From an uncultured archaeon (GTDB lineage: Archaea > Thermoplasmatota > Penumbrarchaeia > JASLWR01), in the NCBI GenBank assembly GCA_964430885.1, contig CAYSHM010000002.1, forward strand, positions 77,009 to 141,008: a DNA stretch of 64,000 nucleotides. Direction: 5' to 3'. The notes under the pieces are model-generated. The model was given only the letters and a program-made list of their open reading frames with translations. It searched no databases and was not told the DNA's origin. A program made the translations under genes and the position numbers. This document shows, piece by piece, positions 1 through 64,000 of this stretch; position 1 is the stretch's first letter; every line of letters begins with the position of its first letter.

Positions 1-710
1 GAAGGCTTCCGCAGCCATTTCGGATCTGAATTGTCAGGGTACTCGGTCACTACAGCACCGTTGACCGATCTGAAATCAAAGTTGCCTTTTGGAGATATGA
101 ATTCACCAGTAATGCTGTTTATTGGGAAAACATAACATCTGCTTAAAGGGATATCTTCATTTCCAAGAAGGGTGATCCTGAAGGGCCGTGATAGGCTCTG
201 GGTGATGGTCAATTCATATTCCGGAGAAAGTGAATTATTTATCTGGTAACCTGTCAAATTGGTTTCCAGCCACTCAGTCATTATGTTTACTGATCTGTTG
301 TAATTTGATTTAATAAGTATGGTTCCAGGTCCATCGACGTATTCTTGTTCAAGACCATAATAATCATAAAATGTATTTGGAGAAATGGTAGGATTAGGGT
401 AAGAAAATGAAACTGACCAGAATTCTCCTTCGTTGCCAACACCCAGTGATCCTGGAGGAATTGTGATTTTGGTTGAATAACCGGAGAATTCTCCCATTCT
501 TTCTAGGGTTTCAATGGAATTATCAATCTCGAACATTAGACCCTTCATGCTCTCGTACTGGTTGGTAGCCTCATAATCCTCAATGACTGGAGTACCCCAT
601 AGAAGAACGGTGGAAATCATTGTTAACATAAGGAGCAGTATCAACAATGTACTGACAATAGGTGAAACCCCTGAGTTATCCTTGAATCTTCTATTATCTA
701 TAGATATCAA
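1..710 (-). CDS. Archaeal type IV pilin-like protein with class III signal peptide (3' end runs off the window)
   Basis: Not in the ORF track. TTG at 710 after a GGGGGA RBS reads MISIDNRRFKDNSG|VSPIVSTLLILLLMLTMISTVLLWGTPVIEDYE, i.e. a short charged leader, G|VSP cleavage site and hydrophobic helix. No stop seen in the stretches translated. Confidence 0.75.
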   Translation of the reverse strand, partial: MISIDNRRFKDNSGVSPIVSTLLILLLMLTMISTVLLWGTPVIEDYEATNQYESMKGLMFEIDNSIETLERMGEFSGYSTKITIPPGSLGVGNEGEFWSVSFSYPNPTISPNTFYDYYGLEQEYVDGPGTILIKSNYNRSVNIMTEWLETNLTGYQINNSLSPEYELTITQSLSRPFRITLLGNEDIPLSRCYVFPINSITGEFISPKGNFDFRSVNGAVVTEYPDNSDPKWLRKP

Positions 711-997
711 TATTCCCCCGCTGCATTGGATATGTGAGTCATTATGGTTATTGTTCTTATCTAACAGATTGACCAATATAACATAGAATTGAATGTTTTT
801 AAGTCTTTGTAGTTTATTATTATATTGATTTTAAGATAAGTAATTTTGCCCCTTGGTATTGGATTTATAACCATAAAACCATGATGGAAAAAAACATAGT
901 TACAGTTTTGTTTGAGCAGGCTAATAGAACTAATCATTAGCTCAAGAAAAAGACAGAAGGAAAATTTTATATTCATTTCAAAAAGAATTGCAGTCTT

Positions 998-1026
998 AAA
1001 AAAAAAAATGGGAGGACAAGCCTCCC
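998..1026 (-). terminator. Hairpin plus T-tract terminator downstream of the Ca-binding repeat gene
   Basis: GGGAGG-acaag-CCTCCC (1010-1026) with an A-run at 998-1008, which is a U-tract on the minus strand, about 20 nt after the stop at 1047. Confidence 0.65.
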
Positions 1027-1046
1027 TATTGGATTAATCACCCGGT

Positions 1047-2597
1047 TCAATAAACCGTGATCCATGAATTCTCATACATGAAGGTCCCCGGTTCATCGAC
1101 CACACATTTGACTGAAATTGCCACTGCACCAGCAAGGATACTGTCAGGGATGGTTACTGTCACATCCTGACTGAAGTACCTCATGTTGCCATTTATTCTC
1201 TTCACATGAGTTACATCTGTCCAAGCAGTTTTTGTAGCAATAATTCCCTCTTCCACTTCATCATCCTCAGTTCCAGGTATATTATCTGGACCATAGGATG
1301 TCTGATTGAAATAAATCGATATATTTATAGGCCCCCAACTGAAAGGATCCTCACTAAATATCTCGGGAAATTCAGGAGTGGAACTATCGTCCTCTAATCC
1401 AAGTTCGATATTCATAGTGATCATCTCACCTTTCCTAAGCACTATTTCATTTTCACCCCCGTCTCCTTCAATGGCAATTCCGTTTATTGAATTGACATAG
1501 AGTTCAGTATCAAACCGGTCATCATATTCAAGTGGGTGAGGGTCAATACCATCATGCATACCGTCATCATCCGTATCTGGATCAGTGGGGTCGGTGCCTA
1601 TTTGGGTCTCTTCCCAATCGGTCAGAGTGTCTCCATCAGTATCAGCATCATTTGGGTCAGTTCCGGTGAGGTATTCCTCCAGATTGGTAAGTCCGTCACC
1701 ATCATTGTCGTGGGTGGCGTCGCTGGGATCCATGGGATCTAAACCATGTGCCTGTTCCCATCCGTCAGGCATTCCGTCATTATCTGAATCCTGGTCCATA
1801 GGGTCAGTCCCTTCTTCGCCGTTCTCACCTCCGTCCCCCCATTCCTCGCCATCGCTTAATCCATCTCCATCGGTATCGGGATTGTTGGGGTCCGTGCCTG
1901 CTTCCATCTCCTCGCCATCGCTCATTCCATCCCCATCGGAGTCGGCATTCCCAGGATCGGTTCCCATTTGACCTTCCATGCCGTTGGAGATTCCGTCTCC
2001 GTCGGAATCGGCAGTGGGATTTCCAGGTTCTTGTGAATCTGGAATTCCGTTACCATTGAAATCACCTTCGCCTCCGGTTCCACCTTCACCTATTCCATCG
2101 TTGGACATGTCGTCGCAGGGATATGGGTCATCGGGATCAAGTATTCCATCACTGTCGGTGTCACCATTTAGTGGATTTGTTGGCGTCCATCGCCCATCTG
2201 CATCTAATCTGTAGTATTCATCGTGGTTCGTATATGGTGTGCTGCATTCAATTCCCTGCGCCATGTCCTCACCGGGATTCCCCGGCATCGTATGGTGGTC
2301 GTAATCCCTGTCAGCATCCGTGGGGTCGGTAGGATCTAGTCCCATTCTTCCAAAGGTCGCCCTGCTGAAAAGTATCTCCCATCCGTCAGGCAGTCCATCA
2401 TTATCTGAATCAGGATTGTTTGGGTCTGTGCCCCATTCAAATTCCTGCACGTTCGATACGCCGTCATTATCAGGGTCGGCGTATGAATCTCCCTCGTTAA
2501 GAGGGTCAGTCCCCGTCACCGCAAGTACAAAAAACATTCCGGAAAAGCTAGCGAGGATCACTAATGATCCTACTATTATTGCTATTCTTTTATCCAT
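1047..2597 (-). CDS. Secreted or membrane-anchored Ca-binding repeat protein (thrombospondin type 3-like DxDxDG repeats)
   Basis: N-terminal hydrophobic helix; about 11 repeats of TDPxxxD(S/T)DxDGxxDGxE; beta-rich C-terminal domain; GGAGGTG RBS. Confidence 0.85.
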
Positions 2598-2658
2598 TTT
2601 ATAACACCTCCGTTTTTTTCTATAATAAACAAATTCTTTTAATGGTATTTAACAATTG

Positions 2659-2740
2659 TAGGACGATGTTCGAACCCAATTAGAACAATATTCGAAATCA
2701 ATTAGAACGATTTTCGAATTAAACTAGGACGATTTTCGAA
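2659..2740. repeat. Four direct repeats TAG(A/G)AC(A/G)ATnTTCGAA with an exact 22-bp period
   Basis: Copies start at 2659, 2681, 2703 and 2725: TAGGACGATGTTCGAA, TAGAACAATATTCGAA, TAGAACGATTTTCGAA, TAGGACGATTTTCGAA. Confidence 0.9.
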
Positions 2741-2837
2741 CAATGCTAGTTGAAAGTGAAAAGAAAATGTGTGTTTAGGTAAGAATCCTTGTCCAAAACA
2801 GTAGAGTAAGATATATCTTCTAGAAAATTTAGGGTTT

Positions 2838-2851
2838 GAACAATATTGTTC
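2838..2851. promoter_or_regulatory. Perfect 14-bp palindrome GAACAATATTGTTC, putative operator
   Basis: Self-complementary. On the minus strand it reads TAGAACAATATT, identical to the first 12 nt of repeat copy 2. Confidence 0.55.
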
Positions 2852-2907
2852 TATGAATTCGCAAGAATCCTGGAAGGTTTTAATATCCAAAGGGCGATAA
2901 TCATCAT

Positions 2908-3735
2908 ATGGACCTTATTCAAACGCTGGTTTTCTCTTTCTTCTTTGTGGGTGTGGCCAGGGGCACCGCAGTATGTACATTTATCTGCGGGGCGGGAATA
3001 GTTCCATATATTGTCCTCGGAAAGAAAAATCCCGCACAGGCTTTCAAAATCTCATTTCTTTTCAGTCTGCCGAGAATCATCTTTTTGACCATTCTGGGAA
3101 TAGTGATTGGTGCTGTTAGCTACGGGCTGAACAGCTTATCATCAGCTCTAGTATATCTTCAAAACGGAGTTTATATCCTGTATGCATGTATTTTGATTAT
3201 TGCAGGATTCTATTTATTTGCAAGATCTATGGAGGAGCATCACCGATACAATCAAAAGGATCTCTGCAGTTCCGACAAATCACCCGTCCGACCCTGTGAA
3301 AAAAACTGCAGCAGTAGTGGTAACTCCATTACCGCTGGTAAATACAAGAAAGAAAAAAAGAATTCATTTTTCAGCGGAATAAGGGGCCGGATATTCAATA
3401 TCGATGGGAAAAGAGAGAATTATTCACTTCTAATAATGGGTTCCCTCTTGGGCGTTGGATGTCTAACGGAAATGGTTTTTCTGGAAGGGAGTCTTTTGAC
3501 AGGTCTATTGATTTCAACAAAATACAACATTACTAGGATGATGCTTTTGGGAGCTTCAGGGATGTTTCTTTTTGCTCTTGGATTAAGTTTCCCTCTAATA
3601 ACAATCTCAACCCTTAGCGCAAAGATTTTTTCAAAGATTGATTCCTATAAAGGCATGAACTATTTCAGAATGATATCATCCATATTCATGATGACCATTG
3701 GTGTATTTGTTTTATTTCTTGTTTTGGTTTTTTAA
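2908..3735 (+). CDS. Integral membrane protein, CcdA/DsbD-like transmembrane family
   Basis: About six hydrophobic helices, Cys in TM1 (VCTFICG) and a later TM (GVGCL), and an FALGLSFPL motif typical of DsbD_2/CcdA-type proteins. Confidence 0.6.
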   Translation: MDLIQTLVFSFFFVGVARGTAVCTFICGAGIVPYIVLGKKNPAQAFKISFLFSLPRIIFLTILGIVIGAVSYGLNSLSSALVYLQNGVYILYACILIIAGFYLFARSMEEHHRYNQKDLCSSDKSPVRPCEKNCSSSGNSITAGKYKKEKKNSFFSGIRGRIFNIDGKRENYSLLIMGSLLGVGCLTEMVFLEGSLLTGLLISTKYNITRMMLLGASGMFLFALGLSFPLITISTLSAKIFSKIDSYKGMNYFRMISSIFMMTIGVFVLFLVLVF

Positions 3736-3796
3736 TACTATACCTAGCTTGGATTTTTCAAGTGAAGATATTAATTGAATTTGAATATTTGAACAT

Positions 3797-4612
3797 TTAC
3801 TCAGGTTTTCTAACAGGTATATTCGTAGGAACAAGTATGCCTCTTTTTGTATCTCTAAGTGTAGGCCGGAGCCGCCTTGTGATGTTAACCTCATGAGGAT
3901 CAATTTCAAAGATGATATGGTCCTCCTTGTAATATTCCCCTCTTTTTTTCAATTCACCTTTTGGCCCCCAACATTGACCACCACCCCAGAAGACCAGATT
4001 GTTCTGTTCCCCAAGAACATTTGAATAAATTGCATATGTAGTATTTTCAATAGCCCGAGCCGGGAGCACAGTTTCAAAGAATCTTTTGGTGTATGACGGC
4101 GAGGCTGAAATGCATATTATTCCATGGCATCCGTGTATCCCGTACTGTTTGGAAAGCTCGGGGAAAAAGATATCAAAACAGATCACAACACCAAATTTCA
4201 AACCTCCGATCTCGAAAATCATAATGTGATCGCCGCTCCTGAAATATCTAGCTTCTTCAAAAGGACCGAAGTTTGCCAAATGCCATTTATCATAAACAGC
4301 CATTTTACCGTCAGGCCCAATATACAGAGCGCTGTTGTAGAGAACCCCACCGATCACGGGATCCTTTCTCACTAAACCAAATAGGATTCCTTTATCATTT
4401 CCTCTGCATAAATCCCGAAGTTCATTTATAGGATCTTCGTTCAAATCCAGGGCCACATCATAAAAAAGTTCACCTATATTGTATCCAGATAAGAATATTT
4501 CCGGAAAAATTAGGAGGTCCGAGCTGCTTCTTTTAATCTCCTCCTTCATATTGATTAGATTTTTATCTATGTTTCCCAATTGGGATGGTATTTGAATTAT
4601 TTCAGTCAGCAT
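3797..4612 (-). CDS. Carbon-nitrogen hydrolase (nitrilase superfamily)
   Basis: E-K-C triad motifs IFPEIF, YDKWHL, VICFD, plus ARAIEN. Confidence 0.93.
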   Translation of the reverse strand: MLTEIIQIPSQLGNIDKNLINMKEEIKRSSSDLLIFPEIFLSGYNIGELFYDVALDLNEDPINELRDLCRGNDKGILFGLVRKDPVIGGVLYNSALYIGPDGKMAVYDKWHLANFGPFEEARYFRSGDHIMIFEIGGLKFGVVICFDIFFPELSKQYGIHGCHGIICISASPSYTKRFFETVLPARAIENTTYAIYSNVLGEQNNLVFWGGGQCWGPKGELKKRGEYYKEDHIIFEIDPHEVNITRRLRPTLRDTKRGILVPTNIPVRKPE

Positions 4613-4621
4613 ATAGACACC

Positions 4622-4897
4622 TCATTCTTCTTCGGTTTCCAGGGTATCTAGGTCCTCTTTCATGGTTTTCTCAACCAGTTCCTGATTTTCATTGACCAAT
4701 TGAGTTATTTTTAACTCAGCTTCCGCTAGGAGTTTATTCAGATATCCTGACAGTTTGATACCGTATTCAAAGGTAGAAAGGGATTGATCCAGGGTTATAT
4801 TTCCCTCTTCAAGGTTTTTCACTGTTCTTTCCAATTCGGTCATAGCTTCTTCAAAACTCAGCCTTTTTATCTTTTCGTCAATGGATGGGTCTACCAA
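4622..4897 (-). CDS. xseB: Exodeoxyribonuclease VII small subunit
   Basis: SFEEAMTELERTVKNLEEGNITLDQSLSTFEYGIKL...L..AELKI; abuts xseA. Confidence 0.95.
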   Translation of the reverse strand: MVDPSIDEKIKRLSFEEAMTELERTVKNLEEGNITLDQSLSTFEYGIKLSGYLNKLLAEAELKITQLVNENQELVEKTMKEDLDTLETEEE

Positions 4898-6445
4898 TTA
4901 ATTCCTCCTCCTTGTTTTTACGTTTGCAGTTAAGCTTGATCGTCTGAAGGTTATCTGAATTATATCCCCCGCATTGGTGCGGAAAGCATCTTTTATTATT
5001 TCCCCGTTTGCATCTTGGATCCGGGCATAACCTCTATCCAAAATGTTCCTGGGTGAAAGGGATCTCAATATGCCGAGGTTCTCCTTGAAGATACCCTTTG
5101 AGTCATTAATAATTTGTGTAACATTTCTGATAAGTTCTTTACTCAATGCAGCCAATCTATGGTCTGCCCATATCAATTCAGTATGGGGTCTGTTTCTGAA
5201 TAGTGCTTGGTTCAAATAACCCCATAGGTCCTTTTTTAATAGAAATCCTTGGTTAAAGAAAAGATCCAGTTCAAACTGCTTACTGTCAAGCCGATGTTTT
5301 GGTATATTCAAAGAATCCCGCGGTCGGCTTAAAAGGCGATGCTGACTGTATGCATTCAATCTTTCTTTCTCATTGACCAAGAGAGATCGGGATTCCCTGA
5401 TCAATCTATAATGGATCTCATCCAATTTCTGTCTTGGGTCGTATAATATTCTAACAGGATCTCTGAAGGACATGTGTTCTTTTAGGCTCTCCAATTTGAT
5501 CAGATAGTTTTCTCTCATGTTTAAAATGCTCAATTTTAGATTTTTTCCCGTTTTAACTATCCTGTCACTAAGTTCATTTTGATCAGGAACTGCCAATTCT
5601 GCTGCACCGGTCGGTGTCGGGGCCCGCAAATCAGATACGAGATCGGCCAAAGTGAGGTCTGTTTGATGTCCAATCCCTGTTATGACCGGTTTTTGGGAAT
5701 TGAAGATCTCCAATACTACTTTTTCCAGATTGAAAGCCCAGAGGTCTTCCAGAGAACCTCCTCCCCTGGCGAGGATTATTTCATCCAAATCATCCAGACC
5801 ATTCAGTTTTTGAAGGGAGGCGATGATTGATTCTTCTGCGTATATACCCTGTACTATGGCAGAGCACAGCACTATTTTCACCAAAGGGAATCTTCTTTTC
5901 AAGGTTTTTATTATATCCTGAAAGGCTGCGGTCCCGGCTCCGGTTATCACTCCGATTTTTCTGGGATAAGCAGGTAATGGTTTCTTGTGTTCATTATTGA
6001 AAAGACCCAGTTCTCTCAGTTTGCGCTTCAATCGTTCCAGTTCGTCATGCAGGGCGCCAATTCCATCTGGAAGTATATCTTTGACATATAGCTGATATTC
6101 TCCCCTTCCGGCATAAACACCGATATTCCCACTACAGATAACAGAAAGACCATCCTGAGGTTTGAATTTGAAGGTTCGGTTCATCTGCCTGAAACTTACA
6201 CATTTCAATTGGGAATCCTTACTCTTCAATTTGAAATACATGTGGCCAGTGGGCACATGATGATGAAAATTGGATATCTCTCCTCTAACATTGATGTCAT
6301 TAAGCTCTAGCTCTTTTTCTAATAAGTTCTTGATTCTAGTAGTAATTTCATCCACACTGATGATGTTCCGTGTTTTTTGTAGGTTGGAATCCGAGGGTCC
6401 TTCTCCCTTTTTTTCAACAGATTTATTAAAAGCGTAGAGATCCAT
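4898..6445 (-). CDS. xseA: Exodeoxyribonuclease VII large subunit
   Basis: OB fold (VRGEISNF, GHMYFKLK), ARGGGSLEDLWAFN, GIGHQTD, APTPTGAAE, LSPRNILDRGY. Confidence 0.96.
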   Translation of the reverse strand: MDLYAFNKSVEKKGEGPSDSNLQKTRNIISVDEITTRIKNLLEKELELNDINVRGEISNFHHHVPTGHMYFKLKSKDSQLKCVSFRQMNRTFKFKPQDGLSVICSGNIGVYAGRGEYQLYVKDILPDGIGALHDELERLKRKLRELGLFNNEHKKPLPAYPRKIGVITGAGTAAFQDIIKTLKRRFPLVKIVLCSAIVQGIYAEESIIASLQKLNGLDDLDEIILARGGGSLEDLWAFNLEKVVLEIFNSQKPVITGIGHQTDLTLADLVSDLRAPTPTGAAELAVPDQNELSDRIVKTGKNLKLSILNMRENYLIKLESLKEHMSFRDPVRILYDPRQKLDEIHYRLIRESRSLLVNEKERLNAYSQHRLLSRPRDSLNIPKHRLDSKQFELDLFFNQGFLLKKDLWGYLNQALFRNRPHTELIWADHRLAALSKELIRNVTQIINDSKGIFKENLGILRSLSPRNILDRGYARIQDANGEIIKDAFRTNAGDIIQITFRRSSLTANVKTRRRN

Positions 6446-6462
6446 TTTGTCAACTCGGCTTA

Positions 6463-9400
6463 TTATTCTTCATTTTCTGTTTCATTTTCGGGTGAAATTC
6501 CGTATATTTTTTCATATTCACGGCGTTTTTTCTCCTCGGGGTCTTCCTCTTCTTCCAGCTCTTTTTCCTTGTTGAAAATCCGTTTCCCATAGGTTCTGAA
6601 CAAAACAAACAATACAGTGATCAGGATAATTATCAAAGCTATGATGATGGCCCAGGTAAATAATGAATCGTCCTTGTTTTTATCATCACCATCACCCGTA
6701 CTCATATCGTTTTTATCCTTGTGCTGGACAACAATCTGTTTTGATATGGATACAATATTGCCTGTATCATCAAGGACAGTTAGATTTAAAGTATAATTGC
6801 CTGGCAGATCGAAAACATGGTTGAGTTCAATTCCCTTGAAAGTAAGGTTTTTGAAAAGATTGTTCCCGGATAGGACCCATGTATACTCTGTAATGAATCC
6901 ATCTTGATCAATGGAAGTAGACGCATTGAATACAACGCTTTCATTGGTGTAGGCAGTTGAAGGAGTTTGAGTGAAATCAGGGTAGGGTGCTCTGCTCTGG
7001 ATGAATATTTTTATATAGGCGAATCCCTGTGCCCCGTCATCATCAGTGACCCTGAAGGTAATATTATAATAGCCGGCTTTTTCAAATCTATGCCATTCCA
7101 CCAGTTTGTTGGAAGTATTGTTATCTCCAAAGTCCCAATGGAATCTCAGTTGGTCCAATTCATCATCAGGGTCTATAGTACTCTCTCCGGTGAATGTGAT
7201 AATATCATCCACTGTGAAGTTTACTGTTTCATTACCTACAAATTTTGGCAGATATTCTGGTGATGGTTTTGGTGCCATATTGTCCACATGAATGAATTCC
7301 CATAATGATATTTTTTCATTGGTGCTGTTGCCGAATAAATAGGATATATTCAGAGAGACATTGTACCATCTATCATCGGCGAATGACCAGTTAACACTTC
7401 TATTATGAATGATCGGGTTATCAGGATCATCGGCATCGAAATCCCAATCATACCTGATAATCGAATCGTGTGGGTCGTAAACAGTAGCCTGGAAATGGTA
7501 ATCTGTAGTTACATTACCTTCGCCAGGTGAATATTCCATTTCAACATTCGGTCTGGTTTTTATGATATCTATCAGGTGATCCTTTGAAGCACTAAGACCT
7601 TCGTTATCTAAAACAGTTAAGACCACCCAGTGTTCTCCAGGTTCCATATAGGTATGATTAATCCATTTTCCTGAGTGAATATTTCCATCACCCATATCCC
7701 ACGAATAGCTTGTAATTGCCCCTCCTTCGTCCTTGCTGGCCTCTCCGGAAAAAGCAATGTTTTGATAGGTCTTACCAACATCTGGCCCTGTAATACTAGG
7801 TTCAGGATATTCATTTACATGCAGGGGGAGGATAGCTGTGTTATTGCCTAAATGGAAGTCGAGATATTGCTGATCCAAAGACATGGATATTTCAATTATA
7901 TAATCTCCCTGTGAAAGAATAATTTTTTCCCAAGAAACCGGTGTTACCTCATTTTTCAGATCTATTGTAATGTTATTCTCATATATTATGGATGAATTAT
8001 TCAATGATCGAAGAGAAATTCCTACATTGGTATTTTTCACCTTATGCTCCTCGTGCTTTGATATCTTAGACAATATTGAAAATTCCTCTCCAGCAATTGG
8101 ATGTTCTGGTTGGATGAATATATCATCGATACCCACTCCTATATCCACATATTTTATTCCTATGTGACAGAATCTCACCTCTGATAGGAAAGGGCTCACT
8201 TCAGATGATAGCGGATTGCCTGTAATTGTTACTCTCAGTTGGATATGTCGTTCCGGTAGGAATTCCTCTCTAAATATGAACGCTTTTTCTTCCACTTTTG
8301 AGACTCCATCCCATCCATCCCAGTTTATTCCGTCACGGGATTCTCTGATTTCCACCGAAATACCACATCCTGGGTGAATAATATGATTGCCCAGCAGCTC
8401 TATATGCCAATCTCCTGTAGGTATTGGCCCCAAATCTATTGCTTCAAAAGTTATTCTACCACTATTTACTCGGCTATTATTCTGTAATGTAATATTATCC
8501 AAAAGGAGTGAGTATTTTTTAAAGGGGATTTCCATTTTGTCGTTGTGAGTGAAGAACTGTATATAGTCCAGCTGATCATGGTCAATGCCGGAAAGGTCAA
8601 TGGTAACATGCTGCCAATGATCCGCCATTGTTCCAGTGTTGCTAAACCTCCCCATCCTGTCGTACCAGCTCCCTCCTTCAAATCCCAGTTCAATATAGAA
8701 TTGGTTGAGACTGATCCCTCGGGATTTGCATTCAAATTGAAGGAGGTCGTATTCCTGCCAATCGGTGAGAATGAAAGAATTGCACTGTACCCTTGAATTG
8801 TAAAGTTCACTGATATTTTCATCATTTCTCCAGAAACTGAAGTTCAAAGCACCGGAACCTTCAACAAATCCATTCGGTGTATTTTCTACCGATATGCTGG
8901 AGTTCAATGACGGCTGGTTGCTGGGCAACCAATTGGAAGCGTCATCACAGTTGAGAAATCCAACAGGATCATATTCCATATCCAAAAGAAATCCGCCATC
9001 ACCTGACCACGATTTTACAAGGTTTTGGATCTCTATAATACCCATTCCATCATCACCATCATTGGAATCGAGATTTGACCAAGGTGATTCTTTGCCAATT
9101 GTTCCATTCAATGAATTATGCCAATATTCATATCCTCCCTGGCTGGATTCTATACTATTACCCAGGAAATTTCTCACTTTTACAAGAACGTCCTCTGAAA
9201 TTGTCATAGGATTATTCTGAAAAATGGAGGCTGGCTGTATGGCAGAAGCTACCGCTTCAGCGCTTGCTCTTCCGAATAGTTCGGAGTATTGATGTAAGTA
9301 TTCATAATCTTCCATCCCTTCTCTTGTAAGTTCTAATCTTATGCTTAGCACTACATCGTCATCGATATCGATCCAGGAAGCGGGATAGATAATATAACCG

Positions 9401-10959
9401 TCACCATTGTCATATGAACCGAACCAGGGATTATTGCCATTTGTATGATAACCCCAATAATTCAAAGACCAATGCTCCACACCATCAACCCTGGAGTTGA
9501 ACGAATCCCAATATAATGCTCTATGTCCAAGGGCATCATTATCGATGCCTCCTCCTACATTGTACCACCATACCTCTTCACCTAAATTTTGTCTCCTGGC
9601 AGCATCATTAAGGTGATAATGGGAATGAGGGACATCCCATATTTCACCGTAGCCGTACAGCCCTGGTTCTATGGATTTTGTAATCAAATGTTTCATATCC
9701 GAGGCATTCTGTTCAATAATATCATTAATGATCCTGTGAAGGGAATAAGGCGGGTGTTTATGGGGTGAAGTATAATTATTGGTATAGGCCACTGGCTCAT
9801 CGCAGTAATAAAGTATACACCGATCAAGCCATCCTTTTTCTCTGAAATGGTCAGCTACTTTTTGTATATAATCTCCAAGCACCTCCTTATACCCTTCAGG
9901 CGGTTCAAAAGGATAGCTTGAAAAATCATACGGATTCCGGTCCCATCTCACAGGATTGTAAGCCGTTAGGGGGAATTCGAAGTTGGAGATGTTCAATTCT
10001 TCAATATAATACTCTAAAAGTTCATCCGTTCTTGTAAAATCGATCTGTACTGTGTTGTTGATGTAATCGACGATTATGTCATCATCCCATGGTTCAGTAC
10101 CACAGAGCTTTCCTGGATTAATTCTATGAGTTTGTAAGATCTGGGTGACCCTTTTTACTAGTTCGTCATACTCTTCATCATCACTTGTAAAGGGGTAGTA
10201 ATATGCATAGGAGCTTGATGAGGATTCGAACCATGAATCCAGGCTGGGTGTATCAGGCAGGCTGAAATCCCATACCTTAACCTCCAGTACTCTTGTTGTT
10301 TCGCCTTCATTCTGTGTAAATGTCAAATTGGTCCTGTAGGTTCCTGCCGGAATGTCCTTTGGAGCATACAAGGTCACCCATACAGCAGTTGTTTCACTGG
10401 GTTCAAGATTGACATCCCAGGACATGTTGGAGGGGCCCTTATCATTGATATTATAGTTTCCAATATGATTGGAGAATAAGGGCATCAATGGGTCAGGATA
10501 AATACTTCCTGCATAGTCAACAAGGTATAATGATAGGTTTGTTATGCCAATGATCTGTGTAGGATCATCGGTATTTTTCAAAGGATAAAATGTGATATTC
10601 TCATAAAGGGGTCCGATATATGGTCTGAACACCATTTGAAATGACTCATATTCGTTCTTTGCCAAGGATATTCTGATTGTTTGATCATTATCATCCCAAA
10701 TTGGTGTTTGGGTTTGGTATTGGTCTGTTTTCATTATCTTGACCGCGGATGTTTTCGCCCAGAAATGATCATCAATAAATGCCTTCTGTTCTTTTATACC
10801 TGGCCCTGGCCCTTCCGTGAAAACTGGAATGGAAATAATCATAATCAATGCTAGTATCATGGATATTGCAGGATTTCTAATACCTCGAACAGTTAGTTTT
10901 CTTAGAATGGAATTATGTCTTCTTTTTCTGTTCTTATCACTTCCCGAATGATTGATCAT
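6463..10959 (-). CDS. Membrane-anchored DUF4091/GH123-like glycoside hydrolase with accessory beta-sandwich and PKD domains
   Basis: Signal helix; AKNEYESFQ, YYCDEP, VWWY, NGDGYIIYP and SIRLELTREGMEDYEYL motifs; several PKD repeats (YSWDMGDG, FHWDFGD); C-terminal TM helix with charged tail. Confidence 0.75.
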   Translation of the reverse strand: MINHSGSDKNRKRRHNSILRKLTVRGIRNPAISMILALIMIISIPVFTEGPGPGIKEQKAFIDDHFWAKTSAVKIMKTDQYQTQTPIWDDNDQTIRISLAKNEYESFQMVFRPYIGPLYENITFYPLKNTDDPTQIIGITNLSLYLVDYAGSIYPDPLMPLFSNHIGNYNINDKGPSNMSWDVNLEPSETTAVWVTLYAPKDIPAGTYRTNLTFTQNEGETTRVLEVKVWDFSLPDTPSLDSWFESSSSSYAYYYPFTSDDEEYDELVKRVTQILQTHRINPGKLCGTEPWDDDIIVDYINNTVQIDFTRTDELLEYYIEELNISNFEFPLTAYNPVRWDRNPYDFSSYPFEPPEGYKEVLGDYIQKVADHFREKGWLDRCILYYCDEPVAYTNNYTSPHKHPPYSLHRIINDIIEQNASDMKHLITKSIEPGLYGYGEIWDVPHSHYHLNDAARRQNLGEEVWWYNVGGGIDNDALGHRALYWDSFNSRVDGVEHWSLNYWGYHTNGNNPWFGSYDNGDGYIIYPASWIDIDDDVVLSIRLELTREGMEDYEYLHQYSELFGRASAEAVASAIQPASIFQNNPMTISEDVLVKVRNFLGNSIESSQGGYEYWHNSLNGTIGKESPWSNLDSNDGDDGMGIIEIQNLVKSWSGDGGFLLDMEYDPVGFLNCDDASNWLPSNQPSLNSSISVENTPNGFVEGSGALNFSFWRNDENISELYNSRVQCNSFILTDWQEYDLLQFECKSRGISLNQFYIELGFEGGSWYDRMGRFSNTGTMADHWQHVTIDLSGIDHDQLDYIQFFTHNDKMEIPFKKYSLLLDNITLQNNSRVNSGRITFEAIDLGPIPTGDWHIELLGNHIIHPGCGISVEIRESRDGINWDGWDGVSKVEEKAFIFREEFLPERHIQLRVTITGNPLSSEVSPFLSEVRFCHIGIKYVDIGVGIDDIFIQPEHPIAGEEFSILSKISKHEEHKVKNTNVGISLRSLNNSSIIYENNITIDLKNEVTPVSWEKIILSQGDYIIEISMSLDQQYLDFHLGNNTAILPLHVNEYPEPSITGPDVGKTYQNIAFSGEASKDEGGAITSYSWDMGDGNIHSGKWINHTYMEPGEHWVVLTVLDNEGLSASKDHLIDIIKTRPNVEMEYSPGEGNVTTDYHFQATVYDPHDSIIRYDWDFDADDPDNPIIHNRSVNWSFADDRWYNVSLNISYLFGNSTNEKISLWEFIHVDNMAPKPSPEYLPKFVGNETVNFTVDDIITFTGESTIDPDDELDQLRFHWDFGDNNTSNKLVEWHRFEKAGYYNITFRVTDDDGAQGFAYIKIFIQSRAPYPDFTQTPSTAYTNESVVFNASTSIDQDGFITEYTWVLSGNNLFKNLTFKGIELNHVFDLPGNYTLNLTVLDDTGNIVSISKQIVVQHKDKNDMSTGDGDDKNKDDSLFTWAIIIALIIILITVLFVLFRTYGKRIFNKEKELEEEEDPEEKKRREYEKIYGISPENETENEE

Positions 10960-11327
10960 ATGGTCACCCCTTGTGTTAGAAACTCATAATTTTATTATAT
11001 ATAAATGGTTATATTTCAAATGCAAAATTTAATTTTATCGATTTATTGGACAATGTAACAGGTTATAAAACTGAAGCGTCATCATAATTGCATTAATTGT
11101 GATTGATTTCAATGTTTGTTAATAGGTATTCTATTTATAATTCGACCTGCAATCCTTCCTTAAAGATTTAAAGGAACTTAATCTAATCATAATATTAACT
11201 AATATTGTTATATATAAAATCATTATTGTATTGTTGTTATTTTCAAGGTCAAATTATATATTGGGCAGTCATTTCTTCTATACTTGATAGCTCAAACTGA
11301 TGAATTTCAGATAAGCGGTGTGATAAC

Positions 11328-13076
11328 ATGGTAAAACCTCCCATATGCTCAAAATGCAAAAACATATCCCTTCGCTTTAATGACGATGGAACCGGCAGCT
11401 GCAATATTTGCTCAAGAACATTTGTTTGGAATAAACCTGGAGTAAGAGAACCTCCCATATGCCGAAGGTGTAAAGGTCACTCATTATCTTTTATGCCCGA
11501 AGGCTACGGCTGGTGTCAGGAATGCTTCAACAAGTTCTACTGGGATTCAGGCTGCGGGATCGATCTGAATGAGCTGGTGATCCCACAGCGCCCACGAGTA
11601 GGCGATCAAGGGTCCTTCAGAATGAAGAGCCATGATATTCAGAGCGCCATATTTTCCAAGGGTGAGACGCAAACCTCCAAGGATATGAAAGTAGAGACAA
11701 AACTGGATTATAACCCTGATGCTATCATTTACGAGGTTACAATTAAGAACAACAAGGGGTATCCAATTAACGAAGTATCCATGAGGCCTCAGCTGGATCC
11801 AAAACATATTGTTATTGATCAGAAGGATCGAATGATCACAATCCTTCGCGATGGAGAATCCAAAACCATTTCATTCAAACTTTGGCCCAAGGAGTCTCTA
11901 AGGAAATCAGATATTAAATGTGAGATCAAATATTTGGACCCCACATATGATGAGTATAGACTTAAAACAACAAAAGCTGATACAATCGAGATCGCCCCTC
12001 CTTCTTTTCAAAGGGTACAGATAGATGACGTAATTTACAATTCGATCTCTGCCTCGTTGCTTTCGTCAGAAATGGAATATAAGGGTTTGAAGGTTGGAAC
12101 GAGGTTCGTCTTTGATATGATGGGAGATGTTATACGATCTTATAATCTGTATCTTCTGGAACCTAATTTCAGTTCAGGAGAGAATTATTTCCGCGGGGTC
12201 CAAAAGGGATATGGAGAGGGCGGCGAGCATAGATTCCAGTGTGAGATGGAAGTTATCGGGGGTCATTCCCGCTCCAACCTCCTGGTTAGATGTTTAGGTT
12301 CGGAACCAAAAACCCTTTTGGGATTTACCGCTCAATTAAAGGATAAGATCGAGAAGAGGATAGATGTAGCCAATTTAAATGAGGGTTCAACAATTATACA
12401 GCAGCATATTCACGGAGATATGCTTTCGGGCGGTGCTACTAAAGTTGGTATACACGACAGTGTGGTTCAGAGGTCGAACATTGGGTCTGATATCAAGACA
12501 AATGACGGTCTGGATGAGAGGATAGAGTGGCTTGATAAGAGAAATGAAGATCGAACTTCGGAACTGAAAAAAGGGCAGAGAAAACTAGGTAAGGGAATCT
12601 TGGAGATAAAGGGAATGTCGAAGGAAATGATGGACCGTATGATACAGCACTTCTCTGAGACTCTAAAGGATTTCCCTTATCCTAGTGATATATCCAAGAA
12701 ATATGGGACTGTAACTCTGGAGTACACATGTTCCCTCAATGATGAATTTGTGGGGAAAATCAAGGATAGGCGGTGGATAAAGTGGGCCCATGTTTTGGTT
12801 GGTGCAGGAATGGTTGGAATTGGAATTGCAGGTTTCCGTGCTGATATGGGTGCGCAGGGATTGAAAAAAATATTCAATGATCTCACCGGTAAACAGCTTG
12901 ATGACTATCCCAAGGATTCACTTTTCTTGACAACAGCAGAAAAGGATAAGATCTTGACCATGCTCAGAGAAGAGGGAATATTGGCAGGGATGGGTTACTG
13001 CCCTAACTGCAGGAACTGGGTATGCAAGGATTGCTTTGATGAAGAGAGCGGTTTATGCGTGGAGCACCGAAACTGA
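11328..13076 (+). CDS. Multidomain hypothetical protein: two Zn ribbons, beta-sandwich plus alpha/beta domain, coiled coil, C-terminal Cys-rich domain
   Basis: Tandem PPICxxC...CxxC..F.W repeats; DSVVQRSNIG motif; YCPNCRNWVCKDC...CVEH at the C-terminus. Confidence 0.7.
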   Translation: MVKPPICSKCKNISLRFNDDGTGSCNICSRTFVWNKPGVREPPICRRCKGHSLSFMPEGYGWCQECFNKFYWDSGCGIDLNELVIPQRPRVGDQGSFRMKSHDIQSAIFSKGETQTSKDMKVETKLDYNPDAIIYEVTIKNNKGYPINEVSMRPQLDPKHIVIDQKDRMITILRDGESKTISFKLWPKESLRKSDIKCEIKYLDPTYDEYRLKTTKADTIEIAPPSFQRVQIDDVIYNSISASLLSSEMEYKGLKVGTRFVFDMMGDVIRSYNLYLLEPNFSSGENYFRGVQKGYGEGGEHRFQCEMEVIGGHSRSNLLVRCLGSEPKTLLGFTAQLKDKIEKRIDVANLNEGSTIIQQHIHGDMLSGGATKVGIHDSVVQRSNIGSDIKTNDGLDERIEWLDKRNEDRTSELKKGQRKLGKGILEIKGMSKEMMDRMIQHFSETLKDFPYPSDISKKYGTVTLEYTCSLNDEFVGKIKDRRWIKWAHVLVGAGMVGIGIAGFRADMGAQGLKKIFNDLTGKQLDDYPKDSLFLTTAEKDKILTMLREEGILAGMGYCPNCRNWVCKDCFDEESGLCVEHRN

Positions 13077-13180
13077 GAATACCATTTAATGAATTCAGAT
13101 GAGCGCTTTAAAATAATAATATTAATAATAATAATAATATGGCTATTATTGAATGAAGAAATTGAGAAATAGGTAGAACT

Positions 13181-15913
13181 ATGGACCCTAGAGTAAAGAC
13201 CTTTATGGAACTGGGAACCAATGCTGCTAATAACGGCCAGTATGATATGGCAATAGAATACTTCAATGAAGCATTAGCTATAGACAAAAATAACCACCAG
13301 GTCCTATTGAAAAAAGCGGAAGCTCAAAGGAAAAACGGAGATATAATATCCGCTATGGGCACAGCCGACCTTTTGCTTTCTATAGATATGAATAACCGGG
13401 CAGTATTGAAGTTCCGAGAAAATTGTCTTAACGAGATCCGTAACATACCCAATACACCCTCTTCATCTGATAACGATAATTCTGTGGCAGCAGCAGGTCA
13501 AGAACCAAACATTGAATTTGACGATCTACCTTCCTTTTCCTTGATCGATGATGAAATATTTTTTGAGTTGGAAGATGAAAATGGAGATGTAGTTGAACTT
13601 GCGTCTGATTCCTCCACACATTCAGAAATCCTGGCTATACCCAAGGATATATCAAAGGACCAGTCTGAATCATATGATGATCTTACCGATGATGAGATCA
13701 GGGGGAAAGCATTGGATAAGAGTGAGGAATTAATCAATGTTCTAAAAGAAGAAAAAAAAAGAAAGAATCTCAACCTGGATATCAATGTCAGACCTGGGGA
13801 AATTGCTCGAATGATTCAGGAAGGGGATCATAAAAAGGCACTTCAATTGGCCGAGAGTTATCTTTCAAAGATATATTATTACAGGGAACTTCACAACTGG
13901 GCCCACCGCTTATCCAAAAGAGTCAAACATAACATCAGGGAATTGAAGTCTCAAGGTATTGAGATGAATGATTCAAAAACTTTCAGTTTAGAGATCAATA
14001 AAATGCTGGCTGAAGGTGAATATGAAATGGTTGCCCGGAAGTGCTCCGAATATCTTGATAAACTTATCTATCGTAAAGTGCTCTACCAGGAAGCTTTAAA
14101 ATCCATTAAGCAGGGATGGAACAAGGTTAAAGAATGTGAGGGGAACGGTATTGCTGAAAAAGGTGCCGAGGATCTATTGTCACGAGCTAGAGTATTCTTG
14201 ATCAAGGGCAAATATTTGGAATCCAAAGAGAAATCTGAAGAATGCGCAGAACTTCTTCAGGAGAAGATCAGGCATGTTGGAGAAATTGAGAAAAGGATAG
14301 ATGAGATTGGTAAAAAATTGCTTTTCTTTAAGAGTAAAGGAATGAAGTTAGATGACGAAATTGATGAACTTAATAAACTGCACCGTGCCCTGAAGGATTT
14401 TTCTAAGAAAAAGGAGCTAGCTAACGGATTTGATGAAATTGGACAAATTCAGAACAGTCTTGAGGAGAAGGTCCGTGAGATAGAGGATAAATACAATCAG
14501 GGCTCTATTCTTATAGCTCGTGCAGAGTTACTGGTCAAGGATATTGACCGTAAAAGAAGCGATACCAATATTGAAGGATTAATTCAGCTAATGCATAATA
14601 GATTGACAAAGGGAATGATCGAAGAAATGCATGAATTATTAGGAGAATTGGAGAAATCCTATGAAGAACAGAAAGAACAGTTTGAAAGGAACAATGCATT
14701 ATCCGAGATAGAGGGATTGGAAGAGATCTACAATGAATGTTTAGAGTTCGGCATAGATGTAGTACAAAGAAGTAATCAATTGAAAGAGGTCAAATCACTC
14801 TTTAACAGCTGTGAATATCAACCTTCATTGGAACTATCCAGGAAAGTATGTCACGAATTATCCCGAAAGAAGCTGCAGTTTTTGCTGAAGGATACCCGAG
14901 AAATGGTCGAGAACAGTCTTGATGATGAATCGGATCTAACCATATCTTCCTACTCATCAGCTAAAGAAGATCTAGATATGGTGGAGGATATATTAGAGGA
15001 GAAACGATTGAAGGATGCGGAAAGAGAACTTTTCATTATAAGACACCCGCTGTTTAAAGAAAGGGCTGAAAATGCTCTGGCGGGAGCGGTAAAAAAGATC
15101 AAGGATATTCAAGAAAGAATGGACGATGAACCAGGTGAGGAGATTTTCACTGCAAAGGAATTACTTGCTCAAGCCCAAAAGGCCTTCGAGGACGGTTTTT
15201 TCGAGTCATCATATGATACCGCTCTTTCATCTATTGATACTGCAGAGAAATCGGAATCGTACATGGAAGTAATGTATGAGCTGATTAAAACAAAGGAAAA
15301 ACTCCAGGAATTCAAAAAGAAGGGAGTGGATATTGCCGAAGCGTCCCGGATATTCCAGAGAGCAAAACCTGCCCTGGATAACGGTTATTATCAAGCTGCA
15401 TTGGACCATACTGATCGCAGCATAAAAGAGGCTGAAAGGTCACAGTCATCAATGCGGTTCACTAACAAGGTCAGCAATATCGAAGAGCGCTTATCAGAAG
15501 TTCGGGAAGGAAACATTGACATTGACAGCATCCTCAACGATCTGGGAAAAATAAAGATATTTTTAGCAAAGGATGAGTTCGAAGAACTTGAAGACCTACT
15601 TTTTGATGTTGAAGGGCAGTTATCCATTAAGGAAGATAAACTGGAAAAAAGAAATAAAAAGAAGGCCATCAGATTTAAAAAGAAAGGGAACCAACTTTAT
15701 AAAAATGGAGATTTCAAAGAATCCGTCAAATATTACGAAAGGGCCTTGAAACTTTATTCGAAAGATGAGAAAATCTATCAGAACCTGGGATTGGCCTACA
15801 AGAACTTGGGAGATGTGGGAAAAGCTATGGAATGTGCCGATAATGCATTGGAAATAAAAGCGGATTATGAACCGGCTATGAAATTGAAACGGAAATGTCG
15901 GGAAATGTTTTGA
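13181..15913 (+). CDS. Large TPR and helical-repeat protein
   Basis: TPRs at both ends (GQYDMAIEYFNEAL; GDFKESVKYYERAL...NLGLAYKNLGD) flanking repeated helical hairpins such as GVDIAEASRIFQRAK. Confidence 0.85.
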   Translation: MDPRVKTFMELGTNAANNGQYDMAIEYFNEALAIDKNNHQVLLKKAEAQRKNGDIISAMGTADLLLSIDMNNRAVLKFRENCLNEIRNIPNTPSSSDNDNSVAAAGQEPNIEFDDLPSFSLIDDEIFFELEDENGDVVELASDSSTHSEILAIPKDISKDQSESYDDLTDDEIRGKALDKSEELINVLKEEKKRKNLNLDINVRPGEIARMIQEGDHKKALQLAESYLSKIYYYRELHNWAHRLSKRVKHNIRELKSQGIEMNDSKTFSLEINKMLAEGEYEMVARKCSEYLDKLIYRKVLYQEALKSIKQGWNKVKECEGNGIAEKGAEDLLSRARVFLIKGKYLESKEKSEECAELLQEKIRHVGEIEKRIDEIGKKLLFFKSKGMKLDDEIDELNKLHRALKDFSKKKELANGFDEIGQIQNSLEEKVREIEDKYNQGSILIARAELLVKDIDRKRSDTNIEGLIQLMHNRLTKGMIEEMHELLGELEKSYEEQKEQFERNNALSEIEGLEEIYNECLEFGIDVVQRSNQLKEVKSLFNSCEYQPSLELSRKVCHELSRKKLQFLLKDTREMVENSLDDESDLTISSYSSAKEDLDMVEDILEEKRLKDAERELFIIRHPLFKERAENALAGAVKKIKDIQERMDDEPGEEIFTAKELLAQAQKAFEDGFFESSYDTALSSIDTAEKSESYMEVMYELIKTKEKLQEFKKKGVDIAEASRIFQRAKPALDNGYYQAALDHTDRSIKEAERSQSSMRFTNKVSNIEERLSEVREGNIDIDSILNDLGKIKIFLAKDEFEELEDLLFDVEGQLSIKEDKLEKRNKKKAIRFKKKGNQLYKNGDFKESVKYYERALKLYSKDEKIYQNLGLAYKNLGDVGKAMECADNALEIKADYEPAMKLKRKCREMF

Positions 15914-15936
15914 AGCAGTTCATACCCAATCTCAGA

Positions 15937-16350
15937 TTATCCTTCTAAGATCTTAATATAAATATTTCTTTTTCTCGGCCCGTCCCATTCACAAAAGAAA
16001 ATCCCCTGCCATGTTCCCAACAGCAGATCTCCTTTGCTGATAATAATATTTTCGCTCTGTCCGAAAATAGTGGATTTTATATGTCCAGGGGAATTCCCCT
16101 CTGCATGTCTATATCTTCTATTAGTTTCGGAGACCATCTCTGAAAAACCCATTATCATATCATGTTTCACATCAGGATCGACATTCTCATTTATGGTAAT
16201 TCCAGCTGTTGTATGTGGAACAAATACTGTACAGATTCCTTCACGTATTTTAGTCCCTATAACCGTTCTTCTTACCGCCTCAGTGATTTCCACCATCTCA
16301 TTGTGATGTTTTGTCCGTATTTCCACTTTTGTAGGTTGGATAATCGCCAT
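15937..16350 (-). CDS. yjbQ: YjbQ/UPF0047 family protein
   Basis: HTTAGITINEN.DPDV, HAEGNSPGHIKS, LGTWQGIFFCEWDGPR. Confidence 0.95.
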   Translation of the reverse strand: MAIIQPTKVEIRTKHHNEMVEITEAVRRTVIGTKIREGICTVFVPHTTAGITINENVDPDVKHDMIMGFSEMVSETNRRYRHAEGNSPGHIKSTIFGQSENIIISKGDLLLGTWQGIFFCEWDGPRKRNIYIKILEG

Positions 16351-16456
16351 GCTGGTCTACATTGGTCTTAAGTGTAATAATTATTATGCTAGAAATATTT
16401 AATTAAATTCCGCGTTATTCCTTTATAGTAATTCGTTAAAGAACAGGTGTTAACAA

Positions 16457-16987
16457 GTGATTGATTGGTTCACTTCCAAGATAGGGATGATATTGGCAGC
16501 AGGGATTATAGCCGCATCTATGATTGGATTTTTCATGTGGCAAAGGGCCAGTTTGGAGGATATTGAACGTCAGCAGACCGCAGATTTTATTGCCGATCAT
16601 ATCGACCACGTTTCCTCATTGAACAGTCAGTATGAGTCAAGAATAACTTTTGATCCGGATAAATCTTATAAGTACACATTTGTCGAGCCTGTAATAAATA
16701 ACGACCTATTTGTACTGAACATTACCTTTGATATGGTGAGTTTATCCCAGGAAGGCCAAGGCTCGTTCTACTCTTCACTCACACGCAATATTCATCTATT
16801 GGACCCGGCTACCATTGCCCAGTATGATATCCTCGAAGAGAGTCAATTGGAGGAAATTGACATGGGGAATAGGTCCATTGAGTTCCAATCCGGAAATGAT
16901 TTTATCATTGAGAGCACGCCTCTTGTACTGTCCATTGACAATGGTAAATTCGAAACAGTTTTCCATACCTTTGTCTATTTGGCATAG
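16457..16987 (+). CDS. Single-TM exported protein, possibly a minor pilin-like protein
   Basis: N-terminal hydrophobic helix followed by an amphipathic helix (QQTADFIADHIDHVS) and beta strands. Confidence 0.55.
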   Translation: MIDWFTSKIGMILAAGIIAASMIGFFMWQRASLEDIERQQTADFIADHIDHVSSLNSQYESRITFDPDKSYKYTFVEPVINNDLFVLNITFDMVSLSQEGQGSFYSSLTRNIHLLDPATIAQYDILEESQLEEIDMGNRSIEFQSGNDFIIESTPLVLSIDNGKFETVFHTFVYLA

Positions 16988-17068
16988 GATCATATTAATT
17001 AAGGCCGATCAAATAGGTCAATTTGAAAAACTCTAAGGACGCCGATATCCCGTAATAGGAGAGATATA

Positions 17069-18331
17069 TTGAAAAAAACTTCAAAATTTTCCGGTTTTTA
17101 CAGGAAGGAAGCCAATGAAAGGTTGGCTTTGATTAAAGAGATGTGCGGTCTTACCCAAACGGAAGCTGACCTTCTTTCCAATACTGGTGATATCCAGTCT
17201 GAATTATTGGATGGAATGATAGAAAATGTTATCGGCGGTTTCATTCTTCCTTTGGGTATAGCTACAAATTTCTTGATTGACGGCAAAGAAGTACTTATTC
17301 CAATGGTCACGGAGGAACCTTCAGTAGTGGCTGCTGCTTCCAATGGCGCAAAAATGTCATTGCCCGGCGGTGGATTTAGGACCCGGGCAATGGAACCGGT
17401 CATGATAGGCCAAGTGCAGATTGTTGGCATAGAGGATGTAGATAATGCCAAAGGTATATTGGAGGATAACAGTCCCATTATTATTGAGAAGGCCAATAAG
17501 CAGGATCCCATGCTGATAGAGCTGGGCGGCGGTGTGAAAGATATAGCGGTAAAAGATTTTTCCTCTCCATCAGGACCTATGGTGGTGTTATATCTATATG
17601 TGGATGTCAGAGATGCCATGGGAGCTAACGCGGTCAATACCATGGCCGAAGCAGTTGCACCTCTTGTTGAGGAATTGACTGGTGGTTCGGCTTTGTTAAG
17701 GATATTATCCAATCTGGCGGTCCGGCGTTTAATCCGTTCTGAAGCGGTTTTCAGGAAAAGCGTAATCGGGAAAGACATTATAGAAAGTATAGTAAAAGCC
17801 CATCATTTTGCGGAGGTAGATCCTTTTAGAGCTGCAACCCATAACAAGGGTATTATGAACGGAATAAGTGCTTTAGTTAGGGCTACAGGGAATGATACCA
17901 GGGCAGTAGAGGCGGGAGCACATGCATTTGCATCAATGTCTGGACGATACATGCCTCTTACAAAATATGTGATAGATAAAAATGGCGACCTCTCAGCATC
18001 AATAGAATTGCCTCTGGCCGTAGGTACGGTGGGAGGGGCCACTCGGTCACATCCCCAGGCGAAGATATCCATGAAGATATTGGGTGTCGAGAGGGCGGTG
18101 GAATTAGGGCAGGTAATGGCATCATTGGGGTTGGCCCAGAATTTTGCAGCCTTAAGGGCATTGGCAAGTGAGGGTATACAGAGAGGTCATATGAAACTGC
18201 ATGCAAGGAATATCGCCATTGCTGCGGGTGCTGAGGGAGATGAAGTTGGAAAAACAGTCCGTCTGATGATCGAAAAAGGCGGCATAAACCATGAGAGTGC
18301 TAGAAGGTTCTTGAAAGAGCTTGAGGATTGA
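17069..18331 (+). CDS. hmgA: Hydroxymethylglutaryl-CoA reductase, class II
   Basis: MIENVIG, EEPSVVAAAS, DAMGAN, THNKGIMNG, GIQRGHMKLH. Confidence 0.96.
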   Translation: MKKTSKFSGFYRKEANERLALIKEMCGLTQTEADLLSNTGDIQSELLDGMIENVIGGFILPLGIATNFLIDGKEVLIPMVTEEPSVVAAASNGAKMSLPGGGFRTRAMEPVMIGQVQIVGIEDVDNAKGILEDNSPIIIEKANKQDPMLIELGGGVKDIAVKDFSSPSGPMVVLYLYVDVRDAMGANAVNTMAEAVAPLVEELTGGSALLRILSNLAVRRLIRSEAVFRKSVIGKDIIESIVKAHHFAEVDPFRAATHNKGIMNGISALVRATGNDTRAVEAGAHAFASMSGRYMPLTKYVIDKNGDLSASIELPLAVGTVGGATRSHPQAKISMKILGVERAVELGQVMASLGLAQNFAALRALASEGIQRGHMKLHARNIAIAAGAEGDEVGKTVRLMIEKGGINHESARRFLKELED

Positions 18332-18395
18332 TAGAAAGTCTTTACGTCCCGTGAAAGGGGAATATTCATTTTGACAACATGGATTTTATGAGGAT

Positions 18396-18677
18396 TTAAC
18401 ATACTTTATAGATCAATATTGTATGTCCTCTTTTTTCAACAATCGCTACTTCAGGTATCGATTCGGTGATATTTTTTTCAGTATCCTTTAAGCTAAACTG
18501 GTCTAAATAGCTTCTCAATACCTTGATTTTCAGCAATCTTTTCTTCTTCATTTGATTCCTAATTTCTTTTATTGAACTTATTGTCAATCCATCCTTTCCG
18601 ATTATTATTGAAGCTTTAATCTTCTGGCCCTTTTTCTTCAATTCTTTCTTTGCTTTATTGTCGATCTTCTTCGTCAT
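18396..18677 (-). CDS. yhbY: YhbY/CRM-domain RNA-binding protein
   Basis: IIIGKDGLT...LLKIKVL...RGHTILIY. Confidence 0.9.
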   Translation of the reverse strand: MTKKIDNKAKKELKKKGQKIKASIIIGKDGLTISSIKEIRNQMKKKRLLKIKVLRSYLDQFSLKDTEKNITESIPEVAIVEKRGHTILIYKVC

Positions 18678-18773
18678 GATGAATACTCCCTCAGTCAGAA
18701 TTGCCTTAAAACGAGAATGATATTAATCATATCATGGGTCAAATTGCATAAATAATTGAAAAACCTGTGTGAA

Positions 18774-19055
18774 TCATTTGTAAAGTTTTCTCTGGATGTT
18801 TCCGCATGACCGACAGGTTGCTATTTTTCGCCCTTTTCTAAATCGTATCATGCAAAATTTTTTTGATACAAAAGGAGTCAAGCATTTCTTGCAGTACATT
18901 CCCTCATACTCTCGGGATACGCGCTGATTCAATTTCATACCAATTTTTTTAGATCGTTCAATATAATTCAAGGCCAGACCTGCATCATCACCGCTTCCAA
19001 TATCAATCGCCTTGTCTAATAAAATGGCCATCCTCTCCACACCTATCTTTTCCAT
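18774..19055 (-). CDS. rnp4: Ribonuclease P protein component 4 (Rpp21); N-terminus may extend to 19109
   Basis: KIGVERMAILL...KKIGMK, YCKKC and TCRSCGNIQR zinc ribbon; adjacent to yhbY. Confidence 0.88.
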   Translation of the reverse strand: MEKIGVERMAILLDKAIDIGSGDDAGLALNYIERSKKIGMKLNQRVSREYEGMYCKKCLTPFVSKKFCMIRFRKGRKIATCRSCGNIQRKLYK

Positions 19056-19109
19056 ATTACGGTTCCTTTTGCCTTTTCCTCTCCTGTACCTTTTCCTCGT
19101 TCTTCTGAT

Positions 19110-19499
19110 TTAGTCTTCCCCCCTTCTGCTCAGGATCATTTCTTGAGATATGTCTAAAATATCATCCACTGTGATCTCATTTGGATTGATTCTCGCCTTG
19201 GTTACGAACTCAATTATCAAATCAATACCGCCTGCGCAGTATTGGCTGTATACAATGTTTGCTTCTCTTATGTTATCGGCTTCATCCATATGATGAAAAA
19301 GAAGGAAGAATACGCTTCTATTATCAACATCCCTGAAGCTAATGAAATCCTGATCTAGGTCCTCTACTTCGACAAATGAGGAGTTCAGCAATCCCAAGAC
19401 TGCTGTGGAGCGTATTATTGCTGTTTGATGAAATTGAGTACCGCACAGTGCGAGTGATCCTAGGAAATCAATGTGCCTTTTCGCCAACCTAATTTTCAA
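19110..19499 (-). CDS. Hypothetical protein resembling Dnd-associated protein 4 / DndE-like ribbon-helix-helix proteins
   Basis: N-terminal IRLAK strand-helix, TAVLG, and C-terminal YSQYCAGGIDLI (compare FEEYANGGLE.L in Dnd-associated proteins); directly downstream of a DndD-like ATPase. Confidence 0.5.
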   Translation of the reverse strand: MKIRLAKRHIDFLGSLALCGTQFHQTAIIRSTAVLGLLNSSFVEVEDLDQDFISFRDVDNRSVFFLLFHHMDEADNIREANIVYSQYCAGGIDLIIEFVTKARINPNEITVDDILDISQEMILSRRGED

Positions 19500-19524
19500 T
19501 TCAACTCACCACCGGTTTTTTGAA

Positions 19525-21810
19525 TCATATGACCCATTGTATCTCACCATCGTCCGATGAACCGTTCGGATCGACTTTATTTCCTCTTTTATCTTCATTA
19601 TCATTAATCCTTCCATCATCAGTACCATAGGATTCATCAATTATCTCGAAACTTCCCTCATTCTCTGTTTTTCCGGTTTTTTTCTTCCTATTTAAATCTC
19701 CGCCTTTAGAGCGCTGTTCACCTCTTGATTTGTAATTTTGATTCTCAACAGATTTATTACTATTCCTCAATTTTTTTACCTTCTTACGAATTCTCTTGGT
19801 TTTGGGTATCAATCGGGAACTTTTAATGCTTTCCTGAAAATCTATCTCATATAGGCCGTGAGAATTCTTTAGAATTGTAGTTCTGATGTTTTCTATATCA
19901 TCCTCAGTTGTCAAGATCACCTGTTGACCGGGAAGTTTGGCAAGGGTGTTAATCATTGATTTCTTGTTTAATCGGTCAAGATGAATAAATGGTGAATCGT
20001 AGATGATGGTCGTGTTCCCCCTTAATCTATTCAGTGACCAAATGAGTGCCATGAATACCAGAACCTTTTCGCCATCTGAGAATTCACTAGGATAGACCAA
20101 TAAATTATCCGGTGATTCAACTTTGATTGCCAAGGATTGATCCCCTTTTCTCATGATAACCTTTTCTATAATCCCCTTTTTTGAAAAAATACCCGATAAT
20201 ATCCTGTTCAGACCGGATTCGATATTTTCCCGGTTCTCATTTCTGACATCGAGAATGCTTTCAGAAATGGCCTTTTTGATCTTCCTAGCCATTTTGATCT
20301 TCCTGAGATGCCGATCGGTAGAGGCCCTTGTTGATCGGCTCAGTTTCTCGAACTCGGCGTATGTTTCTTCGATCTCTTCACCAATGCTAGATATTACCTC
20401 TTCCATACCATGGAGTTCCATCTTGACCTTATGCATTCTGCGTCTCTCTATGGATATGTCGTTCAGAAGGCTTTGATATCTGTTCTTGGTCTCATCATCC
20501 TCAGCAAACTTCAATAGGGTTGGGTATCTGATAACAAGTTCCTCAAGCGATGTTTGCAGCTTGTTTAGTTTGGCAATCTTGATCTGTCTGTTGTCCATGG
20601 CCTTTTCAATATCTGCGATATATCGGTTTAGGATAAGGGTCAGGTCTGATATCTCCTGCAGGTTGATCTCTGGAGGAAGTTTCATCCTTTTGAATTCCCG
20701 CTCATTTTCAAATATCTCCGTCTGAAGTTCAGTTTTCAGCTCCTCCATTCCATGCATAACATCCGGAGTTTGTTTTATTCTGTTGTTGCATACTGAGCAT
20801 CGTCCTGAACTAATGCCAGGTTCAAAAAACGAGGTTATGAGTTCCTGCTGAGCTTCTAATTTTCCTGTATTTCTTCTTAGCTCATTGCATTCTTTTTCCT
20901 TTTTCTTGGCCCAGGTCAGTGCAGCATCAATATTGCTCTTGATAAGAAAATAGGGTTCCATTTCATACCTTTCAGTCAAGATGAAATTACTTTTAGATAT
21001 CTCCTTTTTCAACTTGTAAATTCTCTTCTGGAGACGTTCCTGTATGCCAAGCATTTTTTGCAGTCCCTTTACTTTTTTGGTTGTTCTCATAAGGGACCTT
21101 ATACAGTCTTTCTGATGGTCCAATGAATCCCTCAACTGCCTTCTTCTGATCTTTAGTTTATTTTTCTTTACCTTAAGAAGGTAAATTCTTTTCTTCAAAT
21201 GGGATAGATCTCTAGAGCTTGAATTCTTGGTCAGGAACTCGATGTTCTTCTTGTTGTATTCACTTATGTTCATCTTTGCATTATGCAGTATGTCCAAACC
21301 AAGAAAGGTATCTATTGCCTTTTTAGAAATCACGCCGTTATCGTCATCCATATGGGTTCTGAAGTTGGGAAACAGATATTTTGCAGTCTCCAGATTAATG
21401 ACCTTCTCAAGAGCTTCCAATAATTCTGAATAGGGCCTTTCCTTTCCCTGTGTGGTTACCGTGACCTTCATATTATTGGATGGATATATGCTCCGCTTGA
21501 AAGTGAACACTTCCCTTCCGATTTTCAATTTCAATCCTATGAAACATTTCTTCTTGCCAGTTTCATGGGCGTGTCGGTTGATAAGACTCTTATAGTCCGG
21601 TTCTTGTAAAGACCTTCTTCTGTCAACACCGAAAAGAGCAAAAAATATCCCGTCCACAATTACACTCTTTCCCGATCCATTTCTGCCGATTATAACTGTC
21701 AGAGAGGATGATTTGTTTCCTGCATTTTCACACTCCCTTGCAGGAATTCTGATAATATGCTTTCCATAATAGACCCTGTAATTATAGAGCTGGATCTCCC
21801 TAATTTCCAT
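19525..21810 (-). CDS. SMC/Rad50-superfamily ABC ATPase, DndD-like
   Basis: Walker A GRNGSGKS, long coiled coil with central CSVC hook, signature FSDGEK, Walker B/D-loop IIYDSPFIHLD, QQVILTTEDD; charged disordered C-terminal tail. Confidence 0.88.
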   Translation of the reverse strand: MEIREIQLYNYRVYYGKHIIRIPARECENAGNKSSSLTVIIGRNGSGKSVIVDGIFFALFGVDRRRSLQEPDYKSLINRHAHETGKKKCFIGLKLKIGREVFTFKRSIYPSNNMKVTVTTQGKERPYSELLEALEKVINLETAKYLFPNFRTHMDDDNGVISKKAIDTFLGLDILHNAKMNISEYNKKNIEFLTKNSSSRDLSHLKKRIYLLKVKKNKLKIRRRQLRDSLDHQKDCIRSLMRTTKKVKGLQKMLGIQERLQKRIYKLKKEISKSNFILTERYEMEPYFLIKSNIDAALTWAKKKEKECNELRRNTGKLEAQQELITSFFEPGISSGRCSVCNNRIKQTPDVMHGMEELKTELQTEIFENEREFKRMKLPPEINLQEISDLTLILNRYIADIEKAMDNRQIKIAKLNKLQTSLEELVIRYPTLLKFAEDDETKNRYQSLLNDISIERRRMHKVKMELHGMEEVISSIGEEIEETYAEFEKLSRSTRASTDRHLRKIKMARKIKKAISESILDVRNENRENIESGLNRILSGIFSKKGIIEKVIMRKGDQSLAIKVESPDNLLVYPSEFSDGEKVLVFMALIWSLNRLRGNTTIIYDSPFIHLDRLNKKSMINTLAKLPGQQVILTTEDDIENIRTTILKNSHGLYEIDFQESIKSSRLIPKTKRIRKKVKKLRNSNKSVENQNYKSRGEQRSKGGDLNRKKKTGKTENEGSFEIIDESYGTDDGRINDNEDKRGNKVDPNGSSDDGEIQWVI

Positions 21811-22038
21811 TTAAAGCCCCTCCTCCTCTTCATCATCGGCCACATCTATCTCTTTTGACGAGAACAGGGCCCTCTCTACCAACCTCTCCATCCTACGAAA
21901 GTCATACTGGTTACTCTCTCCGATTGTAACAATATTATCTGCCAGGTCCGGAGCCACATCCAGAAGCACTAGATGGGTTTCCAGTATCTCTTTGATCTTA
22001 TTATAGGTTCCAGTAGGTATGCAGTTAATCTTTTTCAA
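21811..22038 (-). CDS. Small helical protein translationally coupled to the SMC-like ATPase
   Basis: 75 aa; its stop abuts the ATG of the ATPase; acidic C-terminus; the GGAGG RBS for the ATPase lies in its last codons. Confidence 0.65.
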   Translation of the reverse strand: MKKINCIPTGTYNKIKEILETHLVLLDVAPDLADNIVTIGESNQYDFRRMERLVERALFSSKEIDVADDEEEEGL

Positions 22039-22070
22039 TTTGTGTCCATCCTATCGGTGTGTTTATCCTT

Positions 22071-22478
22071 TTAAGAAATATTCGTTATCTTTCCCTTCAG
22101 TTTCTTAATGGTACCTGAGCATTTAACGGTCTTCAGACTAATTTTCGTTTCTGTTCTATTATTGAATCTCCACATTTCATTCATTACTGAATTGAAGAAA
22201 TCCCGGTGTTTTTGTTCATGCTTATGCTCAGACTTGAATATTGCCTTATTTCCATCCAACAGTATTAACCATGGCGCGTTAATTTTTTCATCAACATTGT
22301 TTTTTCTGATATATCTGCCGAACAGAACATTGATCAAGTGTATTATTTCACCTCTTTCAAAAGAAGTTGGATTATTCATACCTTTTTGTTCCTTTTTTTC
22401 ATTGATTTCCATATTTATTTCCATTTCTACTAGCAAATACCTTTTCCTGCCAATTATATCCTTGACCGCCATGAACAA
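22071..22478 (-). CDS. rnp2: Ribonuclease P protein component 2 (Pop5/Rpp14)
   Basis: GRKRYLLVE at the N-terminus, PWLI, and KTVKCSGTIKKLK at the C-terminus. Confidence 0.85.
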   Translation of the reverse strand: MFMAVKDIIGRKRYLLVEMEINMEINEKKEQKGMNNPTSFERGEIIHLINVLFGRYIRKNNVDEKINAPWLILLDGNKAIFKSEHKHEQKHRDFFNSVMNEMWRFNNRTETKISLKTVKCSGTIKKLKGKITNIS

Positions 22479-22791
22479 GTAGATTGGTTGTAAGATATTA
22501 AAATCCTTCTTGTAGAATTAAGTTGTATTTATAACCGGGCGGGGATGAAAATATAAATTTATACTTGGGATATAAATAAAAAACTATATATTCTTGATTT
22601 GATTTATTGCCCTTGAGCTTTGAGGAGATACAAAGGGCCCCACCACCCGAATTCTAGCTTTCCTTGATGAGAACAGTGTGCGGTTTGTACACAGTATTCT
22701 ATCTAGATTTTTAAAAAATTTCATCATCATTATTTTTTCCATTTTAGGTTTATTGTAATGTATTTCAGAAGGATCATCAGTGGGGGTGAAA

Positions 22792-23151
22792 AGGTGGTTC
22801 TGTCCGGTTTATAAGCCTCCTTCTGTTTCAGATAAATCGTCGCCGATATACCCTAGATGACATTCAACTAAGCGTCCTACCTTTTGGTCAACGGGAGGTT
22901 CATACCAATACGTTTGGACTTGCTCCAGGGAGGATTGGCCGTTTCATCAAATCCTGTTTCGTAGTCAGAGCCTAACTCATCATTCCATTACGGTCGAACC
23001 GCGTGAAACAGGCTGTGTCGTTTCTGATCCATTGCCTGCCTTCTCAGACATCCGGATTGCCCCGGATCCCTTTACCCGTAGGAGGGAGGACTTTCCTCAG
23101 CAAACCCTAAAAAGGGAGCACCGTCGGTCATCCATCCGCTCAGAACCACCT
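22792..23151 (-). ncRNA. rnpB: RNase P RNA (archaeal)
   Basis: Minus strand: terminal P1 helix AGGUGGUUCUG/CAGAACCACCU, CR-I GAGGAAAGUCC, CAGAAACG, GAUGAAACGG, GAGCAAG, CR-V AACAGAAGGAGGCUUAU, and a K-turn (AUGAUGA...CUGA) in the P12 region. Confidence 0.96.
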
Positions 23152-23363
23152 GTATCCATGAATAATTTTTTAGCCATATTAACCTTTTTTCGACTTTCTA
23201 ATTATTATTCAAAAGTAGAATATTGCCCTGATTCTTTGAATGTGTGGGGAACACTTATATAGTACTTGTGCGCTCAAACGTGGTGGCATAGAGATTAGTA
23301 GAGTAATTACTGCTACTAACAATAGTAAATAAGAAAAGTAAATTGAATAAATGAGGTGAAAAA

Positions 23364-26300
23364 ATGAAAACACAAATGAAGAAAATGACGGCATTATTGC
23401 TGGCAGCGTTCATGTTGTTGAGCGTTATTCCTTTGTTGTCCACAAGCGGCGCAGAGGATGCAGCGGATGCTCGTGAAGGAGAGGTTGAGTTTGTGTCTGC
23501 AATGATAGACGGGAACTGGACCTACAATGATGATATGGATACAATATTCTCACCCGGTAATTGGCTAGTGGAGGTTGAATTCAACTTGACTATGGCTTTG
23601 ACCGGTGTAGAGATATATATCAATGTCACCGATAACACCACTGCCGATGAAGCTTACTATCATGAAGCTTTGGGTGACCTTGGTATGGGTATGAATGGAA
23701 CAGATAGTGATATGTTCGACTTCACCAATGAAACTCATTGGTATACGATCAATGTCACAATCTTGAGCGACACAACCTGGGATTTCAAGGAGTACTATTA
23801 CTATATCGAAGAGATATATGATGTATTCATGTTCACACACACTATCCTTGAGGAACCCGCACTTACTGGCGAGTATGCATTGGATGTAATCAATTTCATG
23901 CCTGTACTCTTCAATACCGGTAACATGGGTCTCACAGCGATTACTACCGTCAACATGACCGTTGTGAACGCTACCAGAGATGTTGTTCATGAGACTGGCG
24001 GAGTTGTTGCTCCCATGGACTACGAAATGATGGGATTCACACAGCTCACCTGGACACCTACTGTGGAGGGTTATTATGAGGTTAACTTCACATATAACTG
24101 TTCCGAAGTTGATGGCAATGCTGTCTACTTATACATGAACAATAATGTGTCTGTTATGGTTGAGAATGTTACTTCCTACGACCTTTCCTTGGAACTTCCA
24201 ATGAATGAGATCGGCGAGGGAGAAGCAATCAACGCCAATATCACCATCAACAATACTGGTAACGTTGCTCATGATTTCGTTTATACAATCAACGTTACAA
24301 GCGGAACCACCTACGACATGGGTCAGCAGTTGAGCACAGGCGAACTAGCCCCCGGTGCCGAACATACTCATTTCTACAGCAATGTGATGAGCGCAGCTGG
24401 TATGTATGATATCACTGTGACCATGCAGCTGGACGGCGGGCAGGCCACATTACCCTTCGAGGTATTAATCGTCAATGTAGACCCCGAGGTAGAGGATGAG
24501 ACTGTCTTGGCTCAAAATATTTATGAGGGTGATGAGGTGACCTTTGTTGCCAACTACACCGATGATAACGGCGACCTGGGATATGTCACACTATTCATTG
24601 ATGCTGTCTGGAATGAGACTTCTGAGCAGTTCGAGAACGGAACCGGATATGCTATGGTGATCCTGAATGCCACAGATGCCAACTACACAGCCGGAGAGCT
24701 TTATGACTACACCTGGACCGCTGTAGAGGGTGAATATAACTATTCACTTTATGCAGAGGACGGAAATGGTGGTATTTATTACACCGAAGAGGCTGTAGAA
24801 TTCACAGTCGGTGCTGAGCAGTTCGCTCCTGAACTGGACGATCTCACCGATGACATCGAGGCCTATGCAGACGAGAATGTTACATTCGTTGTCAACTACA
24901 TGGACGAGAATGGAGATGTTGGAGACCTGTGGATCAAGATCGACGAGCTCATGCTCAACGACACGGATGATAACTCATCCAATTGGACCACCTCCTGGGA
25001 AGAGGGCGAGTGGATGGAAATGACAAACGCTACCGATAACTGGACCGGCGGAGTCAACTTCACCTATGAGGCTTCTTTCGAGAATGCAACCTACAGATAC
25101 TGCTTCAAGGCTATCGATCCAATCCTTGGCGCCTTCATGACCGACGCTGTCGAGTTCACCATCATGGCTGCACTGCCCACCGAGGGTATTGTATCCGGTA
25201 TGGTAACCACCGGCGAAGGCAATGACACAGTATACCACGATGCTGATATCGTTATATACATGGAATGGGTGGAAGAGGTTACCGAGGAGTTCAACGGAAC
25301 CAATGTCACAACAAATGTGACCCATGTGATGTACTACAACACCACAGCTGTGAACGGTTCCTACGAGAAGATACTTCCATTCGGCACATACACAATATAT
25401 GTGACCGGTGTTGCTGGCTATCTTGATGCCGACGAAGAGGAATTCACCCTTGACGCCGACAACCTCAACGAGACCATTGACTTCGAGCTTGAAATTGAGA
25501 TCATAGTCTATACCATCGTTGTTGGTCCTTTCGAGGATGCAGATGGAAACGCAGTAGTCGGTGCTACAGTATCTTTCTCAGTAGCAGATACCAGAGCGGA
25601 TTACACAGCAGATACCAACGGAACAGGTTATGCCCACTTTGAGGACATGCCTTTCGATGCTATCCCATCCGGCACAAACATGACCATCACAAAGGGCGCC
25701 GACACCTATACATGGGCTTTCGGAGCAGATCTTCCTGAATTCCCAGGCGAACCCACGACCCACGATGTAACAGTCGGACCCATAGAAGATGCAGATGGGA
25801 ACCCCGTTGCCAACGCATCTGTCAAGGTCGTCATCGGAAACGATACTTACACAGTTATCACCGATGCAGATGGGAATGCAGTATTCAAGCTTCCTCTAGG
25901 CGTTGACATACCCGCCGGTGCGGACTTCACTGCAACCAAGGGCGATGAAACCATCACTTGGAAGCAGGGCGAATCCATACCTGGTTTCGAAGGCGAAACA
26001 GATGATGACGATGACGAAGAGAGCAACCTTTGGGTGATCATACTTGTCATAGTCATTGTGATCATCGTGATCATCGTGATCGTTGTGCTGGTCACCAAGA
26101 AGAAGCCCGAAGAGAAGTCCCTTGAGGACATCGAGGACGAGGAGATGGAAGAAGGACTCGGCGACGATTACGACGAGGACTTCGAGGATGTGGAAGAAGA
26201 TTCCGATGTCGAGGATTTCGAGGATTTCGAGCCAGAGCCCACCGATGATGAGATGGAGGGCGTCGATGACATGGCCGATGAAATGGAAGACTTCGATGAT

Positions 26301-26375
26301 GGAGAGGACTTCGAAGATGAGGACTTCGGGGACTACGAGGACGATTTCGACGATGATTTCGACGATGACATCTAA
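23364..26375 (+). CDS. Acidic cell-surface (S-layer-like) glycoprotein with CARDB/Ig-like domains, C-terminal TM and very acidic tail
   Basis: Signal peptide, many N-x-S/T sequons, internal domain duplications (VTFVANYTDDNGD/VTFVVNYMDENGD; VGPFEDADGN/VGPIEDADGN), TM helix, D/E-rich tail, strong C-ending codon bias, GAGGTGA RBS. Confidence 0.8.
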   Translation: MKTQMKKMTALLLAAFMLLSVIPLLSTSGAEDAADAREGEVEFVSAMIDGNWTYNDDMDTIFSPGNWLVEVEFNLTMALTGVEIYINVTDNTTADEAYYHEALGDLGMGMNGTDSDMFDFTNETHWYTINVTILSDTTWDFKEYYYYIEEIYDVFMFTHTILEEPALTGEYALDVINFMPVLFNTGNMGLTAITTVNMTVVNATRDVVHETGGVVAPMDYEMMGFTQLTWTPTVEGYYEVNFTYNCSEVDGNAVYLYMNNNVSVMVENVTSYDLSLELPMNEIGEGEAINANITINNTGNVAHDFVYTINVTSGTTYDMGQQLSTGELAPGAEHTHFYSNVMSAAGMYDITVTMQLDGGQATLPFEVLIVNVDPEVEDETVLAQNIYEGDEVTFVANYTDDNGDLGYVTLFIDAVWNETSEQFENGTGYAMVILNATDANYTAGELYDYTWTAVEGEYNYSLYAEDGNGGIYYTEEAVEFTVGAEQFAPELDDLTDDIEAYADENVTFVVNYMDENGDVGDLWIKIDELMLNDTDDNSSNWTTSWEEGEWMEMTNATDNWTGGVNFTYEASFENATYRYCFKAIDPILGAFMTDAVEFTIMAALPTEGIVSGMVTTGEGNDTVYHDADIVIYMEWVEEVTEEFNGTNVTTNVTHVMYYNTTAVNGSYEKILPFGTYTIYVTGVAGYLDADEEEFTLDADNLNETIDFELEIEIIVYTIVVGPFEDADGNAVVGATVSFSVADTRADYTADTNGTGYAHFEDMPFDAIPSGTNMTITKGADTYTWAFGADLPEFPGEPTTHDVTVGPIEDADGNPVANASVKVVIGNDTYTVITDADGNAVFKLPLGVDIPAGADFTATKGDETITWKQGESIPGFEGETDDDDDEESNLWVIILVIVIVIIVIIVIVVLVTKKKPEEKSLEDIEDEEMEEGLGDDYDEDFEDVEEDSDVEDFEDFEPEPTDDEMEGVDDMADEMEDFDDGEDFEDEDFGDYEDDFDDDFDDDI

Positions 26376-26389
26376 GTAGACCCAGTAAT

Positions 26390-26423
26390 GGGGCCGGTTT
26401 TTACGGCCCCTCTTTTTTTTTTT
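26390..26423 (+). terminator. Intrinsic-type terminator after the surface protein gene
   Basis: GGGGCCG-loop-CGGCCCC followed by a long T-tract. Confidence 0.85.
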
Positions 26424-26582
26424 ATTTTTCTTTATTCCCCTGTGCGCTTTATGTACCCGGGCTTTTTCAACTGCAAAACCATATATATAAGAATTTTATT
26501 GGAGTCTTTGAACGCCGATAGGGTTTTTAAATTTATCAATATTGATTTTTATTGTTTTTCGATCTTCGTAATAAGGTGTGAT

Positions 26583-28232
26583 ATGATGACTGGTCTTGAC
26601 AGTGATACCCGATCATTGATATTGGAGAGTCTGATGGATTTTGCCGAGAGAGAGATGTCTGAGGATTTTCTTCTGGAAATCGATGCTGGCGGGGAGTTTC
26701 CCAAGGATCTTCTCAAAAGGATCTACGACCCGCAGGTTCTGGGTCTTCATTTGGTCCTTATCCCTGAAGAGTATGGAGGTTTCGGAGGCTCCACCTATGA
26801 TATTTACCGATTGTGTGAAAGGCTTGCCAGGATCGATCTTGGTATAGCAACTGCTATCTTCGCTACCTTTCTTGGAAGTGATCCAATAAGGGTCGGGGGT
26901 ACCCAGGAACAGAAGGAAAAATGGCTGAGTATGATAGCCGAGGAGGGTCTGCTAGTTGCCTACGGGGCCACTGAACCTGATGCCGGAAGCGACCTTGGTG
27001 CGGTAAATACAAAAGCCGAACCAGTGTTGGAGAATGGGGAAATAAAGGGCTATAAGCTTACTGGGACCAAACAATGGATTTCCAATGGCGGATTTGCCGA
27101 CCTGTACCTCATACTTGCCAAGGCTCCCGGCGGGTTCAGCTGGTTCATAATGGAATCGGGTGCTGAAGGTTTGGAAACCGGGGAACCTGAGGATAAGCAT
27201 GGAATAAGGGCTGCCAATACCGCGGCATTCAGCATGAACGAGGTATTTGTTCCTCTGGATCATCTGGTTGGTCTTAAGGAAGGCACCGGTCTATTGGAGG
27301 CCCAATCTGTTTTCGGTTATACCCGCCTCATGGTGGCCGCATTCGGACTAGGAGCCGGAGTGGAGTGTCTTGAACGATCGGTCAGGTACAGTCAGGAGCG
27401 TATTCAAAAGGGCTCTCCTCTGTCAGAAAAACTGGGTTATACCCATAAATTATTGGTACCTCATGCGGTCCGATTGGAGGCCAGCAGAGCTTATATCGAG
27501 GAAATAGCTAGCCGTTTAGATGGCGGAGAGGTGGGTCTTCAGACCGAAGGGGCCATTGCAAAATATATTGCCACTGAGAGCGGAAATGATATGGCCGAGG
27601 CGGCTATCCAAGCCCTCGGGGGTTACGGATATACAAGGGAGTACATGGTGGAGAAGATCAAAAGGGATGTAAGGATAACAATGATCTATGAAGGCACCAA
27701 TGAGATCATGGAGATGACAATATCAAGGGATAGGTGGCAGGAGCACCTGAAGAGCAGAGCCCGGTACTATCTGGACCTTGCAGATGATTATGATAAACTG
27801 CACTCGAAGCATAGTGATGTGGGTGCAGATCTTGCTGCACTTTCCTTGAGGGCCCTTCACAATGTCATTGAGAGCTGCAGGCTTCAGAGACTTACAAGAA
27901 ATCAGCACGTGTTCTTTGAGCTGGGTAGGATGATTTCTGAGGCGGAGGTGGGAATGGTCTTTACCAAAAGATGCACTCTGGATGATCTTGGAGAATCCGT
28001 GATCTATGATAAAGATACCTGGAAAGCCATGTCTAGGATCTATAACCGGGATGCGGCACTCAAGGTAATTTTAGGCGGCATCCAGCTTGTTATGGCCGCA
28101 GGTAAGGCTGATGCACCTGAAATGGCGAGGACCCTTGGGATTGAACAAGCGTTATCACTGCAATCCGGCTTGATGGATGATATGGAACTGGTAAAAAATG
28201 CATTGATGGATAAATATAAGGTTAAGAAATAG
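26583..28232 (+). CDS. Acyl-CoA dehydrogenase with C-terminal extension
   Basis: IPEEYGG, ATEPDAGSD, GTKQWISNG, EDKHGIRA, AIQALGGYGY, IYEGTNEI. Start moved from 26388 to the ATG at 26583, which follows an AAGGTG RBS. Confidence 0.93.
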   Translation: MMTGLDSDTRSLILESLMDFAEREMSEDFLLEIDAGGEFPKDLLKRIYDPQVLGLHLVLIPEEYGGFGGSTYDIYRLCERLARIDLGIATAIFATFLGSDPIRVGGTQEQKEKWLSMIAEEGLLVAYGATEPDAGSDLGAVNTKAEPVLENGEIKGYKLTGTKQWISNGGFADLYLILAKAPGGFSWFIMESGAEGLETGEPEDKHGIRAANTAAFSMNEVFVPLDHLVGLKEGTGLLEAQSVFGYTRLMVAAFGLGAGVECLERSVRYSQERIQKGSPLSEKLGYTHKLLVPHAVRLEASRAYIEEIASRLDGGEVGLQTEGAIAKYIATESGNDMAEAAIQALGGYGYTREYMVEKIKRDVRITMIYEGTNEIMEMTISRDRWQEHLKSRARYYLDLADDYDKLHSKHSDVGADLAALSLRALHNVIESCRLQRLTRNQHVFFELGRMISEAEVGMVFTKRCTLDDLGESVIYDKDTWKAMSRIYNRDAALKVILGGIQLVMAAGKADAPEMARTLGIEQALSLQSGLMDDMELVKNALMDKYKVKK

Positions 28233-28278
28233 ATCAAGCAATATATTTTTAATGATGTAAACAACAATGCCTGACCTC

Positions 28279-31200
28279 TCAAGCTTTTGCAGCCTTCAGC
28301 GAATCTCTAGCCGATTTTATTAGAAAGTTCAGTCTATTGAAGACATTGACCTCAGAGGAGCCCATGTCGCAATCCAGATAGAGCAGGTTCAGGTCGGGAT
28401 ACAGTTCTCTCATCCTTTTTTCCACCCCTTTTCCGATAATATGATTGGCGATACATCCGAAAGGCTGTACACAGATCACATTGTTAACATTGTCTTCGGC
28501 AAAAGCGGCTATTTCACCGGGTATCAGCCATCCCTCTCCGAACTGGTTGGTCAAACTGACAGTGCGGGAGGCCTTTTCTGCAATCTCGCCTATGGTGTGG
28601 GTCCTTCTGTAGAATTTAAATTTCTTCTTAATTTTCTCGAATTTATTATGGTAGTAATTGACATACCATTGAGCAACATAAGACATGTAATAGCCGAATC
28701 CACCCCTTTTTGTGTCTCTGTCCTTGCTTGCTCTTGTGTTGATCATACCCTGAGTAAAGAAATCAGTTATTGGAGGAACGACCACTTCTATACCTTTATT
28801 CTGGAGCCATTCCACCATATAGAAATTGGCAAAGGGATTGAATTTCACATATATCTCGCCGACAAATCCGACAGCAGGGTATTCTCCCTTGTAGGTATCT
28901 ATACCATTGAATCTCTGGACCGCTTCCCTTAAAAGACCCTTTGCCGTCTGCTTGCTTCTCCCTCCGAAGAAATCCACCATCTTGTCTATCATAATCTCGG
29001 TCTGTATCCAAGTATCACCCTTGTTCTTCTCCCTTACAACAGTAGCATTGTAGAACTGCATAATTGAATCGGACAGTAGAAGCCCTGGAAGCCCCAGTCG
29101 TGATAATTTTTTCTTGTCGGGCTTAAATCCAGGCTGATAGTTCAATTTTTCGTTAGAGAAGTGCACAGTAACAGATGGAACATGGGCAAAACCGGCAGAT
29201 ATGAGAGCTTTGTTCAGCAGCGGAAGATAGCTCGAAGCCCTGCACTGGCCCCCGGTTTGAGATATCCCCACAGCAGTTTTATCCAGATCATATTTCCCAG
29301 ATTGCAGCGCTTTGATAATATCACCGATCACAATGGTAGCTGGATAGCATATCTCGTTATTTGTGAATTTCTGTCCCGCATCCACGCTCTTTCTGTCAGG
29401 AGGCGGCAATGTCTCGAAATCATATCCCAGCCGGTTGAGCGCAGATTCTAAAGGTGGAGAATGGAAGGGTGAGAAATAGGGAATTATGATCTTCTTTTTT
29501 GCATCCTTATCCTCAAATATTGCATTCTCCGGCATTTCCCTGATAAGGTTGCTCTTGACGAATTTCCTCTGGTACAGCGATTCCATCATCGATCTCAATC
29601 TGAGCTTGATGGATCCCGGGCTCGACACCTCATCAATCCTAATAACTGTGTGGACCTTTCCGCTCTTCTCAAGTATCCTTTTCACCTCATCGCAGACCAC
29701 AGCATCAGGTCCGCAACCGAAGGAGTTCAGCTGAACGACCTCAACATTCTTCTGACGGGCCGCCCAATTGGCAGCAGCAAAGATCCGGTTGGGATAAGAC
29801 CATTGGGTCAGAACATTGACATTTTTTAATCCGTTCCTGATATCATGGGGGATGGAATCTTCGCTTATGACGTCAGCTCCCAGATCGGTTATTATCTCAG
29901 GAACCTTCTGATTTATTACCTGGTCCAAATGATACGGCCTCCCGAGCAGGATTACAACAAGCCTGTTATCCTTTTTGGCCTTTTTAAGAATCTTTTTTCC
30001 ATGAGCTCTGGTATCTTCCCTGAATTTATTCTGCGCTTCTAAAGCTGATATGAAAGCTTTGTTGAACTTTCCCTTCTTCACACCAATGGTCTTCAGGTAT
30101 TTCCAGCAGGCTTTTTTCAGCAGTTTGTCATCACCGAAATTGATTGTTGGAGCGTCAAAGGGAATGCCGAACCTGCGCTGAGGTATTACGGCGTTTTTGA
30201 TCACATCGGGATAACCTGATACTATTGGGCAGTTGAACTCGTTCAAAGAGTTGCCGTATTCCATTCTTTCAAAAACGACCATTGGATAGAATATTCGGTC
30301 AACCTTCATTTTGCCCAGACTTAATATATGGCCATTGGTCAATTTGGCAGGAAAACAGATGTTCTCAGACATTACCGTTCTGGCACCCATTTCCTGAATA
30401 TCCTTGTTCGAAGGGGGGGATAGAACAACATCCAGTCCGGAATCCTCAAAAAGTCTCTGCCAAAAGGGCAGGTTGTCAAACAGGTTAAGTACCCTGGGAA
30501 TCCCGATCCTGACCCGATTTTTTTTTCCTGAGCTCCTGCTCCTCTCGGAACCCTTTTTATTAGACTCTGTTTTATCCAATTCGGAGAACAGCAGGTCTAG
30601 TTTGTAACCCAACAGGTTTTTTCCCCGCTGGTGTTTGGTCCCTTTATTTGTGAAATACCTCTCGCATTTATTACCGGTATAGAAGACCTTGTTGGAATCA
30701 AAGGTGAGCTTGGTAATGGAGCAGCGGTTCTCACATCCTTTGCATTTTATTAATCGCGATTTACTGTTCTTTGCAATATCTAGATTATCAAGGCCGATAA
30801 AGGTTGAGGTTTTAGCAGTTTTTTCTTTGCTTATTTCCTCCTGCCAAATATCCTTTGCCTTCAGCGCTGCACCGTAAGCCCCCATAAGCTCTGGGATGGT
30901 TGAGCATATCACCTCTCTGCCCAATAATAGTTCCATGGCCCGATGAACCCCCGGATTTCTGAATGTTCCTCCCTGGACCACAATATTTTCTCCTAGAACC
31001 GATGTATCCTTGATCTTAAGGACCTTGTAGAAACAGTTCTTTATCACTGAAAAAGCCAATCCTGCGGATATGTCCTCAACGGTTGCACCTTCCCTGAAGG
31101 ACTGTTTCACCTTTGAGTTCATGAACACAGTACACCGGGTGCCTAGGTCGGCTGGGGCCTTGGAATGAACTCCCTTTTTAGCAAATTTCTCAACCTGATA

Positions 31201-32622
31201 GCCCATGGACCTGGCAAATGTCTCGATGAAGGATCCGCATCCTGAGGAACAGGCTTCGTTAATTTCGATGTTTGTGATAACTCCTCCGTCTATGAAGATA
31301 GCTTTCATATCCTGCCCGCCGATATCCAGTATGAATGATACATCCTTTATCATTTCCGAGGCGGCCCTAAAATGTCCCAGGGTCTCCACTATTCCCAGGT
31401 CAGCAGAGAACGCAGCTTTGATAAGGTCTTCTCCGTAACCGGTTACGCAGGCTTTGGCCACATTGATATGGATATTCCCATTTATCAGCAAATCCTTCAA
31501 TTCCTCGAGGCCCTTAACTACTGTACCTATTGGATCTCCCCTGTTTGAAGAATAGAACTTGTAGGCCAGATTTCCCTTATCATCAGTAAGGACTATCTTC
31601 GTTGTGGTACTGCCGGAATCAATGCCGAGAAAACAGTCTTTTCCCTTGATATTCAACAGCTCAACGGTCTGTCCAATTTCCTTCATCCGTCCTTTTTCCC
31701 AAGTCTGGTATTCTTTTTTATTTGAGAATAACGGATCAAGACGTCCCTTGACCTTGATATCTGAATCATTATGAGTTTCAAATCGCTGAATAAGGGATCT
31801 CAGGCCGATGTTCAGCCGTTCGTCCTGATCATAAATCGCGGTCCCAATGGCAGGAAGAAGCAGAGGGTGGGAAACATCCACGCAGTCATCAGCTCTGAAT
31901 TCCAAAAATTCAATGAAATCCTTTTTCAGCATTGACAGGAATGTAGTTGGTCCGCCGCAGAACACCACCTTCGGTTTGGGATCGAAACCTCTGGCCAACG
32001 TTGAAACAGTCTGTACCACCACCGCATGAAATATGGAGGCCGCGATGTTTTCCTTGCTAATTTTCCTTGATAGTAGGTTCTGAACATCCGTTTTGGCAAA
32101 TACTCCGCATCGGGATGCAATTGTATAGACCTCTGTGGCTTTGCCCGCCAATCCATCCAGCTCAGATATGTCAACATCAAGCAATGTAGCCATTTGGTCG
32201 ATAAAGGCGCCAGTGCCCCCGGCACAGTTCCCGTTCATTCTCATATCCGGACGGCCCCTTTCATCAAAGAATATTATCTTGGAATCTTCCCCGCCAATAT
32301 CTATCAGGGTCTTAACACCTGGATGAAAATGTTTGATATAATCCGCCGCAGCTACCACCTCTTGAACAAAGGGGATGTCCATTCTTTCAGCCACACCCAT
32401 TCCTGCAGAACCTGTCACAGCGAGCGAGATATCAATATTGCCCATTTTTTTCATTGCCTTCTTGAGCATTCCCTTCAGAGCCTTGGGTATGTCGCCTAGA
32501 TGTCGGGAATAATCATTATAGATCATCTTCATGTCCCTGGACATAATGACGAATTTAGCAGTGGTGGAACCGATGTCCGCTCCGGCAATATATCTTATTT
32601 TTCCTTTTCTATCTCTTTTCAT
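28279..32622 (-). CDS. 2-hydroxyacyl-CoA dehydratase activator-related fusion (two BadF/BcrAD ATPase domains plus DUF2229-type domains)
   Basis: Two ASKHA motif sets (GADIGSTTAK/DIGGEDSK/CAGGTG; GIDSGSTTTK/DIGGQDMK/CSSGCGS), then CFPAK, SFGCGPDA, CYPA and QPFGCIANH. Confidence 0.92.
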   Translation of the reverse strand: MKRDRKGKIRYIAGADIGSTTAKFVIMSRDMKMIYNDYSRHLGDIPKALKGMLKKAMKKMGNIDISLAVTGSAGMGVAERMDIPFVQEVVAAADYIKHFHPGVKTLIDIGGEDSKIIFFDERGRPDMRMNGNCAGGTGAFIDQMATLLDVDISELDGLAGKATEVYTIASRCGVFAKTDVQNLLSRKISKENIAASIFHAVVVQTVSTLARGFDPKPKVVFCGGPTTFLSMLKKDFIEFLEFRADDCVDVSHPLLLPAIGTAIYDQDERLNIGLRSLIQRFETHNDSDIKVKGRLDPLFSNKKEYQTWEKGRMKEIGQTVELLNIKGKDCFLGIDSGSTTTKIVLTDDKGNLAYKFYSSNRGDPIGTVVKGLEELKDLLINGNIHINVAKACVTGYGEDLIKAAFSADLGIVETLGHFRAASEMIKDVSFILDIGGQDMKAIFIDGGVITNIEINEACSSGCGSFIETFARSMGYQVEKFAKKGVHSKAPADLGTRCTVFMNSKVKQSFREGATVEDISAGLAFSVIKNCFYKVLKIKDTSVLGENIVVQGGTFRNPGVHRAMELLLGREVICSTIPELMGAYGAALKAKDIWQEEISKEKTAKTSTFIGLDNLDIAKNSKSRLIKCKGCENRCSITKLTFDSNKVFYTGNKCERYFTNKGTKHQRGKNLLGYKLDLLFSELDKTESNKKGSERSRSSGKKNRVRIGIPRVLNLFDNLPFWQRLFEDSGLDVVLSPPSNKDIQEMGARTVMSENICFPAKLTNGHILSLGKMKVDRIFYPMVVFERMEYGNSLNEFNCPIVSGYPDVIKNAVIPQRRFGIPFDAPTINFGDDKLLKKACWKYLKTIGVKKGKFNKAFISALEAQNKFREDTRAHGKKILKKAKKDNRLVVILLGRPYHLDQVINQKVPEIITDLGADVISEDSIPHDIRNGLKNVNVLTQWSYPNRIFAAANWAARQKNVEVVQLNSFGCGPDAVVCDEVKRILEKSGKVHTVIRIDEVSSPGSIKLRLRSMMESLYQRKFVKSNLIREMPENAIFEDKDAKKKIIIPYFSPFHSPPLESALNRLGYDFETLPPPDRKSVDAGQKFTNNEICYPATIVIGDIIKALQSGKYDLDKTAVGISQTGGQCRASSYLPLLNKALISAGFAHVPSVTVHFSNEKLNYQPGFKPDKKKLSRLGLPGLLLSDSIMQFYNATVVREKNKGDTWIQTEIMIDKMVDFFGGRSKQTAKGLLREAVQRFNGIDTYKGEYPAVGFVGEIYVKFNPFANFYMVEWLQNKGIEVVVPPITDFFTQGMINTRASKDRDTKRGGFGYYMSYVAQWYVNYYHNKFEKIKKKFKFYRRTHTIGEIAEKASRTVSLTNQFGEGWLIPGEIAAFAEDNVNNVICVQPFGCIANHIIGKGVEKRMRELYPDLNLLYLDCDMGSSEVNVFNRLNFLIKSARDSLKAAKA

Positions 32623-32792
32623 GGATGTTCACTTCGAATGATACGGGGAATCTATCCCTAATTGGGTTTTCATGAGGCATTAATACTGGACCTTTTTATA
32701 ACTGCTTGCTATAGAATTAACGCACCTGAAATGTTTTTTTGATATACTAAAATTTTTATTACAATATGCATGGAAGATAATGATCGCAAGTG

Positions 32793-34451
32793 TCATTGGT
32801 CTATCCACATGAGGTAAATATCAAGCACATTGGTACCGGTATAACCTCTCTCAATAGTGTGCGCGTATATCTTGAAGAAATGGTATGAATCGTAATTATC
32901 CAGATGTTTATTTACCATAGTGTAAATAAATTTCCTTAATTGGTTCTCATCACTTGGATCTGGAATATGATCATTATCAGGATTTGGCTTTAATCCTGCA
33001 AACCCCCTAATTCTTTTTAATAGCTCCTTTCCTTCAAAATAACATCCTGCAGCAGGGGAGTCCCCATCCTTTCCATCTGTAGCCAGGGATAGAAAGGAGA
33101 TCCGGTGCAGCATGTTCCTAAGATGGTCTTCTTCCACAACTCTTTTCAGGAAAAACAATCCAGTATGAAGTGCCCTCCCTCCCATTCCGATACCCGTTTT
33201 TTTCTTATTTTCTTTAATTCCAACATCCTTGTATCCATCCACCGGAATCTTAATTGTGGGCTCACCCCCGGTAAAGAATATTCGCTTGTGAGATTTTTTT
33301 TCTTGATCTTTCAGTCCTCCCGGACTAAAAATATCCAATGAATCATCTCTTTTGAGGCGGGAGGTATTTGTCTCCTCATGAAAATAATTCTTTGCGTGAA
33401 CGATGAAATCCTCAACTAATTCATTGACATTGAATTCCATCGAAGATCGTCCAATAGGATCGAACAATGTTACTGATGAAGTGTCCGAATTCTCCTGAAA
33501 AAAATATAACAGGTCACTTAGCAACCTTTCGTTTGAGTATATGATCTCACTTCTGATGCAGATCTCCTTTCCTTGAGCCTCTTTTCCGAATATATTCCCT
33601 TGAGAAAATACACTGTCTGGGACGATTCCGTTCAGGTCATATTTTTTCAAAATTTCCAGTATCTTATTCATCTCCTCTTCACGGTTAGGGTAGTCATCTC
33701 CTAGATACATAGGACTGGATCCAACCGCCGACAGCACATTATCGTTTTTTCCGTTTTCCGTTTCATATATTTGATATCCCTCTATAGACTGTGCCCGGAG
33801 CTCTCGGTCATCCGTAACATCACTGAGAACAAGATTGAACATTTTCCTGCCGCTGTAAATGCCAGCCAATTTTCCGCCTTTTATGGTGGACAGCCACTTC
33901 CTGATCCTGTTGATCTCCCTGATGTCAGCTCCTGATAATACCAGTGCCTTGTACAGATCCCTTAATTCGGTGAGCGTAAGCCCTTTGATAGGCCGCACCA
34001 TAAGGGATGAGGCGCCTCCGCTAAGTAGGAAAAAACATGTACCCTGGTTTTTGGATACCTCTTCATACACCGTTCTTCCGGCTTCAATACTGCCTTTTCC
34101 TGGGTAGGGGTGTTCACCTTGAATACATATTATTGGATGGCTCTCATGAAGCTTATTTATTGTTAAGTGATCATCCAATAATTCCTTTAATGAAAAATCG
34201 TAACCCCTGGGAAAAACTATGACGCTCCTCATAGGATAGGTTTCATGCAAATCCGAAAAACTCTTCTCTATCCACCTGAAGAATCCTTTGATCATGAGAA
34301 CCGAGGCTTTTCCTACTGCGATCACCAGAATTCCGCTTTCAAGATCTGTAAGAGCCTTGGCGGTTAGATTGTCACACATCCATTCGTAGGTCAGTTTCTC
34401 GGGATTACTCAATTGAAAGACCTTTTTTACAATCTCTTTGACCTCAACCAT
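32793..34451 (-). CDS. Glycerate 2-kinase-like protein (DUF4147/MOFRL), divergent with insertions
   Basis: VGKAS, HPYP, LLSGGASSL, GGEPT, TDGKDG, TGTNV. Confidence 0.85.
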   Translation of the reverse strand: MVEVKEIVKKVFQLSNPEKLTYEWMCDNLTAKALTDLESGILVIAVGKASVLMIKGFFRWIEKSFSDLHETYPMRSVIVFPRGYDFSLKELLDDHLTINKLHESHPIICIQGEHPYPGKGSIEAGRTVYEEVSKNQGTCFFLLSGGASSLMVRPIKGLTLTELRDLYKALVLSGADIREINRIRKWLSTIKGGKLAGIYSGRKMFNLVLSDVTDDRELRAQSIEGYQIYETENGKNDNVLSAVGSSPMYLGDDYPNREEEMNKILEILKKYDLNGIVPDSVFSQGNIFGKEAQGKEICIRSEIIYSNERLLSDLLYFFQENSDTSSVTLFDPIGRSSMEFNVNELVEDFIVHAKNYFHEETNTSRLKRDDSLDIFSPGGLKDQEKKSHKRIFFTGGEPTIKIPVDGYKDVGIKENKKKTGIGMGGRALHTGLFFLKRVVEEDHLRNMLHRISFLSLATDGKDGDSPAAGCYFEGKELLKRIRGFAGLKPNPDNDHIPDPSDENQLRKFIYTMVNKHLDNYDSYHFFKIYAHTIERGYTGTNVLDIYLMWIDQ

Positions 34452-34472
34452 TTTCTGCCACCAGCAGACGAT

Positions 34473-35450
34473 CTAGGAGTCGTATACCTCAGGATTGACA
34501 ATGTTGGGAGGCATCTCTCCCTTGAGTATTTTTTCCATATTCCGGCATGTGGTTACTGCCATACCCCGCCGTGTGATGAGTGATGCAGAACCGATATGGG
34601 GAAGCACTACGACATTGTTCAGTTCAAGAAGTTTCGGATTGATTATAGGCTCTTCCTCAAAAACATCCATCCCAGCACCCCATATTTCACCATTTTTCAA
34701 TGCATCTGCGAGATCTTTCTCGTTGACACATGCACCCCGTGCAGTATTTATGAAGATGGCCGTCTTCTTCATGAGCCTGAACTCTCTTTTGGTGATCAGA
34801 TGATGTGTTTCTTGAGATAATGGGGTGTGGAGAGATATGAAGTCGCTCTCAGTTAATAGCTCATCCAGACTGCAGTACTGGGCTCCTGTATCGCTTTCTA
34901 AAAGTTTATCGGGTTTTCTATTATGATAGAGTATAGTCATATTGAATCCAAGGGCCCTTCTAGCTAGGCTTCCTCCGATCTTTCCGGCTCCAATTATTCC
35001 CAGAGTCTTACCATGAACGTCTGCCCCTAGGAATAGTTCAGCCCCCCAACCTGTAAATTTACCTGATTTGGCATATTCATGGGCTTCCGGGATCCTTCTT
35101 GCAGATGCCAATAACAATGCAAAAGCCAGGTCAGCAGTTGTTTCGGTTAAAGCTCCTGGTGAATTTGTGACAGGTATACCCTGTGAAGTGGCATAATCAA
35201 CATCAATATTATTATAACCCGCGGCATAATTGGATACTCCTATCAAGCCTGGAACTGACAGCACCTCTCTGTTGATATTGTCGGTCAGAAGACATATCAA
35301 TCCGGTGCACCCTTCCAGGCCTGCTCTTATCTCCTTTACTGTGGGTATTGTTTCTTCCTGTCTGATAATAAGTTCAAAATCCCCGTCCAGAAGGTCCAAT
35401 CCTTTCTTGGGTATCTTCCTTGTTACAAAAATCTTCTCTTTCCCTTTCAT
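34473..35450 (-). CDS. gyaR: D-glycerate dehydrogenase / glyoxylate-hydroxypyruvate reductase
   Basis: GAGKIG Rossmann motif, INTARG, DVFEEEP, LPHIGSA. Confidence 0.9.
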   Translation of the reverse strand: MKGKEKIFVTRKIPKKGLDLLDGDFELIIRQEETIPTVKEIRAGLEGCTGLICLLTDNINREVLSVPGLIGVSNYAAGYNNIDVDYATSQGIPVTNSPGALTETTADLAFALLLASARRIPEAHEYAKSGKFTGWGAELFLGADVHGKTLGIIGAGKIGGSLARRALGFNMTILYHNRKPDKLLESDTGAQYCSLDELLTESDFISLHTPLSQETHHLITKREFRLMKKTAIFINTARGACVNEKDLADALKNGEIWGAGMDVFEEEPIINPKLLELNNVVVLPHIGSASLITRRGMAVTTCRNMEKILKGEMPPNIVNPEVYDS

Positions 35451-35533
35451 TTTTTCACCTGGATATGATAGATTTTTTCCATGTCAGATCCAATATAAAC
35501 CCCGCAGTGGCTGGAGACGAATATTCGCGGTAT

Positions 35534-36391
35534 CTATCTGCCCTTATCATTCAGAAGCTGGACCATGTCCTGTTTGAATTCAGGTGAGATATATCCTTTC
35601 CTGCAGAGTTCCTCGATGTTTTCTTTACGTTTCTTGATAATTCCCTTTTCACTTCCAAATTCCAGTATGCCATTTTTTCTCTCGGCCACACCTGAAGCGT
35701 GACAGCTGAAAGGTACTAGTTCTGGTCGGGATATTATCTCTGATAATATCTTCATGAACATGGGCAGAGCGATGACAGCAAAAAAACTGGTATAGATATA
35801 GAACCAGCTCATACGGCTTCTATCTCTTTCCATCCATGCGTAAATTGCCAGAAGAATGCCAGATGCCATCAGGGCCGAGAAAAGAAGGTATTTCAAAAAA
35901 ACAGGCACATTTCTATCCATGTACTCTGAAGTTATGAGCACAGTTCCAGAAACGATGAAAATTGCTGCTGATATGAGTCTCAATGTCCAGCCTTTATCCA
36001 TACCTTTGTAATTGATTACAAGATCGGCTACGATGATCAAACCCAGAATAGGTAGTATTGATGATGTCACATAAGTGAATACTGAGGCTTTTTCTCTATC
36101 TGGAAGATTATAACTGACCACCAAGAAGATTAGAAGAAGGGATAGTCCGCCGCAGAATGCTACACATGCCCTTTTGTAGAATGCATCGTCCGGGTTTCCT
36201 TTGATGAAGGGATATGTCAGGGATAATGTAGCAGTAATTAATGGCAGCAGTCCAGCAATCCAGTCTGGAAAAAAAAGCGCGAAAATAATTGTTGAGAATA
36301 TGGACAGAGGGATCAATACCTTATGTGTGGTAATAATCCGCGGAAATCTCTTGTCATGCTTTCCTCTCATTTCATTTTTTACAATGGACAA
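35534..36391 (-). CDS. Multi-pass membrane protein with a short C-terminal SHOCT-like helix pair
   Basis: About seven hydrophobic segments; C-terminal EELCRKGYISPEF. Confidence 0.7.
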   Translation of the reverse strand: MSIVKNEMRGKHDKRFPRIITTHKVLIPLSIFSTIIFALFFPDWIAGLLPLITATLSLTYPFIKGNPDDAFYKRACVAFCGGLSLLLIFLVVSYNLPDREKASVFTYVTSSILPILGLIIVADLVINYKGMDKGWTLRLISAAIFIVSGTVLITSEYMDRNVPVFLKYLLFSALMASGILLAIYAWMERDRSRMSWFYIYTSFFAVIALPMFMKILSEIISRPELVPFSCHASGVAERKNGILEFGSEKGIIKKRKENIEELCRKGYISPEFKQDMVQLLNDKGR

Positions 36392-36613
36392 GTTTACCCT
36401 CCTTGATGTTATGTTATGGTGTACCTTTATTGAAAAATATTTCCCAGATATTTATCGATAAATCCTGGAGTATGATATAATAATCGTAATAATTGCTTCA
36501 ATAAATGTCGATGGGATATTGGTTATTGTCAGTATAGAATAATAATAGTATTGACGAAAGAATAAGTCGGAAAAATAAAAAACAAACTGTAGATAGCAAA
36601 GTATAAATGAATA

Positions 36614-36640
36614 GAACAGCAGGAATAAAACCTGCTGTTC
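36614..36640 (-). terminator. Stem-loop downstream of gdhA
   Basis: Perfect 10-bp inverted repeat GAACAGCAGG-aataaaa-CCTGCTGTTC, about 50 nt after the gdhA stop. Confidence 0.6.
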
Positions 36641-36688
36641 GGTTCTTGATATACTGCTTAAGGGTGTGGATCTCTTCACAAATCGTTT

Positions 36689-38110
<1,422 letters not shown>

Positions 38111-38220
38111 TTACAATATATAGGGGTTCGCTTCATTAATGAAAATCAATGGAACAATTTAGGCCCTTCTTGTCATGTAAAAGCGAGTATTTTTTTGCTC
38201 TAGCATACTTAAGGAAACGT

Positions 38221-38799
38221 TCATAAATTATTTTTTTTCTTGAAGATTATCTGTTCCACTTTATTAAGAATTTCTTGGGTGATTTTCATATTATTCTCCT
38301 TCATGGCCACCAGGGTAGCCGTTTCAGGAAAAATGTTCAATACTTTTTCCAGTTCGGAAGCTCTTCTCAATAGTTCTTCATCTATCTCAAAACCGGTAAA
38401 GATTTCGTCTTTGGAACTTGTTTTCTCTTTACTGATTTCCTCAACCGGTTGGTCTTCCTCTACTGGGATCGATTTAATAGAACTGGCGATATCCTCGTAA
38501 GATGGTTTGAAAGGATTGGGAGTTTCAATGTCCTCCCAGGTAAAGTTGGGAATAAAAGTTGTTTTGGATATGTCTTCTTCAATAGCATTTTCTCCCGAAT
38601 CAAGGATGGATTTCAGATGTCCACTGGAAATTGCTAGATCTATCAAATTATTTGCCTGTTCCAACGGAAACAATCTAAGGTCCATTGCCAGTACAAAGGC
38701 CATTTTGGATCTTCGAAGCGGTTTTCCGCCTTCCTTTTTGAACAATATGGAAATGCAGGTCTTTAGAGCACTTTTCTTCTTATTCATACGATCCTCCAT
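38221..38799 (-). CDS. DUF2240-like archaeal conserved protein
   Basis: F..EG...L....MAFVLAMDLRLF..EQA..LIDLA...G.L and PNPFKPS pattern. Confidence 0.75.
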   Translation of the reverse strand: MEDRMNKKKSALKTCISILFKKEGGKPLRRSKMAFVLAMDLRLFPLEQANNLIDLAISSGHLKSILDSGENAIEEDISKTTFIPNFTWEDIETPNPFKPSYEDIASSIKSIPVEEDQPVEEISKEKTSSKDEIFTGFEIDEELLRRASELEKVLNIFPETATLVAMKENNMKITQEILNKVEQIIFKKKNNL

Positions 38800-38947
38800 T
38801 CAATCTATCATTAATAATCAAATATCAATATTGGGTATGATTTCATGATATATTATACTTTGAGAATCTATAACAACTTAGATTTATCTGTGGATGTATA
38901 ACCAGTAGCCTGATTGCCGGGAAACTACCGCCAAATAGATTGAGTTT

Positions 38948-39631
38948 TCAGATGAAATAACTGATCCCTATTATTGCGCCTTTAACCCCTTTTTCACAAA
39001 GATGGTCAACTGAATCCAGAGATATATTTCCCCCTACATAGAGGTTCATTTTTTCCTTCAGTATCCGATCTATGAGTCTCATATCTATTTTATTATGGCT
39101 GCTAGCGCCCTTCATAGACCCGAAATCGGTAAAGATAATGTTCTCGACTCCCAAGGAGGTTACCTTATGGACCATATCCTCCACATCCATTTTCATCAAT
39201 GATTCAGATGGAGATAATATGCCGTCATTAAAATCAACTTCAAATAATATATTTGGTGTGAGTTCGAAACATTCCAGAACCGTTTCCAAATTGTCAATGC
39301 CCTTGGTGGATACAACTACAGCAGCTACACCGCTCATGATGGGATCAAAGATTTCTTCTGAATCGGATATCAGCCCTTCGTACCATATGTCAACAATCTC
39401 AGAGCCTTCCTTTAAAACTTCCACCTGTACCTTGTTCTTTGTAACATTATCCAGGTCTATGAGGTGAATAGTGTCATATTCTTCACCTATTTCCCTTATC
39501 AATTTCAAGGCGACCTGTTTCTTCCCATCCCTTACAATTGGTACATATTCTCCATCTTTTACAACTATTGCCATTCCTTTTGAAACGGTTATGGATGGGA
39601 TGATCCTGAATTTATCTCCTGCTGTTTCCAA
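38948..39631 (-). CDS. HisA/HisF-related TIM-barrel protein (divergent)
   Basis: IIPSITV..G.A, IHLIDLD, YVGGNI, GVKGAIIG. Confidence 0.75.
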   Translation of the reverse strand: METAGDKFRIIPSITVSKGMAIVVKDGEYVPIVRDGKKQVALKLIREIGEEYDTIHLIDLDNVTKNKVQVEVLKEGSEIVDIWYEGLISDSEEIFDPIMSGVAAVVVSTKGIDNLETVLECFELTPNILFEVDFNDGILSPSESLMKMDVEDMVHKVTSLGVENIIFTDFGSMKGASSHNKIDMRLIDRILKEKMNLYVGGNISLDSVDHLCEKGVKGAIIGISYFI

Positions 39632-39766
39632 ATAAAACCCACACTCATAAGATAGATATTATTATATATCCAATGCTTCACGCCTGCACTGGTATTTCAG
39701 ATACTTTTTAAAAATTTGAAATAAAAATATTCTTGATTTGAAAAACGTAATTATGGGATCGCCTAT

Positions 39767-40042
39767 TTACATTGGCCCGATTACAACTACATCTTTAACT
39801 GCTTGGATATTGTTGAAATCCAGCACAATGCGCTCCATTTTGTCGGTTTTATACCTAGATATGTCGAGTTCCTCATTGGGTGCCACAAGGACATATTCAA
39901 TTGCACCGGAATCGGTATCTACAACAAAGTTATCAATGATTCCCAGAATATCGCCTGTAGCGCTCATCAATGTTTTTCCCCTGAGTTCCGTGATAAAATG
40001 TTTGTTCTCACCACTGTTGGTTACTATCATATCATCATTCAT
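39767..40042 (-). CDS. PRC-barrel protein (CdpB-like)
   Basis: ELRGKTLMSATGDILGIIDNFVVDTDSGAIEYVLV...IQAVKDVVVI. Confidence 0.88.
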   Translation of the reverse strand: MNDDMIVTNSGENKHFITELRGKTLMSATGDILGIIDNFVVDTDSGAIEYVLVAPNEELDISRYKTDKMERIVLDFNNIQAVKDVVVIGPM

Positions 40043-40077
40043 AATTATCCACCCTCTGGACTATTTGAAGACCGTTA

Positions 40078-42288
40078 TCAATTGTATATCAAAGATATAT
40101 TCTCAATATCACCTGAAGATAGCCGGCCAGATATTTCTTTATTAATGGAATTATAATATTTAATTGTTTCTTCATCGATTGAAGGTTTGAACCTTTTCAA
40201 TACCTTCATGAAGTGGTCCATACTCACACTATGAATGTCGGGGTTTTCCCGAAATGCCTCTATGGCTGCCTCCTGACATATTCCTTCAATATCAGCACCT
40301 GAAAAACCCTTTGTATTTTTTGCTAGATTCCTCAGGTCAACATCTTGAGATATGGGGATGTTTCTAGTGTGAATTCCAAATATTATCTTTCGGGCTTCCG
40401 TATTCGGAGGAGGAACGAAAATCAGCCTGTCAAATCTACCTTTTCTCAGAAAGGCCCTATCTATTAGATTAGGTCTATTGGTAGCGGCAATGACAATTAC
40501 ATCATCATATCTTTCTATGCCATCCAATAGGAGGAGCAGCTGATTAGTGATATTCTGGTTGCCTCTAGGCCCGTCATTTTCGCTTCTTGTACGGGTGATG
40601 GAGTCAACCTCGTCAAAGAAAATGATACAGGGTGCCACCTGCCTTGCCTTTTGGAATATCTCCCTCAGTTTTTTTTCTGCTTCTCCAACAAGCTTGGTCA
40701 GTATCTCAGGTGCCTTTATGGATATAAAAGATGATCTAGCTTGATTCGATATGGCTCTTGCGAGCAGGGTTTTCCCCGTTCCCGGGGGGCCGAATAACAG
40801 CACGCCGTTTGGGGTTTTAATGCCCAGCCTTTTGTATTGCTGGTGATGGGTAAATGGTTTTTCTACGCATTCTCTAAGGTCCCTCTTTACCTTTTCCAAA
40901 CCCCCGATATCCAAGAAGCTGCAGTCAGGTATTTTTACCATTGTTTCCCTCAATGCTGTGGGCATGATCCTTTTCAAGGCATTTCTGAAATCATCCATTT
41001 TGACATTGACTTCTCCTCTATTCTCCTGAGATAATGTGATTTCAGCGGAATGCCATAATGGCCTAAGGGCATTCATTGCCGCTTCGCGGCAGAGCGCTTT
41101 TAGGTCTGCCCCAACATAGCCTACAGTCATTCTTGACAATTTCTGCAGGTCCACTCCAGGATCCAATGGCATTTTTGAGGAATAGATTTTAAGGATCTCC
41201 AATCTTTCCTTTTCGTTTGGAGGCGGGATTTCGATTTCCCGGTCGAATCTCCCCGCGCGTCTTAAAGCCCCTTCTATAGCTTCATGTCTGTTGGATGTTC
41301 CTATTACAATCACACCACCCCCTTCCGGTAGAGAGTCCATGAGGGTTATGAGCTGGGTTACAACCCTTCTTTCAAGATCGCCTGATGCCTGTTCTCTCTT
41401 AGGGGCTATTGAATCAATTTCATCTAAAAGAATTATTGAAGGGGGCTCTTCAGATGCATCATCAAATACCTCCCGGAGTCTCCTTTCAGCCTCTCCGTAA
41501 TGGCTGTCAATTATCTCTGCCCCTCTTATTGTAAATAGTTTTGCCTTGCTTTCATTGGCCAAAGCCCTGGCAATGAGGGTTTTGCCAGTACCCGGCGGCC
41601 CGTATAACAATATACCCTTGGGCGGGGAAATACCCATATCCTTGAAAAGATTAGGGTTCCTTAAAGGGATTTCCACAATCTCCCGAATCTCCTCTATAAG
41701 TTCATCATGGCCGCCGATATTATCATATTTTACTGGAGCGGTTTTCCCCCTGCACATAGTGCTGAAATCACCAGGCCCGATCACTTGTATATCTGTTTGG
41801 TTATTAATCACGGCTGCTTGTCCAGGTTCAATATTTTCAACCCTGAATTCCGTTTTGCTTCCAGTTATATTTATACCCTTTATCCTCACCACATCACCTA
41901 GGGAAAGGGGCCACATTAGCATTTTTTCCCTGATGAAGGAACTGAGGTCCAGAGAAGCTATGGTCTCCGCCTCCTCCTGATCATCACTATTGGGGACCAG
42001 AATGCAGGACGAGCTTAGCGGCAGCTTTGCCTTTTTTATTTGGATTGAACTGCCTGGCATTGTGCCGCAGTTCAATCTGCCCAGGGAGTTCAATCCAATT
42101 TTTTCTCCGTTACCATCCTCAAAAGGATCTGGAAAAACGAGTCCGTAGGATTCCCTGAGGCCTTTTATCAAAACAACATCGCCCTTTTTAGTACCCAACT
42201 TATCCATCATAAATTGGGTAAGAAAAACTTTCTTCGGATTGCTATCTTCCTTCAAAGGGTCCCGTACAGTTACTTCTATGGACATCAC
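40078..42288 (-). CDS. cdc48: Cdc48/VAT family AAA+ ATPase
   Basis: N-domain, two AAA modules (GPPGTGKT twice, DEID/DEVD, GRFDR twice), C-terminal IYN matching HbYX. Confidence 0.95.
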   Translation of the reverse strand: MMSIEVTVRDPLKEDSNPKKVFLTQFMMDKLGTKKGDVVLIKGLRESYGLVFPDPFEDGNGEKIGLNSLGRLNCGTMPGSSIQIKKAKLPLSSSCILVPNSDDQEEAETIASLDLSSFIREKMLMWPLSLGDVVRIKGINITGSKTEFRVENIEPGQAAVINNQTDIQVIGPGDFSTMCRGKTAPVKYDNIGGHDELIEEIREIVEIPLRNPNLFKDMGISPPKGILLYGPPGTGKTLIARALANESKAKLFTIRGAEIIDSHYGEAERRLREVFDDASEEPPSIILLDEIDSIAPKREQASGDLERRVVTQLITLMDSLPEGGGVIVIGTSNRHEAIEGALRRAGRFDREIEIPPPNEKERLEILKIYSSKMPLDPGVDLQKLSRMTVGYVGADLKALCREAAMNALRPLWHSAEITLSQENRGEVNVKMDDFRNALKRIMPTALRETMVKIPDCSFLDIGGLEKVKRDLRECVEKPFTHHQQYKRLGIKTPNGVLLFGPPGTGKTLLARAISNQARSSFISIKAPEILTKLVGEAEKKLREIFQKARQVAPCIIFFDEVDSITRTRSENDGPRGNQNITNQLLLLLDGIERYDDVIVIAATNRPNLIDRAFLRKGRFDRLIFVPPPNTEARKIIFGIHTRNIPISQDVDLRNLAKNTKGFSGADIEGICQEAAIEAFRENPDIHSVSMDHFMKVLKRFKPSIDEETIKYYNSINKEISGRLSSGDIENISLIYN

Positions 42289-42416
42289 AAACTCTTCCCT
42301 ACTATCAGAAAATATGCTAGAGCCAACTTATTCATCATAGCTGCATTATTAGATGAAGTATGAAAAAATGCACGGCTTGTAGAACAACAATGTTGAACGA
42401 GTGATTATACAGAGGG

Positions 42417-44732
42417 TTATATAACTGTATCCACCTCTCTTTTCAATGCTTCAAACTCCTGCTTCTTCAGCACAGAAGGCGCACCGGATATAATGAGTAT
42501 TGAGTCGGTCACCGAACCTAGGTCCTTGAAGAACCTAACGAGGTCTATAACTTCATCAAAATTATTGTGTGAGAACAGATATTCTATACCTTCAATAAGC
42601 ATGATGTCTTTTTGGTGTGTGCTGAGGAACCTTTCACCTTTCCTTTTGAGTGATTCGATATTGTCCGGCCGAACATTATTGGCTCCGTCCATCTTTGTTA
42701 ACCAAAGGTATTGGGATGCTTTAAGGTTAAATTTCCGTATGATCTTCCGGGGATGATTTCTTGTGATGAACAGGCCGGTTTGGTCCTGATCCTTTACCTT
42801 GGAGAATAGTTCATAGGCTGTGTCCCGATCGCTGTCTTCCAGAAGGTAAGCATAACCGCTTTCAATCTCTACCTTTTCAGCATCCGATATCTCGAAGTCA
42901 ACATCATCCGCCTGCCTATACCTTCCGATATCCGCTATCTTCTCAATAGAAACATCCTTCCAGCTGAACGCCTCTTCTTCAAATTCGCCTTCAAGTACTG
43001 TGGCCTGGACCACAGGTTCGGATTTCTCAGCTATCGCTTTCTTTGGCTCTTCCTGAGGGAGTTGGGCAGATGTTTGGGGTGGCGCCTGTCCTCCAGTGTT
43101 ATTCTGAGGCATTGGTTGTTGATTCCACTGCTGCTGCATCTGCATATTCTGTTGGGGATAGCCGAATTGATTGTTATTGTTGTACATTGGTCCGCCCCTC
43201 ATACCCTGAGCCCCTCCGCCCTTACCGCCTTCACCTAATTGTGGTACGCGGATTTCGATATATTGCTTGGCCTTTTGGCTCTTCTTGATAGATTCTGAGA
43301 AACAATAATGTCGAGCAAGGTCCGCACTCATTTTCAATAAATCTCTTGCTTCTGGTACATCAGTTTTATAGAATTCATTTGAGCGACTGAGCATTTCCCT
43401 TCCGATCTTAATGGACCTTATTGCCAACCTGTATTCAATCTTGTCGACATTCAGCGCTTCAAGAGCTTCCTCGCATTTCCATTTGACATGTTCGTGTTTA
43501 TCTTCCAATCCTGCTATTAGATAGGGTATGGATTCGTAAACGAGATCTCTCCTTTTAATACCTACATTCTTAATTATCTGGGCCATTCTCCATCTCACAT
43601 GATGGTATGGATCTCCCATAGCTACGGTTATTTGGGGGACATACCTGTCAAAATAATCCGGATTAATAGCGCTAATTATTGTAAGTGAATCCGAAACGGT
43701 CTGCCTTGCTTCCATTTCTTTATCTTTTTCCAAGTTATGAATGAAGATAGGCATAACATGAGGGATGAACTGAGGATAATCCTGGACCAGCTGGCCTATG
43801 GCCACGGCAGAGTGAATCCTTACGAATCTCCTTTCGTCCTTCATTCTCTTGATCAGATTGGTTATCATGAATTTGGGTTTTTCTTCACCTACCTCAATGA
43901 TGAAATCCGTAAGATGCTCCCTCCTTTTCTTTTGATCAGTATCAAGTGAGGTCATGAGCGCAGGGAAAAGTTTATCAAGGTTCTTGGTAAGAAGCCAGAA
44001 TATATTGGTAACTGTTTCGATTATTTTTCTGTCCTTGTCCAGAAATGCAGCTGACATGGGTGGAATAACAATGGTCGGAGCAACAAGGCCTACACTTGTA
44101 AGGGTCTTTATGGACATATATTTCATGTCCTCCTCCTTCTTTTCTATCTTGTTCCGCCAAAAATAGAACCGGTAGGAATCAACCAATGCCTTGTATACGA
44201 ACTGTATTGCCTCCTTAACTGCTGGCGGATTCACGCATCCTATGCTCCCAATGGATTTTACTGCAGTAGCATAGAGGTAGTGAAGTCCGTCTTCAGGTCT
44301 CTCTGGATGATAGAGGGGATATTTCAATGGTCTTGTGATCAGCTCAATGTTTTTTACACCAAGTTTAGGCAATTTTTTACAATAGTTTCCCACAGTGATT
44401 ATTACCCTGGCAAAGGGAATCCAGTTGAAAGGTTCCTTTGTATCGTGTTGATCAAAACCCCTGTTCAGGAAGTCCCTTAACATCTTATCGGTTTTGGCAA
44501 ATGCCGATGGCTGTTTTCGGGATAATATTAATAGGGTTTTCGAGGAGGCCATTCTGACAGAGTCCTTCTTGTCCAGAATCATGGGGATGATATATTTTAA
44601 AGCCTCCGGGGTGTTTGAACGGTTACTCAAACACGCGGATTCCAGGGTTTTCAGTCCGTTAATCTTTTTTTTAGCCGATGAGGATTTCAGTCCGCTGATA
44701 TATTTGTTGCTCAATGCCAAGTCCAACACCAT
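42417..44732 (-). CDS. HEAT-repeat protein with Q/N/G-rich linker and C-terminal DUF835 domain
   Basis: HEAT repeats (LDKKDSVR, DERRFVR, DPYHHVRW, DKHEHVKW); low-complexity linker; GLFITRNHP...WLT...EGIEYL...NNF DUF835 motifs. Confidence 0.85.
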   Translation of the reverse strand: MVLDLALSNKYISGLKSSSAKKKINGLKTLESACLSNRSNTPEALKYIIPMILDKKDSVRMASSKTLLILSRKQPSAFAKTDKMLRDFLNRGFDQHDTKEPFNWIPFARVIITVGNYCKKLPKLGVKNIELITRPLKYPLYHPERPEDGLHYLYATAVKSIGSIGCVNPPAVKEAIQFVYKALVDSYRFYFWRNKIEKKEEDMKYMSIKTLTSVGLVAPTIVIPPMSAAFLDKDRKIIETVTNIFWLLTKNLDKLFPALMTSLDTDQKKRREHLTDFIIEVGEEKPKFMITNLIKRMKDERRFVRIHSAVAIGQLVQDYPQFIPHVMPIFIHNLEKDKEMEARQTVSDSLTIISAINPDYFDRYVPQITVAMGDPYHHVRWRMAQIIKNVGIKRRDLVYESIPYLIAGLEDKHEHVKWKCEEALEALNVDKIEYRLAIRSIKIGREMLSRSNEFYKTDVPEARDLLKMSADLARHYCFSESIKKSQKAKQYIEIRVPQLGEGGKGGGAQGMRGGPMYNNNNQFGYPQQNMQMQQQWNQQPMPQNNTGGQAPPQTSAQLPQEEPKKAIAEKSEPVVQATVLEGEFEEEAFSWKDVSIEKIADIGRYRQADDVDFEISDAEKVEIESGYAYLLEDSDRDTAYELFSKVKDQDQTGLFITRNHPRKIIRKFNLKASQYLWLTKMDGANNVRPDNIESLKRKGERFLSTHQKDIMLIEGIEYLFSHNNFDEVIDLVRFFKDLGSVTDSILIISGAPSVLKKQEFEALKREVDTVI

Positions 44733-45046
44733 ATTTTTTTTTATTGGTATTTAACACCGAGAAGTTGATAATTCAAAGGAATCAAATGATCCAAATAGAT
44801 ATTATAGATTCAATTAATATCATTTAGGATTATTTATATTATCTACTACTTCCAGATATTAATATTTTACTAACAATAATCAATAGATATAATACTTTTT
44901 GGTAATATCATTTAATAATAGATTTTGATTTCTCACAGAATATTCAAAAGTCAGTAGATTTTTTTCTACGACAGGCAGGCCGTGTAAAAATATGCAGTTT
45001 GGTTTTGTGCAAATAACCGCAAATAGAGATAATAGTCGGGGGCTAC

Positions 45047-46108
45047 TCAGCTATACATACCGCTGGCTGGTTCGGATGATTTGATCTTCTTGCTAGCTTC
45101 CATCTGGGAACGAAGCATCATGATCTTCTTCTCTATCAATTCGGCTTCCTGAAAGAGGGGTTCAACATTAAGGCCCAGATTTAAAATCAAATTGTCGATG
45201 CTTTGAATTATCTTAGCTGCAGCTCTAGCATCAGGTATTTCCTGATGGGCTTCAGTCAGCAGTCCTATTACACTGAAACCCCGTCTTTTACCTTCATTGA
45301 TAAGCACTCCCGCTACACCCTGAATTATTCCGTCAGTGAAAGGTGATACGTTGCTTTTCTCAAGGATTTCCCGAGCTTCTTTGGTCGAGGCTATTCCCCA
45401 AACCCCTACATTTTTATCCGGCAGAGGTCCGCTGTTCTGGCCCTTCTTTTCCTTACCAGATGACTCTTCACGGATGTCATTTTTTCCCTCTTCTCCCAAA
45501 CCATCCTTTTCTTCCTCATCAATTTCATCCGAAGTCCCTTTAAGAGCTTCTTTTATATCTCCCAGGTCCATTATATCCATGTCAAATTTAGCGCCTCCAG
45601 ATCCCGGATCAATGGTCATATTGACATTATCACCTGTTCCAGAGTCTCCTATCATTTCCTCTCCTGAATTGTCATCATCTCCGAATGGTCCCTTTTTCAG
45701 ATTTTTCTTTAGATAATTATCGCTTTCGATTACAAGACCTTCAGGAGAAATAAGTATTCCGCATTTCTGATCAACCAGCCAATCTAGTATTGTTCCCGCT
45801 ATGATCTTGATAATCTTTGGAGGCGGTTGGAATTCCGAAACGAATACAACAATAGGCTTGATCTCCCCTTCCTTGTCCTTGACCTTTCCTCCGTATATTC
45901 TTACTGGGTTCAAAGGTTCATTGTCCCTGACCACCGATACTGCGGGGAAATATATGGAATCAATAATACCTATCTGTTCCAAACCCAGATAGCTGATGAG
46001 ATAGTTAGCGCAAATAGTGGATACCAAACCCACGCTGGGGAATCCTTCGATAACCGTTGCATCCCTTAGGTCAGTTCTTTTGAGTTCATATACTTTGATC
46101 TTTTCCAT
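45047..46108 (-). CDS. Proteasome assembly chaperone family protein (PAC2, PbaA/B-like) with acidic insertion
   Basis: IEGFPSVGLVSTI, PVRIY, PDARAAA, L.QEAE.IE, C-terminal GMYS (HbYX). Start placed at the ATG after a GGTGA RBS. Confidence 0.9.
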   Translation of the reverse strand: MEKIKVYELKRTDLRDATVIEGFPSVGLVSTICANYLISYLGLEQIGIIDSIYFPAVSVVRDNEPLNPVRIYGGKVKDKEGEIKPIVVFVSEFQPPPKIIKIIAGTILDWLVDQKCGILISPEGLVIESDNYLKKNLKKGPFGDDDNSGEEMIGDSGTGDNVNMTIDPGSGGAKFDMDIMDLGDIKEALKGTSDEIDEEEKDGLGEEGKNDIREESSGKEKKGQNSGPLPDKNVGVWGIASTKEAREILEKSNVSPFTDGIIQGVAGVLINEGKRRGFSVIGLLTEAHQEIPDARAAAKIIQSIDNLILNLGLNVEPLFQEAELIEKKIMMLRSQMEASKKIKSSEPASGMYS

Positions 46109-46368
46109 TATGCTCACCAATATTTGGATCCGGAACCTGCCGTAGAGGTAGGATTGAATATATTTAAACTGAATTATAATCGAAATAACATGTTGATATT
46201 ATAATGATTTACATGGTTTTATCTAAAGATGATTGCAATTATTTTTATGGTTTTATACAAGTTTTGTTTTCTAAGATTCCTTATTAGCTGTACTGAAGAA
46301 TTCCCCTTATAGATTATTGCCTTTGAGAGATTTGAATATATGATTTTACCTGAATTTAACTGTGTTTT

Positions 46369-47328
46369 TCAATCCTTCAGATAGGCGCCGCAGGATGGAC
46401 AGAAATCCAGCTCAATTATTAGGTCCTTACCGCAGTAATTGCATGTTCTGGTTTTCATTTCCTTTAGGTATATATCGTTATCGGTTTGGAGTGAGTCATG
46501 AGGGGCTGCATCTTTAGTGATTGTCTCGTTCTCCTCCTCTTTTCCGTAGGGATGCGAATGGTAATTTGGAGGGGGCCGGTTTTTCTTCATATGGCGCTTT
46601 CTGATATTGCCAGCATATCTAACTAGTTCCGGACTTAGAATCGCCAAAGGAAGTAAGGATGCAGCATTGAACAAGGATATCCTCAGGATATCTTCATCCT
46701 CTGTTAGTTTTACCTGTGTCCAGTTGATCATATCATTCATCAGTTCGGTATTGTTATCGGGATTGCTTCCTGAGTATGAACGGCCCTTGAATTCCTCATT
46801 GAACTCATCTTCAATATCCTGCAGTCCCAAATTACCAATTGGAATAACTCCCAGAGACAGTACTATGACAGCTACCAAGCACCATTTGATCTTGGTTTGA
46901 ATACTCTGTGATGTTAATGGAAATATTGGGAGAAGTTTGAAAAGAGGTCCCAATATGCTCATTATCAGTCCGCTTCCCAACAAATATAATGAAAGGTAGG
47001 AGGGGTTCTTCTGCAGAATGAAGACGGCTAGAAAAACTATAAGGATTATCTCCCCGCCTATCAGCGAAATGAAACATCCAAGCCCCCATCTCGCATACTT
47101 TGCTTCCTTTCCCAGAAATTTTCTTCTGGTGAATATCATGAAAAGGGCAATTACCGATAATACAAAACCTGTAATACCGATAAGTTCAAAGAGACATGCC
47201 GCTACTATTAAATTATGGATTCCTACTAGAATGCCTATCACAGTGAATGCTCCAACCGCTATATCGATGGCGATTGAGATGCTAATGAGGAACAATCCTT
47301 TTCTAAGCCGATCTTCCATTGTTACCAC
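46369..47328 (-). CDS. Multi-pass membrane protein with C-terminal zinc ribbon
   Basis: About six TM helices; CNYCG...FCPSCG. Confidence 0.75.
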   Translation of the reverse strand: MVTMEDRLRKGLFLISISIAIDIAVGAFTVIGILVGIHNLIVAACLFELIGITGFVLSVIALFMIFTRRKFLGKEAKYARWGLGCFISLIGGEIILIVFLAVFILQKNPSYLSLYLLGSGLIMSILGPLFKLLPIFPLTSQSIQTKIKWCLVAVIVLSLGVIPIGNLGLQDIEDEFNEEFKGRSYSGSNPDNNTELMNDMINWTQVKLTEDEDILRISLFNAASLLPLAILSPELVRYAGNIRKRHMKKNRPPPNYHSHPYGKEEENETITKDAAPHDSLQTDNDIYLKEMKTRTCNYCGKDLIIELDFCPSCGAYLKD

Positions 47329-47419
47329 TTAGAACGAATGGTGTATTAATATTTTTATCCGAATTTTTAAGGTCTAACCTTTTTCCAGATTTGACCCCTT
47401 CAGCAGCAGAATGTGCCGG

Positions 47420-48091
47420 TCAGATTATCTTTGATACTAGATCCCTGATTGTGGATTCAATATCTCTGCTCTTCACCACGCCAGATGCTAGAAGGACGCC
47501 CTGGGTGCCCAATTTCAGCGCCATGGCAACATCCTCACCGTTCTTCACGCCTGCACCTGTAAGAACTTTCACTTCGGGTTTAATCTCCCTTATCTCCTTT
47601 GCGGTATTGATTACGATATCTGGATCAGCCGAGGTTACGGATATGTCCCCGCCAATTAGCTCAGGCGGTTCCACGGCAATGAAGTCGGGTTCAAACAGGG
47701 CGCAGGATTTCGATACCATTATATCGTTTGTACATACAATACTTGTGAGATCGAGCTCTCTGGCTTTTTTTACAAGGTCAGATATTTCAGCAATGGTCAG
47801 CCTATGTTCTGAATGGTTGATAAGGACTCCCCTTGCCCCTGCACTCTTGACCGCTTCTGGAGATACATATCCAGTCCCTGCGCCGGGCGGGATATTGTCC
47901 ATATGCTGTGCAAAAATCGGAAGCTTGACCTTATCGCATAAATATTTCAGATCTGTCTGTTGAGGGCACAGAGCAAAGGTTATTTCGCTTTCATTGGCTA
48001 CCTTCTCGCAAATGCGTGCAATGTGCAATGCCCCACCGTTGTTGTTCTGGGGATAGGTTTTCATGTTGACAACTATATATTTCTCCATCAT
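47420..48091 (-). CDS. tpiA: Triosephosphate isomerase (archaeal type)
   Basis: VNMKTY, AQH, INHSEHR, AVEPPELIG, GAGV, LLASG. Confidence 0.97.
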   Translation of the reverse strand: MMEKYIVVNMKTYPQNNNGGALHIARICEKVANESEITFALCPQQTDLKYLCDKVKLPIFAQHMDNIPPGAGTGYVSPEAVKSAGARGVLINHSEHRLTIAEISDLVKKARELDLTSIVCTNDIMVSKSCALFEPDFIAVEPPELIGGDISVTSADPDIVINTAKEIREIKPEVKVLTGAGVKNGEDVAMALKLGTQGVLLASGVVKSRDIESTIRDLVSKII

Positions 48092-48291
48092 CTTATCATC
48101 CGCTTTTTTTCTATATTACCACTCAGATATGCGCTCAATGAATTATTATCATATACATTATATCAATAACCAATACAGCTCCCGAACAATGATCATGATT
48201 ATATTTGAACCGTGTGGATCCAAATCCATTTATTAATAAGTAAATATTGACATATCCTGATTTCAATTGATCCTAAATTTCCTTTGGATAG

Positions 48292-48792
48292 TTACCTGAA
48301 AAACTCGTGCTCCAGAAGCCGGCAAATATCTTCTAAAAGCTGCCGGTCTCCCTCATGGAAAGGTTCAAGTTCATGTGAATCAATGTCCAGCATACCTCTG
48401 GTAGCACCATCTTTATCCCGAATTGGAACCACTATCTCGGATTTAACATCAATACTGCAGGAAAGATAGTTTCCCTCTTTGCTGACATCCTGTACAATTC
48501 TTGTATCTTTATCATCGGCGACCTGTCCGCAAATTCCAACACCGAAATCAATGGATGTATGCACCGTCGGGGCTCCCCTATAGGGACCTAGTATCAATTT
48601 GTTCCTGTCTGTTTCATCCGTCATATAGAAGCCTACCCATTGATAATAATCAACAGAGGAGTGCAGTAAAGCACTTATCTCATCCAAGGTTCTTTCCAAT
48701 CCTGCCTTTTCTGCTATTATGTTATTTGCAGCCCCTAAAAGCTCCTCCGAAAGCTTTTGGTTAATGGATTCATGCCCATTCAAACGTATCAC
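48292..48792 (-). CDS. GAF-domain protein, free methionine-R-sulfoxide reductase-like
   Basis: WVGFY, LGPYRG, GVGICG, YLSCS...KSEIVVP, LDIDS. Confidence 0.88.
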   Translation of the reverse strand: MIRLNGHESINQKLSEELLGAANNIIAEKAGLERTLDEISALLHSSVDYYQWVGFYMTDETDRNKLILGPYRGAPTVHTSIDFGVGICGQVADDKDTRIVQDVSKEGNYLSCSIDVKSEIVVPIRDKDGATRGMLDIDSHELEPFHEGDRQLLEDICRLLEHEFFR

Positions 48793-48850
48793 TTCCTCAA
48801 TAATATCTATCGAATTCTATTCTATGAACATTACAAAAAAGAAAACTTAT

Positions 48851-50431
48851 TTATAAGGATCCTGGTAAAATCCCATCCATATCCACAATAGATACACCCG
48901 CCCCGCCATGTTGACTCCTTCTCACCCTTATCCGAACAAATATCGGGAGGGCAATATTTCCTCCAATAACGATAGCTTCTCCAACAGCAAGTCTTTGAAT
49001 ATCCTCACTTGCTCCAGTGCTGAGACCTTCCAGGGAGGCGGTGATTGCTTTCAGGTCATTGCTGTTTGTAATCTTCATTATTATCTGTGTATTACACTGA
49101 CTTAGGAGATTCTTGTCGACCCTGGCGGGTCTCTGTGTAACAGCACACAGCCCGAATCCGAATTTCCTTCCTTCCGAAGCAACGCTTATCAGAAAGGGAG
49201 ATGAGATCGCCTTTCCGTTCTGGGGACAGAAGTTATGCGCTTCCTCGATAACCATCATAAAAGGCGGTATTATTTCCCTTTTTCTCTCCCTGTAAAGTGA
49301 ACTTATCAGCCTTGCAACAACAATTTCCTGGGCAGTTTTTGGGACACCTTTCAGATCTATCACTGAACACTGTCCCTTTCTGACTATCTCCCTCAAAGGA
49401 GTGGGATTTTCAGAAAAAATTTCGTAGTTTTTCAATCGCTCAAGGGCATCGATCACTTTCCACTTGGCCTTATCCCTGTGTATCTCGGCCTGGCATATGA
49501 TGTCATCTATTGAATAATTCCCTAGATTCCGCTCTAAAGACCTGATTGCCTGGTGCAGGATTCCAAGTTCGCTCCCAGTACCTTTCAGGGATGTCAATGC
49601 CATTAGGTCATCGACACTTAACCCCCCGTTATTGAAACTCAATGGAATAGTATCTGGATTCAAACCGGAATTTAGAGAGAATATGGTTATCTTGGATGCA
49701 TATCCTTTAGGAGCTACGGCAAATTCTTCCATGAAAATCATATCCCTCTGATCGAGGTTCGGATTTATCATATTGGAATATTCACCGTGCCGGTCAATAA
49801 TGATAATGGGCACGTTCTTCTCTAGGAGTTCTTCAACAAGCACTCCCACAGAATATGATTTTCCGCTGCCGGTTCTGGCTATTACGGATATATGTTTTTG
49901 CACGATGTCGTTGATATCCAGGGTTACTTCGAGATCGTGCCCTCTTAGTTTACCGATATATGCCGATGAGTTGGTTTTGGTCTCCAAACCAATGACTTCA
50001 CTTATAAAGGAGCTTTTGGCGGGATAAACCGGTTTTCCGGCTTTAAGAGGGATAAGAGGTTTTTTCAGGCCACCCCGGTGGTCTCGGTATCCGAATATAG
50101 ATACTTTTGCCGAAACCTTTCCTTCACCAGGTTCCTTTGATGCAATCCCTGGGATTTTTCTGCTCTCGAGTTCTCGGCCGTAGGGTTCGATAATAATTGT
50201 GTCTTTAGCTTCCTGAAAAGATATTTCTGTTTTTCTCTGAAGTTCGGTCACATAACCAATGACATTACCGCATTGAGGATGATGAACAGTCACAAAGGAA
50301 CCTGTCTTGACCCTGGGATCGCTTACAGCAAATTTAAAATTCTTTGTGGATACATTGCCATAAATCACTCCGAGAACCGTACTCGGCGATGGTATTCCCC
50401 AAAGGTCATTTCTATGATCTGATCCATACAT
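48851..50431 (-). CDS. HerA/FtsK-family ATPase (HAS barrel plus DUF87)
   Basis: N-terminal HAS barrel; ARTGSGKS, IDRHGEY, IEEAHNF, EGRKFG, TQRP, LSQCNT. Confidence 0.92.
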   Translation of the reverse strand: MYGSDHRNDLWGIPSPSTVLGVIYGNVSTKNFKFAVSDPRVKTGSFVTVHHPQCGNVIGYVTELQRKTEISFQEAKDTIIIEPYGRELESRKIPGIASKEPGEGKVSAKVSIFGYRDHRGGLKKPLIPLKAGKPVYPAKSSFISEVIGLETKTNSSAYIGKLRGHDLEVTLDINDIVQKHISVIARTGSGKSYSVGVLVEELLEKNVPIIIIDRHGEYSNMINPNLDQRDMIFMEEFAVAPKGYASKITIFSLNSGLNPDTIPLSFNNGGLSVDDLMALTSLKGTGSELGILHQAIRSLERNLGNYSIDDIICQAEIHRDKAKWKVIDALERLKNYEIFSENPTPLREIVRKGQCSVIDLKGVPKTAQEIVVARLISSLYRERKREIIPPFMMVIEEAHNFCPQNGKAISSPFLISVASEGRKFGFGLCAVTQRPARVDKNLLSQCNTQIIMKITNSNDLKAITASLEGLSTGASEDIQRLAVGEAIVIGGNIALPIFVRIRVRRSQHGGAGVSIVDMDGILPGSL

Positions 50432-50518
50432 TTACTAAACCCGTCCTTCGTTTCCTGGGAACTGATACCCCGCAGTCAAGATGTCAGCCTTGTAATATTC
50501 TGACAGCATATCATGAAA

Positions 50519-52381
50519 TCAGGATTTTTCTTTGGTTTTGAATTTTTTAATTCTGACCAAAACGACCGCTGCACAAATTACCGCTAGAACTATTATTATT
50601 ACTAGAATCGAACCTTTTGACATCCCAGAACTGTTTTTCTCAATATTTTTATCCAGAGTTATAGTGACCATACCGCTCTCAGTTACCACTGACACGAGAC
50701 TGCCTATCTTCTTTTCCTTTGTGGCATTGAAATAGTATTTGCTGTGCATTATATTTTTCAGAATCATTTTCCCCTGCTCGTCAGTAGTACCGTTATAGGA
50801 CCATCCATCCTCCCTGGAAGTAATCAATATCTCCGCACCACCTATGGGTTCACCAGAGGTGTCCACCACATTTACCTCGACTTCTTCCAAAGGCCCGAAA
50901 GTGCACCATGGCCCTGGAATGATGTCAACCAGATCGTCGAATGCATATTCAGGGTGCTCTTTTCTATGGTCTGCGACTTTAAAGGGCTGGCCGCATGAAT
51001 GGCCGAAGCGGGCCCAAGTTTCGAAACGGGCCGCCAGTGTTTGGTTTGTAACCTTTCCATCAAGAGAACCCCACGGATAGCCGGATTCGTTCTCCACATG
51101 GCCGCATAGGGTATGCCCGCATGGGTTGATGGTTTCCTCTACAGTGTCGTAGTGATCGCTGAGGATTTTTTTTCCGATCTCAATATCGATCTTCCCGTTG
51201 TACTGTTCGTATAGCTGATTTAACCTCACATAGCGCGGATAGCAGCCGTGGTCCCAGCCTTGGATCTCATTCATCTCTGCAGCGACCTCCGGGTCCCAGG
51301 GATAATTGCATGAACCAAGAAACCCGTCAGTGGTCCTTGCTAATTCGTATTCACTGGAGCCCAGTTCAAGTATTGCCACCTCATTTGTCTTGGCATCACC
51401 CAATAGATAATCTCCGCAGTAGGCGCCGTTAGTGTCAGTAAGCATTATATCCTTGAACTCATCGATACTGTCGGAATATTGAACTGCTTTTCGGAGTCTC
51501 ACAAAAGAGGGAACATTGCCCCAGTTGTATGGCCCACCACCTAGAGTGGTTTCCCCTATGACCATCCCGGCTCCATTTAGATACCATTCAGTTCCGCTCC
51601 AGATCATTCCTGCGGTCACTTCCATCAGTATACGGTTCCCGGTTTCCGGAACAATATCTATGAATATGGCAAAGGAAGGAGAGAGGTAGAAGGGCATCCA
51701 TAGGTTCTGGGCGATAACGAATTTGCCGTCAGCCGTAGCGCTGCCAGTGGCAACGAATGCTGAACAATGGTGGATATTTCCTTCAGGAAAAGGCATGGGG
51801 TTCTCTTCCTCTTCACCCAGGAAAGGGAAGGGAAGTCTCTTTCCGACCCCGTCGACCCTCCACCAGAGGTCCCACATGCAGTTCAAAGTAAGTATGTCGA
51901 GCCAATCAACAGTGGATCCCAGAGGGTTTAGGGCATTTTTCGTAGCTGCGCCCTGGGCAATACCTTCAATTTCTTCCTTCTGCTCTTGGGGGACATATGC
52001 CCAGAAATTAGCGGCATGAAGGCGGCATTCTCTCCAGTTCATATCATATCTGTCTTCAGTAAGATGTGCGTATGCAGATATTGCTCTTTCGATCATATCT
52101 GCTAGCACCTCGCCGTGGGTTGTACCTATCTCATTAGGGCTTCCTTCCACGTGGAGATATGTGAACCCGCATTTCTCAAATAAAATGTAATTGTCACCTT
52201 GAGTTACACTTCTAGCTTCCGCCTGCCCCTTGGAATAATGAACTAGATCTTTATAATCTTCAACATTATCATTGGCGGCTGTGAGGGTGGGGAATGCCAT
52301 TAGCGTTATGATTAGAAAGATTACCCCCCGGCGATTGTACCGCTTTCCTTTTATTGGAATTAATTTTTTGATCCTTATCAT
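50519..52381 (-). CDS. Membrane-anchored Ntn hydrolase (peptidase C45 / phospholipase B-like)
   Basis: Signal peptide; G.P.EIG..HG; HCSAF nucleophile motif; ETT; NGAY; GSLDGKV; C-terminal Ig-like domain and TM helix. Start placed at the ATG after a GGAGG RBS. Confidence 0.85.
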   Translation of the reverse strand: MIRIKKLIPIKGKRYNRRGVIFLIITLMAFPTLTAANDNVEDYKDLVHYSKGQAEARSVTQGDNYILFEKCGFTYLHVEGSPNEIGTTHGEVLADMIERAISAYAHLTEDRYDMNWRECRLHAANFWAYVPQEQKEEIEGIAQGAATKNALNPLGSTVDWLDILTLNCMWDLWWRVDGVGKRLPFPFLGEEEENPMPFPEGNIHHCSAFVATGSATADGKFVIAQNLWMPFYLSPSFAIFIDIVPETGNRILMEVTAGMIWSGTEWYLNGAGMVIGETTLGGGPYNWGNVPSFVRLRKAVQYSDSIDEFKDIMLTDTNGAYCGDYLLGDAKTNEVAILELGSSEYELARTTDGFLGSCNYPWDPEVAAEMNEIQGWDHGCYPRYVRLNQLYEQYNGKIDIEIGKKILSDHYDTVEETINPCGHTLCGHVENESGYPWGSLDGKVTNQTLAARFETWARFGHSCGQPFKVADHRKEHPEYAFDDLVDIIPGPWCTFGPLEEVEVNVVDTSGEPIGGAEILITSREDGWSYNGTTDEQGKMILKNIMHSKYYFNATKEKKIGSLVSVVTESGMVTITLDKNIEKNSSGMSKGSILVIIIVLAVICAAVVLVRIKKFKTKEKS

Positions 52382-52910
52382 AGTTGGTTCCTCCGGGGCA
52401 TGGGGAGTGGGTCCAGAAATCGTATATGTGGCTTTGTTTGACATTTGCATCTGAAAATAATCCTTCCTAAGGATACAGATAATTACCCTATATCATTTCA
52501 ATTATTATTTAGTTTTGTTCGAGATATGAAATCAGACACCGCAATGGCAGAGGATCTTATTGGTTCATGATGAAAAAATTTATAGGTTTTAATTGCTTGC
52601 CGTATGTGAAAAAATATGGTAAATTATAAGGTAAAAATTATGTAGTCTTTAAAGAATGCAGTCACGATTAAATAAAATGATATTGTTTACCATTTAACAA
52701 ACCTTGAGGACATCTGCAGATGATGATAATAGGTGTAAGTTGCCAATATTTCATCACTTTTATTGGAGAGCAATGATTATCTAGGGTTGACTTAAATCTA
52801 ATTAATTTTATATAAATGTAAATATTTAACGTGGCTAATAATTGATAAAATTGATTTTAAAAATTTAGTAAAGCACTTGGGAAATAATTAAGGAAATGGG
52901 AGGAGTCAAA

Positions 52911-54407
52911 ATGGTTGATGATAAGGACGAATTGAACGTATTTGAAGATATCCATGAACATTACAGGAATATTTTTCAGAATTCGTTAGTAGGCATTTAT
53001 AGAAGCACACCTGACGGCAAGGTTGTTCTTGCAAATCCAGCATTGATCAAGATGTTGGGATATTCTAGTTTCAAGGAACTCGCACAGCTGAACCTTGAGG
53101 AAGGGGATAGATTCGTATCCATATCCCGAAAGGATTTCAAGGACAAGCTGGAAACGGATGGTATGATCACCGGGATGGAATACAAGATCAAAACCGCAAC
53201 AGGTGATGTGATCATTGTCAGGGAAAATGCCAAGGTCATCAAGAACGGTAAGGGGAATGCTCTGTATTATGATGGAATGATGGAGGATATAACTGAACAG
53301 AGAAGGATAAAGGACGCCCTGAAGGAAAAAGAGGAATTGTATCAGAGTCTTGTAGCCATATCTCCAGTCCCAATTATTCTTACAGACATGAAAGGCAATA
53401 TCTTGGAAGCCTCCAAGAGTGCTAAGGGATTATGGGGCTACAGCAAAATGGACGAGTTCTCGAATAAGGGAGTAATATCTCTCGTCGCTGATGAGCACCG
53501 AGAAAAGGTGAAGATAGGTTTCAATAATCTGTGTGCAAATAGACAAGTTAACGATCTCCAATTAAATTTTCTGAAGTCGGATGGAGCTATTTTCATTGGC
53601 GAGGTGAACTGTTCTCTGATCTATGGAGCTGAGGCCGAACCCAAGTATGTTATTCATACAATCAGGGACATTACTGACCAGAAAGAGATGGAGATCGAGA
53701 TGAAGAAGAGATTGATGAAATTCAATGTCGACAACGGAAATATCTATCTCATAAAAGAAGTTAGCAGCTCACTTTCCCTTGAAGTTTTTGTGGACCTATT
53801 GAACGTCCAGTTTGAAGGAATAGTAATGTCCAGAAAAACATATAAGGATTTCCAAAAGGCAATGGAAGGCGATTATGCCCATTATTGGTTGGCGGAAAGA
53901 ACGGGTCATAATTCCATCTTTCCATCCAAGGACGAGATTCTGGCCTTCGCTTCCCAACTGCCTAAAAGAAAAGTGGTATTATTAGACCGCCTGGATTACA
54001 TAATATCCAAAATAGGCTACAGTGAGACCTTGTCCATGGTTCAGTCATTAAGGGAAATTGCCTACTACTCTGATCATATCATCCTTTTCACAATAGACCC
54101 GAATGTTCTGGACGAAAGGCAACTCGCTATGCTGAACAATGAGACCAAGGAAGTCTTCCCCTTCCAAAAGGCTTGGCTACCAGAGGATCTTTTAGAAGTA
54201 CTGAAATTCGTGTACAATGAGAACAAGATGGGCAACAAACCTTCTCATACACGGGTTAGCAGGATGATAGGGATTAGTAAACCTACAGCAGGAAAAAGGA
54301 TCAGGCAGCTGGTGGATTCTGGATTTCTCATTGAGAGCCTAAAAGGAAAGAGCAAGATACTAGAACTATCGCCTGATGGGAAACGTCTGTTTCTGGAGAA
54401 TATGTGA
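52911..54407 (+). CDS. PAS-PAS-DUF835-winged-helix one-component regulator
   Basis: Two PAS domains (ANPA..KMLGY, EDITE, RDITD), DUF835-like core (LLDRLDY), C-terminal HTH (ISKPTAGKRIRQLVDSG). Confidence 0.85.
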   Translation: MVDDKDELNVFEDIHEHYRNIFQNSLVGIYRSTPDGKVVLANPALIKMLGYSSFKELAQLNLEEGDRFVSISRKDFKDKLETDGMITGMEYKIKTATGDVIIVRENAKVIKNGKGNALYYDGMMEDITEQRRIKDALKEKEELYQSLVAISPVPIILTDMKGNILEASKSAKGLWGYSKMDEFSNKGVISLVADEHREKVKIGFNNLCANRQVNDLQLNFLKSDGAIFIGEVNCSLIYGAEAEPKYVIHTIRDITDQKEMEIEMKKRLMKFNVDNGNIYLIKEVSSSLSLEVFVDLLNVQFEGIVMSRKTYKDFQKAMEGDYAHYWLAERTGHNSIFPSKDEILAFASQLPKRKVVLLDRLDYIISKIGYSETLSMVQSLREIAYYSDHIILFTIDPNVLDERQLAMLNNETKEVFPFQKAWLPEDLLEVLKFVYNENKMGNKPSHTRVSRMIGISKPTAGKRIRQLVDSGFLIESLKGKSKILELSPDGKRLFLENM

Positions 54408-54681
54408 GGCCCAGCTCTGTAAATCTTCTCAAACAGATGAAATCAGATTTCATAAGAATTTCACGATATAGATGAATCAGTTCAGGTTCAATAATAATTG
54501 AATTCGGATTTGTCAAGACTAGGTGATAGGTGTTTAATGGGTATAAATTGCAAAATTATCAATTCAATTTCTATATTGGAAGGAAGGATATAAATATAAA
54601 AAATCCCACATTTACAGTTGCTTCATTGGTGATATTGGATTTTGTGTTTTATTAAAAATCAAAGGCCGGTTCAAAGGAGCA

Positions 54682-56604
54682 ATGAAACATATGGATACTG
54701 AAGGAGATCAAATAACTTCCCGAAAGCAGCAGGTTAATCTGAAAAATCGATATCCTTCCAAATTTGCACCTCTGAACATTATTTTTTCGAAAATTCACAG
54801 GGGGGATAGAATATTCGTTGGAACTGCCTGTGCCGAGCCTCAATACCTTGTCCGTTCTCTTATAGATTATGTCGATAACAATCCAAAGGCCATTTTCGAT
54901 GCCGAGGTGATCCACGTATGGACCTTGGGTGTTGCTCCATACACACAGGGAAAGTTTAAAAGGAACTTCAGGCATAATTCGTTTTTTGTGGGTGACAATA
55001 CCAGGAATGCTGTTAACACAGGGTTGGCTGATTATACACCTATCTTCCTTTCCCAGGTGCCGGATTTATTTCAGAGAGAAGTAGTACCTATTGATGTAGC
55101 GTTAATTCAGACCTCGTTCCCGGACCGGCATGGTTATATGAGCCTTGGTATCAGTGTTGATATTGTCAAGACCGCAGTGGAGAAAGCCAAGCTGGTGATA
55201 GTTCAGGTTAATTCAAGGATGCCTAGAACCCACGGCGATGGGCATGTTCACATATCCGATGTTGATTTTATTATTCATCAAGACGAGGATATTCTGGAAT
55301 ATGATGCAGGGGGTGACTCCGATATAGCTCAAAAGATAGGTTCTTATGTTTCCCGACTGATCCAGAATGGTGATACGATCCAGGTGGGCTATGGGAGCAT
55401 ACCCGATGCCATACTTTCAAATCTGGGTGATAAAAAGGACCTGGGGGTTCATACCGAACTTCTCTCCGACGGCATTGTTGATCTTATGAAAAAGGGGGTT
55501 ATCAATAATTTCCAAAAGACCATTAACAGAGGTATTTCCGTTGCTACTTTCTGTATGGGCTCCAGAGATACCTATGATTATGTTGATGATAATCCATCCA
55601 TTAAGTTCCACACTGTGGATTATACCAATGATCCCTTGGTCATAGCCCGTCATGAAAATATGACAGCTATAAACAGCGCTTTGGAGGTTGATCTTACGGG
55701 TCAGGCCACCGCCGAATCCATAGGGAAGACCTTCTACAGCGGAATTGGAGGACAGGCCGATTTCATGAGAGGAGCAATCCTGGCCAAGAACGGGAAAACA
55801 ATACTTACTCTTAGATCCACAGCCGAGGACGGTGGGGTCAGCAGAATCGTTCCATTCCTGCAGGAGGGTGCAGGAGTAACCCTGAACAGAGGGGACATTC
55901 ACTATGTTGTTACAGAGTTCGGAATTGCATATCTTCATGGTAAGAATATAAGAGAGAGAGCAATGGCGCTAATTTCCATATCCCATCCGAAGTTCCGCCC
56001 CCAGCTCATAAAGGAAGCCAAGAAGAGCGGTATTATCTACAGGGACCAAGCATTCATACCTGGAAAGAGGGGTCAGTATCCTGAAGATATTGAGACACAC
56101 CGGGCCCTTGCAGACGGTACGCAGATGTTGATCAGACCAATTAAGATAAGTGATGAACCGCTTATCAAGGATATGTTCTATTCTTTATCTGACAAAAGTA
56201 TGTATACCCGTTTTATTTCTCCAAGGAAGGATATGCCCCACGAGCGCCTTCAGGAATTTGTGGTAATCGACTACACCAAGGAAATGGTTTTATTGGCGGT
56301 GGTTGAGGAAGAGGAAAAGGAAATAGTAGTTGGGCTGGCCCAATACGGTCTAATTCCAGGGACCCATACTGCCGAGGCTGCTTTTGTAGTAAGGGATGAT
56401 TACCAGAATCTGGGAATTGGAAGCAAGCTTATGGCATATCTTACATATTTGGCAAAGAAGCAGGGTCTTCTGGGTTTTACAGCCGAGGTTCTGGTGCAAA
56501 ACCGACCTATGCTTAGGCTTTTCGAGAAGATGGGTTTTGATATTGAGAAGCACAGCGAATATGGAGTTTATGAGCTTAAAGCATTGTTTAAGGAGATGCA
56601 GTAA
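54682..56604 (+). CDS. Acetyl-CoA hydrolase/CoA-transferase fused to a GNAT acetyltransferase
   Basis: QVGYGSIP, GVHTELLSDG, SGIGGQADF, VTEFGIA; C-terminal GNAT (AEAAFVVRDDYQNLGIG, NRPMLRLFEKMGF). Confidence 0.93.
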   Translation: MKHMDTEGDQITSRKQQVNLKNRYPSKFAPLNIIFSKIHRGDRIFVGTACAEPQYLVRSLIDYVDNNPKAIFDAEVIHVWTLGVAPYTQGKFKRNFRHNSFFVGDNTRNAVNTGLADYTPIFLSQVPDLFQREVVPIDVALIQTSFPDRHGYMSLGISVDIVKTAVEKAKLVIVQVNSRMPRTHGDGHVHISDVDFIIHQDEDILEYDAGGDSDIAQKIGSYVSRLIQNGDTIQVGYGSIPDAILSNLGDKKDLGVHTELLSDGIVDLMKKGVINNFQKTINRGISVATFCMGSRDTYDYVDDNPSIKFHTVDYTNDPLVIARHENMTAINSALEVDLTGQATAESIGKTFYSGIGGQADFMRGAILAKNGKTILTLRSTAEDGGVSRIVPFLQEGAGVTLNRGDIHYVVTEFGIAYLHGKNIRERAMALISISHPKFRPQLIKEAKKSGIIYRDQAFIPGKRGQYPEDIETHRALADGTQMLIRPIKISDEPLIKDMFYSLSDKSMYTRFISPRKDMPHERLQEFVVIDYTKEMVLLAVVEEEEKEIVVGLAQYGLIPGTHTAEAAFVVRDDYQNLGIGSKLMAYLTYLAKKQGLLGFTAEVLVQNRPMLRLFEKMGFDIEKHSEYGVYELKALFKEMQ

Positions 56605-58736
56605 TGGCCGAAGAGAAAAAGAATGATTGGCCGGAAATCAAATATCTTTTCGAACCCCGTTCTGTGGCAGTGATAGGTGCATCGGACAATCGCTCCAAAA
56701 TAGGATGCAGGGTCCTGGAGAACATTCTGTATAGCCGCTATCCCGGGAAGGTTTATCCGGTAAATCCCAAAGGCGGTGAGATCCTGGGTCTGGAAACCTT
56801 CACATCCATTACCGATGTTTCCGGAGAAGTTGATATGGCGGTGATTGTGATACCACACCGTTTCGTTTTTCGGTCGATCAAGGATTGCACAAAGAAGGGT
56901 GTTAAGTTCGGGGTGATAATTACATCCGGATTCTCCGAAGTAGGCAATATACAGTGTGAGAGAGAGATAGTGGATTACGCCAATGCACATGGTATGAGAA
57001 TTTTAGGGCCGAATATTTTTGGAGTTTATTCGTCAATGGCCCCAATAAATGCAACTTTCGGGCCAAAAGAAGTATCTCCCGGGAATGTGGCGCTCATTAC
57101 TCAAAGCGGTGCTTTGGGTATCGCCATGTTCGGCAAGACAAAGGTGGAGAACATCGGTCTCTCTGCGGTAATATCCGTCGGTAACAAGTCCGACATTGAC
57201 GAGGGTGAACTGCTTGATTATCTGGCGAGGGATGAGTGCACCCGTGTGATACTGATGTACATGGAGGGTGTGACCAACGGGGAGGGATTTGTTGAATCCC
57301 TCAAGAGAATAACACGGAAAAAACCCGTTGTAATAATCAAGTCAGGGAGGTCCAAGAGGGGCGCTATGGCTGCTGCATCCCATACCGGATCTCTAGCAGG
57401 AGCCGATGAGGTATTTGATGATGTAATGAGACAGTGCGGCGTTTTAAGAGCCGAGAGCGTTCAGGAGGCACTGGACTGGTGCAAGTTCCTATCCAATTCC
57501 CCTCTCCCTAAAGGAGACAGGACCGTTATAGTAACAAACGGCGGCGGTATTGGTGTTATGGCCACTGATGCGTGTGAGAAATTCGGTGTTGACCTTTATG
57601 ATGATCTTATCACTATGCAGGAGCTATTCAATCCTGTTACTCCAGAATTCGGTTCTGTGAAGAACCCTGTTGATATAACCGGTCAGGCATCGGCAGAGGA
57701 TTATAGAACGGCCCTTGAAGCTTCCATGGAATCCCCGAAGGTAGATTCGGTGGTATGTCTGGGATGTGAAACCGCCCTTTTCGATTCCAATCTTGTGACC
57801 TCGACCATTGAGGATATCTATGAACGCTATTATGGAAAAAAACCTATGGTTTTTTCCTTTTTGGGAGGCGGCGAGATGGAGAGAGGTATTGCAGAGATGA
57901 GAAAGAAGGGAATACCAGTATTCTCTGATGTGTACGATTCCATATCTTGTCTGGGGAAACTGTACACTCAATACCGGAACACCCTTGCGGGAATCTATTC
58001 AATCAATTATTCATTATCTGAAGAGGACAAAAGGATTGTATCAGAGGTTTTGGATTCAGTCCAGGCAAAGAGAAGGAAATTCCTTCTGCCGGAGGAATCA
58101 GGCAAGCTCATGGAGATAGTGAACATGCCAGTCCCCCGATCCCGAATTGCCCGGGATCTTCACCAGATAATCAAATACAGCCGTGAGATCGGGTTTCCTG
58201 TGGTCATGAAAGTAGTATCGAAAGATATTATCCATAAGAGCGACTCGGGCGGTGTGGCCCTTGACCTGGAGAACGTGGAGGAGGTCATAGATGCCTATGA
58301 GGCAATAATGTTCAACTGCCGGAAGAGCAATCCTTCAGCCCGTATAGAAGGGGTGGAGATATCTGAAATGGTCTCCACTGGTGTTGAGATGATTGTGGGT
58401 GCTAGAAGAGATGCTTCCTTTGGTCCGGTGGTGATGGTTGGTTTGGGGGGTATTTATGTGGAGGTCATGAAGGATATCTGCTTCAGGGCGCTGCCCGTTG
58501 ACCGTAAGGAAGCGATTTTAATGATAGAGGACATGCACTCATACCCGCTTTTAATGGGTGTAAGGGGAGAGGGAAGGAAGGATGTGGACGGCATAGTTGA
58601 TACTTTGATCAAGCTGGGGAAGATCTTGCTTGCGGATGAAAGAATTACTGATATTGAGATCAATCCCCTGGAGACATATGATCAGGGAAAAGGTGTGAAG
58701 GCGGTGGATGTGAGGATTCTGATTAGTGGCCTATAA
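56604..58736 (+). CDS. ADP-forming acetate/acyl-CoA ligase (alpha-beta fusion)
   Basis: PRSVAVIGAS, GPN, QSGA, AASHTGSLAG (phospho-His retained), HKSDSGGV, EIDINP-like ATP-grasp end. Confidence 0.93.
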   Translation: MAEEKKNDWPEIKYLFEPRSVAVIGASDNRSKIGCRVLENILYSRYPGKVYPVNPKGGEILGLETFTSITDVSGEVDMAVIVIPHRFVFRSIKDCTKKGVKFGVIITSGFSEVGNIQCEREIVDYANAHGMRILGPNIFGVYSSMAPINATFGPKEVSPGNVALITQSGALGIAMFGKTKVENIGLSAVISVGNKSDIDEGELLDYLARDECTRVILMYMEGVTNGEGFVESLKRITRKKPVVIIKSGRSKRGAMAAASHTGSLAGADEVFDDVMRQCGVLRAESVQEALDWCKFLSNSPLPKGDRTVIVTNGGGIGVMATDACEKFGVDLYDDLITMQELFNPVTPEFGSVKNPVDITGQASAEDYRTALEASMESPKVDSVVCLGCETALFDSNLVTSTIEDIYERYYGKKPMVFSFLGGGEMERGIAEMRKKGIPVFSDVYDSISCLGKLYTQYRNTLAGIYSINYSLSEEDKRIVSEVLDSVQAKRRKFLLPEESGKLMEIVNMPVPRSRIARDLHQIIKYSREIGFPVVMKVVSKDIIHKSDSGGVALDLENVEEVIDAYEAIMFNCRKSNPSARIEGVEISEMVSTGVEMIVGARRDASFGPVVMVGLGGIYVEVMKDICFRALPVDRKEAILMIEDMHSYPLLMGVRGEGRKDVDGIVDTLIKLGKILLADERITDIEINPLETYDQGKGVKAVDVRILISGL

Positions 58737-58849
58737 TGATCTGAAGGTATAATCTAGAGATTAGGATGATGAGATATTGAGAATAATTTGGAATATGATT
58801 GAGTAATCCAGAATTAAAATATTTACAGATTTTTTAAATAGTTGAAGAG

Positions 58850-59899
58850 GTGCGGAGAATGAAAAGATTGGTAATTGCTTCAATAAGACCAGATGTGGGT
58901 AAGACGAGTTTGATAATCGGAATGGGTAAGGTATCCGGTAAGAAGATCGGATACATGAAGCCTCTAGGTGACAGAATGCTTTACAGGAAAAAGCGTTTGT
59001 GGGACCACGATTCCTCATTGATCACTACCTTATTCGATCTAGATGAAGACCCGCGGGACCTGAGCATCGGGTTCGAGCACGCCAAACTGCGCTACATGCT
59101 CTTTGAAGAGAACGATACAAAGGAAAAGCTCCTTGAAAGATTATCAGATATCGGAGAGGCCGAAAGGGATGTGATATTCGTCGAGGGCGGAAAGGAAGTG
59201 AATTACGGGACCTCAGTTTTTCTGGACCCTATCTCTCTATCCCGGTATCTGAATGCCGATCTGGTTTTCGTGGTTTCAGGTAACGAGGACGAGATAATGG
59301 ATGACCTTATGTTCATAGAGAGGTATGTAACACTGGAGGAAGTTGGATTTTCAGGGGTTATCATTAATAAGGTGCGGCATCCTGTTGATTTCAAGTCAAC
59401 GTACATGGAAGATATCCAGTCCTTGGGGATCAATGTGCTGGGTGTAGTTCCCTATTCATCCGAATTGACCTATCTTACGGTGAATTATCTTGTTGAAAAA
59501 TTATTTGTAAAGGTCATATCCGCCAGGGATAACCTGGACCGGGTGATAAAGAACATTTTTGTTGGGGCAATGTCAGCAGATTCCGCCCTCAGAAACCCCC
59601 TTTTCCAGAAGGAGAAGAAGTTGATAATAACTAGCGGCGATAGGAGTGATATGATAATATCCGCCCTTGAAAGCGGTGCCTCATGCATTCTTCTTACCAA
59701 CAACATCCTCCCGCCTGTAAATATAATATCCAAAGCTGAGAATTTGGGCATTCCGATTCTGTCGGTACCTGTTGATACCTATAAGGCGGCCAAATCTATT
59801 GAGAAACTAGATCCCATTCCGGCTTGGAATGATAAGGCAAAACTTGAGTGTCTAACTCAGCTCGTAAAGGAAAATGTGGATGTGGAAGGAATTCTGTAA
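58850..59899 (+). CDS. Phosphotransacetylase N-terminal-like protein (BioD-like P-loop plus DRTGG)
   Basis: DVGKTS, GYMKPLG, VEGG, IINKV, VGAM, ITSGDRSD; no Pta catalytic domain. Confidence 0.88.
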   Translation: MRRMKRLVIASIRPDVGKTSLIIGMGKVSGKKIGYMKPLGDRMLYRKKRLWDHDSSLITTLFDLDEDPRDLSIGFEHAKLRYMLFEENDTKEKLLERLSDIGEAERDVIFVEGGKEVNYGTSVFLDPISLSRYLNADLVFVVSGNEDEIMDDLMFIERYVTLEEVGFSGVIINKVRHPVDFKSTYMEDIQSLGINVLGVVPYSSELTYLTVNYLVEKLFVKVISARDNLDRVIKNIFVGAMSADSALRNPLFQKEKKLIITSGDRSDMIISALESGASCILLTNNILPPVNIISKAENLGIPILSVPVDTYKAAKSIEKLDPIPAWNDKAKLECLTQLVKENVDVEGIL

Positions 59900-60113
59900 C
59901 AGTGTGTTTCAGGAATATTTCTGCGTAAATCTATATAAACCAAGAAACACACTCTGGGAGGAAACTAGAACCGGTTTTCTGTTCGATCAGCAGTATAGAT
60001 ACACTGCACATGATATAATAATAGAAGTTATAGGAACTTATTGGTCCGGTTCAGGATATGTCTGCATCTAAAAATGCAGATATTTCGATTTATTTAACAA
60101 AGGAGGTAATGAA

Positions 60114-61433
60114 ATGGAGGACATTTTGATTGAGAATGCGACAGTTATACCTGTCAGACCCAGCGGTAAGGTTTTCAAGAACCATTCAATTTTGATAGAG
60201 AATGGTAAGATCGCCGCATTGGGGAAAATTGAAGATATTAAAAAGGAACATTCACTTACTGGTGTAAGAAATATTTCTGGTCACAAGAAGCTGGTAATGC
60301 CTGGGATGATCAACGGTCACACCCACCTGCCCGAAACACTTCTTAGGGGTATCTGTGATGATGAGATGCTGGAGAAATGGTTATGGGATCATGTATGGGT
60401 ATGGGAAGGAAGAATGAAACCCAAACAGGCTAAGGCCGGATCCATGCTGGGGACGCTCGAGCTAATCAAGAACGGGGTCACAGGTTTCATTGATCAATTC
60501 TATTACACCAACGAGATAGCTGAGGCCGTTGATGAGAGCGGCATCAGGGGTCTTATCTGTCCCAGTGTTTTTGATAATAATGCTGAAGCAGGGTCCATAG
60601 ATAATTGTTTCAAGAGAGCCTGTGAGGTAGTTGACCAATGGTACGGCAAGGAGGACCGGATCATGTGGGGAATGGGACCTCATGCGCCATACACTGTTGA
60701 CAAGGATTGGCTTCTGAAGATCAAGGATTTCGTTCATGATAGGAAACTGCCTATTCATATACATGTACAGGAGACCCAGTGGGAGATCGACCAGGCACAA
60801 GAGAGTTTTGGGAATTCACCGGTTAAGTACATGGAGGAGATCGGACTTCTTGAGGAAAAGATACTTGCAGCCCACTGTGTTGTCACCTCGGATGAGGACC
60901 GCGACATTATGAAGAAATACGATGTCCATGTACTTCACAATCCCACATCCAATCTGAAATTGTCTTCAGGTATTGCACCTGTACAGAATTATCTTGAGAG
61001 GGGTATCAATGTGACGGTAGGAACGGACGGCAACGGGTCCAACAACGATCTGGACATGCTCACTGAGATCCATCTTGCAGCACTTCTGCAGAAATATTCC
61101 ACAGGCGTTCCCACAGCGATGCCCCTGGATTGGACTTTGGATCTAGCTACCATAAATGGCGCCAAGGCAATGGGTATCGATGATCGAGTTGGAACCCTTG
61201 AGGTCGGCAAGGAGGCCGACATGATTATTATGAATGTGAGCGGAGTAAACATGAATCCGCCTCACGATATGCTGTCCAATCTGATATACTCATCTTCATC
61301 CCGGGATATCGAAACAGTCATGGTCAAGGGCAATATAATAATGGAAGAAGGCCGCGTCCTGACAATGGATGAGGAGAAGGTAATAGAAGAGGGCAACGAG
61401 GCCATGAGGGTTCTCAGAGGGGATTTTGAATAG
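60114..61433 (+). CDS. mtaD: 5'-methylthioadenosine/SAH deaminase-like amidohydrolase
   Basis: PGMINGHTH, PHAPYT, HIHVQET, AAHCV, HNPTSNLKL, GTDG..SNN.LD. Confidence 0.85.
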   Translation: MEDILIENATVIPVRPSGKVFKNHSILIENGKIAALGKIEDIKKEHSLTGVRNISGHKKLVMPGMINGHTHLPETLLRGICDDEMLEKWLWDHVWVWEGRMKPKQAKAGSMLGTLELIKNGVTGFIDQFYYTNEIAEAVDESGIRGLICPSVFDNNAEAGSIDNCFKRACEVVDQWYGKEDRIMWGMGPHAPYTVDKDWLLKIKDFVHDRKLPIHIHVQETQWEIDQAQESFGNSPVKYMEEIGLLEEKILAAHCVVTSDEDRDIMKKYDVHVLHNPTSNLKLSSGIAPVQNYLERGINVTVGTDGNGSNNDLDMLTEIHLAALLQKYSTGVPTAMPLDWTLDLATINGAKAMGIDDRVGTLEVGKEADMIIMNVSGVNMNPPHDMLSNLIYSSSSRDIETVMVKGNIIMEEGRVLTMDEEKVIEEGNEAMRVLRGDFE

Positions 61434-61513
61434 ATTCACGATATTTTTGGAATTTGGGAGTGGGATCAAAGATAACATCCCCTCCCTACAACCTTATTTG
61501 TGAATGAAAAAAA

Positions 61514-63217
61514 TCAATCCTTTTCCTCAAGATTTCCGAAAGGAAAGTAAAGGAATCCGTTTTCTATGGCCGTAACCTGCTCTTTTATGGTCTGCAATGC
61601 AATAGGGAGGACATCCTCTAAAGTGAGCTTCTCCGGAGAGTTATCAATAATTTCCATCAGTTTTTTTGATACATAGAGATCAAGAAGATCTTCGATCTCT
61701 ATCTTCATTTCAGCATCCTTTACATCAGTATAAAGGGACATAATTTCATCAGTGCTCAACCTGGTAATATTCGTGATGTCGTTCTCAGCAGATAGGTCTA
61801 TCTCATCTTGCAAAGGTTTCCCCTTTTCAGATTCCATATCGCTTACCTTACCTGCTTTTTCAAGAATGGTATTTACTTCCTCCCCCGTCTCACTTTCATC
61901 CTTATCTCCTTCCTCATTGTCTTCGTCTTTAACTTCGGTTTCTTCAGCGGGATATTCCTTCTGGGGTTCAGTTTCGTACGCTTCATCGACTTTATCCTTT
62001 TCTTCATCATCAATAACTGTAAGTTCAGTATCATTGGTGATATGGTAATTTAATACCTCCATGATGCTGTTGATGCATTCTTCATCTTTATCGGCCATTT
62101 CACAGATGGTCTTATTTTCCCACTTTTCAAGGAGGTAAGTCAGCAGATCATGTCTGGCTTGTCTGAGAGGTTTCCCTGACAGCAGGTCCTTTTTCTTTTT
62201 CATTTGAAAATTGATCCTCTTCATCACTCTAGAGGCTTCGATATGATCATTTTTGAATCTCTCCAGTATTCCCCCTATATACTCCTTATCATTGGTGTAT
62301 AAAATTAGATCTTCAAGATCAATTTCGATTTCATTCAGAACCTTTTTATCAATGTCCATTTTGAGAAGATTGATTTTTTTGAACCGCTCAATGGTTGTTC
62401 TAGCAATATCGAGAAGAATATTAAATATCTCAATATCTATCTTCTGGACAATCACATCGAGGCCCCCCATGGAATTCTTTTCTTTAAGTGTTTTGAAGTG
62501 TTTTTGGATGTCTTTTAGTTCCTGGAGTAGTTCGTCATTCTCCTTCATCTCGGACAAAGGCATTTGCTGGATCTCTTCCACCCGATCCATTACCTTGAAA
62601 ACAACCTCCTCCTGTTCTTCCGAAAATCCCCATTCAGAACCTTTTTCAAATCCCGAGATGTGCTCATTAATTCTCTCTACTATCAACTTAGTTTCAGTAC
62701 TAACGCCCCATATTGCAAGTATGGGCTGGAGGCGGTCAAGTGATCTCTGAAAATACCAGCGGGCGATGATTTCGTTATCCTTATTGGTTTCGGTTTCTCC
62801 CAGTATATAGAAATCTTTAGCCTGTTTCATCATCAGCTCCAGATGTGATGATGAGTAGGAGCACATCACCTCTATCCGCTCTGCTTTCTCTTTCAGAGAT
62901 ACTACTTCAGGTTCTCCCGGAAGTACCTCCAGTATATCCCTGAACGCGGATATGGCCTCTCTTGCGAAATGGGAAATCTGCTCAACATCCTCGTCTTCTT
63001 TGATGAATGCCGAGGCGATGTTCAGCTGATTCTTACCGTATCTGAGCTTTTCCTGAAAGTTGAATGTTTTCTCCTCTGTCCGTTCAGGGATGATGCCATC
63101 CGATTCTAGCTCATGAACCTGATCATTATAGCTGATCCCGGAGGCCTTAACTCCCTCCTCTCCGCTCAGCTTCTCGGCTGAATCGGTATTTCCATCTATG
63201 CTTTCTTTATCTTCCAT
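61514..63217 (-). CDS. Hypothetical acidic alpha-helical protein
   Basis: 567-aa ORF with helical composition, TPR-like pairs near the N-terminus and an acidic linker; no family recognised. Confidence 0.7.
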   Translation of the reverse strand: MEDKESIDGNTDSAEKLSGEEGVKASGISYNDQVHELESDGIIPERTEEKTFNFQEKLRYGKNQLNIASAFIKEDEDVEQISHFAREAISAFRDILEVLPGEPEVVSLKEKAERIEVMCSYSSSHLELMMKQAKDFYILGETETNKDNEIIARWYFQRSLDRLQPILAIWGVSTETKLIVERINEHISGFEKGSEWGFSEEQEEVVFKVMDRVEEIQQMPLSEMKENDELLQELKDIQKHFKTLKEKNSMGGLDVIVQKIDIEIFNILLDIARTTIERFKKINLLKMDIDKKVLNEIEIDLEDLILYTNDKEYIGGILERFKNDHIEASRVMKRINFQMKKKKDLLSGKPLRQARHDLLTYLLEKWENKTICEMADKDEECINSIMEVLNYHITNDTELTVIDDEEKDKVDEAYETEPQKEYPAEETEVKDEDNEEGDKDESETGEEVNTILEKAGKVSDMESEKGKPLQDEIDLSAENDITNITRLSTDEIMSLYTDVKDAEMKIEIEDLLDLYVSKKLMEIIDNSPEKLTLEDVLPIALQTIKEQVTAIENGFLYFPFGNLEEKD

Positions 63218-63492
63218 TTACTGTCCTCTGTCTTTATCAATGATTTACTGTTCATATGGTAAAATAACTGTGGGACAAAACTATTGAAAACCCTAACTAA
63301 TTAATGACAAATAATGCTTTTTATTTAATTCTTTTGCAACTGCGGTAATGAGTGAAAATACAAGCAATGATTTCAGAGGTTAAAAAAATTCTTTTCAATC
63401 TACTTTATCGGCTTTAAGCGGTGATAATGATGAATAAATCAATAACTGATGGAGATATTTAGGGGATGCCGATAATATTGGGGATGATGACC

Positions 63493-64000
63493 ATGGATTA
63501 TCATGTTAATGAGAAGTCGGATTTGAAGGAAGGAAAGACCAGGATCCAATGGGCCGGCACGGAAATGCCGGTCCTTGCACTGATAAAGGAACGTTTCAGA
63601 AAAGAAAAAACTTTAAAGGGGATACGGATTTCAGCATGCCTTCATGTTACCTCAGAGACCGCTAACCTATGCATAGCCCTGAAGGAAGGCGGAGCTGAAG
63701 TTGCTCTATGCGCTTCTAATCCCCTTTCCACCTGCGACAGTGTTGCACACTCCCTTGTAAAGGATCACGGGGTCAGTGTTTTTGCGGTCCATGGGGAAGA
63801 CAACGATACATACTACGATCATATTTCCAGCGTACTGGACATCAAGCCCAATATAACCATGGACGACGGCGGAGATCTTGTTTCCTTCATACACAAGGAC
63901 AGGAGGGAACTTTTAGAGACCATACTTGCCGGTACCGAGGAGACCACAACCGGTGTCAAGCGCTTCAAGAACATGGAGAGGGACGGGGTGCTGGAATATC
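63493..64000 (+). CDS. ahcY: Adenosylhomocysteinase (partial, runs off the right edge)
   Basis: Not in the ORF track. Reads MDYHV...WAGTEMPVL...ACLHVTSETANL...ASNPLST...MDDGGDL...GTEETTTGV. Confidence 0.96.
   Translation, partial: MDYHVNEKSDLKEGKTRIQWAGTEMPVLALIKERFRKEKTLKGIRISACLHVTSETANLCIALKEGGAEVALCASNPLSTCDSVAHSLVKDHGVSVFAVHGEDNDTYYDHISSVLDIKPNITMDDGGDLVSFIHKDRRELLETILAGTEETTTGVKRFKNMERDGVLEY

Follow-up and report, generated by a model that had tools for sequence, protein, structure and literature searches.

A PbeBCD-like module of small protein, ATPase and DndE-like protein that lacks PbeA and lies among RNase P genes in an order of Thermoplasmatota

In a 64,000-nucleotide stretch of an archaeal contig (hereinafter the window), three genes between pop5 and rpp21 code for a 75-aa small protein (21811..22038), a 761-aa coiled-coil ABC ATPase assigned by TIGR03185 and the PADLOC DndD and PbeC models, and tentatively by a phylogenetic tree, to the DndD/CxC (PbeC) clade (19525..21810), and a 129-aa DndE-like protein, p129 (19110..19499); these and all features given below are on the minus strand. 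The initial annotation had regarded this trio as an orphan, but PMC10853773 gives PbeB-PbeC-PbeD in just this order (small protein, ATPase, DndE), and the trio is a known module without PbeA rather than an orphan of unknown type. It matches the PbeB-PbeC-PbeD core in both order and content, and the same trio recurs elsewhere in the phylum, including in a bona fide PbeA-containing locus. We favor, with moderate confidence, the explanation that its three subunits form the DNA-scanning core of a system of the CxC/DndD clade and correspond to PbeB-PbeC-PbeD; this core has no nuclease and would act on DNA without cutting it.

Translation of the open reading frames bore out the originally described coordinates, ATPase motifs and gaps of 32, 0 and 25 nt separating pop5, the small protein, the ATPase and p129. 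The divergent RNase P protein subunit gene pop5 (22071..22478; 135-aa ORF) is only weakly confirmed, since its PF01900 match (E 1.4e-3, 19.1 bits) stays under the cut-off of 23; the order has no other syntenic candidate for pop5, the syntenic orthologues are 34-39% identical, and the gene probably begins with the ATG at 22472, relatives beginning MTVKDKVGRKRY. Directly upstream lies the RNase P RNA gene (22800..23143; Rfam RF00373, 184.6 bits, gathering 84, model positions 1-288), likewise found upstream of pop5 in L013, L014 and L015; contigs from an RNA library match 22805-23151 without differences, this gene being the only part of the locus that the library covers. On the other side of the trio, a 54-nt spacer (19056..19109) of 18 K/R-rich codons, with no ATG, GTG or TTG, leads to the RNase P protein subunit gene rpp21 (18774..19055; 93 aa; PF04032, 1.4e-7, 32.1 bits, exceeding the cut-off of 29.3), which is present in one copy per genome, and a gene for a YhbY/CRS1-type RNA-binding protein (18396..18677; PF01985, 3.6e-13) closes the conserved block. 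The RNase P components identified at the locus are thus the RNA, Rpp21 and, below the Pfam cut-off, Pop5; the two protein genes had been named at the outset, and the RNase P RNA gene and yhbY/CRS1 are added here.

As in the DndD/CxC clade defined in PMC10853773, where the insert has about 400 residues, the ABC head of the ATPase is split by a coiled-coil insert with no hinge domain (SMC_N match, residues 31-636), and the conserved part comprises about 680 residues. Its Walker A motif GRNGSGKS (residues 42-49; 21664..21687) has G42, N44, G45, G47, K48 and S49 invariant among eight aligned ATPases, and its signature motif FSDGE (residues 577-581; 20068..20082) has S578, D579, G580 and E581 invariant in eight aligned ATPases that include two of the PbeC type. 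The Walker B and D-loop segment TTIIYDSPFIHLD (residues 601-612; 19975..20010), with D605, P607, F608, L611 and D612 invariant, ends in DSPFIHLD (605-612) and is followed by QQVILTT (629-635); no glutamate follows the Walker-B aspartate. The signature had been called atypical; however, SDGE, DSPF and the absent Walker-B glutamate are common to the aligned DndD/CxC-type ATPases and not peculiar to the 761-aa protein. Midway along the coiled coil is a two-cysteine hook, CSVC (residues 338-341; 20788..20799), of which C338 and C341 are invariant in six of six sequences of the order's clade. Its spacing is CxxC and not CxC, with the second cysteine aligning with the second CxC cysteine in L016 and L017, and three more ATPases with a hook in the phylum (L027, L032 and L033) have CxxC as well. 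A C-terminal tail of about 80 residues, rich in K, R, E, D, G and N (19528..19773), is absent from the other seven aligned sequences.

Profile searches and the tree uphold the original placement of the ATPase in the DndD/CxC assemblage and not with Rad50. The DndD model TIGR03185 aligns over positions 1-645 of 650 with residues 1-667 (73.6 bits; the cut-off is 245.85), and the best PADLOC model is DndD (99.4 bits), with PbeC at 84.3 bits, both aligning over their full length; PADLOC LmuB also matches at 1.9e-14. It is highly improbable that the protein is instead a Rad50-like or archaea-specific SMC-related protein (ASRP) of the ClsN, Sph or arcadin-4 type, serving chromosome organization and unrelated to Dnd/Pbe, with neighbors that just happen to resemble DndE. 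A zinc-hook-like CxxC does occur in Rad50 and most ASRPs as described in PMC9389158, the closest match among solved sequences is to a Rad50 head (5f3w, 53.9 bits), and the arcadin-4 model NF053563 (NCBIfam) gives E 9.3e-11. That match, however, is limited to residues 2-188 (40.6 bits, cut-off 860), and the Rad50 models reach at most 39 bits against cut-offs of 700-1087, in the N-terminal head only (residues 36-122), whereas the models for DndD and PbeC, 630-660 positions long, align end to end. Moreover, the genome has its own SMC gene and a separate Rad50-like 805-aa protein with a CPTC hook (C4), no Mre11 gene neighbors the trio, and a DndE-fold partner together with an upstream small protein is a hallmark of the DndD/CxC families. 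In a tree of 34 rows (L026 and L046 being excluded for unreliable ORF calls), the order's ATPases fall within the phylum's CxC-type ATPases, where their sister group is L025, L028, L047 and L051 (SH-aLRT 96), and are set apart from both Rad50 (100) and the DndD group linked to DndC (98). The stem of their clade is long, at 1.18 substitutions per site, and the AU test rejects neither a grouping with DndD (p 0.273) nor a position beside the Rad50 outgroup (p 0.183). Membership of the CxC clade is favored but not statistically secure.

By its profile relationships and predicted structure, p129 is a divergent DndE with a tandem ribbon-helix-helix fold, in line with its first description as DndE-like. 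Its profile matched that of 12 CxC-linked partners (hhalign probability 95.6%, E 1.3e-8, 100 columns), which are a better match to it than canonical DndE is; these partners in turn matched canonical DndE (77.9%, E 1.8e-5). The AF2 model (pLDDT 93.3, pTM 0.87) has the elements E2-5, H7-15, H22-38, E50-54, H55-58, H63-70, H77-101 and H111-126, i.e., two strand-helix-helix units and then a C-terminal helix, as in the DndE family. In VIA-align searches the top PDB matches of this model were DndE entries (7x4e, Z 8.5, rmsd 2.9, 100 aligned; 5wtu, Z 7.2; 4lrv, Z 6.8), after which came an F-plasmid relaxosome chain (Z 6.6) and unrelated rows at 4.9 or less. Every Foldseek E-value exceeded 0.8, with a TM above 0.44 for DndE entries only, and 16 of 30 ESM Atlas matches fell in a PF08870-bearing set, which we take as a lead only. 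Searches of Pfam (including PF08870, at E <= 0.1), NCBIfam and PADLOC gave no match to p129; the missing PF08870 match says little, because that model misses 14 of the 15 CxC-linked partners while detecting four of four DndC-linked ones. The three libraries likewise miss 14 of these 15 partners, as well as the partner proteins in a true Pbe locus.

The small protein, which has a conserved core and then an acidic tail, occupies the PbeB ("SP") position and is kept in all four genomes of the order. It fits PbeB, a small and fast-evolving protein, by position and size, and its relatedness by sequence is undetectable: Pfam, NCBIfam and PADLOC searches gave no match, and hhalign comparisons with other SPs gave probabilities of 1% and 9.8%. 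The early suggestion of a small upstream partner nevertheless holds up, as small ORFs of 44-69 aa occupy the equivalent position in 20 of the loci read (18 A9 rows plus L028 and L043), and structure prediction pairs the protein with the ATPase. The predicted complex had a median ipSAE of 0.61 over three runs, against 0.00 for the best of three controls, with contacts agreeing to at least 93% and a partner pLDDT of at least 70; the ipSAE mark, calibrated at 116 of 157 solved complexes versus 2 of 215 mismatched pairs, is approximate here, where custom alignments were used. The predicted contacts lie on ATPase residues 135-141, 170-188 and 503-522, which we read as the head-proximal coiled coil.

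Inspection of the neighbors agreed with the initial annotation in finding no PbeA, DndC, methylase, helicase-nuclease, Mre11 or mobility gene adjacent to the trio, and no mobility or defense gene lies within about 15 kb of it. The genome-wide check then recommended also came out negative, with neither DndC nor PbeA detected elsewhere in this genome or in the order. No protein in the four genomes exceeded the DndC cut-off (TIGR03183), the best matches, of 19-28 bits, being to a protein of about 690 aa with PUA and PAPS-reductase domains; the PbeA model matched helicase parts only (at most 88 bits, from model position 193 onward, leaving the HKD part uncovered), and the true PbeA of G131 scores 456 + 222 bits with it. 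All five PLD-domain proteins of the present genome seem to be secreted or membrane proteins, and none has a helicase. As the order's genomes are 88-93% complete, an effector that is unlinked or of an undescribed family could escape these searches. This incompleteness lends something to the rival view of the trio as a conventional anti-virus system that works with an effector or modification enzyme from another locus or from an unrecognized family, its conservation then reflecting the small, closely related sample; we consider this unlikely, if the most serious competitor. The published Pbe/CxC relatives are described as defense systems (PMC10853773, PMC6459918), and PbeC-type ATPases have a patchy distribution across the phylum (44 of 401 genomes at E <= 1e-15, a count that includes some Rad50) and occur elsewhere in clear defense contexts, either with PbeA or with a methylase accompanied by Z1 and DUF4420. 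Against it stand the clean surroundings, the failure to find PbeA or DndC in the order's four genomes, and the strict retention and constraint of the trio.

The block of RNase P RNA, pop5, trio, rpp21 and yhbY is kept in four of four genomes of this Thermoplasmatota order, a sample of only four related species genomes from three genera, within which any claim of fixation has to be read. ATPase identity across the order is only 37-41%, yet the position is unchanged in all four, unlike the turnover of defense islands. Between L013 and L014, dN/dS is 0.085 for the ATPase, 0.098 for p129, 0.27 for the small protein, 0.26 for pop5 and 0.18 for rpp21, so that the ATPase and p129 are more constrained than pop5 and rpp21, a further point against an ordinary anti-virus system. 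With four of four genomes and dN/dS well below 1, a chance ORF pattern is rejected; the same data, together with the synteny, dispose of the possibility, raised earlier, of a decaying insertion. Equally, we find it barely credible that the trio has lost its function and is what remains of a degraded defense island, carried along within a housekeeping operon: the absent effector, the long stem branch and the low-complexity tail on this genome's ATPase would suit such decay, but the three ORFs are intact in four of four genomes with dN/dS of 0.085-0.27, the catalytic motifs are invariant, the p129 model is confident, and an interface between the small protein and the ATPase is predicted. In G002 one TGA falls within the ATPase match, but the match extends beyond the stop of the 700-aa ORF.

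The trio indeed lies between pop5 and rpp21, but to describe it as embedded in an RNase P gene cluster gets the history wrong. In the three other genomes of the class with a pop5 locus read, pop5 adjoins psmA, far from rpp21, so that the clustering of these two genes with RNase P RNA is itself specific to the order, where it already includes the trio. Wherever both genes were located outside the order, they are far apart or on separate contigs, and insertion of the trio into an older RNase P cluster is accordingly rejected. That the RNase P genes assembled in the order only around the trio speaks for an alternative in which it works with RNase P or RNA processing; we regard this as improbable. 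The connection might be physical, for example if trio proteins bound Pop5 or Rpp21 or if p129, as a ribbon-helix-helix protein, bound RNase P RNA or its gene, or the trio might regulate the operon. In a fuller form of this alternative, an effector-less Pbe-like SMC complex was recruited into RNase P biology, with the genes gathered round it, translationally coupled and assembling with or regulating the RNP or its locus, which is likewise improbable. Start and stop codons overlap within the block: ATPase and p129 overlap by 4 nt in three relatives, and overlaps also span the borders of pop5 with the small protein and of p129 with rpp21. In G073, which represents one of the two nearest families by phylogeny, a DndE-like gene overlaps by 4 nt a gene for the RNA-binding protein PF01877, which we take to be COG1325 of the exosome superoperon (in G065 the two genes are 1.4 kb apart); if the recruitment were real, this overlap would imply a recurrent coupling of nuclease-less CxC modules with RNA-processing machinery in Thermoplasmatota. 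Archaeal operons, however, commonly combine unrelated housekeeping genes. In the window p129 and rpp21 also share a reading frame, with one TAA and 18 K/R-rich codons between them, and the Rpp21 of relatives has a K/R-rich N-terminal extension with start codons, but this sharing is not conserved, L013 and L014 using a different frame. The order's Pop5 and Rpp21 are not unusually divergent, no conserved operator-like element was found upstream of pop5, and the DndD/CxC families, as presented in PMC10853773 and PMC6459918, act on DNA.

Returning to a DNA-scanning core, we can sketch how it might work. The arms of the ATPase end in the two-cysteine hook, and, by analogy with the family, two ATPases may dimerize via the hook and ATP-engaged heads, with p129, encoded immediately downstream, presumably contacting DNA through its predicted β-ribbon; ATP cycles could then enable it to scan DNA or to clamp onto it. 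A module without a nuclease could plausibly still be active, as the published Pbe work (PMC6459918) observed no cleavage of DNA, and pbeBCD there still gave residual protection when pbeA was missing. The module is vertically inherited under purifying selection in the four sequenced genomes, and a non-cutting role could be either the surveillance of foreign DNA or the blocking of its replication without a nuclease, or an exapted one in chromosome maintenance. From gene order, overlaps and conservation, we infer that the trio is probably co-transcribed with the genes for RNase P RNA, Pop5, Rpp21 and YhbY, and the domesticated housekeeping role first proposed would rest on these same features; any link to RNase P is likewise conjectural. 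The siting among RNase P genes may provide constitutive expression rather than mark a shared function.

In comparison with SMC-ScpAB, Rad50-Mre11 and Lamassu LmuB, the trio's ATPase likewise has a split ABC head, an antiparallel coiled coil and an apical dimerization element, and the small subunit is predicted to sit at an apparent head-proximal coiled coil. The N-domain of kleisin binds the SMC neck, a comparable site. Unlike in these complexes, the coiled coil is much shorter, there is no hinge, Mre11, kleisin or kite homologue, and the DNA binder is a tandem ribbon-helix-helix protein, in a genome with separate SMC and Rad50-like proteins. The ASRPs ClsN, Sph and arcadin-4 (PMC9389158) resemble it as archaeal coiled-coil ATPases that carry a motif like a zinc hook and may have a housekeeping role; they differ in that the arcadin-4 model matches the N-terminal head only and in that the passages on ASRPs in that paper mention no DndE-like or small-protein partners. 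DndABCDE shares the dyad of ABC ATPase and DndE, with DndD the best PADLOC and NCBIfam model and the p129 model superposing on solved DndE; however, the trio lacks a DndC/DndA context, falls below the TIGR03185 and PF08870 cut-offs, and has an upstream small protein and a Cys hook, which DndD is described as lacking (PMC10853773). PbeABCD differs in having PbeA (an HKD nuclease fused to an SF2 helicase), whereas the trio has no PbeA, methylase or adjacent dnd genes, carries a CxxC in place of a CxC hook on a very divergent ATPase (stem 1.18), and occupies one chromosomal site order-wide among RNase P genes rather than being patchy in defense islands. In PbeABCD (Xiong et al., 2019, PMC6459918; re-annotated in PMC10853773) we nonetheless find the same order of small protein, Cys-hook coiled-coil ABC ATPase and DndE-like tandem ribbon-helix-helix protein, comparable sizes (75, 761 and 129 aa in the trio; 66 aa for PbeB and 152 aa for PbeD as published), PbeC models that align over the full length, and a tree that favors a CxC-type placement for the trio's ATPase.

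The small protein (75 aa), the ATPase (761 aa) and p129 (129 aa) of the trio are encoded at 21811-22038, 19525-21810 and 19110-19499, respectively. They are preceded by the RNase P RNA gene (22800-23143; RF00373, 184.6 bits) and a divergent pop5 (22071-22478; PF01900, 19.1 bits, below the cut-off) and followed by rpp21 (18774-19055; PF04032, over the cut-off) and a yhbY/CRS1 gene (18396-18677), all on the minus strand. The ORFs and their translations bear out the intergenic gaps of 32, 0 and 25 nt and every motif cited in the initial annotation. Its statement that no DndC, nuclease, Mre11, kleisin or mobility gene is adjacent likewise agrees with the annotation of the neighbors: those within ~15 kb are metabolic or surface-protein genes (HMG-CoA reductase, UPF0047, a TPR protein, a large surface protein, acyl-CoA dehydrogenase and XseA among them), and no nuclease-helicase, methylase, DndC, Mre11, kleisin or mobility gene is found there. 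The homolog of XseA, the exonuclease VII large subunit (4898-6445, minus strand; PF02601, 2.1e-85), here in an archaeal genome, lies 13 kb from the trio with unrelated genes between. A 1003-aa surface protein (23364-26375, plus strand) shows many N-glycosylation sequons and a membrane anchor followed by a very acidic C-terminal tail; its gene adjoins the RNase P RNA gene in divergent orientation in 4/4 genomes of the order (32-43% identity).

The ATPase matched SMC_N in Pfam (4.7e-18) and, end to end, the NCBIfam DndD model (ATPase 1-667 to model 1-645 of 650) with 73.6 bits, far under the equivalog cut-off of 245.85 bits; over its full length PADLOC recovered DndD (99.4 bits), PbeC (84.3 bits) and, more weakly, LmuB. 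The NCBIfam arcadin-4, Rad50 and SMC models also match, at ≤40 bits, but reach the N-terminal ATPase head only, making an ASRP or Rad50-type identity very unlikely; the same genome encodes separate canonical SMC and Rad50-like proteins. Alignment with relatives shows no variation in Walker A, SDGE, D-SPF-x-LD or the final TT. In most of the aligned ATPases, this one and the two PbeC-type ones included, Ser takes the place of Glu after the Walker B aspartate (Phe in P0002 and P0003). Thus, these motifs, among them the FSDGE signature described at first as atypical, are indeed present, but, being common to the aligned DndD/CxC-type ATPases, they are features of the clade. Midway along the coiled coil, all six sequences of the order's clade carry the Cys pair as CxxC; among the other hook-bearing ATPases of the phylum CxC prevails, with CxxC in three. 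An ~80-residue low-complexity tail occurs only in the copy from the window's genome.

A maximum-likelihood tree of 34 rows (27 ATPases from Thermoplasmatota loci, the six sequences of the order's clade and the Rad50-like protein of the window's genome; loci L026 and L046 were excluded for unreliable ORF calls) set apart Rad50 with support of 100 and the DndC-linked DndD group with support of 98. The order's clade, on a long stem (1.18), emerged among the hook-bearing CxC-type ATPases as sister to those of loci L025, L028, L047 and L051 (SH-aLRT 96). Membership of the ATPase in the DndD/CxC assemblage is therefore well supported; its place in the tree among the CxC-type ATPases is favored without being statistically secure, because AU tests rejected neither grouping with DndD (p=0.273) nor a position beside the outgroup (p=0.183).

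p129 is unnamed by Pfam, NCBIfam and PADLOC, negatives that carry little weight because the same libraries miss true partners: in controls, the Pfam DndE model found 4/4 DndC-linked partners and missed 14/15 partners of hook-bearing ATPases, and PADLOC left both small partners of a bona fide PbeA-PbeC locus unnamed. In profile-profile comparisons in which locus L041 was not common to both sides, the p129 alignment of the order matched that of 12 CxC-linked partners (probability 95.6%, E 1.3e-8, 100 columns), and the CxC-linked partner alignment in turn matched canonical DndE (77.9%, E 1.8e-5, 112 columns); the direct match of p129 to DndE was weak (24.6%). An AlphaFold2 model from the four sequences alone was unusable (pLDDT 50), and we adopted that from a 20-row alignment (pLDDT 93.3, pTM 0.87), which displays two strand-helix-helix units and a C-terminal helix. 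Foldseek searches with this model gave poor E-values throughout (all >0.8), with DndE entries as the only rows with TM >0.44; VIA-align recovered DndE structures 7x4e (Z 8.5; rmsd 2.9 Å over 100 residues), 5wtu (Z 7.2) and 4lrv (Z 6.8), followed by an F-plasmid relaxosome chain (6.6) and then scores ≤4.9. These fold matches agree with the tandem-RHH, TraY-like nature of DndE set out in PMC10853773. By sequence, a PDB search with the p129 profile stayed at chance level (E 0.69), word-based homolog searches recovered the order's own proteins only, and searching 1.84 billion representatives by HMMER with this profile yielded four proteins, all of the same clade. The DndE-like identity initially proposed for this protein is thus upheld by the profile comparison and the fold match to DndE structures.

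For the 75-aa protein, Pfam, NCBIfam, PADLOC, profile comparison with alignments of Pbe-type small proteins and the ESM Atlas detected no relatives outside the order, and a PDB sequence search with its profile gave a chance-level result (E 0.053). In 20 of the loci examined across the phylum, a small ORF of about this size (44-69 aa) likewise precedes the ATPase gene. Two-chain prediction of the small protein with the ATPase reached a median ipSAE of 0.61 over three runs, and none of three controls exceeded 0.00, with contact agreement ≥93% and partner pLDDT ≥70; the ipSAE mark, reached in calibration by 116/157 solved complexes and 2/215 mismatched pairs, is a rough guide here as our own alignments were used. 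As solved DndD and PbeC structures are absent from the PDB copy searched, the score is unlikely to reflect a like complex already known to the predictor. The predicted contacts fall on ATPase residues 135-141, 170-188 and 503-522, which probably form the start and end of the coiled coil beside the ATPase head; kleisin N-domains bind SMC proteins at the coiled coil beside the head. The prediction supports binding of the small protein to the ATPase, and would offer a testable structural role for PbeB-type proteins, hitherto called disordered regulators.

The sequence RNase P RNA-pop5-small protein-ATPase-p129-rpp21-yhbY, opposite the large surface protein, recurs in the same order in 4/4 genomes (four species in three genera), with protein identities of 34-43%. 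In the three relatives, the small gene overlaps the ATPase gene by 11-20 nt, the latter overlaps the p129 gene by 4 nt, and rpp21, given its long form, overlaps p129 or starts within ~3 nt of it; two of the three also show an 8-14-nt overlap between pop5 and the small gene. In the closest pair (loci L013 and L014, the remaining pairs being saturated), the ATPase (dN/dS 0.085) and p129 (0.098) have lower ratios than rpp21 (0.18), pop5 (0.26) and the small gene (0.27). With the trio in all four genomes and ratios this low in the closest pair, the initial annotation's contrary case of a patchy, decaying insertion absent from relatives fails, and that it is a dead remnant is barely credible. Scans of contigs and metagenomes added no new organism (L018 is the locus of genome G003, L019 that of G001, and L065 matches L014 at 99.95% identity); two further hits, L020 and L066, proved to be short unrelated matches.

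Outside the order, pop5 and rpp21 are far apart or on different contigs wherever both could be placed; pop5 lies beside psmA and SBDS in three annotated genomes (G012, G035 and G009), and six pop5/rpp21 loci from four genomes of the class contain no RNase P RNA gene. The window's own genome carries psmA, SBDS and Rrp4 on another contig, without pop5. As pop5 sits by psmA/SBDS, far from rpp21, in the three genomes annotated outside the order, the order has built a new block with the trio inside; the trio does lie between RNase P genes, as first described, but was not inserted into an older RNase P cluster. A true functional link of the trio to RNase P, suggested by this shared block, is improbable and, if real, would be unprecedented. 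Alignment of the RNase P RNA-pop5 spacers revealed no shared operator, only AT-rich promoter-like stretches. The one RNA library found gave contigs over the RNase P RNA gene alone (22805-23151, no differences). Comparison lends no support to unusually fast evolution of Pop5 and Rpp21 in the order. Nor is the lack of an Rpp30 match specific to it: PF01876 has no match in any of the 37 class genomes, the window's included, in which Pop5, Rpp21 and Rpp29 are found. The result thus reflects a limit of detection, with Rpp30 either very divergent or missing in the class. In the spacer 19056-19109 (minus strand), the p129 TAA is followed by 18 in-frame K/R-rich codons up to the rpp21 ATG, with no ATG, GTG or TTG between; Rpp21 of the three relatives has a K/R-rich N-terminal extension with start codons. 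For the window's rpp21 this leaves loss of the extension, initiation at an unusual codon or read-through as explanations; p129 and rpp21 share a frame in only 2/4 genomes.

The genome-wide search for dndC that the first reading had called for found DndC over the cut-off in 0/4 genomes of the order. The PbeA model produced only generic matches to its helicase part (≤88 bits), none covering the HKD part, and 14 control genomes gave like matches. The five PLD-domain proteins of the window's genome (on its contigs, C15:21163-22737, C29:15905-18718, C5:89023-92706, C2:194888-197785 and C7:111844-118890) appear to be large secreted or membrane proteins. They comprise 524-2348 aa (four >900 aa) with paired PLD/HKD domains each and, by eye, signal-peptide-like starts, C-terminal membrane anchors and several repeat domains, features that point to an expanded surface phospholipase-D-like family. 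The absence of an effector in the order is provisional because the genomes are 88-93% complete, and an ordinary defense system with an unlinked or unrecognized effector is accordingly conceivable, if rather unlikely.

Elsewhere in Thermoplasmatota, the PbeC model has a patchy distribution (44/401 genomes at E ≤ 1e-15, some matches being Rad50). Its contexts include DndC-DndD-DndE (six loci), PbeA-SP-PbeC-DndE (SP, small protein; e.g., L067) and a methylase with Z1 and DUF4420 (L058). In L067 (genome G131), PbeA is split into two ORFs (4606-6715, minus strand; 474 and 219 aa) in an otherwise complete PbeABCD locus, just downstream of which is a type II restriction-modification pair. Effector-less trios occur in the two families nearest the order in the ATPase tree. 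In two genera of one, Hel308 and Cgi121 lie directly upstream of an effector-less SP-CxC ATPase-DndE trio (L017 5182-10754; L057 6295-13221); G051 has an additional AAA_14/DUF4143 ATPase between them and the trio. In the other (L055 7347-8185; L056 9519-11797), the DndE-like gene overlaps a PF01877 'RNA_binding' gene by 4 nt in G073, and in G065 a distance of 1.4 kb separates it from the PF01877 gene downstream. In G073 the PF01877 gene is followed by genes for an HHH protein and an N6/N4 DNA methylase. A 200-265-nt spacer between the CxC ATPase and DndE-like genes in two genomes of another family (L055 8186-8449; L056 9318-9518) holds a conserved short ORF starting MKVVR in otherwise odd sequence, perhaps a small RNA or an element read in the wrong frame.

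In print, the DndD/CxC-DndE dyad is the DNA-scanning core of defense and modification systems, recruiting nucleases or modification enzymes. PMC10853773 describes the CxC ABC ATPases as a clade sister to DndD that bears a Zn hook; their partner is always a clade-2 DndE, and a small disordered protein and an HKD-SF2 helicase usually complete the set. The system centered on them is PbeABCD (PbeA, nuclease-helicase; PbeB, small protein; PbeC, ATPase; PbeD, DndE cognate). The trio therefore corresponds, in gene order and make-up, to PbeB-C-D without PbeA, and its status as a Pbe-like core is well supported. We found no literature joining DndD, RNase P and archaea; the supplementary tables of PMC10853773 may list effector-less CxC-DndE pairs in Thermoplasmatota. 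Fixation at one site, purifying selection and the want of a recognizable effector form the pattern expected of a defense module exapted to a cellular role. We think it reasonably probable that the trio works on DNA in a nuclease-free way, without cutting it, and that its place among the RNase P genes, with which it would be expressed, serves constitutive supply and not a joint function. Such a minimal three-protein system could expose the core's own activity, be it DNA clamping, replication blocking or chromosome organization. According to PMC6459918, Pbe stops viral DNA replication without DNA cleavage, and full protection requires all four genes, with pbeBCD minus pbeA retaining low-level protection. 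The 75-aa protein sits where PbeB (66 aa in the same source) sits in PbeABCD; unlike that system, the window's trio has no recognizable effector and occupies one site throughout the order, among essential RNA-processing genes.
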